From Candidatus Spongiisociaceae bacterium (GTDB lineage: Bacteria; Actinomycetota; Acidimicrobiia; Spongiisociales; Spongiisociaceae), in contig OZ253564.1 in assembly GCA_965262915.1 (NCBI GenBank), positions 4,704,001 to 4,768,000 on the forward strand: a stretch of DNA of 64,000 nt, read 5' to 3'. Shown here one piece after another: positions 1 through 64,000 of the stretch (positions are counted from its first letter, which is position 1; each line of letters opens with the position of its first letter). The translations under genes and the position numbers were made by a program. The notes beneath the pieces are model-generated. The model was not told the origin of the DNA. It worked only from the letters and a program-made list of their open reading frames with translations, and ran no database searches.

Positions 1-135
1 ATCCGAGTCCGGAGAGGAGACCGAAGCGCCCATCCCCGTCGCAGGGCTGGTCCCATAGGGGGTCGATTCAAGCAACCTCAGACTACGGGCGCGGGTCCCC
101 CCGCGAGCCGCGGGATAGCCCTTCTACCGCGCGGT

Positions 136-531
136 TCACCAGATCGTCGGTGCCGACGCCGGGCCCTGGTGACATCTGATACGGCCGTCTTTGGTTATGA
201 GCTGCCAGCCGTTCTCGATGGCGGTGGCGTAGATGAGCCGATCGGCAGGATCGCGAGGAAAGGACCGGGGCAGCGCGACCGCGGTCGCGGCCACGGCAGG
301 GGTGAGTACGGCAGTGCGGACCGACCGGGCGAGGGCACCGAGCCAGGTTCCGATCGGCACCCTCACCCTAATTCGGCCCCGCTCCGCGAGCCACGCGAGC
401 TCGTACCAGGTCACCGCGGCGACAGACAGTTCGTCGGCCGCCTCGAGGGCGGCTGTAGCCGGGCCGCTGAGCCGAGCAGGTTCGGCAGACCACCATTGCA
501 GAACATGGGTATCCACCAGGACGGTCGTCAA
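136..531 (-). CDS. vapC: VapC-type PIN-domain toxin
   Basis: LVDTHVLQWW, SAVTWYE and RDPADRLIYATA..LITKD PIN motifs. Probable TTG start overlaps the antitoxin stop. Confidence 0.9.
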   Translation of the reverse strand: MTTVLVDTHVLQWWSAEPARLSGPATAALEAADELSVAAVTWYELAWLAERGRIRVRVPIGTWLGALARSVRTAVLTPAVAATAVALPRSFPRDPADRLIYATAIENGWQLITKDGRIRCHQGPASAPTIW

Positions 532-755
532 TCGAACTCCCAACCCGGGTCGGCTGTGAACAACTTCTCGTCGTCCTCGACGCTTTCGGCAACACCGGCG
601 AAGCGGCCCCGCAGCGCGATAGGACCCCTCGCGGGGACTAGCCGGGCAACCGTGCGGCCATGCTTCGTGATCTCTATCTCGTCGCCCGAGGCCACGTCGT
701 CGAGTAGGGCGAGGATCTGAGCCTTCGCCTGGGTTGCGGTAACTTGCCTGCCCAT
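528..755 (-). CDS. Phd/YefM-family antitoxin
   Basis: 75 aa, VTATQAKAQILALLDDV..GDEIEITKHGRTVARLVP, directly upstream of the PIN toxin. Confidence 0.9.
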   Translation of the reverse strand: MGRQVTATQAKAQILALLDDVASGDEIEITKHGRTVARLVPARGPIALRGRFAGVAESVEDDEKLFTADPGWEFD

Positions 756-775
756 ATGACCATCCTAGTGGTCAT
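756..775 (-). promoter_or_regulatory. TA operator overlapping a leaderless -10 element
   Basis: Inverted repeat ATGACCA-N6-TGGTCAT. On the minus strand TAGGAT lies 6 nt before the ATG. Confidence 0.65.
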
Positions 776-815
776 CCAAGGCTCTATGGCCCCATATGTA
801 GACATGGGAACACGG

Positions 816-2786
816 TCAGACAACCCGATCGTTGCCGCCGTCGACGGGAATCTGGGCACCGGTGGTGGCGGCGAAAGTTGCGCCGCATAGCTCGGTGACC
901 ACACGGGCCACCCGGCTGGAGGTCACTTCCACTGAGAGCAGGTTCCGGGTCCGGTACTCATCGGCTGTCATGCCGTACGCTGTGGCGCGCTCGGCGATGA
1001 GTTCATCGGTCCACAGTCCGGTGTCGAACACGCCGTCCGGATGCACGATGTTGACGCGTATCCCGTCCCCGGCCCACTCCAGTGCAGCCACCCTGGCCAG
1101 CTGGGTTACCGCCGCCTTCGAAACGGAATACGAAGCCGCTCCCCGGCCCGGCGCCGGCGTGTTCTTGGAGCCGATCACCACCACCCGGCCTCCTACCGGC
1201 GAGCGGGCCAGCAGCGGATGTGCGGCGGCGAACAGGTTTGCCACGGCATCCACGTTGACAGCTTGGACCGACCGCCACCGCTCGGCGTCACGGTCGGCGA
1301 TCGGCGCGACCCGACCGAACACCCCGGCGGCCGCCACCACAATGTCGACCCCTCCGAACCGCTCCACGGTCCGGTCGAGCGCCGCCTGCTGTGCCGCAGG
1401 GTCGGTAACGTCGACCGCCATCCCGAGCCAGGCCGGACCCTCGAAGGCCTCTCGAACGGATACGTCCCGGTCTAGACCGGCCACCGCGCAACCCATGGAG
1501 AGGAGTTCATCGGCGCAGGCCCGGCCGATCCCCGAGGCTGCGCCGGTCACCACCGCCACCATCCCGGTGAACTCGGGTGGAAGTCCGGCCCGGCGTAGTT
1601 TGGCCTGTTCGAGATCCCAGTACTCGACCTCGAAGAGGTCTCCGGCGCTCAGTGCCACATACCCGCCGAGGTGATCCTCCGAACGCTCCAACACCGGCAT
1701 GGTGTGGTGGTAGATGTCGGCCGCGATCCCGGATGACGCGGCGGTCTCGCCCAGGGTGAGCAGGCCCAACTCGGGGTCGACCACCACCCGGGGGGCGGGG
1801 TCCAGCATGGTCAGTTCGGTCCGGCCCCGGTGGCGGTTCTCGTCGAAGTACAGGCGGTAGGCATCGACGTAGGCGTCCACGTCGGTACCGACCATCGGGA
1901 GGCGTTTCGTCCTGATGACATGGTCGGGGGTGAGTGGACCGCGTCCGGCCAGGCTCCCGATGTCGGGACGCCGCACGAACCGGGCCGTGGACGCATCGGT
2001 GTGGCGGGTCATGATCATCGGCTTGCCGGCTGCTTCCGAGACACGTCGCCGCAGGCCGGCCAACTCCAGAGGGCAGGCGGCCGGAAGGGCGGCCGCATCG
2101 TGGCTGGACTCGGGTGCGTGGACCTCGAGCCATCCCTCCGCCTTCGTGAGGAGCCGGATGTGACGCCGGTAGGCGGCCTTGGTGGTCGACCCGAAGGTGA
2201 ACAGGCCGTGGTTGAGAAGCACCATCCCGATCACATCGTCGTGGTGGTGATCCGCCCAGATGGTGACCACCGCCCGGGCGAGATCGAAACCCGGCATCAC
2301 GTAGGGAACGACGAGCACGGAGTCGCCGAACACCTCTCGTACCCGTGCCTCGCCGTCGGCCAGGTTGGTGAGCGTCACGATCACATCGGCATGGCTGTGC
2401 TGGACCGCCGGGTAGGGAAGGAAGGCATGCAGGAGCGTCTCGACCGAGGGCTGGGGCGCGGCGGGATCGAGACGGGCGGCCGACAACTCCCTCATCATGT
2501 CGGGGTCGGAGAGCCGATCGAGTGCGAGCAGTTCCTTCAACCGGTCGAGGGGCAGGGGCGTGAATCCTGGTGCTTCGATCGTGGCGAGGTCCCACCCGGA
2601 GCCCTTGACGTAGAGCGCATCCGCGGTCCGCCCGGTTATGTCCTCGACGGGGCCCTTGACCGAGGTATTACCTCCCCCGTGCAGGACCAGGAACGGGTCG
2701 GCACCCAGCAGCCTGGAACCGTAGACACACTCACCAAGGGACCCTTCGAATGCAGCCGCCTCAGCATCCCGCCATCTGTTCTCCAT
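816..2786 (-). CDS. Bifunctional class II aldolase / short-chain dehydrogenase (RhaD-like fusion)
   Basis: N-terminal GGGNTSVK, PSVETLLH, QHSHAD, LNHGLFTFG. C-terminal TGAASGIG and YSVSK (YxxxK). Confidence 0.9.
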   Translation of the reverse strand: MENRWRDAEAAAFEGSLGECVYGSRLLGADPFLVLHGGGNTSVKGPVEDITGRTADALYVKGSGWDLATIEAPGFTPLPLDRLKELLALDRLSDPDMMRELSAARLDPAAPQPSVETLLHAFLPYPAVQHSHADVIVTLTNLADGEARVREVFGDSVLVVPYVMPGFDLARAVVTIWADHHHDDVIGMVLLNHGLFTFGSTTKAAYRRHIRLLTKAEGWLEVHAPESSHDAAALPAACPLELAGLRRRVSEAAGKPMIMTRHTDASTARFVRRPDIGSLAGRGPLTPDHVIRTKRLPMVGTDVDAYVDAYRLYFDENRHRGRTELTMLDPAPRVVVDPELGLLTLGETAASSGIAADIYHHTMPVLERSEDHLGGYVALSAGDLFEVEYWDLEQAKLRRAGLPPEFTGMVAVVTGAASGIGRACADELLSMGCAVAGLDRDVSVREAFEGPAWLGMAVDVTDPAAQQAALDRTVERFGGVDIVVAAAGVFGRVAPIADRDAERWRSVQAVNVDAVANLFAAAHPLLARSPVGGRVVVIGSKNTPAPGRGAASYSVSKAAVTQLARVAALEWAGDGIRVNIVHPDGVFDTGLWTDELIAERATAYGMTADEYRTRNLLSVEVTSSRVARVVTELCGATFAATTGAQIPVDGGNDRVV

Positions 2787-2889
2787 CAGAAACTCCCAGG
2801 CCCTCCAGACGGTAAGAGATTAGAGACCGGTGACCACCGACCTCTGCCACGCTTCGGTGGCTAGTGGCCAACGGCCTGACACCTGACAC

Positions 2890-3672
2890 CTAATACGGAG
2901 TATCCCCACCGTCGACGTTGACGGCTTGACCTCTGATGATCAATGCATCGTCCGACAGCAGGAAGGCGATCACCCTGCCGACCTCGACCGGCGCCACCCG
3001 CCTCCCCGGCTGGGACGGGCCCATACCGGCCAGGATACGGTCGGCCGGTATGTCGAGACGGGGGGACAACCACTCCGCGACTCCACGCAGCATCGGGGTG
3101 TCGACGCCTCCGGGACACACTGCGTTCACGTTGATCCTGTGCTCCGCCCATTCCATCGAAAGGGAACGGGTGAGGCCTATCACCGCGGCTTTGGAAGCGT
3201 TGTACGCCGCCATGTTCCGGTAGCCGACCTTCCCGCAATTGGAGGAGACGTTGACGATGGCACCGCCGCCTCTCGCCCTGAGCCGCTCGCCTACAGCCCT
3301 CGCCACGAGAAACGATCCGGTCACGTTCACGTCCAGCTGGCGATTCCAGTCGGCGGGGGTGGCGTCCCAAGCCTCGTCGAGGGTCACCGCGCCGGCGTTG
3401 TTCACCGCACCGTCGAGCCGCCCGAAGCGTTCGACCGTGGCTTCGACCATTCGCTCGACATCCTCGGCACGGGTCACGTCTCCCCCGAACGCGGCTGTCA
3501 CGTCGCCGGCGGGGTCGACCCGGCCGGCAGTTCGGGCCGCGCCCTCGAGATCGATATCCGTCAGGGCGGCCCGGCCTCCTTCTTCCAGAATCGCCTGACA
3601 GATGCCGGCACCGATCCCGCCGGCGGCGCCGGTCACCACGTATACCCGCCCTGCCAACCTGCCTCGTGTCAT
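2890..3672 (-). CDS. SDR-family NAD(P)-dependent oxidoreductase
   Basis: Start re-called at ATG 3672 (MTRGRLAGRVYVVTGAAGGIG). NNAG and YNASK motifs. Confidence 0.9.
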   Translation of the reverse strand: MTRGRLAGRVYVVTGAAGGIGAGICQAILEEGGRAALTDIDLEGAARTAGRVDPAGDVTAAFGGDVTRAEDVERMVEATVERFGRLDGAVNNAGAVTLDEAWDATPADWNRQLDVNVTGSFLVARAVGERLRARGGGAIVNVSSNCGKVGYRNMAAYNASKAAVIGLTRSLSMEWAEHRINVNAVCPGGVDTPMLRGVAEWLSPRLDIPADRILAGMGPSQPGRRVAPVEVGRVIAFLLSDDALIIRGQAVNVDGGDTPY

Positions 3673-3683
3673 AGACCTCAGCC

Positions 3684-4457
3684 TCACCAGGTCGGGCGGC
3701 TGAGCACGCCGCCATCCACCACCAACTCGGCCCCGGTGATCCAGCGGGCCAGATCCGAGCAGAGGAACACGCAGGCATCGCCGATGTCCTCGGGGGTGCC
3801 GAGCCTCCCCATCGGACATGCCTTCCTCCAACGACGGACCCCCTCCGGCCAGGCCGACACTATCCCGGGCCGGGATATGAGGCCGGGCGACACGGTGTTC
3901 ACCCGGATGCCGGAAGGGCCGTACGAGAGAGCCGCAGCCCTCGCATGCATGATCAGGCCGGCCTTGGAAACCGAATAGTGACCGTGTCCCGGCGCGGGGT
4001 TGGTGCCCTCGATGGAGGAAATGTGGACGATCGAGCCTCCCGTACCCTGAGCTGCCATCGCCGTCGCCGCGGCCTGGGTGAGACGGTGAACCGCGGTCAG
4101 GTTGGTGTCGATCATCTCCGACCACTGGGCATCGGTGAGATCGGCGAAGGGCGCCACCGGCTGGATACCGGCGTTGTTCACCAAGGCGTCCAGACGGCCG
4201 AGATGCTGGAGGACCATTTCAACCAAGTCACGTGGACCGTCGGCCGTAGCGAGGTCGGCGACCACCCCGGCAAGGGGCTCGCCCGACCGATCCTGCAGAT
4301 GACCCACCGGTGAAGAACGGGTATGGGCCACTACGGTGGCGCCGGCCGCCACCATTCTGCGAGCGATTCCCGAGCCGATGTTCCCTCCGGCGCCGGTCAC
4401 CACTACCACCCGACCGAACAGGTCGATCATCTCAGCCGGAGATCGGGGATCGGTCAC
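3684..4457 (-). CDS. SDR-family oxidoreductase
   Basis: TGAGGNIG, NNAGI, YSVSK, GIRVNTVSPG. Confidence 0.9.
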   Translation of the reverse strand: MTDPRSPAEMIDLFGRVVVVTGAGGNIGSGIARRMVAAGATVVAHTRSSPVGHLQDRSGEPLAGVVADLATADGPRDLVEMVLQHLGRLDALVNNAGIQPVAPFADLTDAQWSEMIDTNLTAVHRLTQAAATAMAAQGTGGSIVHISSIEGTNPAPGHGHYSVSKAGLIMHARAAALSYGPSGIRVNTVSPGLISRPGIVSAWPEGVRRWRKACPMGRLGTPEDIGDACVFLCSDLARWITGAELVVDGGVLSRPTW

Positions 4458-4498
4458 GGGAAAACCTCCTCCACCCCCCCGCCCTTCCCGCGGCAGGA

Positions 4499-4945
4499 CT
4501 ACCCCCTAACGTAGCGGGAGATATGGGCGGCGGCGGCGGGGTACCGGGCCACGAGTTCATCCGCCCGGCCCAACTCGAAGCCCTCCTTGCTGTAGGGAGG
4601 GGCCATGGTGGTCCCGACCAGGGACCACGCGCCTGTGGTGCGCGCCCCCATCCACACCCCGGGCTGCACGACCACACACGGTCGTTGCCCGCCAGCCAGA
4701 CCGTCCCCGAGCACGGGGTGTACCACCCCACCCTCCGGCTCGAGCAGGAGCATCCTCACCGGGTCCCCCGCGTAGTGGTGCCAGAGTTCGGTTCCTTCGA
4801 GCCGGTGCATAGCCGAGAAGTCGCCCGGCTGGAGCAGGTAGTAGATACCGGTACCGTGGTCGTCCTTCCAGGTCTGCGCCCACATCCCTCCCTCCACAGG
4901 CATCGGTGACAGGCCGAGCAACCCGGCCACTTCCGATCCGGTCAC
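4499..4945 (-). CDS. Cupin_5 (DUF985) protein
   Basis: GTG 4945 overlaps the upstream TGA. Motifs LGLSPMPVEGG, TGIYYLL, SAMHRL..TELWHHYAG, VVQPGVW, MAPPY. Confidence 0.85.
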   Translation of the reverse strand: MTGSEVAGLLGLSPMPVEGGMWAQTWKDDHGTGIYYLLQPGDFSAMHRLEGTELWHHYAGDPVRMLLLEPEGGVVHPVLGDGLAGGQRPCVVVQPGVWMGARTTGAWSLVGTTMAPPYSKEGFELGRADELVARYPAAAAHISRYVRG

Positions 4946-6246
4946 TCCGCCAACCGTCGGGCCCGCCGGGTCATGTCGGACCGCACGGCATCCGTGTCGA
5001 TCGAAGTCACCCGGCCGTCCTCTACCACTTTCCGGCCCCCCACCCATACCGACCTGACAACCTTCGGGGAGCCGGACCAGACGATGCGCGACACGGGATC
5101 GTCCTCGCCGGGGATCACGGGGTGGAGAGCCGGCTCGTCCGCAGACAACTCCACCATGTCGGCCCACGCACCGGCCCCGAGGCGTCCGAGATCGGGACGG
5201 TCTATGGCGTCGGCCGCTCCGGCCGTAACCATGTGGAGGACCTGCCGGGCCGGTAGGAATCCGGCATCCGCTTCCCTGATGCGTGCCAGCCGGATGGCCG
5301 TACGCATCTCTTCGAAAAGGTCCAGCCGTTGGTGGGAAGCCGGTCCGTCGGTGCCGATACCGACCCGGACGCCCGCCGCCAAGAGATCGCGGACCCTGGC
5401 GACACCGGAGCCATGCTTGGAGTTGGAGCAAGGACAGTGGGCCACCGACACCCCATGTCGGGCGAAGATCCCGATGTCCTCGTCCCCTATCCATACCGCA
5501 TGAGCGGCCAGCACCCGCGCTTCGAGAAGCCCGACCGCCTCGAGGTAGGCAGGTGCGGACATGCCGGAGCGTTCGCGCACCGCATCGTCTTCCCACTCCT
5601 GCTCGGCCACATGGATGTGGACGAGCATCCCGTTGTCGCAGGCAATCTCCGCGATGCGCCGCAGGCATTCATCGGGCACCGAGTAGGCGGCGTGGGGACC
5701 CAAACCCACTTCGATCAGATCGTTGGAGGCCCACCGCTCGCGGGTTGCCACCATCTCCTCCAGTTGTGACTCCCACGAGCCGAAACGGTCCAGTTGCGCA
5801 TCCTCGATCACGGGCGCAGTGACGACGCACCTCAACCCGGCATCGGCTGCCCCCCTCGCTACCGAGTCGCCGTGGAAGTACATCTCGACGGACGTGGTGA
5901 CACCGTTGGCGAGCAGTTCGGCGGCCCCCATTTGCATGCCCACCGTCACGTCTTCCGCGGTCAGGCGACCCTCGCGGGGCCACATGACCTCGTGCAACCA
6001 GCGGTCCACCGGGAGCCCCTCCCCGGCCCCTCGCAGCAGCACCATGGGGGTATGACAGTGGGTGTTGACCATGCCGGGCATGAGGATGCCTTCGACACGA
6101 TGAACCGTTGCCGTGCTCCGTTCAGGCGCTTCCGCACCCGGCCCTGACCAGACCACCCGCCCGTCCTCGACGTCCACAACACCGTGTGGGATCGGGGCCT
6201 GGCCTTCGGACATTGTCACTAATAGGTCGGCTTGGTAACGATCCAT
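4942..6246 (-). CDS. Amidohydrolase, MtaD-like (methylthioadenosine/SAH deaminase family)
   Basis: PGMVNTHCH, LGPHAAYS, HIHVAE, AAHAVW, HCPCSN, GIGTDG. Start re-called at ATG 6246. Confidence 0.85.
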   Translation of the reverse strand: MDRYQADLLVTMSEGQAPIPHGVVDVEDGRVVWSGPGAEAPERSTATVHRVEGILMPGMVNTHCHTPMVLLRGAGEGLPVDRWLHEVMWPREGRLTAEDVTVGMQMGAAELLANGVTTSVEMYFHGDSVARGAADAGLRCVVTAPVIEDAQLDRFGSWESQLEEMVATRERWASNDLIEVGLGPHAAYSVPDECLRRIAEIACDNGMLVHIHVAEQEWEDDAVRERSGMSAPAYLEAVGLLEARVLAAHAVWIGDEDIGIFARHGVSVAHCPCSNSKHGSGVARVRDLLAAGVRVGIGTDGPASHQRLDLFEEMRTAIRLARIREADAGFLPARQVLHMVTAGAADAIDRPDLGRLGAGAWADMVELSADEPALHPVIPGEDDPVSRIVWSGSPKVVRSVWVGGRKVVEDGRVTSIDTDAVRSDMTRRARRLAE

Positions 6247-6291
6247 TTGAGCCTCGGGTAGTTGTGTATACCGACGCCGTATGATAAGAGC

Positions 6292-7344
6292 ATGTGTCAA
6301 CTCGGGCAGCGCTCGCTCGACTGGATCGACGGTGCGATCCTCATGGTGGACCAGACCCGTCTACCGGACTGCTACCAGACGCTGCGGATCGACTCGGTCC
6401 CGGAAATGGTGGCCGCCATTCGCCGACTTTCCGTGCGGGGCGCTCCCGCGATAGGAGTGGCCGGCGCGTTGGGCGTGGCACTGGCTATCCGAGCCCATGG
6501 GACTTCCGGTTCTGCCTTCGAGTCCGCGGTGGCCTCCCTGCGGGAGGCGCGCCCCACCGCGGTGAATCTGGCCCGGATGGTTGATCGGGTGGCGCGAGTG
6601 GCCCCCGACGGCTTCGACCGAGCCCTGGCAGAGGCCCTCGAAATCCGGGATGAGGAGATCGCCGCGTCCATATCGATGGGGGAATATGGGGCCGACCTGG
6701 TCACCGAACTGGTAAGCGAGCCAGCCGCGAGGGCTATGACCATATGCAACACCGGAGGGCTGGCCACTATCGAACGGGGCACCGCTCTCGCTGTCATCCA
6801 GACCCTGCACGAACGAGGCGCGCTGGCAGAGGCCTTGGCTCTCGAGACGAGGCCCTTGCTCCAAGGCGCCCGGCTCACGACCTGGGAGCTCGGCCGGATG
6901 GGCGCTCCGCATCGTCTACTGGTGGACTCGGCGGCGCCTTTCATGCTCGCCCGCCGCCAAGCCGACGTGGTGCTCACCGGCGCGGACCGTGTGGCCGCCA
7001 ACGGAGACACCGCCAACAAGATCGGCACCTTCTCGCTTGCCCTGGGCGCCGGCCATGCGGGAGTACCCTTCATAGTGGTTGCGCCGGAATCGACCATCGA
7101 CATGGACACCCCCACCGGCGATGACATCCCTATCGAGGACCGGGGCCGCAACGAGGTGGTCGCGGTACGGAACACCATTACCGCGCCGGAGGACACAGAG
7201 GCCGCCAACCCGGCTTTCGACGTGACGCCGGCCGGGCTGATCACTGCCATAGTGACCGACCGGCGGGTGATCCGTCTGGATCGCGGTGATACACTCAACA
7301 AGGTAAGCCTCGGAGAACTTCGTACCGATACGGACATTCGCTAG
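6292..7344 (+). CDS. mtnA: S-methyl-5-thioribose-1-phosphate isomerase
   Basis: DQTRLP, VRGAPAIG, RPTAVNL, TICNTGGLAT, ETRPLLQGARLT, GADRVAANGDTANKIGT, NPAFDVTP. TATGAT lies 6 nt before the ATG (leaderless). Confidence 0.93.
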   Translation: MCQLGQRSLDWIDGAILMVDQTRLPDCYQTLRIDSVPEMVAAIRRLSVRGAPAIGVAGALGVALAIRAHGTSGSAFESAVASLREARPTAVNLARMVDRVARVAPDGFDRALAEALEIRDEEIAASISMGEYGADLVTELVSEPAARAMTICNTGGLATIERGTALAVIQTLHERGALAEALALETRPLLQGARLTTWELGRMGAPHRLLVDSAAPFMLARRQADVVLTGADRVAANGDTANKIGTFSLALGAGHAGVPFIVVAPESTIDMDTPTGDDIPIEDRGRNEVVAVRNTITAPEDTEAANPAFDVTPAGLITAIVTDRRVIRLDRGDTLNKVSLGELRTDTDIR

Positions 7345-7374
7345 TACCCGAATAACGGGTAAAGGATCAACCAA

Positions 7375-8544
7375 ATGAGAACACTGCGCAAGCCTTTTGC
7401 ATTCGTACTGGCAACGGTGCTGATGATGGCGGCCTGTGGTGATGATTCGGACAGCACACGGGATACCGCCGCTACGACCGCCACTACCGCCGCACCGGAT
7501 ACCACGGGGGCGACCGCGGCGACTGCCGCACCGGATACCACGGCGGCGACCGCACCGGATACCACGGCGGCGACCGACACAACCGCACCTGCGGCTACGG
7601 AACCCCCGGCCGAGCCCATCAGCCTGATCTACGTCTCTCCCAACCCGATGGGCGTCAACAACTTCCTCATCCTCGGCGAGGTCGGAACCAAGCGAGTGGC
7701 CGAGCGACGCGGCGGCACTTGGAGGACTTTCGAGTCGGTCGACGACTCGACCCGGAGAGCCAACATCGAGGCGGCCATCGACGAAGCACCCGACGTGATC
7801 GTGCTAACAACCTTCACCCTTGTCGAGATGGCTGACGAGTTCTCCAAGGCCAACCCCGATCAGCAGTTCATCCTCATCGACGCTTGCCCCAACGAACCGG
7901 CGCCCAACCTGCACTGCGGGGTCTTCCGTGAGCACGAAGGCGCGTACCTGCTGGGTGTGATGGCCGGCCACCTGTCGGAGGCGAGGCAGATCGGATCGGT
8001 GGTCGCCCTCGATATCCCGTTCTTCAAGCGCTGGTGGGAGAGCTTCGCGCTGGGCGCTCAATCGGTCGATCCGTCGATCACCAACTCGGCGGTGTTCATA
8101 TCGGGCGACAACCCCTTCTCCGACCCGGCGCGGGCCAAGGAGCTGGCCCTTTCGCTGGCCGCGCAGGGACCCGACCATATCTTCGCGGTGGGCGCCGGTT
8201 CCAACGGCGGCATATTCGAGGCTGCCGAAGAGGCAGGCTTCCTCGCCTACGGGGTGGACGTGAACGAGTGTCCGACAGCCCCCGGGCTCATAGTCGACAA
8301 CAACCTGAAGCTGGTGGACGCGGTGGTCGAACAACTCATCGATCAGGTCCTCGACGGAACCGCCGGACCGGTGGTGGCCTTCGGGTTGGCCGAGGGTGGC
8401 ACGGGAGTCATGGCCCTACACCCGGATCTGGCCACGAGCCAGTGTCTGATTGCCGAGCATCCGGACATCATCGAGGAGGTGAAGCGGGTCGCCGACGGGA
8501 TCATCGACGGATCCATCGTGGTGCCGGATCCCCTGTTCGGCTAA
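7375..8544 (+). CDS. BMP-family ABC substrate-binding lipoprotein (nucleoside type)
   Basis: Lipobox MAAC, T/A/P-rich linker, FREHEGAYLLG, AYGVDVNE. Confidence 0.88.
   Translation: MRTLRKPFAFVLATVLMMAACGDDSDSTRDTAATTATTAAPDTTGATAATAAPDTTAATAPDTTAATDTTAPAATEPPAEPISLIYVSPNPMGVNNFLILGEVGTKRVAERRGGTWRTFESVDDSTRRANIEAAIDEAPDVIVLTTFTLVEMADEFSKANPDQQFILIDACPNEPAPNLHCGVFREHEGAYLLGVMAGHLSEARQIGSVVALDIPFFKRWWESFALGAQSVDPSITNSAVFISGDNPFSDPARAKELALSLAAQGPDHIFAVGAGSNGGIFEAAEEAGFLAYGVDVNECPTAPGLIVDNNLKLVDAVVEQLIDQVLDGTAGPVVAFGLAEGGTGVMALHPDLATSQCLIAEHPDIIEEVKRVADGIIDGSIVVPDPLFG
7492..7578 (+). repeat. Coding 24-nt tandem repeat (APDTTAAT) in the lipoprotein linker
   Basis: gcaccggataccacggcggcgacc repeated about 3 times. 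Confidence 0.8.
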
Positions 8545-8569
8545 CGAGAGTCCTGGTCCCTGACATGCC

Positions 8570-10093
8570 GTGACAGCGGCGCTCGAGCTTCGGGGTATCA
8601 CCAAGCGGTTCCCGGGCGTCCTGGCCAACGACGCCATCGACATGACGGTCCGGGCCGGGGAGATACACGCGCTCGTAGGAGAGAACGGGGCGGGTAAGAC
8701 CACCCTGATGTCGGTGCTGTTCGGGCTGTTTCCGGCCGATGCCGGAGAAATCTTCCTACACGGGGAGCCGGTACGGTTCGCGTCGGCGCTGGATGCGATC
8801 CGGGCAGGCCTCGGGATGGTGCACCAAGCCTTCCGGTTGTTCCCGACGCTGACTGTGGCCGACAACGTCGTCTTCAGGGAAGAACCGACCAAGCGGGGAC
8901 TCATCGATCGGGCCGAAAGTGTCGGGAGGGTGGGTGATCTGGCCGAGCGATACGGTCTGGCGGTGGATCCCAGGGCAGTGATCGAGACGCTCCCCGTAGG
9001 AGTGCTCCAGAGGGTGGAGATCCTCAAGGCGCTCTACCGGGAGGCCCGGATCCTTATCCTCGACGAGCCCACCGCGGTGCTCACCCCCCAGGAGCGGGAC
9101 AAGCTGTTCGAGGTCATCCGGCGCCTCCGTGACTCGGGCCGCACGATCCTGTTCATCACCCACAAACTCGGTGAGGTGATGTCGCTCTCGGATCGGGTGA
9201 CGGTGCTCCGGGATGGTCGGTCGGTGGCGGACCTGACCACCGCCGACACCAGCCCCGAGGAGATCGCCCACCAGATGACCGGTCGGGCCGTCGAGTTGGA
9301 CAAGCGGGCACCCGCTCATGAACCGGGCGAGCCGGTTCTCACGATCGCCAATCTCACGGTAATCGGGGAGCACGGCCGCCCCGCCGTCCATGATGCCGCC
9401 TTCGAGGTCCGGTCTGGAGAGATCGTCGGCGTAGCAGGCATAGCCGGCAACGGCCAGACCGAGCTCATCGAAGCCGTGGCCGGGCTCAAGGAACCGGCCG
9501 CGGGCTCGATCAGTCTGAACGGGAAGGACCTGACCACCGCCGATGTACTGGCGCGACGCTCGGTCGGGATGGCGTACGTACCGGAGGACCGGCACGGGGT
9601 GGGCACCAGCCATCGCGCATCCGTGTCGGCCAACCTGCTGCTGGGCCATCAGCGCACGCCGGGGTTGCAGCGCAAGGGTTGGTTGGATCTCAGAAGAGTG
9701 CGGAGCCACGCTCGCAGGCTCGTGGAGACCTACGCCATCAGGTCGGGCCCGATAGGCTCGCCCGTCTCCACCCTGTCGGGGGGGAACCTCCAGAAGGTGG
9801 TGGTAGCCCGCGAGATGTCCCATGGTGCACCCGTGCTGATCGCCGAACAGCCCACCCGCGGCCTCGACATCGCCGCCATAGAGTTCATCCACGAGCGCCT
9901 TGTCGAGTTCCGCGACGATGGTGGCGCTGTGCTGCTGGTGTCGGCCGAACTGTCCGAGATCCTGGCGCTCAGCAGCCGTATCCTGGTCATGTTCGAAGGA
10001 CGGATCGTTGCCGAACTGGACCCGGTCCGGGTGACCGAGACCGACATCGGCCTGTACATGACGGGAGCGCGCCGGGAAGCTCTCGATGCTTGA
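8570..10093 (+). CDS. Nucleoside/sugar ABC transporter ATP-binding protein (two ABC domains)
   Basis: GENGAGKTT, ILDEPT, LSGGNLQK, QPTRGLD. Confidence 0.92.
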   Translation: MTAALELRGITKRFPGVLANDAIDMTVRAGEIHALVGENGAGKTTLMSVLFGLFPADAGEIFLHGEPVRFASALDAIRAGLGMVHQAFRLFPTLTVADNVVFREEPTKRGLIDRAESVGRVGDLAERYGLAVDPRAVIETLPVGVLQRVEILKALYREARILILDEPTAVLTPQERDKLFEVIRRLRDSGRTILFITHKLGEVMSLSDRVTVLRDGRSVADLTTADTSPEEIAHQMTGRAVELDKRAPAHEPGEPVLTIANLTVIGEHGRPAVHDAAFEVRSGEIVGVAGIAGNGQTELIEAVAGLKEPAAGSISLNGKDLTTADVLARRSVGMAYVPEDRHGVGTSHRASVSANLLLGHQRTPGLQRKGWLDLRRVRSHARRLVETYAIRSGPIGSPVSTLSGGNLQKVVVAREMSHGAPVLIAEQPTRGLDIAAIEFIHERLVEFRDDGGAVLLVSAELSEILALSSRILVMFEGRIVAELDPVRVTETDIGLYMTGARREALDA

Positions 10094-11198
10094 GCCCCGG
10101 ACCGCCCGCAGCGAGGCGGTAGGACCGAAGATCGGCGCCATGGTCTCTCACCCCGTCCTCTTCTCGCTGGTCTTCGCATTCGCTTTGGGCTGGGTGATCG
10201 TCTACCTGACGGGCAGCGACCCCGGATTTGCCTACCGGGAGATGTTCGATGGAGCGGTGACGGGCTCCGGGCTCCGCAATACGTTGGGGAGGGCGGTGCC
10301 GATCATCGGAATGGCCCTGGCGGTGTCCGTGGCCTTCCGCGCCGGGGTCATCAATCTGGGTGGAGAGGGCCAGATGGTGGTGGGGGGGCTGGCGGGCAGC
10401 CTGGTGGCAATCTACACACCGGGCCCCGGGGAACTGGTCATACCCTTGGCGATGGTGGCGGGGGGGCTGGCAGGGGCGGCTTGGGCGCTGCTGCCCGCCT
10501 TCGGGCAAACCCGGATCCGCCTCCCGATCCTGATAACGAGTTTGCTGCTCAACTACGTGGCCAGAGCCTTCACAGGGTACCTCGTGAGGTTTCGTTTCCT
10601 CGACCAGTCCGTTACGTTGACCTCCACCCGCCAGGTGCCCGAGACCGCCCGGATCCCGAAGATGCCCGTGTTCGGAGGGGTGAGCGTCTCCCTGGTGCTG
10701 GTGGTGATTCTCGTCCTGGTCGCATGGGTGGTCTACAGACGCACGGTGGCGGGCTACGAGACGCAGATGGCCGGCCTCAACGGACGTTTCGCCCGCTATG
10801 GAGGGATCCAGGTGGAGCGCCAGACGGTGGGGGTGATGATCGTGGCAGGCGCCATCGGAGGGGTGATAGGGACCCATCTGATCATCGGTGATGCGTACCG
10901 ATTCATCGACGGGGAACTGGTGCTGAGCGGGTTGGCGTGGACCGGACTGTTGGTGGCGCTGCTGGCGGCCAACCACCCTGGCCTGATCCTGGTAGCCGGG
11001 CTCCTCTTCTCGGGTCTCCAGATCGGGGGATTGGCGATGCAACGCAACGCCGACGTGTCCTGGCGCCTATCCCAGGTACTGCAAGCGCTGGTCATCGTCG
11101 CGGTTGCCAGCCGGCTGACCTTCGGCTGGTTCAAACGACGCACGGGACGCGCTCCGGCCGGTAGCGACCTCGAATCGGCCGCGGTGGGAGAGGTGTGA
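10086..11198 (+). CDS. ABC transporter permease
   Basis: Hydrophobic; FRAGVINLGGEGQ (BPD_transp_2 type); overlaps the ATPase stop. Confidence 0.9.
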   Translation: MLEPRTARSEAVGPKIGAMVSHPVLFSLVFAFALGWVIVYLTGSDPGFAYREMFDGAVTGSGLRNTLGRAVPIIGMALAVSVAFRAGVINLGGEGQMVVGGLAGSLVAIYTPGPGELVIPLAMVAGGLAGAAWALLPAFGQTRIRLPILITSLLLNYVARAFTGYLVRFRFLDQSVTLTSTRQVPETARIPKMPVFGGVSVSLVLVVILVLVAWVVYRRTVAGYETQMAGLNGRFARYGGIQVERQTVGVMIVAGAIGGVIGTHLIIGDAYRFIDGELVLSGLAWTGLLVALLAANHPGLILVAGLLFSGLQIGGLAMQRNADVSWRLSQVLQALVIVAVASRLTFGWFKRRTGRAPAGSDLESAAVGEV

Positions 11199-12118
11199 TG
11201 TTCGACCAGCTCTTCGACGCGGCGCTCCTCGACTCGGTCATCCGGGCAATGATCCCCATCCTGCTGGCGGCCCTGGGCGGGATGATCTGCGAGAGGGCGG
11301 GGGTCTTCCAGATCGCCATGGAGGGAATGATGCTGGCCGGCGCCTTCGGGGCGGTAACCGGATCCTACCTGGCCGTGTCCAGCGGGCTGGGCGTGGTGTT
11401 CGCGGTAGCCGCCGGGGTGCTCGTATCGCTGATGCTTGCCTTCGGGACCGTCAGCCGGCGCGGTGATCCGATAGTGCTCGGGATCGCGCTCAACCTCATG
11501 GCCCTGGGACTCACCGGATTCCTTCTCCCACAGATCTTCGACGTTAGGGGCGTGTTCCGGCACGAACGGATCGACGGGCTGGATCGCCTACCGATCCCGC
11601 TCCTCTCCGACATCCCCTGGATAGGACCGGTGCTGTTCAACCAGACGATCCTCGCCTACCTCGCCTTCCTACTGGTACCCGGAATCTGGATCGCCCTGTT
11701 CCGCACACCTATTGGTCTGCGCCTGAGAGGGGTCGGAGAGCGACCGCTGGCGGCCGAGTCGCTGGGAGTCAGCCCCACCGCCTACAAATACGGCGCGGTG
11801 ATCGCGTCCGGTATCCTTTCCGGCTTGGCCGGAGCCCAACTCGCACTCGGCAACGTGGTGCAGTTCGCCGAGAACATGTCGAGCGGGCGCGGATGGGTAG
11901 CGGTGGTGGCAGTGATGCTGGGACGCGCCCATCCCTTCGCAGTCTTCGGTGCCAGCCTCCTGTTCGCGTTCGCTGAGGGACTCGGCTTCCGCCTCCAGGG
12001 CAACGGCCTACCGGTCCAGATAACCGATGCCCTCCCCTTCGTAGTGACCCTGATCGCGTTGATCGCCGCCCGCAAGCGTTTCGCCCGCCTTCTGGATCTC
12101 ACCAGCGCCGCCGGCTGA
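11195..12118 (+). CDS. ABC transporter permease
   Basis: ERAGVFQIAMEG, GLRLRGVGE, ENMSSGRGWVAV. Confidence 0.9.
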   Translation: MMFDQLFDAALLDSVIRAMIPILLAALGGMICERAGVFQIAMEGMMLAGAFGAVTGSYLAVSSGLGVVFAVAAGVLVSLMLAFGTVSRRGDPIVLGIALNLMALGLTGFLLPQIFDVRGVFRHERIDGLDRLPIPLLSDIPWIGPVLFNQTILAYLAFLLVPGIWIALFRTPIGLRLRGVGERPLAAESLGVSPTAYKYGAVIASGILSGLAGAQLALGNVVQFAENMSSGRGWVAVVAVMLGRAHPFAVFGASLLFAFAEGLGFRLQGNGLPVQITDALPFVVTLIALIAARKRFARLLDLTSAAG

Positions 12119-12172
12119 CGAGCCGGCCTCTCGAAGCCGGCAATGGGTGACCGATCGGGGTCGGCAGGCTCA

Positions 12173-12316
12173 GAGGGTGCGCGGATAGGTGCTCACCTGG
12201 GGAAACAGTGACCGGGACGGTTGACGAGTCCACGGCCCTGACCAGGGGTTCTCCGGCGGGGAAACCGGGTTGGGCTACGGATAGGAGCAGTCGCGTCCGC
12301 CTATCCGCGCACCCTC
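12173..12316. mobile_element. 144-bp MITE (IS5-like ends)
   Basis: Perfect 17-bp TIRs GAGGGTGCGCGGATAGG (12173-12189) and CCTATCCGCGCACCCTC (12300-12316), flanked on both sides by TCA. Confidence 0.75.
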
Positions 12317-12519
12317 TCAGTAGATGATGACCAGGGCGTAACGCGGGACCCGATCCAATTCGGCCCTCTTCAGTTCATCAAGCCGATAGGAACAGTTCCC
12401 GGCGGCCCATGACCATGGCAAGCATCTTGCAAAAGGGTTGGCGAGCCTGTCGGCCGTACCGCGTTCGCTCAGCCTCCAGTCGACCGGCGGGGTGAACCGT
12501 AGCCGACCGGTGTGGCCGG

Positions 12520-13437
12520 CTACGGAGGGGTGTCGTGCTCATCCGACACGTTCGAGGAGTCCCAACGGACGAGCTCCAAGAGTCGGGCGGAGCGTGGATC
12601 GAGGTCCGTGTCCCTTCTCCATACCGCTTCGATCACGCGGAGCGCCACCAGCGGCCCTTCCTGGAGGCGGGAACCCGCCTCCCCGCCTTCTGCCACCTGT
12701 CTGGGGAGCACCGTGCGGGCGTAGCCCAGCACCGCCATCTGGCGTAACACCGTCGGGTGCGCGGACTCGAGCGCCACCTCGGGCCGGATGCCGAGCTGCG
12801 CCAGACCGTGGTCGATCAGGAGCCGGGTGCGGGATCCGGGCGGGTACAGCGCCCAGCCCTCAGGCGTCGCTTCGTAACCTTCCGTGCCGCGGGGCGCAAC
12901 GGGTGGATACTCTGGCGGGGAGTAGACGTGCATGCGCTCGACGGTGATCGGCTTCGACTCGTAACGCCTCCCGGCCGGCCCCACCACGAAGGCCAGATCC
13001 AGCTGGTAATCGTCGACCATCGACAGAAGCTCCGCCGATTCGGCCACCACCAACTGCAGGTCGATCTCGGGAAGTTCCTCCTGCAACCGGGACAGCCCGG
13101 AAGGGAGCGTGTACAGACCCACGGTGTCGATCATGCCCACCCGGAGCGAACCGACGTCGCCCTTCTCCCATCTCTCCAACCACCGGAGCAAGTCGGTGGT
13201 CTGGCCGATCACCCGGTCTGCGTAGCCCGCCACCCGCTGCCCGGGCTCGGTCAGCACCCGCCGCCGTCCGTCCTTCCTGAACAGGGCCACCCCCAACCGC
13301 TTGGACAGTTCGGCCAGGGATTGGGAGAGGGCGGGCTGGCTGATACCCAGCTGCCAGGCCGCCTCGGTGAAAGTGCCGCAGCGCTCCACCTCTTGGAGGC
13401 AGCGCAGGCTCCTGAAGTTCAGCGGCGGAATATCCAT
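12520..13437 (-). CDS. LysR-family transcriptional regulator
   Basis: GTFTEAAWQLGISQPALSQSL HTH; divergent from ino1 across an AT-rich spacer. Confidence 0.92.
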   Translation of the reverse strand: MDIPPLNFRSLRCLQEVERCGTFTEAAWQLGISQPALSQSLAELSKRLGVALFRKDGRRRVLTEPGQRVAGYADRVIGQTTDLLRWLERWEKGDVGSLRVGMIDTVGLYTLPSGLSRLQEELPEIDLQLVVAESAELLSMVDDYQLDLAFVVGPAGRRYESKPITVERMHVYSPPEYPPVAPRGTEGYEATPEGWALYPPGSRTRLLIDHGLAQLGIRPEVALESAHPTVLRQMAVLGYARTVLPRQVAEGGEAGSRLQEGPLVALRVIEAVWRRDTDLDPRSARLLELVRWDSSNVSDEHDTPP

Positions 13438-13523
13438 AAGTATTCCTAATCATAATAAGTAGAACTATCTATTTGACTGATGAGAAGTTGAGGTCAGACT
13501 GTGGTGAGTCGAACCCAGAGGAC

Positions 13524-14597
13524 ATGATCATGAAAGAAATAAGAGTGGCGATCGTGGGGGTGGGGAACTGCGCCTCATCCCTCGTGCAGGGCGTCGAGTT
13601 CTACCGGGATGCCCCCGCCGACCAGACGATCCCCGGACTCATGCACCCCGTGCTGGGCGACTACCACGTCGGTGACATCCGCTTCGTGGCCGCCTTCGAC
13701 GTCGACGCCGCCAAGGTCGGCCAGGACCTCTCCAAGGCGATCACTGCGGGACAGAACAACACCATCTCGTTCTGCGATGTACCCCAACTGGATGTGACCG
13801 TACAGCGGGGTCGCACCCTGGACGGGATCGGCACCTACATCGCCGACGTGGTGGAGGAGTCCGCCGCGGCCGAGGTGGACGTGGCCGAGGAACTGCGGAA
13901 GGCCCGAGCCGACGTGGTCATCTCCTACCTGCCGGTCGGGTCGCAGAAGGCTACCGAGTTCTACGTCGAGCAGGCACTGGCGGCGGGGTGTGCCTTCGTG
14001 AACTGCATCCCGGTGTTCATCGCCCGGACCGGGGAATGGGCCGACCGCTTCCGCGAGGCGGGCCTCCCGATCGTGGGCGACGACATCAAGTCGCAGGTGG
14101 GCGCCACGATCCTGCACCGGACCCTCGTGAACCTCTTCCAGGATCGTGGTGTGAAGGTCGACCGCACCTACCAGCTCAACTTCGGGGGTAACACCGACTT
14201 CCTGAACATGCTGGAGCGACGCCGGCTCGTGTCCAAGAAGGAGTCGAAGACCAAGGCGGTGACCAGCCAGCTCGAAACCCGGACCGCGGTGGAGGACGTG
14301 CACATAGGCCCGTCGGATCACGTTCCCTGGCTGACGGACCGCAAATGGGCTCACATCCGCCTGGAAGGAACCGGGTTCGGCGACACCCCCCTCGACGTGG
14401 AGGTGAAGCTGGAGGTGTGGGACAGCCCCAACTCCGCGGGGGTGGTGATCGACGCTCTCCGCTGCGCGAAGCTGGGCCTGGACCGGGGAATATCAGGTCC
14501 GCTCTATGAAGCGAGCGCCTACTTCATGAAGTCCCCGCCCCGGCAGATGCGGGACGAGGCAGCTCGTGAAGCGGTGGAGACTTTCATAGCGGGCTAG
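13524..14597 (+). CDS. ino1: myo-inositol-1-phosphate synthase
   Basis: [50 protein letters not shown]. Start is ATG 13524 or 13530. Confidence 0.95.
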
Positions 14598-14653
14598 CTC
14601 GGCGACCGCGGGGGTCTCCTCAGCGGCCCGGTTCAGCGCGCGGCGGCGGGACC

Positions 14654-16969
14654 TCACTCATCCAGGGCCGCTAGCTCCGGAGGGTCGAACGCACCATGCA
14701 CAGGGACTTCTCCGTGCCACTTCTCGAGACGGACGAGGCAGGTGTGCGCGGCAGGTCCCTGGGCGAGGCTCGAAGTCCCCAGGTCGGAGGTGAGGATGTT
14801 CGGGTTTCCGTGAAGGCAAGTACCTTCGAGGTCCGGATCCGCCCCGGGTGCGTACCAGGCGCCCGTCGCCAACTGTACGACACCCTGGCGGACTCGATCG
14901 GTAACCGAGGCGCCCGCCAGGCACGCACCTCGCGAGTTCCACACACGCACCACATCACCGGAGACGATCCGGCGCAGGGCCGCGTCAGCTGGATGGATCC
15001 GGATCGCTTCGAGCCCGGAGACCTTGCCGCTCCGGCTCGTGGAGCCATGGTCCCACTGGCTGTGCAACCGGGTGCGCGGCTGGTTCGAGATGAGATGCAG
15101 GGCCGCTTCGTCGTCCGTCCCGCCCAGCCACTCCCTCGGCGCCATCCAGGCCGGACGGGGCGGGCAGTCCTCGTATCCGAATCCGGCAATGGTGTGCGAG
15201 TACAACTCGATCTTGCCGGACGGTGTGGCCAGTGGATGCGCATCGGGATCCTCGCGGAAGTCCTCCAGCAACACCCGCTTGGGTTCTCCCCCGGGATACC
15301 GCCGGTCCAGGAACCCTGCCTGCCAGAACTCCTCGAAGGTCGGGAGGCCCGGTTCGCGTCTGAGCAACTGCTCGTATAGATGCCGCACCCATTGGTCGGC
15401 GGTCCTTCCCTCGGAGAAGCGTTCGCCCTCGCCCAGCCGCTCCGCCAGCTGCCCGAATATCCCGTAATCGTTCCTGGCGCCACCGACCGGCTCGATGGCC
15501 TGCTGCATCGCAAAGACGTGGTTGTCGGTAGGAGCGCCCCCGATGTCGTTGCGTTCGAGCGGGGTGGTGGAGGGGAGGACGACATCGGCATGTTTGGCCG
15601 TCGCCGTCCAGAAGGGTTCGTTGACGACCACCGTGTCGGGGTGCTGCCACGCACGTCGCAGGCGGTTGAGGTCCTGGTGATGATGGAACGGGTTGCCTCC
15701 GGCCCAGTAGACCAGGCGGATGTCGGGATAGACGTAGGTGCCACCGTCATAGGTGAACTCGTCGCCGGGGTGTGCCAGCATGTCGGCTATGCGAGCCACG
15801 GGGATGAACGAGGCGACCGACCACCGGCCCCGGTTGAGGAAGGGAAGCCACGAGTTGCCGGAGCCGTTTCCTACGGAAGCCACCGCTCCGTATCCGATGC
15901 CGAGACCGCCCCCGGGGAGGCCGATCTGCCCGATTGCCGCGGCCAGGGCGATAGCCGCCGTCCAGATCACGTGCTCGCCGTGGTGCGAACGCTGCAACGA
16001 CCAGCTGACGTTGATCATCGACCGCCGCTCGACCATCGATCTGGCCAGGGATCGGATCTCGGCGGGGCGGATCGTGGTGATCGGGGAGGCCCATTCGGCG
16101 TCCTTAGCCACGCCGTCCTCGGCGCCGGTGACGTAGGCCGCCAGCGAATCCCACCCCGTGCAGTACCTGTCGACGAAGGCACGGTCGTAGGAGCCTTCCG
16201 TGATCAGCGTATGCATGAGAGCCAGCATCAGAGCCGTGTCGGTGCCGGGTCGGATCGGCAGCCAGACCGCCCGTAGCGAACCGCCCAGGTCGTCCGCGAT
16301 CGGTGACACATTGACGAAGCGGGTACCGCTCTCCGCCCACCGGCCCAGCCAGCCACGGAGCTCGTGCCGACCGACACCGCCGTGGTCGACCTGGCTGTTC
16401 TTGAGGGGGATCCCGCCGAAGGCAACCACTAGTTCGGTGTTGTCGGCGATCACATCCCAGGACGTGTGGGCGTTCTGGAAGCGCCACCACCCCATACCGA
16501 GTACGTGAGGCAGGATGACCTCGGCTGCGGCAAGACTGTAGGTGTTGACGGACCGCGTGTATCCGCCGATCGAGTTCATGAACCGATGCAGCTGGGTGCG
16601 TGCGTGGTGGAACCGTCCCGCGCTGGCCCAACCGTACGACCCGGCATAGATCGCTTGGTTCCCGTAGACACTTCGCACACGGTCGAGTTCGGCAGCCACC
16701 AGGTCGAGGACCCGGTCCCATCCGACCTAGACGAACCGCTCCCGCCCCCGCAGCTCCGGTGCGGTTCCGGGTCCTCCTTCGAGCCAGCTCTCCCTGACCG
16801 ACGGCATACGAACCCGAGCCCGTCCGACATCGACCATGGAGTACCCGATCGGGGATGGATCGGGATCGTCCCGAAACGGTCGCACCGCCCGGATCGAACC
16901 GCCCGACGATTCCACCTCGTAGGCACCCCAGTGAGTCAGAGTGAGGCTGGACGTCCCCTGATCGTTCAC
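14654..16969 (-). pseudogene. BisC/TorA/DMSO-reductase-family molybdopterin oxidoreductase with one in-frame TAG (16727-16729)
   Basis: ORFs 16727..16969 (THWGAY...RGRERFV) and 14654..16699 are in the same frame, joined as FV*VGWDRVLDLVAAEL. Motifs GSYGWASAGRFH, NTYS, WAGGNPFHHHQD, RLHSQ. Confidence 0.8.
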
Positions 16970-17267
16970 AACGCCGTCCTTCGGTAGGGGGAGACCATCC
17001 TACGGCGCGCGGCTTTCGGACCCTCGAAGACCGGGCCACCGATACGCTTCGGGGAAGCCTCGGGGCCACACGAGTCGAGGAGGCTGGTCAACAACCCCCG
17101 GTTGGCCCGACGGTCAATGACAGAGGGCACGTCAGCGGACCACGAGCCAACCATTTACCCGTTCATGAGCACCGTCGCGGGGGGAGCCGAGCTGTTGCTA
17201 ACGTTGCCCGGCAACCTTCGGTCCGGTCCGGCGAGGGTTGCTGCAAGGGAACCGGGGATTGACGATC

Positions 17268-18065
17268 ATGTCGGCGTTCGACAAGTCCGCTATCGACAAG
17301 GATGCATTTCAATACGCCACCCGGATCAGGCGGGGAGACGTGGGCCGCTACGTACTGCTACCCGGGGATCCGGCTCGGATAGACCGGATCGCGGCCCATC
17401 TCGACAATGTCAACCTGGTGGCGCACAGCCGGGAGTTCCGGACGATCACAGGCTCGTACCGGGATATCCGGATCAGCGCCATGTCCACCGGCGTCGGATG
17501 CCCATCCGCTTCCATCGCGGTCGAGGAACTGGTGAACGCCGGCGCCACCCACTTCATCAGGGTGGGCAGCACAGCCGGCCTCCAGCCCTGTATCAAGACC
17601 GGGGATATCGTCATCAACACCGGCATGGTCCGCAACGACGGAACGTCTCGGGCCTACGTACCGGATACCTACCCGGCCATCGCCGACCACTTCCTGGCCC
17701 ACGCCCTCATCGAAGCTGCCCGGGAGCGCCGGCGGGAAGGCGGCTTCGAGTTGCACATAGGCCTGGGCGCCTGCGACGACGCCTTCTACGCGGAGACACC
17801 CGAGTGGATCGAGCGCCATGCCAGGCTCGGACTGCTGAATATCGAGATGGAAAGCTCCGCCATCTTCACGGTGGCCCAACTCCGTGGAGTCCATGCGGCG
17901 ATGGTGTGTGGCGTGTCCGGGAACCTCGTGGTAGCCGACTTCGACTACGACCGGGGGGAGCACGGCAACGAGCGCCTCGTCGGGGCTTGGGAGGAAGCGA
18001 TCGTGATCGCCCTAGAGGCGATCCTCCGATACGACACGGAGCATTCCGATGCCCCGACGGTGTGA
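17268..18065 (+). CDS. Nucleoside phosphorylase (uridine phosphorylase-like, PNP_UDP_1)
   Basis: VLLPGDPAR, REFRT, STGVGCPSASIAVEEL, IRVGST, IEMESSA. Confidence 0.9.
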   Translation: MSAFDKSAIDKDAFQYATRIRRGDVGRYVLLPGDPARIDRIAAHLDNVNLVAHSREFRTITGSYRDIRISAMSTGVGCPSASIAVEELVNAGATHFIRVGSTAGLQPCIKTGDIVINTGMVRNDGTSRAYVPDTYPAIADHFLAHALIEAARERRREGGFELHIGLGACDDAFYAETPEWIERHARLGLLNIEMESSAIFTVAQLRGVHAAMVCGVSGNLVVADFDYDRGEHGNERLVGAWEEAIVIALEAILRYDTEHSDAPTV

Positions 18066-18067
18066 GG

Positions 18068-18307
18068 GTGAACAAAAGAGCGGCTCCCGCCGACCCGGAC
18101 GGCTTCATTGCGGAGATGCCCAAGGCCGAACTGCACGTGCACCTCGAAGCGACCCTGCAGCCGTCCACAGCTACCACCGATCCGGCGCGGTTCAGCGCCT
18201 CCATGTGCGAGAGCGAACTCCGGTTGGCCCTCCTCCAAGAGTTCGACACCTGGACATGTTCACACGACACCCTGAACCGAGACCCCCGCCCCCACCCCAT
18301 CTCTTGA
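18068..18307 (+). pseudogene. Internally deleted in-frame mini-copy (79 aa) of the adjacent adenosine deaminase
   Basis: IAEMPKAELHVHLE..PSTA is joined to FSA.MCE.ELR..LLQEFDTW..DPRPHPIS*, matching both ends of 18322..19446. Confidence 0.85.
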
Positions 18308-18321
18308 TCCGAACCTGACAG

Positions 18322-19446
18322 ATGCACCACGAGACCTTGGCCACCGACTTGGACGATCTCATCGCGGAGATGCCCAAGGCCGAACTGCACGTGCACCTGG
18401 AAGGAACCCTCCGGCCGTCGACAGCTGTCACGCTGGCCCGGCGCCACGGTCTTGTCGACACGCTACCCACTATTGATCCGGTGAAGCTCGCCGACTGGTT
18501 CGAGTTCAAAGACTTCAAGGACTTCATACGGGTGATAAGGGCCATCCAGAACCTGATCCGTACGGCGGATGACTTCGCCTTGGTCGCTTACCAGGCCGGG
18601 GCCGATATGGCAGAGCAGAACATCCGCTACCGCGAGCTGACGGTCTCTCCGTACAACCACACCCACATCTTCGACAAAGGGCTGTCCATAGGAGACATCC
18701 TCGGTGGTCTGGATCAAGGGCGAGACAGCGCCCGAGCAGACTTCGGCGTGGAGATCCGATGGGTGTTCGACATCTCCCGGAACTTCAGCTTCTCCGGCCC
18801 GGATGGGACCTACGATCCAGAGCCGGCGGAGGTAACCCTGCGCTACGGCCTGGCCGGGCAGGAGCACGGGGTGATCGGGCTGGGCATCGGAGGCGACGAG
18901 GAGGGGCGACCGCCTGAGCCCTTCGCCCATGCCTTCCGGGAGGCGAAACGGGCCGGCCTCAAGAGCCTCCCCCATGCCGGCGAGTCTCTCAGACCGTGGG
19001 GAGCGGACCACGTTCGAGGGTCGATCGACGTGCTGGAGGCGGACCGCATCGGGCATGGCGTAGGGGCAATCCGGGATCCGCACCTCCTCTCGGTCTTGGC
19101 AGACCGGGCCATACCCCTCGAGGTATGCCCCACCAGCAACCTGAGAACCCGCGTCTGCGAACGCACCGCCCTGCATCCGTTCCCGCACCTCGACGGGATG
19201 GGACTGACGCTTACGGTCAACAGCGACGATCCCCCTTTGTTCGGAACCACGCTCAACGACGAGTACCGGCTCCTGGCGACCGAGTTCTGCTACGGAGCGA
19301 CCGACCTGGCTCGGATCGCCCGCAATGCCTTCAGCGCCGCCATGTGCGAGGCGGAACTCCGGTCGTCCCTCCTCCAAGAGTTCGACACCTGGGCCCGTTC
19401 ACAGAACACTCCGAACCCGGACCCCCGGCCCCACCCCATCTCTTGA
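18322..19446 (+). CDS. add: Adenosine/adenine deaminase
   Basis: PKAELHVHLEG, PHAGE, DRIGHG, EVCPTSN, VNSDDP. Confidence 0.93.
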   Translation: MHHETLATDLDDLIAEMPKAELHVHLEGTLRPSTAVTLARRHGLVDTLPTIDPVKLADWFEFKDFKDFIRVIRAIQNLIRTADDFALVAYQAGADMAEQNIRYRELTVSPYNHTHIFDKGLSIGDILGGLDQGRDSARADFGVEIRWVFDISRNFSFSGPDGTYDPEPAEVTLRYGLAGQEHGVIGLGIGGDEEGRPPEPFAHAFREAKRAGLKSLPHAGESLRPWGADHVRGSIDVLEADRIGHGVGAIRDPHLLSVLADRAIPLEVCPTSNLRTRVCERTALHPFPHLDGMGLTLTVNSDDPPLFGTTLNDEYRLLATEFCYGATDLARIARNAFSAAMCEAELRSSLLQEFDTWARSQNTPNPDPRPHPIS

Positions 19447-19544
19447 TCCGAACCGCCGATCAGGCGCGCCTACCCGTACTTGACGGTCTCCCAGAACCCC
19501 GATGCCAGCCGAAGGGCCAGGGTTTACATCCAGGCCCCTGGTCG

Positions 19545-20765
19545 CTACCGGGCCACACCCACACGAGTAGTTGAATCGGCCTCCTGACTTGTCAGGCGAG
19601 CCGTGTCGCGTGCGATGAGGGACTCCTCATCGGTCGGGATCACCCAGATGTCTATGGGACTGCTGCCGGTGGAGATGCGCCTCTCCCCTTCGCCCCGGTT
19701 CCGGGAGGGCTCGACCACCAGACCCATGCTCTCCAGACCGGTCAGGATGAGTTCGCGGGCCTCGTGGCTGTTCTCCCCGATGCCACCGGCGAAGACCACC
19801 GCGTCGCAAGGCGCCACCTGTACCAAGAAGGCCCCGAGATACCGGCGCACCCTATGCGCGAAGGCCTCCACCGCCAGCGTGGCGGGCGGATCGCCGGCCC
19901 GGGCACGGTCGGCAACCTGCCGGAAGTCAGGGGAGATCCCGCTCAGACCCAGCAGGCCTCCCTCCCGCTCCAAACCGCGGCGGATCTCGGCCGCCGGAAG
20001 TCCCGCGTCCAGCAAATGGAACACCACCGCCGGATCGATATCGCCGCTGCGGGTCCCCATTACCAGTCCCTCCAAGGGCGTCATGCCCATGGAGGTATCG
20101 ACCGCGTGGCCGTCCCGGACCGCGCACGCGGAGGCCCCCGCGCCCAGATGGAGAGTCACCAGGTTGGGTCGGGGCTTGTCCAGCAGCCCGGAGGCCCGCT
20201 CAACCAGGTACCGGTGGCTGATCCCGTGGAAGCCGTAGCGTCGCACCCCGAAGTCCCGCCACCAGCGGGTGGGGACCGCATACCTGTAGGCGTGGGGAGG
20301 GAGCGTGGAGAAGAAAGCAGTGTCGAAGACGGCCACCCCCACCGCTCCGGGTAGGAGCTCCCGAGCGGCCCGGATACCCGCCAGGTTGGCCGGGTTGTGG
20401 AGCGGGGCAAGGGCCTCCAGGGACTCGATAGCCTCGATGACCGAGCGATCGATCACCACAGACGCCGAGAAGCGGTCGCCTCCGTGCACGACCCGGTGGC
20501 CCACCCCCACAATGTCAGCCGGGTCGTTGATCGGAGGGGGCGACCCCCACTCCATCAGGACGTTGACGATCCGAGCCACGCCCTGCCGGTAGTCGGCAAC
20601 CTTTTTCTCGACCGTGGTCTTCCGATCACCCACGTGGTGGAGATGTCTCGGCCGATCCCCACCTACGCCCTCGATGATCCCGCCCGCCAGGGTGTCTCCC
20701 ACTCCCCGTCCGTACAGCTTGTACTTGATGGACGAGCTGCCGCAGTTGATCACCAGTATCCGCAT
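19545..20765 (-). CDS. ackA: Acetate kinase
   Basis: VINCGSSSIKY, GHRVVHGG, LAPLHNP, RYGFHGISH, DTSMGMTPLEG, GGIGENS, IPTDEE. RBS AAGGAG precedes ATG 20765. Confidence 0.95.
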   Translation of the reverse strand: MRILVINCGSSSIKYKLYGRGVGDTLAGGIIEGVGGDRPRHLHHVGDRKTTVEKKVADYRQGVARIVNVLMEWGSPPPINDPADIVGVGHRVVHGGDRFSASVVIDRSVIEAIESLEALAPLHNPANLAGIRAARELLPGAVGVAVFDTAFFSTLPPHAYRYAVPTRWWRDFGVRRYGFHGISHRYLVERASGLLDKPRPNLVTLHLGAGASACAVRDGHAVDTSMGMTPLEGLVMGTRSGDIDPAVVFHLLDAGLPAAEIRRGLEREGGLLGLSGISPDFRQVADRARAGDPPATLAVEAFAHRVRRYLGAFLVQVAPCDAVVFAGGIGENSHEARELILTGLESMGLVVEPSRNRGEGERRISTGSSPIDIWVIPTDEESLIARDTARLTSQEADSTTRVGVAR

Positions 20766-20814
20766 GAGCTCCTTGCGGGTATCCACCAAGAGCAAAGCCG
20801 CTATACCGCTTTGT

Positions 20815-21327
20815 TCAGACCGTCAGCGCTCCGAGGATCTCGGGAAAGGCCGCCTCGGCGAGAGCCCGCATCTCCTCGTCGGTACGGTCCTGAATCGGAT
20901 GGGTGGTGAACACCCGGCGGGGGTGCATTCCCAGGGCCCGACCCTGGGCGTCTGCGGCCTGCACGAAGCGGTCCGACGCCACGAAGACACCCGGCAGGCC
21001 CCGGTCTTCCAGATCCACTATGTCGTGCACACTGCACGACGCGCAGGATCCTCAGTCGGCCAGGGCTTCGATCACCGCCCCGCATTCGGCGGCGATCTGC
21101 CGGCGCAAGTCGAGCGGCGCCGGTTTGGAGAAAGTAGGTTTGCGGTAGTGTCGCACCGCCACCCCCCTCTCGGCGAATAGCTCGCTCAACCTCCCGATGA
21201 ACACGTCCCCCCGCGGTTTGGAGATGTCCAGCAGGGCAACGGTACCGTGGGCGAGGTCGGCGAACCGGGGACCCAGACCCCGTTCCTGGGTGGTTCTTTC
21301 GCTTGTCGGGTCCAGCAATGTCGTCAT
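20815..21327 (-). CDS. UGSC-motif selenoprotein (Sec at TGA 21052-21054), 170 aa
   Basis: ORFs 21052..21327 and 20815..21030 are in frame and read IEALAD-TGA-GSCASCSVHD. A SECIS-like hairpin lies 11 nt 3' of the UGA. Confidence 0.88.
21022..21040 (-). promoter_or_regulatory. Bacterial SECIS-like hairpin
   Basis: GTCGTGCA-GTG-TGCACGAC: perfect 8-bp stem with a G-initiated loop, starting 11 nt after the UGA. Confidence 0.75.
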
Positions 21328-21336
21328 CGGTCACCC

Positions 21337-22779
21337 CTAACGGTCGATCGCCACGGTGGTCATCTCCGAACTGGCCCTACCACCGATCCAGCCTGAGATT
21401 ACCGCCGAGAATCCCCCGGCATCCCCTCCTGCGTGTACGAACCAGAGCCCTTCGGGACCGAACTTCGGAATCTCCTTCTTCTTGTCCGCCAACCAGCTCG
21501 GCAGGCCTTCGGCTACGCCGCCCGCGCCGGCCACCATCTCGGAGGTTGGGAGGGTTAGCAGGGAGCGTATCTCCCGGCGGAGGCGGGCCTTCGTCCATCC
21601 TGCCTCCCGGAACACCCGGGCGTGTTCGGGGGAGACCACAACTATCGCCTCGGCCATTCCGGCCAGCTTCGGATGCCCGACCATGCGCAGCTGCAGAGCG
21701 AAGGTTCTCGCCAGCGACTCGGGAGTGCGGGACTTCTGGTCGATGATCTCGATCGGTCCGTGCCCGGCGAACAGCGTCACCGTGGAGTCCCCGGGCGAGA
21801 AGCCCCGTTCGACCGCTAGCGACTCCCACGGGGAGTCCTCCTCACCCTCGGGGAAGCAGAACGAGAGCTTGCTCGGGCTGCCGAACGTCGCCTGATCCAC
21901 TCCTCCCGGTCGGGCTCCACCGACGTTGCGGACCACCAGGTTGAGAGCCCGTCCGATGGTCAGGTTGGCCCGGTTGCCCTGACCGAGCACGTTGATCCCC
22001 GAGTTCATCCCGATCTGCCCTCGTACCGGCCCGTTGACGATCAGCACCGGCCCCGAGAAATAGGTGGTGGCCGAAACCCCGTGGATGTTGAAACGGCTCC
22101 CGGCCGCCGCCTCCACCGCCGCCAGCACCACCGGCAGGTATTCGGGCAGGCACCCTGCCATCACCGCGTTGATCGCCACCTTCTCCACGGTGCATTCCAC
22201 CAAGTCCGTAGGGATTATGCAGAGCACCTGGTCGGGAGGAAGATCGGTGCCCTCCAGCATCCTCGCCACCCGCTCCTCGGTGGGAGGGGTAACGGGGAGA
22301 CCATCCGTCCATCCCCGGGCGAAGGCAGCCTCGACCGGATCTTCTGAGGTTCCCAGATCCACTCTCCGTGACGACATAGGGTATGGCGAGTGGCGTCGGA
22401 GGAGCCTTTCGTAAGTGTCCGGCAGCATGGTGTCCGAACCGCACCCGGGACGCTGATCAGGAAGGCCCTGGCCCAAACCGGTAACTGCCGCCACCCGTTC
22501 CCATCCGGTCCTGTGCCACCCGGCCTGCTGATCGACCGCGTCCCCACCCTCGATCCGGTAGATGGTGGGGGTCGTCTCGGTACCCAGATGCCACGAGATG
22601 TCCAGTTCCCGGTCGTGGATCACGTCGAATCCCTCGGGGAAGCCGGCCCGATCCTGCGAAACCAGTGCTAGGGATTCCTCCCCTGCGGCAAGTCGGGCCA
22701 GCGCGGGCACCACCAAGTGGCATGTCTCGCAATCGTCCTTGACAACCACCAGCAGTCCGTCAGCAATAGGCAGGCTCAT
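21337..22779 (-). CDS. Thioredoxin-like (CxxC) domain fused to an uncharacterised conserved domain; partner of the UGSC protein
   Basis: KDDCETC and TPT (cis-Pro-like) in the N-terminal domain, linker PGCGS, then GWTDGLPVTPPT and VEKVAINAVMAGC. Ends 9 nt before the selenoprotein start. Confidence 0.75.
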   Translation of the reverse strand: MSLPIADGLLVVVKDDCETCHLVVPALARLAAGEESLALVSQDRAGFPEGFDVIHDRELDISWHLGTETTPTIYRIEGGDAVDQQAGWHRTGWERVAAVTGLGQGLPDQRPGCGSDTMLPDTYERLLRRHSPYPMSSRRVDLGTSEDPVEAAFARGWTDGLPVTPPTEERVARMLEGTDLPPDQVLCIIPTDLVECTVEKVAINAVMAGCLPEYLPVVLAAVEAAAGSRFNIHGVSATTYFSGPVLIVNGPVRGQIGMNSGINVLGQGNRANLTIGRALNLVVRNVGGARPGGVDQATFGSPSKLSFCFPEGEEDSPWESLAVERGFSPGDSTVTLFAGHGPIEIIDQKSRTPESLARTFALQLRMVGHPKLAGMAEAIVVVSPEHARVFREAGWTKARLRREIRSLLTLPTSEMVAGAGGVAEGLPSWLADKKKEIPKFGPEGLWFVHAGGDAGGFSAVISGWIGGRASSEMTTVAIDR

Positions 22780-22901
22780 AGGTCGCCGGTCCTCCCCGGG
22801 TTGGTCATCTCAAAGATAGTCATCCAACATCAAAGTGCATGCACCCTCTCGAACATCGGGCACCCCAAGCAGGACAGGCTCGTGATGCTATGATATCACT
22901 C

Positions 22902-23150
22902 ATGAGGACCATAATCACACTTCCGGATCATATGCACGCCGACGCCAAGCGGCGAGCTGCCGCGCTTGGAATCAGCTTCGCGGAGTTCGCCCGCCGCCTC
23001 TTCGAGAAAGAACTCGCCACAGCCGTACCACAAGGCGATATCGACTCGATATGCGGCATGGTAGAAGGAACACCCTTCGACATGGCAAGCGACGGAAGAC
23101 GGATGATCGAAGAGGCCACCATCAGTCTCATCTCCGATAGGCGTGGCTGA
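22902..23150 (+). CDS. Ribbon-helix-helix (CopG/VapB-type) antitoxin
   Basis: MRTIITLPD..AKRRAAALGISFAEFARR. TGCTATGAT extended -10 lies 7 nt before the ATG. Confidence 0.8.
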   Translation: MRTIITLPDHMHADAKRRAAALGISFAEFARRLFEKELATAVPQGDIDSICGMVEGTPFDMASDGRRMIEEATISLISDRRG

Positions 23151-23153
23151 GGG

Positions 23154-23573
23154 GTGGCTTATTCGTACGTAGACACGTCGGCATGGGTTTCCATGGCGGA
23201 CAGGGCGGAGGCGTCCCACCAGCGCGTCGCGACCGCGTTGCGCGCCCGTCGAGGCCGTCTCGTCACCAGCGACCACGTACTCCACGAGACATGGACCTTC
23301 ATGCGCAACCGGCACGGCTGGCAGGCAGCGGAGCAACTCGTCACCGGCATCCGGGGTGGTATCGCGCGGATCGAGGTCTCCGGAGTGGCCGACCTCGAAG
23401 CCGCGGCCACGATCGGAACCATCTTCGCCGACCAGGACTTCTCCCTGTCGGACCGCACTAGCTGGGCCGTGATGGAGAGGCTAGGAATCCACGACGCAAT
23501 ATCCCTGGACAGAGACTTCCACATCTACCGTTTCGGTCCCGGCCGACGCCGCTACTTTACCGTTTCACCCTGA
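23154..23573 (+). CDS. vapC: VapC PIN-domain toxin
   Basis: YVDTSAW, TSDHVLHET, FSLSDRTS, SLDRDF. Confidence 0.9.
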   Translation: MAYSYVDTSAWVSMADRAEASHQRVATALRARRGRLVTSDHVLHETWTFMRNRHGWQAAEQLVTGIRGGIARIEVSGVADLEAAATIGTIFADQDFSLSDRTSWAVMERLGIHDAISLDRDFHIYRFGPGRRRYFTVSP

Positions 23574-23648
23574 TCCAACATCACGCCGGCCTGCTCCAAG
23601 GGGATAGTGCCCCTCGTTGTCACGTCGCTGGCTACACGAAGCCCCCGG

Positions 23649-26600
23649 TCAACGCGAAGGCGCGCCCGTCCGGACCGGCTCCGAAGCGCCGTCGGGGAGA
23701 GCAGGCTTTCCACACCGGACCCGCTGCGTCGTGGGGTCAATCCGACGATGGCGCACTTCGAGGATCGGGAGTTCCCAGGAGGGTACGACGATCCGCTCCC
23801 GGAATCCGGGCTTGCAGTCCTCCTTCCGGCGGAGCACTATCGCCAGGACACGGACTTCACCCACGCCCCGCATCTGTGCCCGTTGCCATGCCTTCGCAGC
23901 TGTTCTGGACAACCTCGCCACCTCGATACCGGTGTCATCGAGTACCCTCACCTGCCCGTCCTGGCCGGGCTGCAACTTGAGCGTATCCCCCGTACGCATG
24001 CGGGCCAGGGACCGGTGGATCGGATTCTTCTCTCCTTTCCTGCCTGCAAAGTCCAGGAACAGATCCCCCATCCCGAGGATCGTGTACGAGTGCTCGGCGT
24101 ACCTAGCCGTACCACTCCCGGCTACCCCCACCCTTCGGCGAATCACACCCGGCCCACACAGTTCGTCCAGATACGGAATCGGATCGTCCCTCCGACTGAG
24201 GAGGGTGAGGGTCTCCCGAGCACGGGTCATCGCCACGTAGTAGAGGCGTCGCTCCGCCTCCGACGAGTCTCGCTGTCCCGACCCCTTCCGCCATTCGCCT
24301 CCCAGTACCATGACATGGTGGAACTCGAGGCCCTTGGCGGAGTGGACGGTGCCGACCAAGACCCCATCACCAACAATGTGCGATCTCACGTGATCGGCCA
24401 GTGCCTGGTGAATAGCTTCGGCAACCTCGGTGGCTGCACACGGATGGGCACCGGTGCCCCCCTCAACTTCCTTGAGCACGCGTCGGGCCATCGCCGTCCA
24501 GAGCGACTCTGCACCGCAGACCTGTCCGAGCCGTGTTCTGAGTTCCGGCACGGAGATGTCCTTGGCTCGAAGCTCGTCCAGATGATCGAGCAGCAGTCTG
24601 AACTCCCGGATGCGACCTAACCAAGGCAGCCCGTCCGTGATCGCCCGGCGAACGGGAACGCCCTTCATCTCCAGGAATGCGCGTACGACCGCCACCTGCT
24701 TGTGGGTTCTGGCCAGGACGGCGAAGTCGTGCCAGTCCGGTGCCCGATCCAGCTTGCGCAGACGCTCGATCTCGGCAAGCACACGCGCTACCTCGGCACC
24801 CGCATCCCCCACATCGAGTAACAGGACATGGCCCCTGGCTTCAGGATCCAATGACTGCCACCTCCCGCCGGGAGGGTCGTCAGAGCGACGAAGATCTATC
24901 CGGATCGGGTGGTCGGTCTTCATCCGCTCCCGGTTGTTCCGGATCAGACCGTTCGAAACATCGATGATGTGCCTGGTGGAGCGATAGTTGTCGACCAGGT
25001 AGTGCCGCTCGGCGTCGAAGTCCTCCTCGAAGCGGCGCAGGAAACGTACGCTGGCCCCGCGCCACTCGTAGATACTCTGGTCGTCATCGCCTACCGCGAG
25101 GATGGCTGCGAAGCGATCCTCGTCATCATCGCTCCCCGCCCGCCGAGCGATATGGGTGATCATCTCGTACTGTTTCGAGTCGATGTCCTGGTACTCGTCG
25201 ACCAGCACGTACTCGAATCCCAAGAGGAGGCGATCCCGCAGCTCGTCGGGGGCGACCCCTACCGTCTGCTCCTTACCCCTGAGGCGTCGGTTGGCGTCTT
25301 CAATGATCGCGTCGAAGTCGATCTGCTCCCGGTCGCCTGCTTCGAGTCGCACCGCTGCCACCGACCGCTCGGTCAGCCGCAGGGCCAGGGAGTGGTAGGT
25401 GTGGACCGCGACCTGCCGTGCCAGATCACCCACTAGTAGACGCAGCCGGAGCCGTAACTCGTGCATGGCGGACCGGTTGAAACAGATCACCAGGATGCTC
25501 TGCGGGCGGATGCGCTCCACCCTGAGCAGGTAGGCGCAGCGATGCACCACCACCCTCGTCTTGCCCGATCCCGGACCGGCCAGCACCATCACGTTGCGTT
25601 CCTTCGGGGCGGTCACGATCCGTTCCTGCGCGTCGTTGCCGAGGCTCTCCACGATCTCGGCGTAGCTCGCTCTCGAGGTGGCCCGGTTGAGTGTTTCCCG
25701 AGCGCCCTTGAAGTAGCGCCGTTTGAACCCCTCCGTGGACATCTTGAAGTAGTCGTCCACGTACGGGCGAGCCGCGCCATCCAAGCTGTCCTGCGCTTCC
25801 TTCACGTACCGTCCGATAGCGTGGATCTGGAATATCCGCCCCTTGTAGTGATCCTGGAGTGGGCGGTAGTGGGAATTGCCGTAACGCTTGCCCTTCGCCT
25901 CCTCCCGCACGCGGATCGTCATGGCCTGGCGGAAGATCGCCAGCCCGTGCTGGAGCCGGATGACATGGTGCTCGTCCAGGAACAGGAGGGTCTTCTCGAT
26001 CAGGTCAAACGGGTCGGCGAGACGCGACGCAAGCCCGATGCGTCCGTCTATGGCTTTCCCGAGATCCTCCAGAGAGAACAGTATGAGCCGCTCGCCGACC
26101 AGTTTCTGCTCGTCGGCCTTCCTACCAAGCGTTTCGAGAATCACCCGGCCCACCTCGGTCCGCAACTCCAGCAACTCCCGCAGTTCATCCCAGCCGACCT
26201 GCACCCCGAGACGTATGCCGGAGCGTCCCTCACTCCTCAGGATGACCGGCGCCTGCCTACCTAGACCTTCCCGAGCCCAGCCCGCCAGCAGCTTCAGCAG
26301 GCTGTCGTTGATCAGGCGCACTCCCTGTACGCGCAGACGTTCCTGCAGGCGGGGGATGGAGATCTGTATCTCTTCACCGGAGCCACCGTCATGGTCTTGG
26401 GCGCGCAGCAGTTCCTGCAGTTTGGTCTGCGCCCCGTGGATCTCGTCCAACCGGTCCTGCGACTTGGTGGTCGTCTTGTGACGGATCCAGGCCGAGAAAT
26501 AGGTTCCGCTCTCCAGCAGTCCCGCCCGGGACATCTCGTAGAGTGTGCGGAAAATCTCCCGGGTGGCCATACGGTTGAGCCCTGCCGCATCGTCCCCGAA

Positions 26601-29012
26601 TCGGGTACGGAGATGCCAGAACAGCGACTTGAAGGAGCGCAGGGATGCGATCTGGTCGATGTCGATCCCATCCCGCAGATCGGCGGTTTGAAGGAGGTCC
26701 AGAACCTCGAGCCACCGGCGGCGCATGCTCTTCGAAAGGTTCAGTCCATCCATCTTGACCTGCGCAGCTTCGATATCGGGAACCGCCGGCACCCCCTGGA
26801 AGATCTGGGTCCGGTTCTCGTCCCGCAGCACGAAGCGGGTCCGTTCGAGCCACGAGATGGCGACCTTCACCTTGGTGGCGGCAGTCCGATCCTCGGCATC
26901 GAACGAAGTATCTGTATCAGGCACCCGTAGGAGTTCGCGGGGCGCGACCACGATCTCGTCGATGTCCCTCCGGCGCACCCGGCGGATCGCCCTGAGTATC
27001 TGGGCGATGTCCCGCTTCGTGAGACGATCGCGGGAGGCCAGATCGAACTGCCTCTCGAGATCCCCTTTGGTGAAGAGCAGCACGCAGTGGGCAGGTTTGC
27101 CATCCCGTCCGGCCCTACCCGCCTCCTGGAGGTAGTTCTCGATGGACCCCGGTACGTCGGCATGCACCACGATCCGGACATCGTCCTTGTCGATGCCCAT
27201 ACCGAACGCGTTGGTGGCCACGATGACCGGCAGATCGCCCGAGATGAATGCGTCCTGGACCCGTTTCTTCTCGGGGGGATCGAGACCGGCATGGAAGTGT
27301 TCCGCCTCCCAACCCCGCTGCCGGAGCAGCGTGGCGAGTTCCTCGGTTCCCCTGCGGCTGGAGGCGTAGATGATCGCCGCGCTCCGGGCGGGGTTCCCGA
27401 TTCGATCCGCCAGCAGTTCGTCGATTCGCGCCGCCTTGCGGGAGGTCGGTATCTCCTCGACCGAATAGTGAAGGTTGTCCCGGTCGAGGCGATCGCCGGC
27501 GATCTGCTCGATTTCCTGGCCGAGTTCCTCGCCAAAGTGCCCGACGATCTCCTCGCGCACATCCAACCTCGCGGTCGCGGTGAAGCAGGCCACCGGCGCG
27601 ATGTCGACGCCTTCCCGCTTTGAGAACTCCCGGATGAATCGGGCTGCGTAGAGGTAGTCGGGGCGGAAATCGTGACCCCATTTGGAGATGCAATGGGCCT
27701 CGTCGAACACCCAGGCCGCTATCTCGCGCTGCCGGATGGCCCGTTCGAAGGACGTGTTACGCAGCTGCTCAGGCGAAACGTAGAGCAATGCGTAGCGTCC
27801 GAGCCTTGTTCCTTCGAGCACGTCCCGGCGCTCGGGCATGGTCTGGAGACCGTTCAAGGTGGCGGCAAGAGTCGGAGACTCCGTCCTGCGGTTGAGGTTG
27901 TCGACCTGATCCTTCATCAGCGCCTGCAGGGGCGATATCACCACGATCAGGGCGCCGGACTGCTCGTTTCGAAGGATCGCCGGTAACTGATAGCAGAGTG
28001 ACTTACCCCCACCGGTCGGCATGATGCCGAGGAGAGAGCGCCCCTCGATGACTTGGGTAACGATCCGCTGCTGAAGGCTTTCACCGTCAGCCGTCTTCGG
28101 AGCGTCACGGAAGCCGGGGAAGCCAAAATACTTCTTGAGCTTGTCGTCCAGGTTGTGGTGCTTGGAGCAGTAGACGCACTTTGAGTTGCCGCACGGTGTT
28201 CCCCGCACAGCTCGGATAAGCCGGGATGCCGCCGGGAACTGGTGGTGTACCCATCTCGGTAGGACGGACTCCGTTCCCGCCACCATCGTCCAAGCAAGGG
28301 AATAGGCAATCGTGGGCCGGCTTTCGGCTCGATCGAGGAGCGGGGGAAGATGGCTCCGGATAGCATCCGGGCATGCCTTCTCCCCGGCGAAGTAGTGGAA
28401 GCCGCCCACGAGCCGATCGCGCTGCAACTCCCGACCGCCCAGGGCCTCGAGGAATAGGCCGGTTCCGTTCAGCTTGAGATCAGATGCCCCCTCCGCCTCA
28501 TCAGAATCGTCGAAACAACTCCTATAGAAGGACAGCAGCCAGCGGTTGTTGCTCTCCCATTCCTTGAGAAGGTCCCAGCATTCCTCGAGGAGCTGCCTGG
28601 TTAGTAGGCAGTCGGCGACCGGATCGCTTTGCTCCGCGCCGACGAGCTTGTAGTCCTTGACCAGACGGTGATAGGGACGCTGAGGCTTGGCAAGCGGCGC
28701 CAGGTAGAGCGTGTCCACCACCGGCAGATCGAGCAGCGTGGCTCCGCGCAGGCGGGCCTCGATGAGCGGCCGGTCATGGGCCACGATGTTGTGGCCCACC
28801 ACGAAGTCAGCACCCTCCCCGAAGGCGTTCAGCTCCCGGACGGCCTCGTCCGAGGATGTCGCATCAGGGATCTTCAACTTCCTGTCACCATGCAGCGCGC
28901 CGAGCAGCCTGATTGACCCATTCGCCCTCGCCTCCAAGTCGAGGATCAGGCACCTGTCAACGAATCGGCGCCAAGCCCGATCGGCAGCCTTAGGCGAGTT
29001 GCCGCCGGTCAT
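23649..29012 (-). CDS. 1787-aa fusion: DnaQ/RNase H-like exonuclease domain + RecQ (SF2) helicase + UvrD (SF1) helicase
   Basis: DLE..GHNIVAHD..VDTL; MPTGGGKSLCYQ, DEAHCISKWGHDFRPDY, ATNAFGMGID, QEAGRAGRDG; AGPGSGKT, VDEYQD, GDDDQSIY, NYRS, TVHSAKGLEF, YVAMTRA. Confidence 0.88.
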   Translation of the reverse strand: MTGGNSPKAADRAWRRFVDRCLILDLEARANGSIRLLGALHGDRKLKIPDATSSDEAVRELNAFGEGADFVVGHNIVAHDRPLIEARLRGATLLDLPVVDTLYLAPLAKPQRPYHRLVKDYKLVGAEQSDPVADCLLTRQLLEECWDLLKEWESNNRWLLSFYRSCFDDSDEAEGASDLKLNGTGLFLEALGGRELQRDRLVGGFHYFAGEKACPDAIRSHLPPLLDRAESRPTIAYSLAWTMVAGTESVLPRWVHHQFPAASRLIRAVRGTPCGNSKCVYCSKHHNLDDKLKKYFGFPGFRDAPKTADGESLQQRIVTQVIEGRSLLGIMPTGGGKSLCYQLPAILRNEQSGALIVVISPLQALMKDQVDNLNRRTESPTLAATLNGLQTMPERRDVLEGTRLGRYALLYVSPEQLRNTSFERAIRQREIAAWVFDEAHCISKWGHDFRPDYLYAARFIREFSKREGVDIAPVACFTATARLDVREEIVGHFGEELGQEIEQIAGDRLDRDNLHYSVEEIPTSRKAARIDELLADRIGNPARSAAIIYASSRRGTEELATLLRQRGWEAEHFHAGLDPPEKKRVQDAFISGDLPVIVATNAFGMGIDKDDVRIVVHADVPGSIENYLQEAGRAGRDGKPAHCVLLFTKGDLERQFDLASRDRLTKRDIAQILRAIRRVRRRDIDEIVVAPRELLRVPDTDTSFDAEDRTAATKVKVAISWLERTRFVLRDENRTQIFQGVPAVPDIEAAQVKMDGLNLSKSMRRRWLEVLDLLQTADLRDGIDIDQIASLRSFKSLFWHLRTRFGDDAAGLNRMATREIFRTLYEMSRAGLLESGTYFSAWIRHKTTTKSQDRLDEIHGAQTKLQELLRAQDHDGGSGEEIQISIPRLQERLRVQGVRLINDSLLKLLAGWAREGLGRQAPVILRSEGRSGIRLGVQVGWDELRELLELRTEVGRVILETLGRKADEQKLVGERLILFSLEDLGKAIDGRIGLASRLADPFDLIEKTLLFLDEHHVIRLQHGLAIFRQAMTIRVREEAKGKRYGNSHYRPLQDHYKGRIFQIHAIGRYVKEAQDSLDGAARPYVDDYFKMSTEGFKRRYFKGARETLNRATSRASYAEIVESLGNDAQERIVTAPKERNVMVLAGPGSGKTRVVVHRCAYLLRVERIRPQSILVICFNRSAMHELRLRLRLLVGDLARQVAVHTYHSLALRLTERSVAAVRLEAGDREQIDFDAIIEDANRRLRGKEQTVGVAPDELRDRLLLGFEYVLVDEYQDIDSKQYEMITHIARRAGSDDDEDRFAAILAVGDDDQSIYEWRGASVRFLRRFEEDFDAERHYLVDNYRSTRHIIDVSNGLIRNNRERMKTDHPIRIDLRRSDDPPGGRWQSLDPEARGHVLLLDVGDAGAEVARVLAEIERLRKLDRAPDWHDFAVLARTHKQVAVVRAFLEMKGVPVRRAITDGLPWLGRIREFRLLLDHLDELRAKDISVPELRTRLGQVCGAESLWTAMARRVLKEVEGGTGAHPCAATEVAEAIHQALADHVRSHIVGDGVLVGTVHSAKGLEFHHVMVLGGEWRKGSGQRDSSEAERRLYYVAMTRARETLTLLSRRDDPIPYLDELCGPGVIRRRVGVAGSGTARYAEHSYTILGMGDLFLDFAGRKGEKNPIHRSLARMRTGDTLKLQPGQDGQVRVLDDTGIEVARLSRTAAKAWQRAQMRGVGEVRVLAIVLRRKEDCKPGFRERIVVPSWELPILEVRHRRIDPTTQRVRCGKPALPDGASEPVRTGAPSR

Positions 29013-29312
29013 CCTCTCGGGTCTCGTAGATTCTCAATACTTCGAACCAAGGACTGTCCTAATGCTGGATGGTGACCGAAGGCTGTCTACTGTTTCCCGA
29101 GTGCTCAGGTTGCAGGCTAGACGGTCCACTTCGACGTCGCGACTTATGAGAAGATTGATCCGTTCCTTGGAGGGATGATGGGTACGTTCAGTTTGCATAC
29201 GACAGATGGTTCAATTCGTATAGGAAATGACCCTCATTCTACTAAAGTTAGAGGGGTGCTTGTTCTGTCGGCGTTGCATGTCCGGCTGAGCTGACCTAAC
29301 GAAAGGAACAGC

Positions 29313-30596
29313 ATGATACGCCGCCACTCGGGCGCCTCTCCCCGAGTCGGCTACATACCCAGGCAGATCGATGCACTACTCCGCGCTGAACTCGAAGTCT
29401 GGCCCGCTGTCGTCATCACGGGTCCACGCGGGGTGGGCAAGACGACCACCGCCCTGCAAGTGGTGGAGTCTGTAATCGACCTTTCGCAGCCGCAGCAGCG
29501 CGATGCCTTCATGCTGGACATGGAATCCGCCTTGCGGGCTTCTCCGAAACCGGTCCTGATCGACGGGTGGCAGCAGGCCCCCGATGTGTTGTGGGTGGTC
29601 AAGAAGCTGATCGACCAGGACGCCATGACGGGATTCGTCATCGCAGGCTCGTCCCGTATCCGGTCCAACGATGAGGATGGCAGCAATCAGTGGCCGCTGG
29701 TGCATCGAGGCGTCACGCTGGATATGCATCCGCTTACCGTGGCGGAGAAGCGCCGTAGGGCGTTCCACCCCTTCACGGATCGGCTGGCCGACATGAGCGC
29801 AGCCCACGGTTACCACGGTGTTTCCAGCCTGTACGACTACATCGACATAGCCTTGGAAGGTGGTTACCCGGCATATCTGGACATCAAGCAGCACTCCGAC
29901 CGCAGAGCGCAGATGGAGAGCGCCGTCCGCGACATCGTGCGGTTGGAGGCAGCAACGGGCCGGACCGACCATCGTAAGATGCTGGACTTTCTCCATGTCT
30001 ACGCCGCCAATTCTTCGGAACTGATCAACCAGACCACGTTGGCAGAGCACGCCGACATCTCTCGGGCCTCGGCCGAGAAATACGAGCGGGCGCTGCACAA
30101 CTCAGACATCGTGTCGCAGCTCCCGTCCTGGCATCGAACGCTCTCGAGTCGCACCGGCAAGCGTCCCAAGCGGTTCGTCAACGACACGGGAATGTGGGCT
30201 GCGATACTGGGAGTGGGTCCTGAGGACATACGCGGTGACTCCAAGCTGGTCGGCAACCTGATGGAGACCTTCGTGGTGTCGCAGATGCGCGCTCAGCAGT
30301 CCGCATCCCGGTCCGGGTATACCCTCTACCACTACCGCGACCAAGCCAGGCGGGAGATAGACCTGATACTGGAGAACCGCCTCGACCGCAGCCTGTTCGC
30401 GGTCGAGGTCAAGGCATCCAGCACCGTTACCCGCCATGATGCCCGCCATCTGGAATGGTTGCGGCACCAGTTGGACACCGACAATCCACGCCGATCCATT
30501 AGCTTCGCCCGCGGCGTGGTGCTCTACCCCGGTCCTCTGACCGTCGAGATCAGCGATCGGGTCTGGGCCATGCCGATCTCGGCGCTATGGGAATAG
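29313..30596 (+). CDS. AAA_14 ATPase with DUF4143 and C-terminal PD-(D/E)xK-like domain
   Basis: GPRGVGKTT, GGYP, KRPKRFVNDTG, ETFV, YRDQARREIDLI..EVKAS. Walker B reads IDGWQ. Confidence 0.85.
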   Translation: MIRRHSGASPRVGYIPRQIDALLRAELEVWPAVVITGPRGVGKTTTALQVVESVIDLSQPQQRDAFMLDMESALRASPKPVLIDGWQQAPDVLWVVKKLIDQDAMTGFVIAGSSRIRSNDEDGSNQWPLVHRGVTLDMHPLTVAEKRRRAFHPFTDRLADMSAAHGYHGVSSLYDYIDIALEGGYPAYLDIKQHSDRRAQMESAVRDIVRLEAATGRTDHRKMLDFLHVYAANSSELINQTTLAEHADISRASAEKYERALHNSDIVSQLPSWHRTLSSRTGKRPKRFVNDTGMWAAILGVGPEDIRGDSKLVGNLMETFVVSQMRAQQSASRSGYTLYHYRDQARREIDLILENRLDRSLFAVEVKASSTVTRHDARHLEWLRHQLDTDNPRRSISFARGVVLYPGPLTVEISDRVWAMPISALWE

Positions 30597-30728
30597 CTCC
30601 GCCGCTTCTCCCGCTTCCTTCCGGTATCTCGGTGGTGTTAGGGGTGGTCGTTAGCTTCTAGCGCTCCAATGTTCTGTTGATATCACAGAGTTTAATAATC
30701 TATATAATTGTATAACCCTACTTAGAGG

Positions 30729-30758
30729 TTGACACCTGTCACACGGGTTTGGTATAAC
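30729..30758 (+). promoter_or_regulatory. Sigma70-type leaderless promoter of the DUF222-HNH gene
   Basis: TTGACA-N18-TATAAC with TG extension. ATG 30765 lies 6 nt downstream. AT-rich region upstream. Confidence 0.7.
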
Positions 30759-30764
30759 TACATC

Positions 30765-32059
30765 ATGAATGACGAACATACGTTCGCTCTCTTTGGAGAC
30801 AACACCGGCGCCGTCGCCACCAGCTTGGCCGACCCGGCATCCGAGGAATCAGCCAGGAGCACCGCCGAGCGGATCAGCGCCGCGCTCCGGGAACTGAACC
30901 GGATACAGATAGGCTCCATGTCTCGGACCGAAGCCAACCACACCCTCGGGCTGCTGGACCAGGCTCAATCGGTGGTCACTTCTCTGATGTATGACGTAGG
31001 CCGCCAAGTCGCCGACTCGGAACCTGACACCGATCCCTCCGAGGTGCTCCGGCAGGGAGCACGCCTGCCCAGTCGAGAGTCCAAGAAGATGGCGAAGGTG
31101 GCCAGACAACTGTCGGAAATACCCAAGGTCCGGGAGAAGTTCGCCACCGGTGATATCACGCCGACCCATGTCAACGCGTTGGCCAACGCGGCGGAGAAGG
31201 TCGGGCCCCATGCCGTTGAAAACGACCGGAGCTTGTTGGAGGCCGCCGACCGGATGTTGCCGGACAGCTTCGACCGCCACATCCGGAAGTGGTCCGAACG
31301 CAAGCTGATCGAGGCGGGTCTCGACCCACTCGAGCGGCAGCGGCGGGCCCGGGAAGCGAAGCTGTGGTGGAGAAGGAAACCGGACTCGGAGTGATCATGG
31401 CGAAGCTCCCTCGCCCCCAGTTCGAATACCTCCGCCAGGCGATCGACAGCCACTACATGCATCTCCTACGCCAGGACGGCGCCGACGGCCAGGATCCTGA
31501 TGCGTTGCGTACCCCGAAGCAGCGGTTAGCCGATGTGGTGGTCGAGCTGCTCAGCAGCCGTGATGCGATTACCGGTGAGTTCATCACCGAAACCGTAGGA
31601 ATCAAAGCCAAGGCCTCCACCCAACTCATCCTCATCGCCCCGGTAGGCGTGGTGGACGGCACTAACCCGAACGCACAGGTGGAGATGATCGGAGTCGGAC
31701 CCGTACCACGCGACATCCTCGGAACGCTATCCCCCGACACCGAACTGGCCGGAATGATTTTCGACCGGGCGGCCCGTCCCCTCTGGCTGGGCCGCAACCA
31801 GCGCCTAGGAAACGCCGCCCAACGACTGGCCGTGGCCGTACGCGACGGAGGATGCTTCGAATGCGGCGCCCCCATGCACCGATGCGAGCTCCACCACATG
31901 AAGGAATGGCACCGCGACCGCGGACCGACCGACATCGACAATCTGGTCGCTGCCTGCCGTCAACATCACAGGTGGTTGGAAACCGACAATTTGGTAGTCC
32001 GGCGAACGCCCAACGGCTACCAAACCCAATCCCGCGCCGGACCCGACCCCCCAGGATGA
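30765..32059 (+). pseudogene. DUF222/13E12-like HNH endonuclease, frameshifted at ~31365-31370
   Basis: REAKLW in one frame continues as VEKETGLGV in another (one G missing in ctgtggtggag). C-terminal RDGGCFECG..CELHH..GPTDIDNLVAACRQHH. Confidence 0.8.
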
Positions 32060-32248
32060 CCCCCCTGGTATGACCTCCCACCCCCTGCAAGGACACACCG
32101 CCGTGCCCATGGCAAGAAGCCGCGAGAAGTCATCTCCCACGGCCGGCTGCCACTCAACGCCCACGATACCCTGCGACACGATCCCCGGACCCGGGCAGGG
32201 CTTCGCTCCTCGTGCTCGGCGCGCCGCGACGTCCCCAGCACGGGCGAA

Positions 32249-32380
32249 TGATCGCGGCGATCACGGCCAGGGCAGTTGCCCACGGGTTGGCGGGCCGCAG
32301 GATGGCCAGGAACATGGCGAACTTGGCGCACAACCCGGCCAAGGGTGGGATCCCGGCCACGGAGAAGAGAAGAAGATGGC
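32249..32380 (-). pseudogene. Diverged internal fragment of nuoN
   Basis: AGIPPLAGLCAKFAMFLAILRPANPWATALAVIAAI matches nuoN 33855-33984. Confidence 0.85.
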
Positions 32381-32419
32381 ACGGCCACTCGTCTCCGGGA
32401 GTTCAACACGTGGGCCTGA

Positions 32420-32851
32420 TCAATCGTCTGATCCGGAAAGGCCTCTAATAGGCATCTTCCTAATATCGCCTCGATAGACGGCAATCATGAATGGTCCGGG
32501 TCGGCTACAAGCCCTAACGATGGCTGGGAGGTTCCGGAGAAACCTCCCAGCCATCTCGCTCGCAGGAAGATCCTGCCTGGCAAGGTAGAAGCAACGTACC
32601 TTGTGTTCAATCAGGGCCTCGCGGTTTCTTGCCTGCAAGCGAATGCCCTCGTCCTTGGTGAAGGCGACCCAGTCGTTAGAGCCGACAAGTTCAAGCCATT
32701 CCGTATCTGCAACGGCCTCGTCCGCTGGTGTTCCATAGTGTTCGACCATCGTTACCAGATCCAAGCCTGCCTCCCGTAGCCGTCTGGGCACCTGGAACGA
32801 TCCGAGGCTGCGGTCGAGAAAGAGCCTAGGCAGCCCTTGGGGATGCGACAC
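32420..32851 (-). CDS. PIN-like toxin (VapC45/Rv2019-like)
   Basis: LFLDRSLG, ADTEWL, FTKDEGIR. GTG start overlaps the upstream gene end. Lower GC. Confidence 0.8.
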   Translation of the reverse strand: MSHPQGLPRLFLDRSLGSFQVPRRLREAGLDLVTMVEHYGTPADEAVADTEWLELVGSNDWVAFTKDEGIRLQARNREALIEHKVRCFYLARQDLPASEMAGRFLRNLPAIVRACSRPGPFMIAVYRGDIRKMPIRGLSGSDD

Positions 32852-33557
32852 GGATCGCGTCCTCCACATGGGCTGTGGGCACACCGAACTCCACAGTCAG
32901 CTCCTGCACCGTCTCCCCAGCCCAGTATCGATTCAGGACATCCTTTACCCGGCATCCTCCCCTTGCGAAAATAGGAGCACCGGATGAGCGGTAAGGATCG
33001 ACGATGATCTCAGCTTGCTCATATCCTGGTACTCGGATGAGTTTCACGTAGCCATCTCGGGCATATTCGAATCTCTGCAGGTACTCCTCAATCAGATCGG
33101 AGAACACGCACTGGTTGTTCCGTACAACAACGAGTTGTCGTGTTGCACGCGCAACTTGTGAATCGGGATGGCTCTCCGAGTAGTCAAAGAGCAATTCTGC
33201 ACCATCGCTATAGAGCCTCTTAGAAGCGAGAGCGTATTGAATGCCCAGTCCTCTTTGTAACTCCTCAAGGGCAGGTCGAATTCTTTGCATCGGAACCCCG
33301 CTCTTGCGTATGGCAGCCAAGACCATGGCTTCGGTTATCCCGACAAAGGGAATGGACCGGAGCTTGGCCCGAGGAGGGACCTTTATGCTCGTGATGATGG
33401 GTGCTCCGCGGGGTTGCGCGCCTTCTTGCGGCAGCGCTACCCGTCCGCGCGCCCACATGCGAAACGTTGAAGCGGGTACATCAACGATCCGGGCCGCCTC
33501 TGACATCGTGTACAGCGGATCTCTGAACCTGGATGGGTCAAGAGCGGTGATAAGCAC
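32826..33557 (-). CDS. DUF433-containing antitoxin (VapB45/Rv2018-like)
   Basis: N-terminal HTH PLYTMSEAARIVDVP; C-terminal VDPYRSSGAPIF..GETVQEL..EFG. Confidence 0.82.
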   Translation of the reverse strand: MLITALDPSRFRDPLYTMSEAARIVDVPASTFRMWARGRVALPQEGAQPRGAPIITSIKVPPRAKLRSIPFVGITEAMVLAAIRKSGVPMQRIRPALEELQRGLGIQYALASKRLYSDGAELLFDYSESHPDSQVARATRQLVVVRNNQCVFSDLIEEYLQRFEYARDGYVKLIRVPGYEQAEIIVDPYRSSGAPIFARGGCRVKDVLNRYWAGETVQELTVEFGVPTAHVEDAIRVASPRAA

Positions 33558-33627
33558 CTCCCTCCGTCGTGCCTATTCAAGCATCAAGGAGGAACTTTTC
33601 CTGGCAAGGCTCGCCGGAGGTGGATTG

Positions 33628-35127
33628 TCAGATGCCGGCGGTTACCACCTTGGCCACGTCGGCGAAGACACCAGCCAACTGGAAGGGTAGGACCCCGGCC
33701 ACGATAACGAACAGGGCGCATATGCCCAGCGCCAAGGCGAGAGAACCGCTGAGGGGACGGGCTCGTAGGGCGGTGTCGGGAATGTCTTCGGGTAGGGGAT
33801 CCATCCACATGGTCTTGCCAACCCGGGCGTAGTAGACGAGCGCGATGACCGCGTTGATGGCGGCTATCACCGCCAGAGCGGTGGTCCACGGGTTGGCGGG
33901 GCGCAGGATGGCGAGGAACATGGCGAACTTGGCGTACCAGCCGGCCAGGGGCGGGATCCCGGCCAGGGAAAAGAAGAACATGGCCCCGAGGGTGGCTATG
34001 CGGGGTGCGTAGCGCCACATACCCGCCCAGCCGTCGATCATGACGGTCCCGGTGCGGCGGGCGGCCGCGATCACCACCGCGAAGGCCCCCAGGTTCATGA
34101 AGGCGTAGATGATCACGTACACGATGGTGGCCGAAGCCGCCTCCTGGATCACCTCGGGATCGCTGGTGGCGGCCGCGGCAGCGAACGGCACCAGGATGAA
34201 GCCGCCCTGGGCGATCGAGGAGTAGGCCAGCATACGCACGATGTTGTCCTGGCGGAGGGCGGTGAGGTTGCCCAGCGTCATCGACAGGGCGGCCAGGACC
34301 CACAGGGCCGGTCCCCAGATCTCGGTCACCGTGGGGAACGCCTTGTAGCAGAGCAGCAACAACCCCACGAAACCGGCCGCCTTCGAACCCACCGACAGGT
34401 AGGCGGCGACCGGGGTGGGGGCGCCCTCGTAGGTGTCGGGCGCCCAGAAGTGGAACGGCACCGCGGTGATCTTGAAACCGAACCCGACCAGGGTGAAGAG
34501 CACGGCCAGTCGGAAAGCGCCGCTGTCCAGCAACCCTGCGCCGGCTGTGCGGATCCCTTCGAAGGTCACCGATCCGGTCAGGCCGTAGAGGAACGACATG
34601 CCGTACAGCAGGATGGCGGTGGAGAGCACTCCGAGGATGAAGAACTTGAGGGACGCCTCGTTGGATTTGGCGTCGCCCTTGCGCCATCCGGCCAGCAGGA
34701 ACAGCGGTCCGGTTACCAACTCGAGGCCTACGAAGATCGTGATCAGGTCACGGGACGACGCCATGATCAGCGAGCCGAGGATCGACGTCAGCAGCAGCAG
34801 GTAGTACTCGCCCTGGTAGTAGCGATCGCTCTCGATGTACGACACGGACATCAGCAGGACCAGGTAGCCGCCCACGATGAACACCGCTTTGAGCACCAGG
34901 GCGAAGCCGTCCACCACGTAGCCGCCGCCGAGCAGCGACCTTGATCCGGGACCGCCCCCGAAAGCGAGCGTGACCAGCGGGACGGCGGCCAGCGCCAGAC
35001 CCAGCACCCCGGCGAACGCAACCCAGTACTTGCGGGAGCGGGGCAGGGCCACGTCGAGGCCGAGCACCACCAGGATGGTGGCGGCTACGACGATCTCGGG
35101 CGCCAGCGCGTGGTAGTCGAGGTCCAC
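33628..35127 (-). CDS. nuoN: NADH-quinone oxidoreductase subunit N
   Basis: EASLKFF, FKITAVPFHFWAPDTYEGAPTP, RMLAYSSIAQ, SLAGIPP. Confidence 0.95.
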   Translation of the reverse strand: MDLDYHALAPEIVVAATILVVLGLDVALPRSRKYWVAFAGVLGLALAAVPLVTLAFGGGPGSRSLLGGGYVVDGFALVLKAVFIVGGYLVLLMSVSYIESDRYYQGEYYLLLLTSILGSLIMASSRDLITIFVGLELVTGPLFLLAGWRKGDAKSNEASLKFFILGVLSTAILLYGMSFLYGLTGSVTFEGIRTAGAGLLDSGAFRLAVLFTLVGFGFKITAVPFHFWAPDTYEGAPTPVAAYLSVGSKAAGFVGLLLLCYKAFPTVTEIWGPALWVLAALSMTLGNLTALRQDNIVRMLAYSSIAQGGFILVPFAAAAATSDPEVIQEAASATIVYVIIYAFMNLGAFAVVIAAARRTGTVMIDGWAGMWRYAPRIATLGAMFFFSLAGIPPLAGWYAKFAMFLAILRPANPWTTALAVIAAINAVIALVYYARVGKTMWMDPLPEDIPDTALRARPLSGSLALALGICALFVIVAGVLPFQLAGVFADVAKVVTAGI

Positions 35128-35131
35128 CGTG

Positions 35132-36715
35132 TCAGCCCCCGAAAGCGGTCTTCGCCAGGTTGACGACCGCATCGGTGGTGGCCCCCAGGATGATCCTCGG
35201 GTACACGCCGATGGCCACGATCGCCACGATCAGGGGCGCCCACGACAGCCACTCGTAACGGCCCACATCGGCGAACTGGTGACCGGACCACTCGTCCTTG
35301 GGCTCACCCAGGTTGACTCGCTGGAGCATCCAGAGCATGTATCCGGCGGTGAGGATGGTGCCGACAGCGCCGATCACCATGTAGGTCTGGAACTGGGACA
35401 CACTGAGGCCGGACAGGGGACGGTAGGCGCCCACCAGCGACATGAACTCGCCCCAGAAGCCTGCCAGACCGGGTAGTCCGAGCGAGGCCATGGCGGTGAA
35501 GGCGAGGATGCCACCCATCCAGGGCATCAGCTTCTGGTTACCGCCCAGGCGGGCGATCTCCCGGGTGTGGTAGCGATGTTGCAACGAGCCGGCCACGAAG
35601 AAGAGCAGCCCGGTGATCAACCCGTGGGCCACCATACCGATGATCGCGGCGTTGAACCCGATATCGGTCATCGTGGCGATCCCCAGCATCACGAAACCCA
35701 TGTGCCCCACCGACGAGAAGGCGATGAGCCGCTTCACGTCGGTCTGGGCCAGGCAGGCCAGCGAGCCGTAGATTATCCCTATCACCGCCAGCAAGCCGAT
35801 GAACGGCGCCCACTCCCGCGCCATCTCCGGCAGGATCGGGATCGAGATACGAAGGAAGGCGTAGGAGCCCAGCTTCAGCAGGATGGCCGCCAGCAGCACC
35901 GAACCAACGGTGGGGGCGGCGGTGTGGGCATCGGGCAGCCAGGTGTGGAAGGGCCACATCGGTACCTTCACCGCGAACCCCAGGAACATGGCCCCGAACA
36001 CCAGGAAGGCGAAGGTCCCGCTCCCGAAAGCGTTGTCGGCGCCTAGGGCGATCAGGGTAGGGATATCGAACGTGTTCTCGGGTAGGAAGTCGCCGGAACG
36101 AAAGTAGAGGGCCAGGAAGCCCAGCAGCATGAACGCCGACCCGAACAGGGTGAAGATGAAGAACTTGATGGCCGCGTAGAGCCGCATGGTCACGGTCCGG
36201 CCCAGCACCGGGATGCGCCGCTGCGAGCTGTCACCCCAGATTCCGATCATGAAGTACATGGGCAGCAGCACCAACTCGAAGAAGATGAAGAACAGCACCA
36301 GGTCGAGGGCCACGAACGTCCCGTTCATGCCGGTCTCCAGCAGCAGCATCAGCGCCAGGAAGCCCCGCACGTTGCGCGGCTCCTCCCAGTGGTCCCACGA
36401 GTAGACCACCGCCAGGAACGTCACCACCGCCGACAGCACCAGTAGCGGGAGGCTGATGCCGTCCACACCGATGTGGTAGTCGGCCCCGATGGCCGGGATC
36501 CAGCTCTCCTTGACCTCGAACTGGAACCGCTCCGCCGCCCCGTAATCGAAGGCGACCGCCGCTAACACGGCAAGTACGCCGGTGAGGGCGGTGACCAACA
36601 GGGCGGTCCACTTCTGGGCCGTCTCGTTTGCCTTCGGGAAGGCGAACAGCGCCAGCGCCCCTGCCACCGGCAGGAACACGATGAGGCTGAGCCCCGCGGA
36701 TTCGAACCAGGCCAT
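35132..36715 (-). CDS. nuoM: NADH-quinone oxidoreductase subunit M
   Basis: GVDGIS, FFIFFE, AVKVPMWPFHTWLPDAH, KRLIAFSSVGHMG. Confidence 0.95.
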   Translation of the reverse strand: MAWFESAGLSLIVFLPVAGALALFAFPKANETAQKWTALLVTALTGVLAVLAAVAFDYGAAERFQFEVKESWIPAIGADYHIGVDGISLPLLVLSAVVTFLAVVYSWDHWEEPRNVRGFLALMLLLETGMNGTFVALDLVLFFIFFELVLLPMYFMIGIWGDSSQRRIPVLGRTVTMRLYAAIKFFIFTLFGSAFMLLGFLALYFRSGDFLPENTFDIPTLIALGADNAFGSGTFAFLVFGAMFLGFAVKVPMWPFHTWLPDAHTAAPTVGSVLLAAILLKLGSYAFLRISIPILPEMAREWAPFIGLLAVIGIIYGSLACLAQTDVKRLIAFSSVGHMGFVMLGIATMTDIGFNAAIIGMVAHGLITGLLFFVAGSLQHRYHTREIARLGGNQKLMPWMGGILAFTAMASLGLPGLAGFWGEFMSLVGAYRPLSGLSVSQFQTYMVIGAVGTILTAGYMLWMLQRVNLGEPKDEWSGHQFADVGRYEWLSWAPLIVAIVAIGVYPRIILGATTDAVVNLAKTAFGG

Positions 36716-36749
36716 CTCGCTCTTCTCCTCTGTCTGCCTTCTGTTCTGT

Positions 36750-38813
36750 CTAGTTGACGATCACGAGTACAACCACCAGCACCAGCGCCCCCACGACGAA
36801 GCCACCCGCATACTGCTGGACCTTGCCGGTCTGGAGCAAACGGAGCCGTCCGCCCGCTCCCCTGGTACCTCCCGCCGCGGCGTTGAGCACCAGGTCGATG
36901 CCCTGCTGGTCCAACCGGCCGTACACCAGGTTGCCCAGCCAGGCGGTGACGAGTCCGGCCCCGTTGACCACCGCGTCGATCACGTAGCCGTTCACCCAGT
37001 CGACGCCTCGGGCGATGGGGCCCTTGATCGGGTCCACTACGCCTGCCATGTACAGGTGGTCGATGTAGTACTTCTGGCGTAGCAGCGGGTACAGCACCGG
37101 GATCTCCAGCCGGTCCCGCGCCGCCTGGGTCTCCGCCTCCGGCGCGAACAGCAGCCAGCCTAGGACGATCCCGGCCAAGGCGGCGCCCAGTCCGTAAGCG
37201 GCCAGGTCCCAGTCGATACTCGACGGGTGATGATCACCCATCGTCACGATCCGGGCCCCCACCCAGTCGGTGAAGTTCCGGAAGGGACCCCAGGAGACGC
37301 CGGGGATGTTCAGGAACCCGGCGATGACGCTGGGGATCGCCAGCGCCACCAGCGGGACGGTCATGACCCGCGGTGACTCGTGCGGGTGGCCGTGTCCCTT
37401 GTAGGTACCGAAGAAGGTGAGGGCCACCGCCCTCGTCATGTAGAAGGCGGTCACGAAGGCCCCGGCGATGGCCACCCACATGAACCCCATATACCCCTCG
37501 TTGCCCAGGGTGGCGAGGATCTCGTCCTTCGACCAGAACCCGGCGAGGGGGATCACCCCGGCCAGCGACACCGACCCGACCACGAAGGTCCAGAAGGTGA
37601 CCGGCATCTTGCGGCGCAGGCCGCCCATATCGCTCATGTTGTTGGAATGGACCGCGTGGATCACCGACCCCGCCCCGAGGAACAGCAGGGCCTTGAAGAA
37701 GGCGTGGGTGAAGAGGTGGAACAGCCCGGCCGTGTACCCCCCGGCCGCCATCGCAGCCATCATGTAACCGAGCTGGGAGACGGTCGAGTAGGCCAGCACC
37801 CGCTTGAGGTCGTCGGCCACCAGCGCCAGGAAGCCGAGAACGAACAGGGTGATGACCGCGATCGGCACCATCCACTGCCGGGCATCGGCCGCCATCTGCT
37901 GGTAGAGGGGGAAGGTCCTGGCCATCAGGTATATGCCGGCGGTGACCATGGTGGCGGCGTGCATGAGCGCCGAGACGGGAGTGGGGCCGGCCATGGCATC
38001 CGGGAGCCACACATGGAGGGGGAACTGGGCCGACTTGCCCATCGCCCCGAAGAACAGCAGCAGGGCGCCTGCCACCGCCACCCCCTCGAGGGTGTCGCTG
38101 TGAACGTCGGCCGACGTGTTGAGCGTCGAGAAACGGAAGCTGCCCAGCGCGGGGGCGAGGAGGATGGTCCCTAGGATCAGCCCCACATCCGCCACCTTGT
38201 TGGTCAGGAAGGCCTTGACGGCCGCGTCGCTGTTCTCCTTGTGCTCCCAGTAGTGGCCGATCAGGAGGTAGCTGGCCAGGCCCACCCCCTCCCAGCCGAT
38301 GATCAGCTGGATCAGGTTGGGCGCTCCCACCAGCACCAGCATCGAGCCGGCGAACAGCGACAGCGAGGCGAAGAACCACGGAACCCGGACGTCGCCCTTC
38401 ATGTAGCCCACCGCGTAGACGAACACCAGGAAGGCCACGAACGCCACCACCCAGTACATCATGATCGACAGCCCGTCCACCACGAAGCCCAGCTCGAACG
38501 AGAGCCGGTGGCCCGCGAACGTGCCCACCTCCGCGATGGTGAGGTTCACCTCCCGGTATATGTCGCCCACCATGTTCTGGACGAGGAGCACCGACGCCCA
38601 CACCAGGTTGACGCCCATCGCCCCCACCGCCAGCTCCGCCCCCTGCCCTTTCATGCGGTTCCCCAGCACGATGATCGCCAGGAAGGCCACGAACGGGAGC
38701 ACCAGCATGATCCAAGCCGTCCCGGCGAAGAAGCCTCCCGAGGAGAGTTCCATGGGTTCGTAGTCCAGTTCCTTGGCCAGGATCAGCGAGGCGGATGCGG
38801 CGAAGCTCACCAT
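36750..38813 (-). CDS. nuoL: NADH-quinone oxidoreductase subunit L
   Basis: GWEGVG, GKSAQFPLHVWLPDAMAGPTPVSALMHAATMV, HAFFKALLFL. Confidence 0.95.
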   Translation of the reverse strand: MVSFAASASLILAKELDYEPMELSSGGFFAGTAWIMLVLPFVAFLAIIVLGNRMKGQGAELAVGAMGVNLVWASVLLVQNMVGDIYREVNLTIAEVGTFAGHRLSFELGFVVDGLSIMMYWVVAFVAFLVFVYAVGYMKGDVRVPWFFASLSLFAGSMLVLVGAPNLIQLIIGWEGVGLASYLLIGHYWEHKENSDAAVKAFLTNKVADVGLILGTILLAPALGSFRFSTLNTSADVHSDTLEGVAVAGALLLFFGAMGKSAQFPLHVWLPDAMAGPTPVSALMHAATMVTAGIYLMARTFPLYQQMAADARQWMVPIAVITLFVLGFLALVADDLKRVLAYSTVSQLGYMMAAMAAGGYTAGLFHLFTHAFFKALLFLGAGSVIHAVHSNNMSDMGGLRRKMPVTFWTFVVGSVSLAGVIPLAGFWSKDEILATLGNEGYMGFMWVAIAGAFVTAFYMTRAVALTFFGTYKGHGHPHESPRVMTVPLVALAIPSVIAGFLNIPGVSWGPFRNFTDWVGARIVTMGDHHPSSIDWDLAAYGLGAALAGIVLGWLLFAPEAETQAARDRLEIPVLYPLLRQKYYIDHLYMAGVVDPIKGPIARGVDWVNGYVIDAVVNGAGLVTAWLGNLVYGRLDQQGIDLVLNAAAGGTRGAGGRLRLLQTGKVQQYAGGFVVGALVLVVVLVIVN

Positions 38814-38820
38814 GGAATCC

Positions 38821-39126
38821 TCACCACCTCATCAGGTCCAGCTCGTCGATGTTGCCCGATGCCCGGTTGCGGAACACCATCAGGATGATGGCCAAGCCGA
38901 TCCCCACCTCGGCGGCGGCGATGGTGATCACGAAGATGGCAAAGATCTGGCCGTGGGCGGCGGCGGTGTTCCAGAAGGCCTCGAAGGCCACCAGGTTGAT
39001 GTTGACCGCTGCCAGCATCAACTCCACCGCCAGCAGGACGGTGACCGCGTTACGCCGGGACAGCAGCCCGTAGATCCCGATCGAGAACAGGATCGCCCCG
39101 AGAAACAGGAACTGGGTGAGGATCAT
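38821..39126 (-). CDS. nuoK: NADH-quinone oxidoreductase subunit K
   Basis: RRNAV, VELML, AAAEVGIGLAI. Confidence 0.95.
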   Translation of the reverse strand: MILTQFLFLGAILFSIGIYGLLSRRNAVTVLLAVELMLAAVNINLVAFEAFWNTAAAHGQIFAIFVITIAAAEVGIGLAIILMVFRNRASGNIDELDLMRW

Positions 39127-39142
39127 GGCGGTCCACCTACGG

Positions 39143-39709
39143 TCATACCCGTATCCCCTCCTCTTCCTCGGCCGGGGTGAGGTCCTTGCGGGCCAGGGTG
39201 ATACCCCCGATCAGGGCCGCCAGCAGGACGAACCCGACCGCTTCGAAGGGGATCAGGTAGCGGCGGATGAACCCCTCCCCGAGGATGCCGGTGGCGGTGG
39301 CGGTTCCGACCGCCGGGAGGGGCTCGGCGAAACGGTCCATCTGGTCGGAGACCGCCACGATCAACCACAGCGTCACGGCCAGGACTGCCAGCGAGGCCAG
39401 AGCCGCGGGCCAGCGGGTACTGTGGCTCAGGTCGGTCTCCCGCCCGATCGGCGCCCGGGTGATCATGATGCCGAAAAGGAAGAGCACCACCACCGCGCCG
39501 ATGTAGACCAGCACCAGCACCCAGGCCACGAACTCGGCGGACAGGAGGATGAACAGACCGGCGGAGGCCGCCAGGGTCAGCACCAGGAACAGGGCGGCGT
39601 GTACCACGTTGCGGCTGGTCACCACCCGGAGGGCGGCCACCACCATGGGCACCGCCATCGCCAGGAAGGCCCAGTTGACGGGCTCGGCCAGCCAGTCGGG
39701 AAAGGTCAT
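39143..39709 (-). CDS. nuoJ: NADH-quinone oxidoreductase subunit J
   Basis: NVVHAALFL, LVYIGAVVVLFLFGIM, YLIPFE. Confidence 0.93.
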   Translation of the reverse strand: MTFPDWLAEPVNWAFLAMAVPMVVAALRVVTSRNVVHAALFLVLTLAASAGLFILLSAEFVAWVLVLVYIGAVVVLFLFGIMITRAPIGRETDLSHSTRWPAALASLAVLAVTLWLIVAVSDQMDRFAEPLPAVGTATATGILGEGFIRRYLIPFEAVGFVLLAALIGGITLARKDLTPAEEEEGIRV

Positions 39710-39755
39710 CCGGGTCTGTCTCCCGGGAGCAGGACACGAATCACGGTCCAGCAGG

Positions 39756-40277
39756 TCACGACTGGGCCCCCAGACCCTCGGGTACGGTCGCCATCCAATC
39801 CTGCAACCGGTCCATGTCGTGCATCATCGGCCCCATGCCGTACTCCGAGTACTCGTACTCGGGCGTCCAGAACAATGCGTCGAAGGGGCATACCTCCACG
39901 CAGATACCGCAGTACATGCACAGCGCGTAGTCGATATCGAAGCGGTCGAGGGTGGCCCGCGCCCGGGAACGGCCGCCGGGTCGGGTGGGGGGCTTCATCT
40001 CCTTATGGCCCTCGATGTAGATGCACCAGTCGGGGCAGGAGCGGGCGCACAGCATGCACACCGTGCAGGCCTCCTGCTCGAGGGCAATCACGCCCCGTGC
40101 CCTGGGCACCGGGGTCTCCTTTATCTTCGGGTAGTTGACGGTGGACCGCAGCCCCACCCGGCCACCGCTCAGGTTGAAGGCCCAGGTCCGCAGCATGGTC
40201 GTGAACGTGACCCGCATCCCGGTCAGCATCCCTAGCTTGGGGACCTTGCGCAGATTGCGCAACCCGGACAGTTTCAT
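39756..40277 (-). CDS. nuoI: NADH-quinone oxidoreductase subunit I
   Basis: Two CxxCxxCxxxCP motifs. Confidence 0.93.
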   Translation of the reverse strand: MKLSGLRNLRKVPKLGMLTGMRVTFTTMLRTWAFNLSGGRVGLRSTVNYPKIKETPVPRARGVIALEQEACTVCMLCARSCPDWCIYIEGHKEMKPPTRPGGRSRARATLDRFDIDYALCMYCGICVEVCPFDALFWTPEYEYSEYGMGPMMHDMDRLQDWMATVPEGLGAQS

Positions 40278-41270
40278 CTAAACCACCACCTTCAGGATTG
40301 CCGTCACGATTATGTTGCCGATCGAGATCGGGATCAACCACTTCCAGGCCAGCGTCTGGAGCTGGTCCTCGCGGAGCCGGGGCAGGGTCCACCGGATCCA
40401 GATCATCAGGAACACCAGGATCCCGATTTTGGCGAACACGATGAGCGGCGACAGCAGGCTGTCGGTTGGGATCCCCCAGAAGCCGTAACCGCCCAGGAAG
40501 AGGGTCACCGCGATGGCCGACATGGTGAACATGTTGGTGAACTCGGCCAGGAAGAAGAACAGGAAGCGGAAGCCCGAGTACTCGGTGACGTAGCCCATCA
40601 CCAACTCCGACTCGGCGATGGGCATGTCGAAGGGCAGCCGGGTCAACTCCGCGAGCGTTGCGATCATGAAGATGGCCAGGCCCACGAACTGGGTGATGAG
40701 GAAGGGCCATCCCTGGGCCACCTGAGCCTGGACGATTCCCTGCATCGACATGGTGCCCGCCTGGATCACTACCCCCACCGTGGCCAGGACGAGGGGTAGC
40801 TCGTACGCGATCAACTGCCCAGCGGCCCGCAATCCTCCCATCATGGAGTACTTGTTGGCCGACGACCATCCCGCCATCAGCACCCCGATGGTGCTGATCG
40901 ACGATACGGCCAGGGCGTAGAAGATCCCCACTTCGAGGTCGCGGACTATGCCGTAGCGGGACGGGTGCAGGGGGATGACGACCAGCAGCGCCATCGTCCC
41001 CATCATGACCAGGGCCGGCGCCCACTTGAAGACCGGCCGGTCCGCCTCGGCGGGAACGATGTCCTCCTTCTGGATGAACTTGACCCCGTCGGCGATGAGC
41101 TGCGCCCACCCGTACCGGCCGCCGGCGAAGTAGGGCCCCACCCTGCTCTGCATATGGGCCGACAGCTTCATCTCGGCGTAGCCGATCACTATCCCGATGG
41201 CCGGCACCGCCGCCGCAACCACGGCCAGCTTGATGCCGAGGTCCAACCAGAAGACCAGCGCCAGCGTCAT
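40278..41270 (-). CDS. nuoH: NADH-quinone oxidoreductase subunit H
   Basis: QSRVGP, ADGVKFIQKED, GWSSANKYS, RLPFDMPIAESEL, PRLREDQ. Start re-called at ATG 41270. Confidence 0.95.
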   Translation of the reverse strand: MTLALVFWLDLGIKLAVVAAAVPAIGIVIGYAEMKLSAHMQSRVGPYFAGGRYGWAQLIADGVKFIQKEDIVPAEADRPVFKWAPALVMMGTMALLVVIPLHPSRYGIVRDLEVGIFYALAVSSISTIGVLMAGWSSANKYSMMGGLRAAGQLIAYELPLVLATVGVVIQAGTMSMQGIVQAQVAQGWPFLITQFVGLAIFMIATLAELTRLPFDMPIAESELVMGYVTEYSGFRFLFFFLAEFTNMFTMSAIAVTLFLGGYGFWGIPTDSLLSPLIVFAKIGILVFLMIWIRWTLPRLREDQLQTLAWKWLIPISIGNIIVTAILKVVV

Positions 41271-42451
41271 CGGTCCACGTCTCCCAACACGAAGTCGAGC
41301 GAACCCATGATGGCGATGAAGTCCGGCACCAGGGCCTTCTCCAGTATCCAGGGGAGGATGGACAGGTTGGAGAACGATGCCGAGCGAATCTTGAGCCGGT
41401 AGGGGCCCAGGCCGCCAAGGGAGACCAGGTGGTAACCCATCTCCCCTTTGGGGTTCTCGGCGCGTACGTAGGTCTCTCCCGGAGGGACCTTGATAATGCG
41501 GGGGACCTTGGCCTGGAGGGGACCGGACGGGATCCCGTCGATGGCCTGGCGGATGATGCGGGCCGACTGGCGGATCTCCTGGAGGCGCACCCACCACCGG
41601 TCCCAGCAGTCACCGTTCTCCCCCACCGGGATGTCGAAGTCGAAACCGTCGTAGGGCAGGTAATCGGACACTTTCCGCAGGTCGAAGGGGCATCCCGATG
41701 CCCGCAGGTTGGGTCCCGACACACCGTAGGAGGCGCCCACCTCGACCGGCAGGACCCCCACCCCCTTGGTGCGGGCCAGGAACACCTCGTTACCGGCCAC
41801 CAGGCGCTCTAGCTCTTCGCACGTCGCCTCCACCTTGCCCATCGCATCGCGGGTCTCGGCCAGGAAACCGGCCGGGATGTCCATACCCGCCCGCTTGGTG
41901 ATGGGTCCGGCGGCATAGACCGGCCTGACGCCTCCGATCCGGTTGAAGTTGGGGTGGAAACGGCCCCCGGTGACCGATTCGAGCAGGTCGAGCACACGCT
42001 CCCGCTCCCGCAGGGCGAAGAACAGCGGGGTGGCGGCACCCAGCTCCAAGGGGTAGGAGGCCATGAAGACCAGATGGGACGATATACGGGCCATCTCGGT
42101 GAGCACCAGCCTGATCCACTGGGCGCGGGCCGGCGCCTCGACACCCATGAGGCGCTCCGCGGCCACGATGAAGGGCACCTCGTTGGCGAACCCCGACACC
42201 CAGTCGATCCGGTTGACGATGGTGGTGATCTGGGGATAGGTGCGGACCTCGGCGAGCTTCTCGTAGCCCCTGTGCATGTACCCGATCACCGGGCGCACGT
42301 TGGTGGCCCGCTCGCCGTCGATGGTGGCGATGAGGCGCAGCACCCCGTGGGTTGAAGGGTGCTGGGGACCGATGTTGAGGGTCATCCCCTCGGTCTCCAA
42401 CTCGACCGACACCGCTACCTCCGACAGGTGGTGGGTCAGGGCGCGGTCCAT
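41267..42451 (-). CDS. nuoD: NADH-quinone oxidoreductase subunit D
   Basis: NIGPQHPSTHGVLRL, GYMHRGYEK, ENPKGE, GDVDR. Start re-called at ATG 42451. Confidence 0.95.
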   Translation of the reverse strand: MDRALTHHLSEVAVSVELETEGMTLNIGPQHPSTHGVLRLIATIDGERATNVRPVIGYMHRGYEKLAEVRTYPQITTIVNRIDWVSGFANEVPFIVAAERLMGVEAPARAQWIRLVLTEMARISSHLVFMASYPLELGAATPLFFALRERERVLDLLESVTGGRFHPNFNRIGGVRPVYAAGPITKRAGMDIPAGFLAETRDAMGKVEATCEELERLVAGNEVFLARTKGVGVLPVEVGASYGVSGPNLRASGCPFDLRKVSDYLPYDGFDFDIPVGENGDCWDRWWVRLQEIRQSARIIRQAIDGIPSGPLQAKVPRIIKVPPGETYVRAENPKGEMGYHLVSLGGLGPYRLKIRSASFSNLSILPWILEKALVPDFIAIMGSLDFVLGDVDR

Positions 42452-42453
42452 CA

Positions 42454-42615
42454 GTGGTCTGCCTGTGAAATGGCTTCGTGACATGCGCCGGCAGCGGCGT
42501 TTCTCGCAAGGCCCGCCGACGAAGGCGTACCCGCAGGGTACATCGAGGAGGCGGAACACCGCGAGGGACGTCGATGGCAAGCAGGGCACGGAAAGTTGTT
42601 TTGCAGGCAGACCAC
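42454..42615. mobile_element. 162-bp MITE between nuoC and nuoD
   Basis: TIRs GTGGTCTGCCTG(tgaaa) and (ttttg)CAGGCAGACCAC. Flanks are TCA and TTA. Internal hairpin GTACCC-GCA-GGGTAC. Confidence 0.75.
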
Positions 42616-43218
42616 TTACACCCCCGGGTTCACGGTCGAGGGCCCCGTGCCCTTCTCGGGCATATCCTCCACGTCCACTTTCCCGGGCCAGGGCTTCACC
42701 TCGCGGCTCAACAACGGGAAACTCTTGCGCAGGGGATGACCCTCGAAGGCGTCGGGAAGGTACAGCTTGGTGAGATCGGGATGGCCGACGAAGTCGATCC
42801 CGAACATCTCCGCCGCTTCCCGCTCGTGCCAGTTGGCGCCGGCGTAAACGTCGGCGATGCTGTCGATCGACGGTGAGTCATGATCGATGTCGGCCGAGAT
42901 GAGCACCAGCCTCCCATCGGCCAGATCCGAGACCGCGCACAGCATCTCGTAGCGTTCCTCCACTGGCTCGCCATGCTCATCCCCCACCGCCACGTCGTTG
43001 GACCAGTCGATGGCCGACAACCACGAGAGGAAGATGAGACCTAGGTCGTCGCGGGCCGCGGTCAGAGCATCCTTCCAGACCGGGGCGGCCACCCTCACCT
43101 TGGCGGTACCGTGAGCCACCTCGGCCCGGCCGCCCACCACGGAAGCGACCGTGGCGGCGAAGTGGCCGAGCGCATCGGCGGTCTCGGGTGCGGCGGTTTC
43201 AGACGGGCCGACGGTCAC
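42616..43218 (-). CDS. nuoC: NADH-quinone oxidoreductase subunit C
   Basis: [30 protein letters not shown]. Confidence 0.93.
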
Positions 43219-43699
43219 GCTGCTTCCACTTCTCTCGCACATCCTCCTGGCGGATCTTCTCCTGCAGCAGGACGATCCCGTCCATCAGGGCCTCCGGGCG
43301 GGGCGGGCAACCGGGAACGTACACATCGACGGGAATGATCTGATCCACACCCTTGGTCACCGAGTAGGAGTCCCAGTAGGGGCCGCCGCAGTTGGAGCAG
43401 GACCCCATCGAGATCACGTACTTGGGCTCGGGCATCTGCTCGTAGAGACGCTTGATGGCCGGCGCCATCTTGTCGGTGACGGTTCCCGCCACCACCATCA
43501 GGTCGGCCTGTCGCGGGGAGGCGGGGAGGGGAATAATGCCGAAACGCATGAAGTCGTAGCGGGGACCGGAGGCGGCCATCATCTCGATGGCACAACAGGC
43601 CAGGCCGAACTGGAACAACCAGAGCGAGTAGCGGCGCGACCAGTTGAGCAACCAGGAAACCGGCCGCAGACCGCCGAAGCGCTCGGCGACTATGCCCAC
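43199..43699 (-). CDS. nuoB: NADH-quinone oxidoreductase subunit B
   Basis: [35 protein letters not shown]. Confidence 0.95.
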
Positions 43700-43733
43700 G
43701 ATCCAACACCCACCGATCTGATCCCCAAGACTC

Positions 43734-44099
43734 TCACTCCCACTTGAGTACCCCCTTGCGAACCGCGTATAGCAGCCCTTCGAGCAAGGTGAGGAGGAAG
43801 ATGACGATGGCGATCACGCCCGGAAGACCCAGCTCCTCGGAAACGATCGCCCAAGGGAAGATGAACACCGCTTCCACGTCGAACACCACGAAGAGCAGCC
43901 CGAAGATGTAATAGCGCACGAAGGTCTGGTTCCAGCCCTCGCCCACCGGGTCGACGCCGCACTCGTAGGTGGTCATCTTCTCCTTGCCGGGATTGGAGGG
44001 ACGGACCAGGAAGGTGAGGCCCAGCGTGAGGGCCACCAGGATAACGCCGAAAGCCGCAAAGGCGGCCACCGCGACGTAGTCCTGGAAGTATTCGCTCAC
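43734..44099 (-). CDS. nuoA: NADH-quinone oxidoreductase subunit A
   Basis: [28 protein letters not shown]. Confidence 0.93.
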
Positions 44100-44263
44100 G
44101 GTTGCTCCACCGTCGTTTTCCGGTTGCCTGCCCCGGCTGCTCGGGTCCGGTTCCATACCGCCGCATCCGGGCGGCACCGGGGCACTTTCCGGACCACCCG
44201 AACCATGGCGAGTATAGGTGCCGACCCCGGACCGATGAATTCCGCCGGGCTAGCGTGCGGGGC

Positions 44264-45400
44264 GTGACCGACACATCGGAGCCGCGGACCCCGGACTATT
44301 CGGGGGGATCGCTCAACAACCTGGTGGCCGAGTTGGAATGGCGCCTGACCGGATCCGCCCCGGCGCCCCGACTGCATGCCCGTCTAGCCGAGCAGATCCC
44401 CGAAGCGGCCACCTACGTGCTCTTCCTGATCGACGGGCTCGGCGTCCATCAACTGGGCCATCCGGCGGCCGTCTCGTTGGCCGCCGCCCACCGTGGGACG
44501 ATCGACGCTCCCTTCCCGACCACCACCACCGTGAGCCTCGCCACGGTGGCCACCGGCCTGCCCCCGAGCCAGCACGGCTGGATCGGACACTTCGTCCTGC
44601 TACCCGGCCATCCGAGACCGATCAACTCGCTTAGATGGGTGGACTCAACCGGCCGGGCGGTTCCGTCATACGCGCCCCGCCTCCTCCCCGGACCCAACCT
44701 CTGGGAGAGGCTGGCAATGGCGGGAACGGAGCCGATCACCATCCAGCCGGCCACCTACGCCGACACCCCCTTGACCAAGGCGCTCTACCGGGGATGCCGG
44801 TTCGAGGGGGTGGTCAACACCGGCGACCTGGTCCGGGCCACGGTGGATCTGGCGAGGGAACCCGGCCGGCTGATCTTCACCTATTACCCGGCGGTCGACA
44901 TCGCAGCCCACATGCGGGGATCGGCGAGCCCCGCATATGCTGCCGCCCTCGCCGACGTGGCCGGTGCCTGGGACCGGATCGCCGCCCACCTTCCGGCTCA
45001 CGCCGCCATGGTGGGAACAGCCGACCATGGCGTGGTCGCCATCGCCGAGTCGGGCAAGCACCGGCTGTACGGTCGGGATACACCGGGTCTCACGCTGTTC
45101 GGGGATCCCCGGTCCCTGTACGTCAAGGGTGATGGAGAGTGGATCGAGGAGTTGGGGGCCGGTCTTCCCGCCACGTGGTACCCGAGGGAAAGCCTGGAAG
45201 CTCTGTGGGGATCGGCGGGTGGCCCGAGCACCGCAGGTCGGCCTGCGCCGTTGATCAAACCGGACGGCGCGTTCCTCGCCCACGAAGGCCGTGTGCTTCT
45301 CCCCGGTCATATGGACAGACGCCTGGTCGGGTACCACGGAGGCCTTGACTCTCGCGAGGTAGAGATCCCCGTCCTCGTGGTACCGCCACAGGGCCGATGA
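44264..45400 (+). CDS. Alkaline phosphatase superfamily / nucleotide pyrophosphatase
   Basis: LIDGLG, FPTTT, DIAAH, TADHG, GYHGG. Confidence 0.85.
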   Translation: MTDTSEPRTPDYSGGSLNNLVAELEWRLTGSAPAPRLHARLAEQIPEAATYVLFLIDGLGVHQLGHPAAVSLAAAHRGTIDAPFPTTTTVSLATVATGLPPSQHGWIGHFVLLPGHPRPINSLRWVDSTGRAVPSYAPRLLPGPNLWERLAMAGTEPITIQPATYADTPLTKALYRGCRFEGVVNTGDLVRATVDLAREPGRLIFTYYPAVDIAAHMRGSASPAYAAALADVAGAWDRIAAHLPAHAAMVGTADHGVVAIAESGKHRLYGRDTPGLTLFGDPRSLYVKGDGEWIEELGAGLPATWYPRESLEALWGSAGGPSTAGRPAPLIKPDGAFLAHEGRVLLPGHMDRRLVGYHGGLDSREVEIPVLVVPPQGR

Positions 45401-45447
45401 GGAGCATCCGGCGGGATCGAACGGTCATCATCCGGAAAAGTGCCTAG

Positions 45448-45546
45448 GAGGGTGGTGTGGAACCCCTTCACGGCCCGTCGACCGATGACATAATGCCTGT
45501 TCAGAGGAAGACGGGTCGTTGCTCCCCACCGTTTTAGACCACCCTC
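45448..45546. mobile_element. Possible degenerate 99-bp MITE
   Basis: Ends GAGGGTGGTgtggaac and gttttagACCACCCTC; flanks CTAG and CTCG. Confidence 0.4.
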
Positions 45547-45600
45547 CTCGGGCAGGAGTTGGCTCCGGCTAACCTCCTGACCAGGCGAAAGGACGCTGTC

Positions 45601-46113
45601 TTGGATGTTTCCGATCTCGCTTTGTTGATCCTTCGTATGTGGATCGGGGTGGTCATGTTCGTTCACGGCGCCAATCATGCCCGCACCGCCGCAGGGACCG
45701 GCCGCTGGCTCAAACGGGTCGGATGGCGAGCCCCCCGGTTTCAAGCGTGGCTGTTGTCCATAGTCGAAATCGCAATAGGTGTCGGGCTGGTCCTCGGCTT
45801 GATGACTACCCCCGCGGCGGCCGGTACCGTAGCCATCGTGCTGGTCGCCTTCCTTACGGAACACCTGCGCAACGGCTTCTTCATATTCAACAAGGGCCAA
45901 GGTTACGAGTACGTGGTCACGTTGGCCGCCGCAGGCTCGGCGCTGGCCCTCCTCGGTGCCGGTGAGTGGTCGTTGGACATGGTTCTCGACATCAACCTGA
46001 GCGGCGTCAGCCGAAGCCAGATCCTCTTGGCTGTCATGGGCCTCGGAATAGTCCACGTAGCCGCCTCCTGGCGGCCCGGCCTGATCGGAGAGGGCGCTAC
46101 CAAATCCGGGTAA
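45601..46113 (+). CDS. DoxX-family membrane protein
   Basis: LLILRMWIGVVMFVHG, EIAIG, GYEY, GAGEWSLD. Confidence 0.85.
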   Translation: MDVSDLALLILRMWIGVVMFVHGANHARTAAGTGRWLKRVGWRAPRFQAWLLSIVEIAIGVGLVLGLMTTPAAAGTVAIVLVAFLTEHLRNGFFIFNKGQGYEYVVTLAAAGSALALLGAGEWSLDMVLDINLSGVSRSQILLAVMGLGIVHVAASWRPGLIGEGATKSG

Positions 46114-46236
46114 TGAGTAGCCGGTAGCTCGGTCCGCCTACGGGACCCGCACGCCGAAGATGCCCGCCGATAGGCGGCTACTCCCAGGGACGCGCGCCGA
46201 CAGCCGTTTGCAACCTCGCGAAACTCTTTCCGAGCA

Positions 46237-46454
46237 AGGGGGTTGACGCTGTCATATCCGTGCCGCATAGTGAGTAACGCCAAACACCGGAGCAGGTTCG
46301 AACAGGCGTCACTCGACCGCTCAAGGGATCATCTTCTCGGAACGAGTCGCCCCTACCGGTGCGGAAGTGGAGCGCGTTCGGAGCCCAGGAAAGGTGGCGG
46401 TGGGGGAGGGCCCAGCGGGGTGGCCCTTTAGGGCGAATTTCGCGACCTGGCACC
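46237..46454 (+). repeat. ~215-bp dispersed element, copy 1 (promoter + conserved core)
   Basis: Collinear similarity to 53841-54058. TTGACG-N17-CATAGT. Identical 20-mer GAGCCCAGGAAAGGTGGCGG. Confidence 0.8.
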
Positions 46455-46548
46455 TGGCGGTTCATGGTCCACAGAGGACGTCCATATCCCCGCATCCCGA
46501 GAGCGGCAACGAGGAACCTTCGACCGGCAACCGGTCAATAGTCATTGA

Positions 46549-47964
46549 TCACCGACACAGGGGCTCGTACCGCACTCCCCGGTCCGAGAGCCGCTCCAGG
46601 ACCATCTCAAGGCCTCGGACGGTCTGGGCGCGGTTGCCGCCACCGTCGTGCATCAGCACGATCGACCCGTCGGTGACCTGAGACACGATACGGTCGGCGA
46701 TCTCCGCAGCGTTGAGACCCAGCCAGTCGTTGGCGCTGACCGACCACAGATACACTTCCAGCCCGTGTTCGGCCGCCCACTCCCGGGTGTGTTTCCCGGT
46801 GGCCGCGTAGGGAGGTCGCAGGCACGGGGTGGCGTGTTCGCCGAGGATCTCCTGGGTCCGGCTGATCGTCCGGTCGAACTCCTCCCGGGACAGTTTAGCG
46901 AGGTTCTCGTGCCCCCAGGTGTGATTGGCCACGGTATGGCCCTCCGAGACGATCCTCTCGAAGAGATCCGGGTGGCGCTCCACGAGCGACCCGAGGACGA
47001 AGAAGGTGGCCCGGGCACCATGGCGGGCGAGGATGTCGAGTACCTGGGGCGTGTTGGAGGGGTGGGGACCGTCGTCGAACGTCAGGTAAACGATGTCTCC
47101 GGACTCGATGCCGGATCTGGCAGGCGCCGCAACGGGTCGGGGCTTCTCCGGTTCGGGTTCGGGTTCGGGTTCGGGTGACACGACCCGAATGGTCAGCCCG
47201 TAATCGCTGAAGTCCTCGTCCGAGGAGACCACGCTCACCCGCCAGGCACCACCGGAGGGCAGGGCCGCTTCCACGCGCTGCTGCTGCTCGGCCTCCGAGA
47301 GGATCACATCGTCGCCCAGCCACACTTCGAGCCACACGCCCGGACGTGCGTCGAGCGTGGCCGTGAACCTCTGTCCGGCCGCGGCCTCGACCGCGTAGAC
47401 CTGCGGGCGCTGAGGCCCTACGGTTCCCGTCACGACGGCGCGGATCTCTCCGCCGTCGAACCGCACATCGATGTCGGGCCGGTAGGGGCCCGACAGCAGG
47501 ATGTTGTTGTCCGGTGTCGGGGTCGCCATCCCCGGCTCGGGCGCATTGGTCTGGGTGTCCGGCTCCTGCTCGGGGGACGACGTGGGGAGTTCCTCCTCAA
47601 TGCCGGACTCCTCGCTACCGGACCGACTAGCGGAGGGCGGTGCCTCGACATCCTCTACCGGGTCGGGACCCCGCGCCCCGACATCCCCGTCACCAGCAGG
47701 TTCGGTGGCATCCCGGGCGGCGGCCTCCCGAACCGTGGTGGAACTCCCCGAAGTTCCACCGTCAGGCTGCGGCGTCGTATCACTCCCGGGCAGGGTGGTC
47801 CCGGTGGCGCCGTCGACCTCCTCGACGACCGTGGCGGAGACGGAGGAAGTCGGAGACGGTTCGGATCGGTCCTCGCCCGGTGCTGAACACGCAGCTACGG
47901 ATACGAGCGCCGCAAGGACGAGGAGATACGGCGCCCCCCGGTGGCGAATCACCGAGGCGCGCAC
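46549..47964 (-). CDS. Polysaccharide deacetylase (CE4/NodB) lipoprotein with low-complexity linker
   Basis: Lipobox VAAC, (PE)n linker, YLTFDDGP, NHTWGH, RPPY, IVLMHD. Confidence 0.88.
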   Translation of the reverse strand: MRASVIRHRGAPYLLVLAALVSVAACSAPGEDRSEPSPTSSVSATVVEEVDGATGTTLPGSDTTPQPDGGTSGSSTTVREAAARDATEPAGDGDVGARGPDPVEDVEAPPSASRSGSEESGIEEELPTSSPEQEPDTQTNAPEPGMATPTPDNNILLSGPYRPDIDVRFDGGEIRAVVTGTVGPQRPQVYAVEAAAGQRFTATLDARPGVWLEVWLGDDVILSEAEQQQRVEAALPSGGAWRVSVVSSDEDFSDYGLTIRVVSPEPEPEPEPEKPRPVAAPARSGIESGDIVYLTFDDGPHPSNTPQVLDILARHGARATFFVLGSLVERHPDLFERIVSEGHTVANHTWGHENLAKLSREEFDRTISRTQEILGEHATPCLRPPYAATGKHTREWAAEHGLEVYLWSVSANDWLGLNAAEIADRIVSQVTDGSIVLMHDGGGNRAQTVRGLEMVLERLSDRGVRYEPLCR

Positions 47965-48191
47965 CCTACGAAGGGCTCATCCGAACCGGGGCTCCAAGGA
48001 ATGGGCATGACCACCCTCAAGATATCGAAGCCGAGGATATAGCCGGGAGCACACCTGAAGGGGGATCTTTGATACCGAATCGGTCGCCGGACCGGAGGTC
48101 ACCTCCAAGGTGGCTGTCGGCCGGAACGCGGCCGGACTCGGAGAGCTCGGTTTCTTCAGCGAACGATGGCCGACGCACCGGATCGGTTGAC

Positions 48192-49157
48192 CTACGGTTC
48201 GATCAATACCTTGCCGGTGGTGGCCCGGCCTTCGAGCGCCCGGTGGGCGTCGGCGGCTGCTTCGAGGGGATACCGAGCGCCGATCCGCACCTCCAGACCG
48301 TCCGCTATCGAGGCGAAGAGTTGCTCGGACATCGCCAGCAGGGAATCGCGGGAAGCCACATGGTCGAACAAGGTGGGCCGCGTGAAGAACAGGGACCCGT
48401 TGGCGCTCAGGACCAGCGGGTCGACCGGATCCACGGCCCCAGAGGCATTCCCGAACGCCACCATCAGACCGAAACGGCGGAGGAGGCCGAACCCGGCCGA
48501 TACGGTGGCCCTTCCGACCCCGTCGTAGATCACGTCCAGGGGTCGCTCGCCGCCGATCTCCTGGACCCGTTCGGCGAAGTCCTCCCGGCTGTAGACGATC
48601 ACGTGATCCGCTCCGGCAGCCCTGGAGATCTCGGCCTTGGCGTCGTTCCCGACCGTGGTGTATACCGTAGCGCCCAACCGCTTGGCCATCTGGGTTAGCA
48701 GCAGGCCCACACCCCCGGCGCCGGCATGGACCAGGCACGCCGATCCGGCCTCCAGCCGGTAGGTCTCGGTCGCCAGGTAGAGGGCGGTGAGTCCCTGGAG
48801 CATCGATGCCGATGCCGTGTCGAGAGATACATTCTCGGGAACCGGGACCAGTTGGTCGGCGGGAACCACCGCCCGCTCGGCATAGGCGCCCAGTACCGAA
48901 CAGAAGGCCACCCGGTCCCCCGTCGACAGACCGGCGACCGAGGACCCGACCGATGCGACCGTACCGGCCGCCTCAAGTCCGGGTGTGAACGGCATCCCGG
49001 CCGGGTAGAGGCCGGTCCGGTGATAGGTGTCGATGAAGTTCAGCCCGGCCGCCCCCAGCTCAACAAGGACCTCGCCGGGTCCGGGTACCGGCTCATCGAC
49101 TTCTTCGACCACCAGAACCTCGGGACCGCCCAATCGGCGGATCACGACAGCACGCAT
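48192..49157 (-). CDS. qor: NADPH:quinone oxidoreductase (zeta-crystallin/MDR)
   Basis: GLNFIDTYHRTGLY, HAGAGGVG, YDGVG, FGNASG, TTGK. Confidence 0.9.
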   Translation of the reverse strand: MRAVVIRRLGGPEVLVVEEVDEPVPGPGEVLVELGAAGLNFIDTYHRTGLYPAGMPFTPGLEAAGTVASVGSSVAGLSTGDRVAFCSVLGAYAERAVVPADQLVPVPENVSLDTASASMLQGLTALYLATETYRLEAGSACLVHAGAGGVGLLLTQMAKRLGATVYTTVGNDAKAEISRAAGADHVIVYSREDFAERVQEIGGERPLDVIYDGVGRATVSAGFGLLRRFGLMVAFGNASGAVDPVDPLVLSANGSLFFTRPTLFDHVASRDSLLAMSEQLFASIADGLEVRIGARYPLEAAADAHRALEGRATTGKVLIEP

Positions 49158-49421
49158 CGACCTACCTCCTCGGATCGTGGCTCCTCCAGCAGTACGTTAC
49201 TCAGCGGAGGCGCGCATTCGGCAAGTGTGACACTGTCTCCAATGCTCGTGACGGTCTGGGCAGCACGCGGTATCTAGGGCCGCTGGATCACAAACTCCGA
49301 ACCATTCGCCTACCGACACGGTCGTTGGCAATCATCGCAAGGCACACCATTTCAAGCTGCTCCTAGGGATTCCGCGACATCGAGAAGTCCTTGTGGCATC
49401 ACGGTTTTCGGTCGCTGATCG

Positions 49422-49754
49422 CTACGCCGAGGGTACCTTCGCACCCATCTGGTGGGCCGGGTCCCGCAACTCCTCGGGAGTCCGGAACAAACAAGTCGCC
49501 CACAGATCTTCACCGAATTCGGCGATGAACCGATCAGCGACCATATCTCTGTAGCGGTAGATCTCGTCCAGCGGCCATCCATCATGACCGTCTCCGTGGG
49601 GAGGTAGTTCAACGACAGGTAGGGCCACCCACCCGTCCAAGTCGCCGGGAGTGGGAATGATTCGCAAATATCGGATACGCGCCGGATCACCCATACGCGC
49701 CAGCTCTTCGTTGATGCGAATGAGAAGGCTCTCACTCTTCTGACGGAGGTTCAT
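49422..49754 (-). CDS. Hypothetical protein (~110 aa, lower GC)
   Basis: Fills an intergenic gap, has protein-like composition and an AT-rich upstream region; no family recognised. Confidence 0.55.
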   Translation of the reverse strand: MNLRQKSESLLIRINEELARMGDPARIRYLRIIPTPGDLDGWVALPVVELPPHGDGHDGWPLDEIYRYRDMVADRFIAEFGEDLWATCLFRTPEELRDPAHQMGAKVPSA

Positions 49755-49835
49755 CACACCGAGTCTAGCCCGAGTCTCGGCGCGGGGATGCTTAGATAGC
49801 AAACTATTCTCGTTGGTTTCAATATAAAGTAATCA

Positions 49836-50912
49836 TCAACGTTTGGCAACAGCAGACAGAGCGGCGTCGAAGCGCCGGGCTACGGCCCCCCACGAATAGT
49901 GATCGACAGCATGGGCTCGGGCTGCCATACCCATCGCCGCCCGCCGGTCGAGGATCAGACGGACGGCTTCGACGATGCCATCCACCGAACCGGCTACGTA
50001 GCCGGTCACACCGGGTACCACCGTCTCGGGGGCGCCGCCGGACGTCCCCGCTATCACGGGGATCCCGGAGGCAGAGGCTTCGAGGTACACGATGCCCAGA
50101 CCCTCGGCCTCCAATCCCAGCCAGCGGGACCGGACCGGCATGACGAACACGTCACAGGAGCGGTACAGAGTGGGCATTTCCTCCCATGGCACGTCGGACT
50201 CCACCCGGACCGGAACCACGGCTCGCGCCGCCCGCCGCCTGATGCGAGCCTCGAGGCGTCCCTTGCCTGCCAGCAGCACCTCCACGGGCAACCCTCCGGC
50301 CTGGAGCCGTTCGGCTGCGGCCAGCACCCGCAGGTGGCCCTTGCGGGGAACGAACCGGGAGATGCAACCGATGACAAGCCGCTCCGCCTCCGCACCGCCG
50401 GATCGGCGCTCTACGGGATGGAACAGCGCCAGATCGACTCCGGCCCCGAGCACCCTGGCCTCCGCCGCCCCCATCGCCGTCACCTTGCGGGCGGTGAAGG
50501 CGGAGACGGTCAACACGAGGGAGGCGCGACGGAAGGTCCGGCCCAACACCTGGCGCAGCACCGGCGCTGCACCGGGCAGGGTCACCTCCGCCCCGTGGGC
50601 CATCACCACGTAGGGGATGCCGGACTCCGCAGCCAGCCTGGGACCGAGTTGGGCGAGCGGGTGGGGCGCTCCGAACACCACCACGTCGGGGTCGAAGTCT
50701 CCGATGTGGTGGCCGATCCGGTGGTAGGTCCTGCGGGTGGGGAGCATGAATGAGACCCCGGCCCGGACGACGCCCGGATCGGACGGTGCACCGGGGTGGT
50801 TCGGCGCCATCACCCGAAAGCGAACCGCCGAGTGACCGACCAGGTTCGAAAGATACTGCTGTATCCCGCCCGGCTTGGGGGGATAATCGTTGGTCACCAG
50901 CAACGCCCGCAT
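49836..50912 (-). CDS. GT4 glycosyltransferase (PimB'-like)
   Basis: VTNDYPPKPGGIQ, SRFVPRKG, EGLGIVYLEA..SGGAPE. Confidence 0.88.
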   Translation of the reverse strand: MRALLVTNDYPPKPGGIQQYLSNLVGHSAVRFRVMAPNHPGAPSDPGVVRAGVSFMLPTRRTYHRIGHHIGDFDPDVVVFGAPHPLAQLGPRLAAESGIPYVVMAHGAEVTLPGAAPVLRQVLGRTFRRASLVLTVSAFTARKVTAMGAAEARVLGAGVDLALFHPVERRSGGAEAERLVIGCISRFVPRKGHLRVLAAAERLQAGGLPVEVLLAGKGRLEARIRRRAARAVVPVRVESDVPWEEMPTLYRSCDVFVMPVRSRWLGLEAEGLGIVYLEASASGIPVIAGTSGGAPETVVPGVTGYVAGSVDGIVEAVRLILDRRAAMGMAARAHAVDHYSWGAVARRFDAALSAVAKR

Positions 50913-51036
50913 GGATATTGACGGTACCTCGAAACGGAGATGCCGATGAACCTGGTGTGGCCGGCCGGGCCCCGGCCGGGTTATGGGGGTTCCTCCCCCG
51001 TGCTGTCACCGGCGAGCTATTACGATCACTCCCAGG

Positions 51037-52119
51037 ATGAGACGGCCCCCGATACGTGTGCTCGACGCAATCGGAACACCGACGGCCATGGGACATGTCC
51101 ACGGGGCGACCCACGCCACCGAGATCTGCACCTACACCGACGAACGTATCGATCTGGTGATGTCGGGTCTCTGGAGCGGTGTGCCCGTCTCCCGGGGAGA
51201 GGTGCTGGAACTGGCGGAGTCGTGCCTGGCGGTCCACCGGCGCCAGTCGGCTCCTCTCTACGAGGAGATGGAGGCTATGGCCGCCGGGGCCGGGATCACC
51301 ATGGCCGAGGCAGTGGTGGTAGGCGGCTTCACCGACTTCGTCGACACCGTGCGGGCCGAGATAGGCGGCGACCACCCCGACCACGTGATCGAGGACACCT
51401 GCACCGCCTTCATCGTTCCCGATGCTCGGGCCGATGGCGCCGGCCTCTTCGGGCAGACCTGGGACATGCACGCGTCGGCCACCGACCATGTGATCCTCCT
51501 GCGCACCAAACCCCAAGACGGACCCGCGGCACTCATCTTTACGACCACGGGTTGTCTGGGCCAGATCGGGATGAACGAACTCGGTGTGTGCGTGGGTATC
51601 AACAACCTGACCGGGGTCGACGGCGGAATCGGTGTCACCTGGCCGACGGTGGTACGCCAAGCCCTTCTGGCAGAGACCGCGGCGGGGGCCAGGGACGTGA
51701 TCCTGGGGGCCGAACTCGCCGGAGCGCACAACTACATGGTCTTCGATGAGGAGGGCAACGGTTTCAACATCGAGGCGATGCCGACGGTGCGGCCCGTCAC
51801 CCCGCTCCGCTCGCACGCGTTGGTGCACACCAACCACACCACCACCGAAGCCACCGATGCCGTCGAGGGCGAGCGGCCGCCCGATCTCCACGACAACTCC
51901 CGTAGGAGAATGCGCACCGCCATGGATCATCTCGACCGCGACGACCTGACGGTCGAAGACCTCATGGAACTCACGCAGGACCAGGTCTGCCAGGTAGCCG
52001 AGCCCCCGTACCACGTGGAGACATCGGGCGCCACGGTCATGCGCCCCAGAGCCCGCGAGTTCTGGGCGGTCTGGGGTTTGCCCAGCATGAACGACTACGT
52101 CAAGATCGACTTCCTGTGA
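51037..52119 (+). CDS. Peptidase C45 / Ntn acyltransferase-hydrolase
   Basis: MGHVHG, autocleavage-type CTAF, GQTWD, GMNELG, HTNH. Confidence 0.82.
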   Translation: MRRPPIRVLDAIGTPTAMGHVHGATHATEICTYTDERIDLVMSGLWSGVPVSRGEVLELAESCLAVHRRQSAPLYEEMEAMAAGAGITMAEAVVVGGFTDFVDTVRAEIGGDHPDHVIEDTCTAFIVPDARADGAGLFGQTWDMHASATDHVILLRTKPQDGPAALIFTTTGCLGQIGMNELGVCVGINNLTGVDGGIGVTWPTVVRQALLAETAAGARDVILGAELAGAHNYMVFDEEGNGFNIEAMPTVRPVTPLRSHALVHTNHTTTEATDAVEGERPPDLHDNSRRRMRTAMDHLDRDDLTVEDLMELTQDQVCQVAEPPYHVETSGATVMRPRAREFWAVWGLPSMNDYVKIDFL

Positions 52120-52472
52120 GCACTCGCCGATAGACCACAAGTTCCGAGAGACAGCCCGTGAGAGGCGGTGTCCGGGGACCGGCGCGCCTCAACTCGACCG
52201 GGTTACCAACCACGCTTCGAGTGGACCGGACCCGGAGGATGGGCGTCCAGCAGCCTGCCACGCCCACCACGATCGCCATGACCACAACGATCGACAGCCG
52301 GCCGGAGGGAGAGTCCGGATAGTTCATCGAAGCCCATGGGCAACGCTGGGCCGCCGGCGCCCGAACCGGTTCCCCCCGGAGGGGGACTTCACCTTCCGGG
52401 GGCGGCCGGGCCAGTCCAAGTGGGTCGAGCCGGTGTCCGGAGAGGCGCCCCGATCCTCGACCTGGGGCCTGA

Positions 52473-53723
52473 CTACCTCTGAGGACCGGGTCGGCCGAGG
52501 AGTGATCCCTGGCCGCTGGATCCGGGATCGGTCGGTGGGCCGAGCCTGATGGCTGAGGGCCCGGCCCGCACGGGTACCGACCTTTCCAGTTCGGCCCGGA
52601 CGAGCGGGTCGTCCGGATCCTCCAGCGCGCCCAGGTCCAAGCCCAGGCGGCGGGCGCACCAGACCGCGTGGGCAGAAACGATCGGGTCCGGGTCGGCCAG
52701 CGCTCGATCGACAGCCGCCCGCACCCGGGGGTCGGAGGGCTTGCCAACGTTGCCGAGCGCCACCAGCGCGTTGCGCCTCAGGTAGCGGGGTTGGCGCCGC
52801 GGTATGTACCACCGTCCGAACCGGGCCAGCAACTCATCGTCGGAGGCGTCGAGCATGTCCAGCAACGACACCCGGGCCCTATCCTGCCCGACCCTGTTCC
52901 CGTCGTGTCCGGCGTGCGACCGGGTCTCGGTGCCCCGTCGGCGTCGGGCTCGGTGGCGGGTTTCGAGTCGTATCCGAACCCGGTTGGGAGGGCACACGTC
53001 GGCACAGTCGTCGCAGCCGTAGATCCGATCACCCAGCGCCACCCGGTAGTCGGGGTCGAACACACCCGTGGCTTGGACGAGCCACGCGAGGCAGCGGCGG
53101 GCGTCCACCGTGCCGGGAGCGATGATGGCCCCTGTCGGGCAGCCGTCCAGGCACCGGTGGCACGATCCACAACCGTCCGCCACCGGATCGGGATCGCTGT
53201 CGCAGAGCGCGGCATCGGTGACCACGGCGCCGAGCACCACGAGGCTGCCCGCGCCCGGCACCAGGATGTTGGAGCTCTTGCCCCACCATCCGATGCCGGC
53301 CCGGTGAGCCGCGGCCCGGTCCACCAAGTGGTTCTCGTCGGCCACGACCACCGCACGGTGTCCCGCGGAGCGAAGGGGTTCGGCCACCGCCTCGAGCGCA
53401 GCGCGCAGCGCGGCGTAGTGGTCGGCTCGGGCATACGCCGCGACCCGGCCGTAGGGACGCCCGTCGTGGAGAGGTTCCGGCTCTCCCCGCCAGAAGTCGA
53501 GGGCGCCCACGACCAGGCTGGCCGTACTCGGCAGGATGCGGGTCGGGTCGGTGGAGCGCTCCGGGTTGCGGTAGGTGAACTGCATACCGGCATGCAGTCC
53601 CTCCTGCTTGCGCTCCCGGAGGACTCGTCTCGTGTCGGAGAAGGGCTCGGCGAGGCACACACCGACCGCGCACAGCCCGGCGCGGCGACCGATGTCGATC
53701 AGCATGTCGGCGGTGACGGTCAC
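52473..53723 (-). CDS. queG: Epoxyqueuosine reductase
   Basis: YARADHY, DRAAAHRAGIGWWGK, CGSCHRCLDGCPTGA, DARRC, IYGCDDCADVCP, RNALVALGN. Confidence 0.92.
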   Translation of the reverse strand: MTVTADMLIDIGRRAGLCAVGVCLAEPFSDTRRVLRERKQEGLHAGMQFTYRNPERSTDPTRILPSTASLVVGALDFWRGEPEPLHDGRPYGRVAAYARADHYAALRAALEAVAEPLRSAGHRAVVVADENHLVDRAAAHRAGIGWWGKSSNILVPGAGSLVVLGAVVTDAALCDSDPDPVADGCGSCHRCLDGCPTGAIIAPGTVDARRCLAWLVQATGVFDPDYRVALGDRIYGCDDCADVCPPNRVRIRLETRHRARRRRGTETRSHAGHDGNRVGQDRARVSLLDMLDASDDELLARFGRWYIPRRQPRYLRRNALVALGNVGKPSDPRVRAAVDRALADPDPIVSAHAVWCARRLGLDLGALEDPDDPLVRAELERSVPVRAGPSAIRLGPPTDPGSSGQGSLLGRPGPQR

Positions 53724-53840
53724 ACCCCCATCGTGGCAGATCCGACCGTCCGTATCCGCCGCAGGTCGCCGGCTTCGACGGAACCGCTCGACCCCGACCC
53801 CGGGACGGATATGCATCCTCGCTCAAGCTATCGCCTCCCG

Positions 53841-54058
53841 AGGGGGTTGACACTGTCACAGGGTTGCCGCATAGTTAGTGGTGCCAAACACCCGCGCGGT
53901 TTCGAAACGGACGTCCTTCGACCGCCCGAGGGATCAAGAATCGGGGAACCGGACACCCCGCTCCCGGCGGGCACGACGCGCTCCGAGCCCAGGAAAGGTG
54001 GCGGCGGGGGTGGGCCCGGTCCAGTGGAAGGCGGCGGGGATTTTCGCGATCTGATACC
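53841..54058 (+). repeat. ~215-bp dispersed element, copy 2
   Basis: TTGACA-N17-CATAGT, shared core with 46237-46454. A possible 57-aa leaderless ORF starts at GTG 53881. Confidence 0.8.
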
Positions 54059-54094
54059 ACCGATAAGCCGCTGCGGTTCGGTTAGCCGCTTGGT

Positions 54095-55471
54095 TCACCG
54101 CCGCAGAAGTTGATAAGCGGTCTCTCCGGCCCAGGATCGGCGGCCGGTCCTGAACTCCTTGCGATCAGCCCAGCCCATCACGGCCCGGGTACCCCGGATA
54201 CCCAGCCACCGCAGGGGTTCCGGCTCCCATGGACGGGACTCGAGCCCCACCCAGGCGAGACTGACCAACTCGGAATCCGCGCCGGTAATCAGATCGGCCA
54301 GGGTACGGCCCGCCAGATTGGAGGGAGCGACCCCCTCACCGACGTAGCCTCCCGCGGTTCCGAACCCGCGGTCCCGGTCGAAGCGCACCGACGGAGTCCA
54401 GTTGCGGGGAGCGCCGAGCACGCCGCCCCATCGGTGGGTGATATCGGCATCGGCCAGCACGGGGAAGATCTCCACCAGCACCTCCCGGATCAGATCGTGG
54501 GACCGCAGGTCTCTCTCCGTGGCCGGACTGATGCGGGAGCCGTACCGGTAAGGCACGACCCGGCCCCCGAAAGCGATCCGCCCGTCGGCGGTCCGCTGCC
54601 CGTAGATCACGGCGTAACGATCGTCGGCGAACGTCGGGCGGGTGTCGAGCCCGATCTCGGCCAAGGTGCCCTCGTCGAGCGGTTCGGTGGCGATCATCAA
54701 CGAGTACAGGGGGACGAGGGTCCGGCGCTGCCCCGGCAGATCACGGGTGTAGGCCTCCGTGGCCCGGATCACCACCGGCGCGGCGACAGTACCTCCGCTA
54801 GTGGAGACGCCACACTCATCCAGTGCCGTCGCGGCCGTCTGTTCGACTATCCGGACCCCACGGCGCTCCACGGCCGTGGCCAGGCCCCGCACCAGGCGAG
54901 CCGGGTCGACCGCCGCACACGGCTCGTAGAAAATGCCCCCGTACAGGTCTGTGGGCCGGGCGTACTTCCGAACCTGGTCCGGACCGAGCAGCCGGATGAT
55001 GTCCTCGCCGATCCCGTGGGCCCGGTGATGCTCGACCTCGGCCACCTGGCGACGAGCCTGGGCCCGGTTGCGGGCGAAGCGGATCACTCCCCCCTTGGCA
55101 AACCCGCACTCGATGGACTCGGTGCCGATCACCCTTGCTATCTCGTCGACCGAACCGTGCACATAGTCCACGAGCCGCCGAGCCGCGGCATGGCTCGAGC
55201 GGCGGGCGTAACCGGCGATGTCGGCAGCCAGTTCCCCGACGACCCACCCTCCGTTCCGGCCGGAAGCCCCGAACCCACAGATCTCACGCTCGATCACCAT
55301 GATGGACAGGGACGGGTCACGCTCGGTCAGGTAGTAGGCCGTCCACAGGCCGGTGAAACCGCCCCCCACGATGGCCACGTCCACCTCGCTGTCACCGTCG
55401 AGAGGGGGGCGGGGTTCGAGGTCACCCGGAAAGGTCGCCAGCCACAGCGACAGGCTCGAGTAGTCAGGCAC
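54095..55471 (-). CDS. FAD-dependent oxidoreductase (DAO family, PuuB-like)
   Basis: DVAIVGGGFTGLW, GASGRNGG, ATEAYT, GGYVGEGV. Confidence 0.85.
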   Translation of the reverse strand: MPDYSSLSLWLATFPGDLEPRPPLDGDSEVDVAIVGGGFTGLWTAYYLTERDPSLSIMVIEREICGFGASGRNGGWVVGELAADIAGYARRSSHAAARRLVDYVHGSVDEIARVIGTESIECGFAKGGVIRFARNRAQARRQVAEVEHHRAHGIGEDIIRLLGPDQVRKYARPTDLYGGIFYEPCAAVDPARLVRGLATAVERRGVRIVEQTAATALDECGVSTSGGTVAAPVVIRATEAYTRDLPGQRRTLVPLYSLMIATEPLDEGTLAEIGLDTRPTFADDRYAVIYGQRTADGRIAFGGRVVPYRYGSRISPATERDLRSHDLIREVLVEIFPVLADADITHRWGGVLGAPRNWTPSVRFDRDRGFGTAGGYVGEGVAPSNLAGRTLADLITGADSELVSLAWVGLESRPWEPEPLRWLGIRGTRAVMGWADRKEFRTGRRSWAGETAYQLLRR

Positions 55472-55494
55472 CGGCCGGAGTATATGATCCGGCT

Positions 55495-56112
55495 GTGAAT
55501 AGCAGGCTGTGCTATCGCAACATCGAGAGCCGCTGGGCCGAAGCCCTGGAGGCACTGGAACTGAGGGCTTTTCCCAACGTCGACCCCGCCGACCTCTATT
55601 GCGCCGCTGAGTTGAGGGACCTGACCGAGGCGTTCCCGGAGGGGAACTTCGTCGTCCTGGACGGCGACGAGCCGATCGCCATGGGACTCGGCGTGAGGGT
55701 CGACTTCGACCTGGAACGGCCCCAGCACAGGCTCAAGGACCTCATGGCACAAGGAGGCAGGGCGGGACACGATCCCGACGGGGAGTGGTACTACGGAACC
55801 GACGTCTCGGTCGATCCCCGCTACCGCCGACGGGGAATCGGCAGCCGTCTCTATGACCTACGCAAGGGAGTGTGCTGCGACCTGGGTCTGCGAGGCATCA
55901 TTGCCGGCGGGGTGATCCCCGGCTACGCAGACCACAAGGCCTCTATGAGCGCAGCGCAGTACGTGGAGAGGGTCGCCGCAGGCGAACTCTACGACCCCAC
56001 GCTCACCTTCCAGGTCAGGAACGGCTTCGAGGTGCGGGGCGTGCTGGAGAACTACATGCACGACCCGACCGTCGACAACTGCGCATCGTTGATCGTCTGG
56101 CCCAACCGGTAG
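55495..56112 (+). CDS. GNAT-family N-acetyltransferase
   Basis: YGTDVSVDPRYRRRGIG, DPTLTFQ..NGF. Confidence 0.85.
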   Translation: MNSRLCYRNIESRWAEALEALELRAFPNVDPADLYCAAELRDLTEAFPEGNFVVLDGDEPIAMGLGVRVDFDLERPQHRLKDLMAQGGRAGHDPDGEWYYGTDVSVDPRYRRRGIGSRLYDLRKGVCCDLGLRGIIAGGVIPGYADHKASMSAAQYVERVAAGELYDPTLTFQVRNGFEVRGVLENYMHDPTVDNCASLIVWPNR

Positions 56113-56167
56113 TCCAACCAATGGCCGTCGAGACAGATCCGGCAGGGCCGCGGAACACAGCCGCAGG

Positions 56168-56407
56168 TTGTTCGAGGCGCTCCGCCAGAACGACAACATC
56201 CCCACCGAGGAGTGGCTGACGAGGAGACTGTGGGGCTTCTCATCAGAGCCGCCCTTCCTCCACCCCGGCCGGGCAACCCTCATATCGGAAGCCATCCTGA
56301 TGCACGGAGGCGAGGCGCAGACCCAGCGAGACTCGTTCGAACACCTGTCTGCCGGCGATGAGGCCGCCCTGCTCGAGTTCCTGCTAACCCTCCAGATCAA
56401 ACTCTGA
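56168..56407 (+). pseudogene. C-terminal fragment of a di-haem oxidoreductase (DHOR-like) protein
   Basis: TRRLWG..PPFLHPGRA..SEAILMHGGEA..F..LS..ALLEFL resembles the family C-terminus. No N-terminal part is present. Confidence 0.65.
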
Positions 56408-56446
56408 AGACCTCTCGGTCCATGCGAAGCTCGATGGCAGTTAGAA

Positions 56447-56501
56447 GATTCGACAGTATACTAGTGTTATAGCTGCCTCAGCATAATTATACTGTCGAAT
56501 C
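56447..56501 (+). promoter_or_regulatory. hipBA operator/promoter
   Basis: Perfect 14-bp inverted repeat GATTCGACAGTATA-N27-TATACTGTCGAATC ending at the GTG start; the second arm contains -10-like TATACT. Confidence 0.75.
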
Positions 56502-56828
56502 GTGAGAGGCCCAAGCACATACTCACCCGCGACGATGGAGGCCCTGAGGCTACTCGGGAACCGGGTGCGGCTGGCTCGCCGTCGGCGCCGATGGACGATC
56601 GTCGAGCTCGCGGAGCGGGTGGGGGTATCTCCGGTGACGATCCGCAAGGTCGAGCTGGGCGAACCGACGGTAGCCCTCGGAACTGCGTTCGAGGCAGCCG
56701 CGCTGGTGGGAGTCACGCTGTTCCACCACGACCCGGCCAGGAGAGGGCTCGAAGCCGAGTACGTCCGCGCCGAACTCGCCGTGCTGCCGACCGCGGTCCG
56801 TCGCGGCCCCGTCGACGACGACTTCTGA
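56502..56828 (+). CDS. hipB: HipB-like XRE antitoxin
   Basis: WTIVELAERVGVSPVTIRKVELGEP HTH, upstream of hipA. Confidence 0.8.
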   Translation: MRGPSTYSPATMEALRLLGNRVRLARRRRRWTIVELAERVGVSPVTIRKVELGEPTVALGTAFEAAALVGVTLFHHDPARRGLEAEYVRAELAVLPTAVRRGPVDDDF

Positions 56829-56829
56829 G

Positions 56830-58059
56830 ATGACATCGAAACCTCGGAGAGCGTTCGTGTGGGTGTGGCTGCCGGGAGCAGCCGAACCGGTAGTTGCCGG
56901 GAAACTCACCGACAGGGGCTCTGTCATCACGTTCACCTATGGCCGTAGCTACCTTGGTCGGACCGGTGCCGTGCCGTTGTATCTTCCGGAGTTGCCGCTG
57001 CGGAGAGGGGAGATCAACCCGATATCGGGAGATGTAGCGGGATGTATTGCCGACGCGGGACCCGACGCTTGGGGGAGACGCGTAATCGAGCACGGCCGCA
57101 CGGTCAAGACCACCGACTCGGGAACGCTCGATTACCTGCTCGAGTCCGGATCCGACCGGATCGGTGCCTTCGACTTCCAGGAATCCGCCACGGATTACAC
57201 GCCTCGCGTCGGCGACTTGGTGCCGCTCGCCGAACTGGCCGAGGTCTCCGACCGTGTCGAGAGAGGCATACCGCTCACATCCGCGCTCGGCCGCGCCCTT
57301 CTCCACGGCACCTCGGTGGGCGGCGCCCGACCCAAGGCGGTCCTGGCCGACGGCACTCGGCGGATGATCGCCAAGTTCGCCTCGGTAACCGACACGTATC
57401 CTGTCGTCAAAGCCGAGTACGTCGCCATGAAACTGGCGTCCTGCGCAGCTGTCGATACGGCGCGCGTCGAACTCGACGAAGCGCTCGGCAAAGCTGTCCT
57501 CCTCGTCGACCGGTTCGACCGCACAACGACGGGGGAACGGCGGATGATGGTGTCTGCACTCACCATCCTGCAGCTGCATGACGCCTTCGGAATGGCAGGT
57601 CACTACGCCACCTACACGGACATCGCCCACCAGATCCGCTCACGATTCACCAACCCCGATGCGACCCTACGCGAGCTCTTCTCCCGCATCACCTTCAACA
57701 TCCTCGTCGGCAACACCGACGACCGCCCCAGAAACCACACGGCGTTCTCGGACGGCGCCAACCTCACGCTCACCCCCGCCTACGACATTGCTCCGCAACC
57801 GCGAACCGGCGGCGAGGCGGCACAGGCGATGGCCTTCGGCGCCGACGGCGACCGGCTCAGCCAAGTCGCCCGCTGCATCACGCACGCCCCCACCTACCAC
57901 CTCACCACCGGACAGGCGCGAGAGATTGTCGACCACCAGATAGCGGTGATCCACAGCGAGTGGGAAGCCGTGTGCGACCGAGCCGCCATGACCCAGGCCG
58001 ACCGCAATCGTCTCTGGGGCCGCCAGTTCCTCAACCCCTACGCGCTGTACGGCTACTGA
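56830..58059 (+). CDS. hipA: HipA-family kinase toxin
   Basis: PDAWG, DRIGA, TSVGGARPK, RFDR, GNTDDRPRN, LTPAYD. Confidence 0.9.
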   Translation: MTSKPRRAFVWVWLPGAAEPVVAGKLTDRGSVITFTYGRSYLGRTGAVPLYLPELPLRRGEINPISGDVAGCIADAGPDAWGRRVIEHGRTVKTTDSGTLDYLLESGSDRIGAFDFQESATDYTPRVGDLVPLAELAEVSDRVERGIPLTSALGRALLHGTSVGGARPKAVLADGTRRMIAKFASVTDTYPVVKAEYVAMKLASCAAVDTARVELDEALGKAVLLVDRFDRTTTGERRMMVSALTILQLHDAFGMAGHYATYTDIAHQIRSRFTNPDATLRELFSRITFNILVGNTDDRPRNHTAFSDGANLTLTPAYDIAPQPRTGGEAAQAMAFGADGDRLSQVARCITHAPTYHLTTGQAREIVDHQIAVIHSEWEAVCDRAAMTQADRNRLWGRQFLNPYALYGY

Positions 58060-58085
58060 CCCTCTCGACGACTCGTGGGGAATGT

Positions 58086-58586
58086 TCAGCCGAGGGCGGC
58101 CAGTGCCGCGTCGTAGTCCGGCTCGTCGACGATCTCCGGCACGAGGTGCGAGTACAGGACCGTGCCGTCAGCGTCGATGACCACCACAGCCCTGGCACAC
58201 AAGCCTTCGAGGGGCCCGTCGACGATGCCCACGCCGTAGTCGTCCATGAACTCCCGGTTGCGGAACACCGAGCCCGTGATGGCGTCGTCTATACCCTCGG
58301 TGTCGCAGAACCTGCCGGCCGCGAAGGGCAGGTCTGCCGAGACACACACGACGGTGGTGTTGTCGAGTCCGGCGGCCCGTTCGTTGAAGGCGCGCACACT
58401 CGCCGCGCAGGTCCCCGTGTCCACCGAGGGGAAGATGTTGAGCACCACCCGGCCACCGGCGAGTTCCTCGGACGAGACGGATCCAAGATCCCTGGTCGTC
58501 AGGGTGAAGGCGGGCGCTGCCCCGCCGACCGCGGGCAGATCGCCGCTTGTGTTGACGAGATCGCCCTTGAGTGCCGTCCGTGCCAT
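58086..58586 (-). CDS. tpx: Thiol peroxidase (atypical 2-Cys peroxiredoxin)
   Basis: FPSVDTGTCAASVRAFN, SADLPFAAGRFC, EPDY. Confidence 0.95.
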   Translation of the reverse strand: MARTALKGDLVNTSGDLPAVGGAAPAFTLTTRDLGSVSSEELAGGRVVLNIFPSVDTGTCAASVRAFNERAAGLDNTTVVCVSADLPFAAGRFCDTEGIDDAITGSVFRNREFMDDYGVGIVDGPLEGLCARAVVVIDADGTVLYSHLVPEIVDEPDYDAALAALG

Positions 58587-58697
58587 GCCTCTCTCCTTCG
58601 AATTGCCGCTGTCAGACGCCGGTGAACTCTACGTCCGGCGCCGGAACGCCGGCCGGCGGGCCGACCCGTCCAGGTTAGCCGTGCCGCCCGAGACGGG

Positions 58698-59930
58698 TCA
58701 TGCCTCGAGGTGGGCAGTGACGTTATAGGTGGCTAGCGCCGGGTTGCCATCGGGCGCTATGACCACCTGGGTGACCGAGGTGTTGCCAAGCGATCCGATC
58801 AGTCGGGCCTTGCGGAATCCGAACCCGAAAATCGATCCCGCGTAGGCCCGGATGGCGCCGCCGTGGGACGCGACCGCTACCCGCTGTCCGGGGTGGGTGC
58901 CGTGCAGGGTGTTGAGGAATCCGGCTACCCGATGCTGGACATCGGCCCACGTCTCCCCGGTATGGCCCCGGCGTATGTCGTTCCCGTCACCCGGATATCC
59001 AGCGAGTTTCCCGGCGGCCTCCAGTTCCTCCCACATCTCCCCCTCCCATTCGCCGAGGCTGATCTCGATCAGGTCGTCGATCGGAATGGCCGACCGCCCG
59101 AAGACAATTTCCGCGGTGTTCATCGCCCTGCCCAGCGAGGACGAGTAAAGCTCGTCGACCTCTCCGATCCAGCCCTTCAGTCGGCGGGCCTGGGCGCGGC
59201 CTTTGGGGTGGAGCCCCTCGTCGCGCTGCCCCTGGACCCGACGTTCCAGGTTGGCGTAGGTGACTCCGTGGCGGATCAGGTCGATCACTACCGCCCCCTG
59301 CGTGCGCATGTTCGCAGCCCAGTGACCGACCGGACCGAGATGGGCGGCGTCGTTGTAGCGCCGGAGAGCCGGACCGTAGCTCTCGAACGTCAACTCGCAG
59401 AACGCGGTATTGGTGAGGAACCCGAGCCTGCGCCGTCCGGCGGGGAGTTCCAGAAGGCGCCAGAGTACCGACCCGATCAGGCCCCCATGGGTCACGACCA
59501 GGGCGGTCTCACCGTCGTCGAGCCGGGCCACCAGATCCTCGAGGGCCTCACATCCCCGGTCGGCCACCTGTCCGGGTGACTCGCCGGTCACCCCCATCCG
59601 CATGTCGTAGTCCCAGTGGAGACGTTCTATCTCCTTGGCGTAGCGCTCGACGGCCACCTTCTTGCCGAGACCCTCCCACTCACCTATGTCCCCCTCTCGC
59701 CACAGGAACCGCCGCCGGGGTTCGAACCCGGCCAGCAGGGCGGTATCGATGGAACGTTCCAGATCCGACGATTCGACGATCGCGAACCGTCGACCGGCCA
59801 GCCTCGCTCCTGCCTGCTTGGCTTGGAGCCGCCCGTTCGACGTCATGGGGCTGGACCCGGCGCCTTGGAAGAGACGGCGGGCGTTGGCCTCGGACTCGCC
59901 ATGGCGCATCAGGATCACATGTTTCGCCAA
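58698..59930 (-). CDS. Tandem two-domain histidine phosphatase
   Basis: RHGES..GEWEG..THGG and RHGVT..GEWEG..SHGG. Confidence 0.88.
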   Translation of the reverse strand: MAKHVILMRHGESEANARRLFQGAGSSPMTSNGRLQAKQAGARLAGRRFAIVESSDLERSIDTALLAGFEPRRRFLWREGDIGEWEGLGKKVAVERYAKEIERLHWDYDMRMGVTGESPGQVADRGCEALEDLVARLDDGETALVVTHGGLIGSVLWRLLELPAGRRRLGFLTNTAFCELTFESYGPALRRYNDAAHLGPVGHWAANMRTQGAVVIDLIRHGVTYANLERRVQGQRDEGLHPKGRAQARRLKGWIGEVDELYSSSLGRAMNTAEIVFGRSAIPIDDLIEISLGEWEGEMWEELEAAGKLAGYPGDGNDIRRGHTGETWADVQHRVAGFLNTLHGTHPGQRVAVASHGGAIRAYAGSIFGFGFRKARLIGSLGNTSVTQVVIAPDGNPALATYNVTAHLEA

Positions 59931-60015
59931 GCTATCCCTCCTGCCGGACGTCGTCTTGGATCGCGATCCGTCAACCTAACCGATCCGCCTACCTATGGGA
60001 GAAGCAGGCGGACCA

Positions 60016-62079
60016 CTACACGAAAGCCGCGGCAAAGATCAGCGAAACGATCGTCATCACCTTGATGACGATGTTCATCGCCGGACCCGCGGTGTCCTTG
60101 AAGGGGTCACCCACGGTGTCGCCGATGATTGCGGCCTTGTGCTGATCGGAGCCCTTGCCCCCGAAGGCGCCCGATTCGATCAGCTTCTTGGCGTTGTCCC
60201 AGGCTCCTCCGGCGTTGGCCATGAAGATGGCCAGCAGGAACCCGGTGACCAGCGCCCCCGCCAGCAGCCCTCCCAGCGCCTCCACATCCACGAACCCCAC
60301 CACCAGGGGCAGGGCCACGGCCAGGGACCCGGGAATGACCATCGCCCGCAGGGCGGATCCGGTGGCGATGTCGACCGCCTTGGCGTACTCGGGCTTGGCG
60401 TTCGGATCCCCCGCCAGCAACCCGGGAATCTCGCGGAACTGGCGCCGCACCTCCTCGATCATCCGGAAGGCCGCCCGTCCCACCGCGTTGATGGTCAAGG
60501 CCGCGAACAGGAACGGGAACATCCCGCCGAGGAACAGGCCGACGATGGTGCCCACGTTGGTTATGTCTATCGAGTCCAGCCCCACCGCCTGGGTGAACGC
60601 CGCGAACAAGGCCAGGGCGGTGATCGCCGCCGAGGCGATGGCGAAACCCTTGCCCAAGGCAGCTGTGGTGTTGCCCAGGGCGTCCAACTCGTCGGTGGCT
60701 TCCCGGACCTCCGGGGGCAGATGGGCCATCTCGGCTATCCCGCCGGCGTTGTCGGCAATCGGGCCGTAGGCGTCGACCGCCACGGTGATCCCAAGGGTGG
60801 ATAGTACCCCGATAGCGGCGATGGCCACCCCGTAGATCCCGCCGCCGTCACCGATCGCCCAGTCGCCCGCCGCGTAGGCGCCTGCGATCCCTGCCGCCAC
60901 CACGATGACCGAGAAGGCGGCCGACCGCATCCCCTCGGCGATTCCCGAGAGCACCACCATGGCGGGACCGGTCTCGGCCTGCCGGGCGATCTTCTTCACG
61001 GTCTTGTAGTGATCCGACGTGAAGACCTCCGAGATCTTGCCCACCGCGAGGCCCACCAAGAGGCCGACCAGCACCGCCAAGGCTATACCGAAGGGGTTCT
61101 CGACGCCGTCGGCGCCTCCGAAGATCACGTTGGTGAGTATCAGGGTGCCGATGACGGTCAGGATCACCGCCACGTTGTTGCCCCGGTGCAGCGCCTTGGC
61201 CAGGTTGTCCCCGGTCACCCGTACGAAGAACGACCCGATGATGGCCGCCAGCATCCCGACCGCCGCCACCGCCAGCGGGAACACGATGGCCTCCACCAGG
61301 AACGAGGAGGAGGCGAAGACGATGGCGGCGTAGGCGATCGGCGCCACGATCGAGCCCACGTAGGACTCGAAAAGGTCGGCACCCATACCTGCCACGTCGC
61401 CCACGTTGTCGCCCACGTTGTCGGCGATGACTGCCGGGTTTCGGGGATCGTCCTCCGGGATCCCCGCTTCGACCTTGCCGACCAGGTCGGCCCCCACGTC
61501 GGCCGCCTTGGTGTAGATGCCACCCCCGACCCGGGCGAACAGGGCGATCGAGGACCCCCCGAGTCCGATGGCGGCGATGATGTTGTACTGGTCGGCGTCG
61601 GCGATGTCGAGCACGTTCACGAACAGCAGGTATCCGATCGCCACGCCCAGTAGACCCAGCCCGGCCACGCTGAAACCCATGACCGCGCCGCCCCGGAAAG
61701 CCACCGGCAAGGCCCGCCTGACGCCACCCAGCCGGGCCGCCTCGGTCGTGCGGGAGTTGGCGGCGGTGGCGATCCTCATACCCACGAACCCGGCCCCGGC
61801 CGAGAGCACCGCGCCGAAGATAAAGGCGATGGACCCCCACGGCGCGCCCCACGGAAGGACCACCGAGATCAGGATCGCCAGGACGACGACGAAGACCGCC
61901 ACCCATGTGTACTCCCGCTTCATGAAGGCGTTGGCGCCCTCACGGATTGCTGCTGAGATCTCCCGCATCCGGTCGTTTCCAGGATCGGCGGCCAGCACGA
62001 CCCTGGCGTAGTAGGCGGCCAGGACTAGAGCCGCCAACCCGGCTAGCAGCGCGATCACCAATACGGCGTCTGATGACAT
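60016..62079 (-). CDS. hppA: Membrane-integral pyrophosphatase, K+-dependent, probably Na+-translocating
   Basis: DVGADLVGKVE, DNVGDNVGD, DLFESYVGS, GNTTAA, GDTVGDPFKD. Confidence 0.93.
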   Translation of the reverse strand: MSSDAVLVIALLAGLAALVLAAYYARVVLAADPGNDRMREISAAIREGANAFMKREYTWVAVFVVVLAILISVVLPWGAPWGSIAFIFGAVLSAGAGFVGMRIATAANSRTTEAARLGGVRRALPVAFRGGAVMGFSVAGLGLLGVAIGYLLFVNVLDIADADQYNIIAAIGLGGSSIALFARVGGGIYTKAADVGADLVGKVEAGIPEDDPRNPAVIADNVGDNVGDVAGMGADLFESYVGSIVAPIAYAAIVFASSSFLVEAIVFPLAVAAVGMLAAIIGSFFVRVTGDNLAKALHRGNNVAVILTVIGTLILTNVIFGGADGVENPFGIALAVLVGLLVGLAVGKISEVFTSDHYKTVKKIARQAETGPAMVVLSGIAEGMRSAAFSVIVVAAGIAGAYAAGDWAIGDGGGIYGVAIAAIGVLSTLGITVAVDAYGPIADNAGGIAEMAHLPPEVREATDELDALGNTTAALGKGFAIASAAITALALFAAFTQAVGLDSIDITNVGTIVGLFLGGMFPFLFAALTINAVGRAAFRMIEEVRRQFREIPGLLAGDPNAKPEYAKAVDIATGSALRAMVIPGSLAVALPLVVGFVDVEALGGLLAGALVTGFLLAIFMANAGGAWDNAKKLIESGAFGGKGSDQHKAAIIGDTVGDPFKDTAGPAMNIVIKVMTIVSLIFAAAFV

Positions 62080-62125
62080 GGTTGGAACCTTCTTCCGTGG
62101 AGCGGGTGACCCGAGTATATGGCGC

Positions 62126-62400
62126 GTGCCAGGTGCCAGGTGCCAGGTGTCAGGAGTCAGGTGCCGGTTGCCAGGTGCCAGGTGTTAGGTGCCAGATGCC
62201 AGATGACCGTTCGGGCGACGGGACAGCGCGCGGAATGCCGTGGGCCCTCCCAGCAGGTCAGTAAGCATGGAGCAGCGACCAAGTACCGAACCGGCAAGAG
62301 ACGACACAACTCGAAAACACCGACAACCCTCCAGTCCCACCAGCCACCACTAACACCAAGCACCTAAGACCTAACACCTGAAACAGGTGCCAGGTGTCAG
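62126..62400. repeat. Heptamer (GTGCCAG) tandem arrays in inverted arrangement
   Basis: 11 units at 62126-62202, about 5 reverse-complement units at 62350-62384, 2 direct units at 62387-62400. Confidence 0.85.
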
Positions 62401-64000
62401 GTGCTTTGCTGGGTGAGGGCCTTGCGTTCGGCGCGGCGGGCGTGAAGGATGGGTTCGGTGTAGCCGGAGGGTTGGGTCGTCCCCGCGAAGACCAGATCGC
62501 GGGCAGCTTTGAAAGCCGGACCGTCGAACCCCGGCGCCATCGGTGTGTAAGCCCCGTCCCCGGCGTTCTGGAGGTCCACCACCGCGGCCATCTGCTTCAT
62601 CACGTCCAACACCTGGTCCTCATCCACAACGCCGTGGTGGAGCCAGTTGGCGATGTGCTGGGAGGAGATGCGGCACGTCGCCCGGTCCTCCATCAGCGCT
62701 ACGTCGTTGATGTCGGGAACCTTGGAGCAGCCGATCCCCTGATCGACCCATCGGACCACGTAGCCCAGTATCCCTTGGGCGTTGTTTTCGAGTTCGGCTG
62801 CGATGTCGTCCGGAGCCCAATCGGACCCCTCGGCAACCGGGGCCCTCAACAGGTCGTCGAGCGACCGGTGTGGACGACCCGCCAACTCGTCCTGCCGGCG
62901 GGAGACATCGACGTGGTGATAGTGAGTGGCGTGGAGCGTGGCCGCGGTGGGGGATGGAACCCACGCGCAACCGGCGCCGGCCCGGGGATGCCCGATCTTC
63001 TGCTCCAGCATCGCCGCCATCAGGTCCGGCGCCGCCCACATGCCCTTGCCGATCTGGGCGCGCCCCCGCAGACCGCAGGCGAGGCCGACATCCACGTTCC
63101 GGTCCTCGTAGGCCTCGATCCAGACCTGATCCTTCATCCTGGTTTTTGGAACCATCGGTCCGGCTTCCATGGACGTGTGGATCTCGTCGCCGGTGCGGTC
63201 GAGGAAGCCGGTGTTGATGAATACCAGTCTCGACCGGGCGGCCCGTATGCATTCCTTGAGGTTGAGGGAGGTCCGGCGCTCCTCGTCCATCAGACCGATC
63301 TTGACCGTGTTCGCCGGCAGGCCGAGCACCTCCTCCACGCGGTCGAACACCTCCACAGCGAAGGCCACTTCCGCGGACCCGTGCATCTTCGGCTTGACCA
63401 CGTAGAAGGATCCGGTTCTCGAGTTCCGGTCGGACGTAGCACCCCTGAGATCGTGGCAGGCGATGAGGGTGGTGACCATGGCATCTACGAGCCCTTCGAA
63501 GGCCTCGTTCCCGTCCCGGTCGACGATGGCCGGCGTGGTCATCAGATGTCCCACGTTGCGCACCAGGATCAACGAGCGGCCGGGAAGCGTGAGCGGGGTT
63601 CCGTCCAAAGCCGTGTACGACCGGTCCTCCGCCAGCCGCCGGGTGAAGGTGGTCGCACCCTTGGTCACCTCTGCGGTCAGATCTCCCTTGATCAAGCCGA
63701 GCAGGTTGCGGTAGGCGACCACCTTGTCGGTCGCGTCGACCGCGGCGATGGAATCCTCGAGGTCCATGATGGTGGTCACGGCGGATTCCAACACGATATC
63801 GGCCACCCCGGCCGGGTCGGAGACGCCTACGGGATGGTCCCTGTCGATCACGATCTCGATATGCAGACCGTTGTTACGGAGCAGGACCGAAGACGGTGCG
63901 CCCGGCGCGCCCGTGTAGCCGACCAGTTGCGAGGGCCGGGCCAGAACCGTCGCAGGACTGATGATCTGGCACACCACGAGGTTCCCGTCTGCGACCGAGT
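62397..64000 (-). CDS. glcB: Malate synthase G (5' part outside the window)
   Basis: [59 protein letters not shown]. Confidence 0.95.

Follow-up and report, generated by a model that had tools for sequence, protein, structure and literature searches.

Within the window analysed here, that is, the whole stretch of 64,000 nucleotides (C1:4704001-4768000), the minus strand holds three co-oriented genes in the order partner protein, UGSC selenoprotein and acetate kinase (ackA), and the gene calls confirm the arrangement described in an earlier sequence-only reading of this DNA, in which 9 and 49 nt separate the genes. The partner gene (21340-22779) is an ORF of 480 aa with its stop codon TAG at 21337-21339, and it encodes a thioredoxin-fold (Trx) domain, assigned by its CETC redox motif and by Foldseek (approximately residues 1-100, 22480-22779), and a conserved core defined by alignment, called domain X in the following (approximately residues 145-480, 21340-22347). 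The UGSC gene (20818-21327) encodes 170 aa from an ATG at 21327 to a stop TGA at 20815-20817, and contains a further in-frame TGA (21052-21054) that in translation corresponds to the selenocysteine (Sec) U92, as well as a SECIS-like hairpin (21022-21040) with a 7-bp stem and a 5-nt AGUGU loop. The third gene, ackA (19548-20765, 406 aa, ATG at 20765), is assigned by family profiles to the acetate/propionate kinases, and its ATG is preceded by an AAGGAG Shine-Dalgarno located in the stretch after the UGSC gene. About 117 nt past its stop there is a terminator-like hairpin with a T-rich tail (19411-19428), the sole such minus-strand site in 19300-23300, although this prediction is weak, given that two sites were found in the region versus 1.5 expected from shuffles.

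The UGSC protein is a member of a recognised family, scoring 141 bits against both NCBIfam NF041046 (cut-off 125) and Pfam PF24696 (cut-off 25), and these family models match across the UGA codon. Its Sec region, ..EALAD-U-GSCASCSVHDIVDLEDRGLPGVFVAS..THPIQ.., is the same as that quoted in the sequence-only reading, and contains the motif U92-G-S-C95-A-S-C98, where D91-U92-G93-S94-C95 are invariant columns of the UGSC alignment. Among the 96 homologous loci covering the position, the Sec codon column is occupied by TGA in 92 and by a Cys codon (TGC or TGT) in the other four. The SECIS-like hairpin (GUCGUGC-AGUGU-GCACGAC), which begins 12 nt past the UGA codon, is conserved at all 30 homologous sites compared, which come from several phyla. 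Of the seven pairs, six are standard in every sequence and the outermost one is broken in two, one pair changes from G-C to G-U in eight sequences, a compensatory change appears in one, and synonymous positions are almost without variation. In addition, the genome encodes a tRNA-Sec and selA (373 bits), the latter adjoined by a selB-like ORF whose beta-barrel domain reaches 25 bits, under its cut-off of 27. These results make a Sec reading of the UGA credible.

The association of this protein with its partner was evaluated in 100 other loci, 20 of them from the phylum sample and the remaining 80 being the best of 586 relatives in species genomes of many phyla. In 98 of these loci the partner gene immediately precedes UGSC (on the same strand in all 20 from the phylum sample, and in 78 of the best 80), and in one of the two loci without it just 6 nt of contig remain. 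Furthermore, all the longer UGSC-bearing proteins (14/14) are in-frame fusions of partner and UGSC, 13 of which stop at ..EALAD, immediately before the Sec codon. ORFs overlapping the pair excepted, any third gene is shared by 15 of the 101 neighbourhoods at most. The proposal of the sequence-only reading that the Trx protein and the selenoprotein act as one unit is thereby strengthened, and gene order supports that both would form a single functional unit. This pairing also bears on the opposite view of the locus, according to which the adjacency of the three genes is meaningless and the UGA is a true stop that separates two short ORFs. Public gene calls do mostly end the protein at the UGA, as 96 of the 120 best near-length matches are pieces of 93-126 aa covering about half of the query; nevertheless, the TGA/Cys column, the conserved SECIS hairpin, the family models scoring above their cut-offs over the UGA, the Sec machinery of the genome and the adjacency and fusion of the pair refute this view, whose probability is practically negligible.

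The claim that the system was undescribed did not survive, since the passages on UGSC in two metagenomic selenoproteome papers from 2007-2008 (PMC1976440, PMC2398784) already name a "UGSC-containing protein" and report its fusion to a domain called "Unknown_1", with function unknown. The fusion as presented there fits the partner-UGSC fusions found here, and Unknown_1 would correspond to domain X. Reviews (PMC13188914, PMC9312934) describe UGSC as uncharacterised.

Regarding the partner, profile searches assigned it to no Pfam or NCBIfam family. In its AlphaFold model (pLDDT 89.3), the N-terminal domain is matched by Foldseek to thioredoxins, ResA and DsbE with target-normalised TM values of 0.5-0.6, and a PDB profile search returns thioredoxins only (best E 0.0017); the Pfam Thioredoxin model matches the family weakly (3/35 members, best E 0.016). 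The sequence-only reading had described a Trx CxxC domain fused to an unknown domain with the motifs PGCGS and MAGC, and the corresponding cysteines are indeed present as C17-E-T-C20, C113 in "RPGCGS", which is located in the linker, and C210 in "VMAGC", within a domain of about 340 aa. The CxxC motif is placed at the start of a helix and is invariant among the Trx-bearing forms. The Trx domain itself is missing from five of the 20 partner homologues in the phylum sample, while domain X is found in all 20, including those that lack the Trx domain. Domain X shows 43 invariant columns in the partner alignment, including Arg, Lys, Asp, His and Asn residues, and is characterised by the motifs WTDGLPVxPPT, NAVMAGC, FNxHGxxATT, GxGNRANxTIGRA, PGxxDxATxGxPxK, PEHA and HAGGxAGxFS; C210 is invariant, as are U92 and C95 of UGSC. 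Foldseek returned nothing convincing for this domain. Because of these invariant columns and its conservation in the forms without Trx, domain X looks like a catalytic domain that binds a substrate and not like a recycling module, and we infer that it binds the substrate.

The parallel between UGSC and GrdB that the sequence-only reading had drawn was borne out by profile-profile comparison. In hhalign comparisons with the C-terminal region that bears Sec in GrdB/PrdB-like selenoproteins (a profile of Actinomycetota proteins picked by PF07355, not of the characterised clostridial enzymes), UGSC reaches 92.4% (E 5e-7) over only some 75-85 aligned columns, and 90.9% (E 1e-6) with a second UGSC alignment, versus 0.6% and 0.1% for two unrelated profiles. 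In this alignment Sec falls on Sec, LE.rGiP on E.aGIPT and HP on fP. Against full-length GrdB-like proteins alone the result is weaker (41%, E 2.7e-4), and none of 21 UGSC proteins matches PF07355 in HMMER when the threshold is relaxed to E <= 10; this model ends just before the Sec codon in the GrdB/PrdB-like proteins examined. The UGSC model (pLDDT 92.5) shows an alpha/beta fold of five strands, flavodoxin-like according to Foldseek, with U92, as part of the U-x-x-C motif, at the start of a helix just past a beta-strand. In these structural searches, UGSC falls among generic flavodoxin-like folds (TM 0.4-0.55), and no Grd/Prd chain appears among the PDB matches listed (ranks up to 49; 59 matches with E <= 0.001), although the PDB may hold none. 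The profile comparisons support a remote homology between UGSC and the C-terminal, Sec-bearing domain of GrdB/PrdB. As for the partner, the GrdB-like genes of the phylum have a PF09338-like gene upstream in 10 of the 10 loci checked, and a role of the partner as the equivalent GrdE/PrdA-type subunit (a pyruvoyl proprotein, PF09338) was considered and discarded, given the hhalign value of 0.2% against a GrdE/PrdA-like profile and the lack of any PF09338 match in 35 partner proteins. Domain X does not resemble the GrdB-like profile either (0.4%).

Is the kinase part of the same system? The ackA product scores 424 bits against TIGR00016 (cut-off 293) and 434 bits against PF00871, stays under the cut-offs of all the more specific equivalog models and is the single PF00871 match of the genome. 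The sequence-only reading had coupled this gene to the pair and had suggested counting how often both appear together; of the 100 other loci, 86 of which have at least about 1 kb of sequence past UGSC, a single one has ackA at a distance of about 8 kb or less from the pair, so that the linkage is essentially unique to this genome and the coupling is not supported. The one exception, L034, is the closest relative and has the same downstream order as the window (ackA, adenosine deaminase, phosphorylase and a molybdopterin-oxidoreductase). The next relatives (L035-L038) have the pair alone in common with it, and ackA is absent beside the pair in relatives with 78-80% identical partners. Judged by gene order, ackA came to lie beside the pair recently in this lineage and does not belong to the conserved module. 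It is possibly co-transcribed with the pair here, because the 49-nt UGSC-ackA spacer contains no terminator-like site and one 177-nt contig, from a run merely guessed to be RNA and weak by the tool's own caveats, covers 20684-20850 and bridges both genes.

Xsc (sulfoacetaldehyde acetyltransferase) and glycine reductase are the textbook routes to acetyl-phosphate, the formation of which by the Grd system requires selenoprotein A and protein C. The genome has no match to Pta (PF01515), and Xfp was not found in it; it does encode Xsc (857 bits, cut-off 676), GrdA (197 bits, cut-off 130) and GrdC-beta (589 bits, cut-off 450), the last two in a Grd-type cluster at C1:3.478-3.481 Mb, with no genome match to GrdD over its cut-off. 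The statement that the window contains no pta, grdA, grdC or grdE agrees with these whole-genome profile searches, in which every match to PF07355, PF04723, PF09338 and NF040746 lies outside the window. Neither GrdA nor GrdC is among the genes that recur around the pair in the 101 neighbourhoods clustered. The acetyl-phosphate used by ackA most likely comes from Xsc or from the Grd-type cluster elsewhere in the genome, and nothing indicates an acyl-phosphate product of the pair. Energy conservation through ackA, although attractive, is for this window an idea to drop, barring assay evidence.

The best reading, based on comparative sequence analysis, is that the pair would constitute a widespread selenium enzyme encoded by two genes, with ackA as a local neighbour. 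More specifically, we favour a Trx-driven selenol reductase of the GrdB/PrdB type, to which ackA is incidental, with a probability of roughly 0.6. The genes at 21340-22779 and 20818-21327 would encode two parts of one selenium-dependent enzyme. UGSC, a small flavodoxin-like alpha/beta protein, would be the catalytic part, and the partner would contribute domain X, with its invariant C210 and many invariant polar residues, and, in most lineages, a built-in Trx. In the catalytic cycle proposed, the U92 selenolate would attack a substrate held by domain X, and C95 would resolve the adduct to generate a U92-C95 selenenylsulfide. This bond would be reduced by C17xxC20 of the fused Trx domain, possibly via C113 and C210, and the Trx domain would in turn be reduced by thioredoxin reductase and NADPH; both this cycle and the direction of electron flow are proposed by analogy with the chemistry of PrdB/GrdB. 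A more far-reaching proposal, put forward tentatively, is that the pair might be a minimal, pyruvoyl-independent relative of the Grd/Prd B component, representing a new Se-dependent class that reductively cleaves a carbon-heteroatom bond of a small, probably anionic metabolite with Trx as a built-in donor. If that were true, this chemistry would be in wide use, including bacteria beyond the anaerobic fermenters known for Grd/Prd.

Two other explanations have to be weighed against the selenol reductase. The sequence-only reading had envisaged a compact Grd/Prd-like cleavage enzyme yielding acetyl-phosphate or some other acyl-phosphate, from which the adjacent kinase would produce ATP by substrate-level phosphorylation. 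That proposal draws on the tight layout (three co-oriented genes, short gaps, a strong Shine-Dalgarno before ackA and a spacer free of terminator-like sites), on the remote kinship of UGSC with GrdB/PrdB, on ackA being the sole acetate-kinase-family gene in a genome where pta was not found, on the identical arrangement in L034 and, weakly, on the bridging contig. Nevertheless, an energy-conserving module is difficult to reconcile with a kinase that accompanies only one of the 100 other pairs and is missing even beside 78-80% identical partners, with the lack of GrdA and GrdC in the 101 neighbourhoods clustered, with a partner unrelated to the pyruvoyl proproteins GrdE/PrdA and with the existence of conventional acetyl-phosphate sources in the genome. 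In addition, many carriers of the pair belong, according to record titles, to lineages known as aerobic, for instance Rhodoferax, Noviherbaspirillum and Reyranella. This makes the proposal very improbable, and an acyl-phosphate made by the pair and passed on to the adjacent kinase in this particular lineage is hardly to be expected.

Alternatively, UGSC could be a generic thiol/selenol redox protein, for instance an antioxidant or disulfide oxidoreductase with a peroxidase-like or protein repair function, recycled by its partner and acting on no small-molecule substrate. The model of UGSC is flavodoxin-like and not a Trx fold, its detectable relatives belong to the catalytic selenoprotein B family, and domain X, with about 340 aa, 43 invariant columns and its retention in the five of 20 forms without Trx, does not look like a recycling module. 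The UxxC motif and the fused Trx domain, on the other hand, speak for this explanation, the pair has no metabolic gene as a constant companion, and the published descriptions, in their passages on the family, class UGSC with the Trx-like-fold redox selenoproteins ("likely Trx-like fold"; PMC2398784, PMC13188914). We consider it unlikely, albeit worth keeping in mind. The obligate pairing of UGSC with one particular Trx-fused protein, in some cases as a fusion, the GrdB/PrdB-homologous Sec site and the self-containment in two genes make the function of UGSC experimentally tractable.

Compared with the known systems, the window protein is a member of the published UGSC family, with the same U-G-S-C motif, UGA codon and SECIS hairpin and no difference in the protein itself; what differs is the fold, guessed as Trx-like in the published passages and flavodoxin-like in our model, with GrdB/PrdB as remote relatives. 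With the selenoprotein B family (GrdB/GrdF/GrdH and PrdB; PF07355), UGSC has in common a Sec placed where a helix begins after a hydrophobic beta-strand, followed by an E..G-I-P-T/V strand and a P/HP motif, the Cys three residues after Sec being shared with the PrdB-like forms; at the locus level, the selenoprotein gene in both cases directly follows a large gene for the partner. Unlike selenoprotein B, UGSC has a length of only 170 aa, with most of the region modelled by PF07355 missing, and its pair comes without a GrdE/PrdA pyruvoyl proprotein and without GrdA or GrdC companions, carrying instead a built-in Trx domain where Grd/Prd use free thioredoxin or PrdC. The genome does possess the elements of the systems in which ackA works with Xsc or glycine reductase (a single ackA, no pta, Xsc, and GrdA with GrdC-beta), but here the source genes are 1.2 to 4.2 Mb from ackA. 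Lastly, Trx-fused reductases offer a parallel of a different kind. Trx fusions occur among methionine sulfoxide reductases, where a CxxC Trx is fused to the enzyme that it recycles, and the pair resembles them in having a redox-active CxxC Trx fused to the enzyme that it would recycle; in contrast to them, here another polypeptide carries the catalytic chalcogen, and the domain fused to Trx, which looks catalytic, belongs to no described family.

The three co-oriented genes lie on the minus strand, and every particular of them given in the sequence-only reading, including the quoted motifs, was right as judged from open reading frames, translations and family searches. Gene 1 (21340-22779) encodes a 480-aa protein, hereafter the partner, with an N-terminal CxxC (C17-E-T-C20), C113 within RPGCGS and C210 within VMAGC; gene 2 (20818-21327; 170 aa) follows 9 nt past the TAG stop of gene 1, and gene 3, ackA (19548-20765; 406 aa), follows 49 nt past gene 2, with an AAGGAG Shine-Dalgarno sequence before its start. 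Gene 2 falls in the UGSC (seleno)protein family, with 141 bits on NF041046 (cut-off 125) and a match to PF24696, and gene 3 in the acetate/propionate kinase family, with 424 bits on TIGR00016 (cut-off 293). No family match was obtained for gene 1 in Pfam or NCBIfam, and Rfam returned nothing in the window at gathering thresholds.

The in-frame TGA of gene 2 (21052-21054, minus strand; U92, in the context EALAD-U-GSCASCSVHD, a second TGA being the stop) is a selenocysteine codon. Directly 3' of it there is a 7-bp hairpin, GUCGUGC-AGUGU-GCACGAC (21022-21040, minus strand). In a comparison of 30 sequences that span several phyla, all 30 keep standard pairs at six of the seven places in this stem (the outermost is broken in two), one pair goes from G-C to G-U in eight and a compensatory change from C-G to U-A is seen in one, and the near-invariance of its synonymous positions points to selection on the RNA. 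Of the 96 loci that cover the U92 codon, 92 have TGA there and four have TGC or TGT, and the source genome (G000) encodes a tRNA-Sec, selA (373 bits) and, beside selA, a 616-aa selB-like open reading frame. Three public proteins listed as "full-length" UGSC (P0139, P0140 and P0142) have W or R in place of Sec (WGSC, RGSC), probably through a variant codon or translation of TGA with a different code and not through a true replacement.

What is conserved around this codon is a two-component system, sometimes fused, formed by the partner and UGSC. UGSC was detected in 29 of the 401 genomes of the phylum sample (above cut-off in 19), and each of the 20 loci fetched from it has a gene 1 homologue immediately 5' of UGSC in the same orientation; 15 of these partners carry the Trx domain and five consist of the ~360-aa core only, and 16 of the loci have Sec and four Cys. 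A scan with the gene 1 protein found at least 586 relatives in species genomes, whose record names cover Acidimicrobiia, Acidobacteriota, Chloroflexota, Myxococcota, "Deltaproteobacteria", Alpha- and Betaproteobacteria, Nitrospirales, Spirochaetes and others, with Noviherbaspirillum album and Reyranella among the carriers named. UGSC lies just downstream in 78 of the best 80 of those 586; one of the other two loci has 6 nt of contig left and the other 1034 nt, in which UGSC is absent. All 14 of the longer UGSC-bearing proteins returned join a gene-1-like protein in frame to UGSC; in 13 the sequence stops at ..EALAD, with the gene call cut off immediately ahead of the Sec codon, and one, a Cys-type fusion of 651 aa, contains the whole UGSC domain. 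These fusions fit the "UGSC/Unknown_1" fusion reported from Global Ocean Sampling data in the UGSC passages of PMC2398784. The sequence-only reading had put the system forward as possibly undescribed; according to the UGSC passages of PMC1976440 and PMC2398784, the family and its fusion have been in print, uncharacterised, since 2007-2008. Clustering of all open reading frames gave no third conserved gene in more than 15 of the 101 loci, those overlapping the pair aside. Of the neighbours that recur, selB and selA stand out: in about 10-11 loci, most of them betaproteobacterial (L013, L014, L047, L070, L071, L089, L096, L103, L105, L108 and L111), they come straight after UGSC, and this physical attachment of the Sec-insertion machinery to the pair suggests a leading place for UGSC among the selenoproteins of those genomes.

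On profile comparison, UGSC is distantly homologous to the Sec domain of selenoprotein-B family proteins and to the catalytic Sec site of GrdB/PrdB. It is not a member of PF07355, which had no HMMER match in 21 UGSC proteins. In Actinomycetota, the PF07355 match of the GrdB-like genes that were read breaks off exactly at the Sec codon, and a TGA "stop" followed by a continuation was found in 10 of 10 GrdB-like and 14 of 14 small PrdB-like genes examined, reading U-GTGTRCG..E..AGIPT.. in the former and U-PxC..E..GIPT.. in the latter. From 23 GrdB/PrdB-like sequences a profile was built of the C-terminal stretch that bears Sec (A7); hhalign matched it to the UGSC profile with 92.4% probability (E 5e-7) and to a second UGSC alignment, whose overlap with the first is limited to the window protein, with 90.9% (E 1e-6), in a register that places Sec on Sec, LE.rGiP on E.aGIPT and HP on fP. 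Full-length GrdB-like proteins alone gave 41% (E 2.7e-4) in the identical register, and two unrelated control profiles gave 0.6% and 0.1%. The parallel between UGSC and GrdB drawn in the sequence-only reading is thus upheld as homology, and in the UGSC passages of the searchable literature this kinship is unstated, the two being named only as separate list entries.

As to the comparison families themselves, PF07355 matched in 83 of the 401 genomes, a tally that includes the unpublished G148, G336, G268 and G318, used in no alignment and for none of the other claims. The GrdB-like genes (loci L022-L033 and, in the source genome outside the window, G000:C1:2787751-2789070, locus L114, and C1:3111183-3112500, locus L115) have the motif ..LT[ST]T-U-GTGTRCG.. 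and run ~85 aa past the end of PF07355 and of ordinary ORF calls in 10 of 10 cases; a PF09338 (GrdE/PrdA-like) gene lies directly upstream in 10 of the 10 loci checked. The small PrdB-like selenoproteins, represented in the source genome ~38 kb before the window (G000:C1:4665150-4666259, locus L117) and elsewhere by L119-L132, match only the last third of PF07355 and have the motif ..LTP[VSA]-U-PxC[HTCQN].., with TGA at the Sec position in 14 of 14 and in the G000 copy; four of them bear a further C-terminal extension of ~230 aa.

The AlphaFold model of UGSC (pLDDT 92.5) is a five-strand alpha/beta/alpha fold in which U92 begins a helix. The Foldseek matches of this model in the PDB are to generic folds such as those of flavodoxins and SsuE-type reductases, at E 6e-5 or weaker and TM 0.4-0.55, with thioredoxins and Grd/Prd chains absent among the matches listed. 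The "Trx-like fold" guessed for UGSC in the corresponding passages of PMC2398784 and PMC13188914 is therefore not borne out, the predicted model being flavodoxin-like. The UGSC profile found nothing significant among PDB sequences (best E 0.028, a Rossmann segment of a dehydrogenase), and the ESM Atlas gave no usable named match for a Cys-form homologue.

In the partner (AlphaFold pLDDT 89.3), the predicted N-terminal domain has a thioredoxin fold, matched by Foldseek to thioredoxin, ResA and DsbE (target-normalised TM 0.5-0.6), and this Trx CxxC domain is fused to the partner in most lineages. The C-terminal ~340-aa domain (about residues 145-480), here called domain X, has no relative in Pfam (E <= 10, 35 members), in NCBIfam or in a PDB profile search, and in the ESM Atlas its only matches were clusters of its own family, either unnamed or labelled "thioredoxin family". 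A class I fumarate hydratase fold, the best match for this domain when the whole partner model was run through Foldseek against the PDB, was not judged meaningful (E 5e-3 to 2.5e-2, TM 0.18-0.34, rmsd 11-18 A), and kinship of the partner with GrdE/PrdA or GrdB was rejected, hhalign giving it a probability of 0.2% for GrdE/PrdA-like proteins and of 0.4% for full-length GrdB-like ones. The family is large (at least 8000 clusters), and 35 sequences of domain X, down to 32% identity, have 43 invariant columns, C210, R270, R277, D295, K304, E311 and H386 among them.

The sequence-only reading had also made ackA part of the module, with acetyl-phosphate from the pair being turned into ATP. Among the other loci, the flanking sequence fetched (up to 8 kb) includes a gene 3 homologue in none of the 20 of the phylum sample and in one of the 80 of the species genomes, that is, in 1 of 100, of which 86 (20 of 20 and 66 of 80) have at least ~1 kb of sequence past UGSC and are evaluable for immediate adjacency, so that ackA turns out to be a lineage-specific neighbour and does not belong to the module. 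A linkage all but confined to this genome is what the sequence-only reading had itself named as refuting its proposal. The lone positive, L034, is the closest relative (partner 85% identical) and has the same downstream order as the window, namely ackA, adenosine deaminase, phosphorylase and molybdopterin oxidoreductase; the next relatives (L035-L038, partners 78-80% identical) have only the pair in common with it. Within the window, the intact adenosine deaminase gene (18322-19446) has directly upstream a remnant of a second copy (18087-18315), in which 91 nt resembling the 5' part (18341-18431, 84%) are closely joined to 125 nt resembling the 3' end (19330-19454, 87%), and which has the look of a tandem duplicate that underwent an internal deletion. 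Immediately upstream of the pair, a PIN-domain gene (23154-23573, plus strand) is preceded by a 103-aa open reading frame with no family (22839-23573 for both), which together look like a VapBC-type toxin-antitoxin pair, and is adjoined by a gene for a 1787-aa fusion of a DEAD/RecQ-like and a UvrD-like helicase (23649-29012, minus strand); none of these three is common to L034.

In G000, ackA may be co-transcribed with the pair. There is no terminator-like site between UGSC and ackA, the sole one on the minus strand lying 3' of ackA, in a scan of the region for terminators and promoters whose counts were not above chance, and a 177-nt Logan contig from run X1, whose RNA status is a guess, spans the spacer, weakly by the caveats of the tool. 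In sponge metatranscriptome runs X4-X6, short Logan contigs, 95-99% alike, cover parts of the partner and UGSC and almost nothing of ackA; by the caveats of the tool, such contigs establish neither that the genes are transcribed nor that they share one transcript, and uncovered parts prove nothing. Neither the missing terminator nor the spacer contig is evidence of functional coupling of ackA to the pair, and the genome offers ordinary explanations for its lone ackA, the only PF00871 gene in a whole-genome search in which neither PTA_PTB nor phosphoketolase was found, and acetyl-phosphate-forming pyruvate oxidase gave nothing above cut-off. One is Xsc, sulfoacetaldehyde acetyltransferase (G000:C1:485404-487089, outside the window; 857 bits against a cut-off of 676), whose product is acetyl-phosphate; Xsc, a single ackA and no pta suggest a route from sulfonate breakdown, by way of acetyl-phosphate, to acetate and ATP. 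The other is a Grd-type cluster (locus L116, G000:C1:3478236-3484417, also outside the window) with a GrdE/G-like proprotein, a GrdB-like selenoprotein, GrdC-beta (589 bits against 450) and selenoprotein A (197 against 130, with its own TGA); GrdD gave nothing above cut-off in G000, and the PF07355 match of the GrdB-like gene falls in two frames, split at model position 235, which indicates a frameshift or an assembly error.

Taking the chemistry of PrdB and GrdB as a model, a cycle can be proposed for the pair, in which Sec and the Cys three residues later are invariant in UGSC. U92 would act as the nucleophile on a substrate bound to domain X, and the adduct would be resolved by C95 to give a selenenylsulfide; this could then be reduced by the Trx domain, possibly via C113 and C210, and the Trx domain would be recharged by thioredoxin reductase and NADPH. 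Nothing suggests an acyl-phosphate as the product. This window contributes ackA as a neighbour of the pair, and the system is classed as one that combines a Sec domain of selenoprotein-B type with an unrelated protein to which Trx is fused.

Follow-up and report, generated by a model that had tools for sequence, protein, structure and literature searches.

A UGSC-family selenoprotein gene with a SECIS-like hairpin beside a conserved thioredoxin-fold gene in a Candidatus Spongiisociaceae bacterium

The locus described here lies in a 64-kb stretch of DNA, the whole of which is referred to as the window. It corresponds to positions 4704001-4768000 of the genome of a Candidatus Spongiisociaceae bacterium, which is assembled as one contig of 5.06 Mb and is 96.4% complete. 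Three co-oriented genes follow one another on the minus strand (Table 1), encoding a 480-residue protein (here called the partner), a UGSC-family selenoprotein and an acetate kinase (ackA). The TAG stop of the partner gene (21339..21337) lies 9 nt before the ATG of the UGSC gene (21327..21325). No terminator-like site was found between the three genes, and one was found after ackA, at 19428..19411. The true start of ackA is likely the ATG at 20765 (M-R-I-L-V-I-N-C-G-S-S).

Table 1. Features of the UGSC locus, in positions of the window
Feature	Coordinates	Strand	Description	Basis
Partner gene (480 aa)	21337..22779	minus	thioredoxin-fold N-terminal domain and C-terminal domain of ~330 aa	AF2 model, adjacency
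UGSC-family selenoprotein gene	20815..21327	minus	170 codons and TGA stop	NF041046, PF24696, AF2 model
Sec codon UGA (codon 92)	21052..21054	minus	motif D-U-G-S-C-A-S-C	
SECIS-like hairpin	21011..21051	minus	upper stem 21040..21033/21029..21022, loop GUG 21032..21030, lower helix	
Acetate kinase gene (ackA)	19545..20795	minus	~50 nt downstream of the UGSC gene	TIGR00016 (425 bits), PF00871 (433.6 bits)

Under translation table 11, the UGSC gene appeared as two open reading frames in the same frame, 21327..21052 (91 amino acids) and 21030..20815 (71 amino acids), separated solely by the TGA at 21054..21052. With this TGA read as U, the stretch 21327..20818 gave 170 residues with a single internal UGA, in the context ...IEALAD-U-GSCASCSVHD..., followed by a terminal TGA at 20817..20815; the two fragments are therefore one frame of 170 amino acids, as an earlier note on this DNA had proposed. 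The read-through product passed both curated models of the UGSC family, namely, the NCBIfam equivalog model for "UGSC family (seleno)protein", NF041046 (141 bits, with the cut-off at 125, along profile positions 3-147 of 147), and Pfam PF24696 (also 141 bits, with the cut-off at 25, along positions 2-171 of 172), so that the family membership claimed in the same note was borne out. Among the profiles scanned, UGSC alone matched all 28 of the family members that were aligned. In this 28-sequence alignment, P7, C95 and D102 were invariant and U/C92, G93 and H101 nearly so; the third cysteine of the U-x-x-C-x-x-C stretch (C98) was variable in UGSC paralogues. Where the family carries Sec or Cys, at the head of the U-G-S-C motif, this gene has the UGA of codon 92, followed by G-S-C. 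The gene shares with the family this motif, its Sec/Cys alternation and full-length model matches, and no essential difference from the family was seen. It is thus a genuine, ordinarily built member of an already described selenoprotein family and not a new one.

The UGSC family has reportedly been described since the Sargasso Sea and GOS selenoproteome papers, part of the marine selenoproteome work of Zhang and Gladyshev. The earlier note had traced it to marine metagenomes, and this stands insofar as the family was described in marine selenoproteome work; in the excerpted text of the GOS paper, however, it is commoner in non-marine samples, and its function is given as unknown (PMC2398784). 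The same excerpts count 255 UGSC Sec sequences and 21 Cys homologues and describe a "UGSC/Unknown_1" fusion (PMC2398784). Elsewhere, UGSC was found in 26 organisms of a 5200-genome survey (PMC5029168, excerpted text) and was placed among the most abundant environmental selenoprotein families (PMC9312934 and PMC13188914, excerpted text); these reviews list it with NF041046 among families whose "functions remain largely uncharacterized". In these excerpts of the literature, no function is assigned to UGSC selenoproteins.

An AF2 model of the UGSC protein, made from 28 sequences, had a mean pLDDT of 92.6 and showed one flavodoxin-like alpha/beta domain that takes in both open reading frame pieces. 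Five beta-alpha units make up the model, and Sec92 falls between strand 84-90 and helix 93-108. Since this strand and this helix flank the UGA in one domain, the UGA lies inside a domain and not between genes. A PDB fold search with the model gave generic flavodoxin/Rossmann-like chains without any match that stood out (Foldseek TM <=0.52; VIA Z <=11.2), and the UGSC profile gave only chance matches to PDB sequences (E above 1). Thioredoxin was absent from the top 50 VIA matches and from the Foldseek matches listed. The thioredoxin-like fold suggested for UGSC in the GOS paper is not seen in this model, although a fold family absent from these listed matches may still be a relative.

To what extent the Sec column is kept was apparent from three sets of relatives. 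UGSC matches were present in 17 of 41 related genomes, and each of the 22 matches had exactly one in-frame TGA. A scan of one genome per species yielded at least 599 stretches encoding UGSC relatives, and in the best 80, which were examined, the Sec column was TGA without exception; most of these loci came from Acidimicrobiia/Ilumatobacteraceae metagenome-assembled genomes (MAGs), with others in Myxococcota, Chloroflexota, Alphaproteobacteria and Dormibacterota. In an evenly drawn sample of 401 genomes of the phylum, a UGSC relative was found in 24 genomes (27 matches), with TGA at the Sec column in 21 matches and a Cys codon (TGC or TGT) in 6. UGSC was concentrated in the class of the window, where it was present in 4 of 5 genomes of one bacterial family and in 10 of 12 of another. 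Every locus that was read in DNA therefore had TGA or a Cys codon at this column, in line with what the earlier note had expected of homologues and as befits a UGA that aligns with Cys in a bacterial selenoprotein gene. Among 23 full-length homologues from protein databases, the column was Cys in 18, W in two and R in two (one of them with a scrambled segment), and the remaining sequence was scrambled around the column. All four W/R exceptions have codon types one base from TGA, as far as protein records alone tell; they may be alternative-code gene calls, errors or real substitutions, which look the same in such records.

Up to two more UGSC paralogues were observed in relatives, with the motifs N-U-G-A-C-T-A-W, D-U-A-T-C-T-S-R and H-U-G-S-C-T-S-G, and each of these had its own adjoining partner-domain gene and its own hairpin at the same distance.

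Of 120 protein-database matches listed, 96 were proteins of 94 to 126 amino acids that covered 51 to 53% of the UGSC query. All four of the half-length proteins that were inspected ended at ...EALAD, that is, at the UGA, which indicated that generic gene callers truncate the UGSC gene. In this sense the gene is hidden, as the earlier note had called it; the label does not hold for NCBIfam, which has a dedicated equivalog model.

The earlier note had described a perfect 8-bp stem with a GTG loop beginning exactly 11 nt after the TGA, and this structure was found as described. The TGA is followed by 11 nt (21051..21041), the 5' stem arm GUCGUGCA and the loop GUG, and the 3' arm UGCACGAC forms 8 of 8 Watson-Crick pairs with GUCGUGCA. 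RNAfold added a lower helix, GGAUCC/GGAUCU, between 21051..21046 and 21016..21011. The minimum free energy of the 66-nt hairpin region was -25.9 kcal/mol (z = -1.39), and 17 of 200 shuffled sequences folded at least as well; the folding energy of this region is, by itself, unremarkable. Perfect 8-bp stems with a 3-nt loop were rare, at three per strand in the 64-kb window, and one that starts 8 to 14 nt after a TGA was found for 2 of the 744 minus-strand TGAs (any frame). The sole TGA that has such a stem and also joins two open reading frame pieces is that of UGSC; the other cases of a stem after a TGA on this strand lie in the interior of a helicase gene, out of frame (28763/28809). On the plus strand, a perfect 8-bp GC hairpin (CCGGCCGG, loop GCC) was observed at 50947-50980, 11 nt after an intergenic TGA; it sits between two divergent genes and belongs to no pair of reading frames.

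Conservation of pairing was measured in 100 aligned sequences, of which 97 were distinct, with 500 shuffles as controls. In the 97 distinct sequences, 98.1% of the cells of the upper stem were paired, and 4 of the 8 pairs had changes on both sides; the observed pairing, the double-change counts and the covariation score were reached by none of the 500 shuffles, and control stems slid along the alignment had 2 to 61% of cells paired. The main variable pair was G-C in 79 sequences, G-U in 13 and A-U in 5, with no mismatch. Combinations that keep the pairing included TCG/CAC, TCG/CAT and TCA/CAT, and TCA/CAC never occurred. In the phylum sample, all 8 stem pairs were present in 17 of the 21 TGA forms, and 3 to 5 of the 8 were present in each of the 6 Cys forms, which lack the hairpin despite encoding similar residues. 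The two paralogous types N-U-G-A-C-T-A-W-S-C-H-D and D-U-A-T-C-T-S-R-S-S-R-D, both from within this bacterial family, had stem sequences of their own at the same distance, with G-U-U loops. A search of Rfam with 20700..21400 found no SECIS family, the sole row being Xoo5 (E 3.8). The UGSC hairpin resembles the SECIS of E. coli fdhF in lying inside the coding sequence directly 3' of the UGA, in the 11-nt distance from the UGA to the stem and in an apical loop that opens with G-U, and it differs in its 3-nt loop (GUG), in having no predicted bulged U and in its family-specific sequence. A conserved stem-loop with G in the apical loop therefore follows the UGA, as in bacterial selenoprotein genes.

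Public sequencing data also covered the site. Two independent DNA runs, each from a different study, gave contigs with no other letter at 21052..21054, and one public assembly had G>A at 21022, by which the outer G-C pair becomes G-U. Contigs of many other organisms matched no more than 21022..21054, and their unmatched ends set in precisely at the UGA and at the end of the stem. In four public runs, depth rose 5- to 10-fold at 21022-21054, the block made up of the UGA and the hairpin, and likewise at 22121-22192, which holds the partner codons for ...EKVAINAVMAGC...; at 22121-22192, too, contigs of many other organisms matched just that stretch. Two RNA libraries of one study gave short contigs over 11 of 30 and 14 of 30 bins, which may be DNA carry-over, and none of the RNA-library contigs crossed the UGA or a gene junction with 31 nt to each side.

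The earlier note had made its proposal depend on whether the genome carries selA, selB, selD and a tRNA-Sec, and all four were present. The matches to selA (433.7 bits), to selB (333.2 bits), which adjoins selA, and to selD (390.3 bits) were over the cut-offs, and tRNA-Sec scored 77 bits, likewise over its cut-off, and was called SeC with anticodon tca by ARAGORN, such that the complete set needed by a bacterial selenoprotein gene is encoded. The selD gene (genome positions 4560939-4561865, minus strand) has one in-frame TGA and therefore probably encodes a selenoprotein itself. A second match to the tRNA-Sec model was found at genome positions 286455-286542 (48.3 bits, just over the gathering score of 47). 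In the 401-genome sample of the phylum, which for this tally includes 12 unpublished genomes, selA was over the cut-off in 260 genomes; the earlier statement that selenocysteine use is uncommon in Actinobacteria was not upheld.

These data bear on two other ways of reading the internal TGA. That it is read as another residue (e.g., Trp in a recoded code) or reflects an assembly error has next to no probability, even with W in two and R in two near database homologues at the Sec column, since the UGSC gene itself terminates with TGA and its orthologues end with TAA, TAG or TGA, contiguous homologues read in DNA carry Cys and not Trp, a tRNA-Sec with anticodon tca is present, and two independent DNA runs of different studies have the same letters at 21052..21054. 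Alternatively, the TGA might be a true stop and the locus a pseudogene or two small genes, of 91 amino acids and, from GTG 21030, of 71 amino acids. Translation table 11 does yield exactly these two products, and many half proteins of 94 to 126 amino acids stand in the public databases; yet TGA was kept at the column in 22 of 22 matches, in all of the best 80 loci and in 21 of 27 matches of the phylum sample, with Cys in the rest, the sequence was conserved both before and after the TGA, the two halves belong to one compact predicted domain, the hairpin behind the TGA is conserved as well and the genome has the full Sec machinery, so that a true stop is extremely unlikely. The reading of the in-frame UGA as selenocysteine, the SECIS hairpin and membership in the UGSC family are therefore supported.

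The partner protein consists of a thioredoxin fold with C17-E-T-C20, a linker with P-G-C113-G-S and a C-terminal domain with C210 in AVMAGC. It had no match in Pfam or NCBIfam. Its AF2 model had a pLDDT of 93.1, and residues 1-100 were superimposable on thioredoxins with a Z score of 9.7 and an rmsd of 1.9 A over 86 residues. This part, with its conserved C-x-x-C, is like the thioredoxin-fold oxidoreductases (Trx and the ResA/CcmG/DsbE type), from which the partner differs in the fused, conserved domain of about 330 amino acids, for which Pfam and NCBIfam offer no model and PDB sequences gave no match. When the whole-protein model was used as a query for fold searches of the PDB, matches fell on the thioredoxin domain alone, the C-terminal domain having none at E <= 0.001 in Foldseek, and the partner profile matched only designed repeat proteins among PDB sequences (E 0.055 and above). 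HMMER found 5735 relatives of the partner at E <= 0.001, counted as cluster representatives. As an observation on the linker (22441-22455, in the region of partner residues 109-113), its C-G-S resembles the U-G-S of UGSC; going by this likeness, the linker cysteine could be a shuttle or mimic cysteine.

A homologue of the partner adjoined UGSC in 123 of 126 loci from several phyla, including all six Cys-form loci; at the other 3, no partner was found within the DNA fetched. In the paralogous UGSC types, the gene order was reversed and the partner consisted of the C-terminal domain only. The cysteines of the partner were kept in nearly all aligned homologues (C17 in 98 of 98, C20 in 97 of 98, C113 in 98 of 98, C210 in 119 of 119 and C308 in 110 of 122). 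N-terminal additions varied among 37 partner homologues: the added piece was Redoxin/AhpC-TSA in 4, Thioredoxin_8 in 3 and a ferredoxin-thioredoxin-reductase beta domain in 1, and in 3 of the 37 a UGSC piece was fused to the partner homologue. Moreover, Atlas clusters of proteins of 417 to 429 amino acids had the partner domain with PF24696 in 16 to 41% of their members, which evidently corresponds to the "Unknown_1" fusion described in the GOS paper. The association with an "Unknown_1" domain and its fusion, as given in the excerpted text of that paper, are thus a further likeness to the family as described (PMC2398784). Because of the adjacency, the fusions, the conserved cysteines and the redox-type N-terminal additions, the pair looks like one functional unit fed by thiol-disulfide exchange; from the first three of these, we infer that UGSC and the partner work in partnership.

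Acetate kinase did not share this wider association. In orthologous loci of close relatives, ackA was adjacent in 9 of 13, and in the best 80 wider loci of the species-genome scan it was adjacent in 1, for which reason it was rejected as a general partner of UGSC; the co-oriented ackA is a lineage-local addition. A divergent gene for a metallo-beta-lactamase-fold protein (PF12706) lay upstream of the pair in 40 of the 80 wider loci and was absent from the window, and each of the remaining recurrent neighbours occurred in at most 18 of the 80. These recurrent neighbours of the wider loci look like lineage synteny.

Several other genes were observed around the locus. Beside the partner gene, 22839-23150 (plus strand) gave a weak ribbon-helix-helix match under the cut-off (E 0.0082), and a PIN-domain protein (43 bits) is encoded after it at 23154-23573 (plus strand), the two resembling a toxin-antitoxin pair divergent from the partner. 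Further along, 23649-29012 (minus strand) encodes a 1787-residue protein with DEAD/Helicase_C and UvrD-type helicase domains. On the other side, 14654-16699 (minus strand) encodes a molybdopterin oxidoreductase (PF00384 and PF01568; open reading frame of 681 amino acids), the frame of which continues upstream through 16700-17000 past one stop that is not TGA (...RERFV*VGWD...). The gene may be a pseudogene, or the stop may be due to sequencing error or to a wrongly set start.

In architecture, the locus resembles GrdB and PrdB (PF07355), of glycine/sarcosine/betaine reductase and D-proline reductase. GrdB has the motif U-x-x-C-x-x-C, acts with another, larger subunit and receives its electrons from thioredoxin. 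UGSC is alike in being a small Sec protein with U-x-x-C(-x-x-C), in having a second, larger protein beside it and in a likely thioredoxin feed. The partner is unlike the corresponding subunits in that it matched no GrdE/PrdA-type proprotein model that was searched, and the GRDB-family genes of this genome stand apart from the locus. Homology of UGSC to GrdB/PrdB was rejected: none of 28 UGSC members matched PF07355 at E <= 10, and hhalign of the UGSC profile against a GRDB-family protein of its own genome gave a probability of 1.4%. Five matches to the GRDB family (PF07355) were observed in the source genome; one of these loci (genome positions 3481920-3482959, minus strand) had two abutting matches that meet at model position 235, where a Sec site or a frameshift is possible.

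By analogy with glycine reductase, the partner, UGSC and acetate kinase might make up a reductase with acetyl phosphate as its product, from which ackA would harvest ATP. The three co-oriented genes without a terminator-like site between them, the adjacency of ackA in close relatives and the U-x-x-C-x-x-C spacing, which is like that of GrdB, would fit such an enzyme; set against these are the single occurrence of ackA in the 80 wider loci, the two failed comparisons just given, with PF07355 and with a GRDB-family protein, and the second cysteine of U-x-x-C-x-x-C, which is not conserved in the paralogues. We regard this proposal as very unlikely.

Alternatively, UGSC might be a general thiol oxidoreductase that works on its own, with the 480-residue protein no more than a syntenic neighbour. 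A U-x-x-C motif is typical of redox selenoproteins, and a redox role for UGSC is suggested in the excerpted text of the GOS paper (PMC2398784). Mere synteny, however, is at odds with an adjacency that spans several phyla (123 of 126 loci) and extends to paralogues with the reversed gene order, and natural fusions of UGSC and the partner exist, the gap here being 9 nt; a free-standing UGSC is accordingly unlikely.

We therefore favour, with a probability of roughly 0.9, the reading that this gene encodes a UGSC selenoprotein, that the hairpin and SelB direct selenocysteine insertion at UGA 92 and that Sec92 and Cys95 form a redox pair which works with the 480-residue neighbour. As in bacterial Sec decoding generally, SelB and Sec-tRNA(Sec) would bind the hairpin while the ribosome stands at the UGA, and Sec would be inserted; at the terminal UGA, which has no hairpin behind it, translation would terminate. 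Sec92 and the invariant Cys95, which sit where a helix of the predicted flavodoxin-like domain begins, would form a selenol/thiol redox pair, and UGSC would act together with the partner encoded 9 nt upstream. In the partner, catalysis or substrate binding would fall to the C-terminal domain with the invariant Cys210, and the C-x-x-C of the thioredoxin fold, possibly via the linker Cys113, would re-reduce the selenenylsulfide. We infer that UGSC and the partner are likely a thiol/selenol redox pair.

How far this extends to a particular enzyme is more tentative. UGSC and the partner may be the halves of an undescribed two-subunit selenoenzyme, which some organisms make as a fusion and in which electrons would pass from C17xxC20 to C113 and on to Sec92/Cys95 and Cys210, the domain of about 330 amino acids without a Pfam, NCBIfam or PDB relative being catalytic; we put this at a little under even odds. 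A narrower form of the two-subunit proposal, in which the enzyme of this Acidimicrobiia lineage would produce acetyl phosphate and be coupled to acetate kinase, seems decidedly improbable.

The selenoprotein call is in itself routine, and the value of the locus lies in the genomic context that it gives to UGSC. What is seen here is a compact, near-obligate module, made up of a thioredoxin domain, a putative catalytic domain and the UGSC gene, in a genome with the full Sec machinery. For bench work, the locus supplies a defined protein pair, together with a few cysteines and the selenocysteine as starting points.
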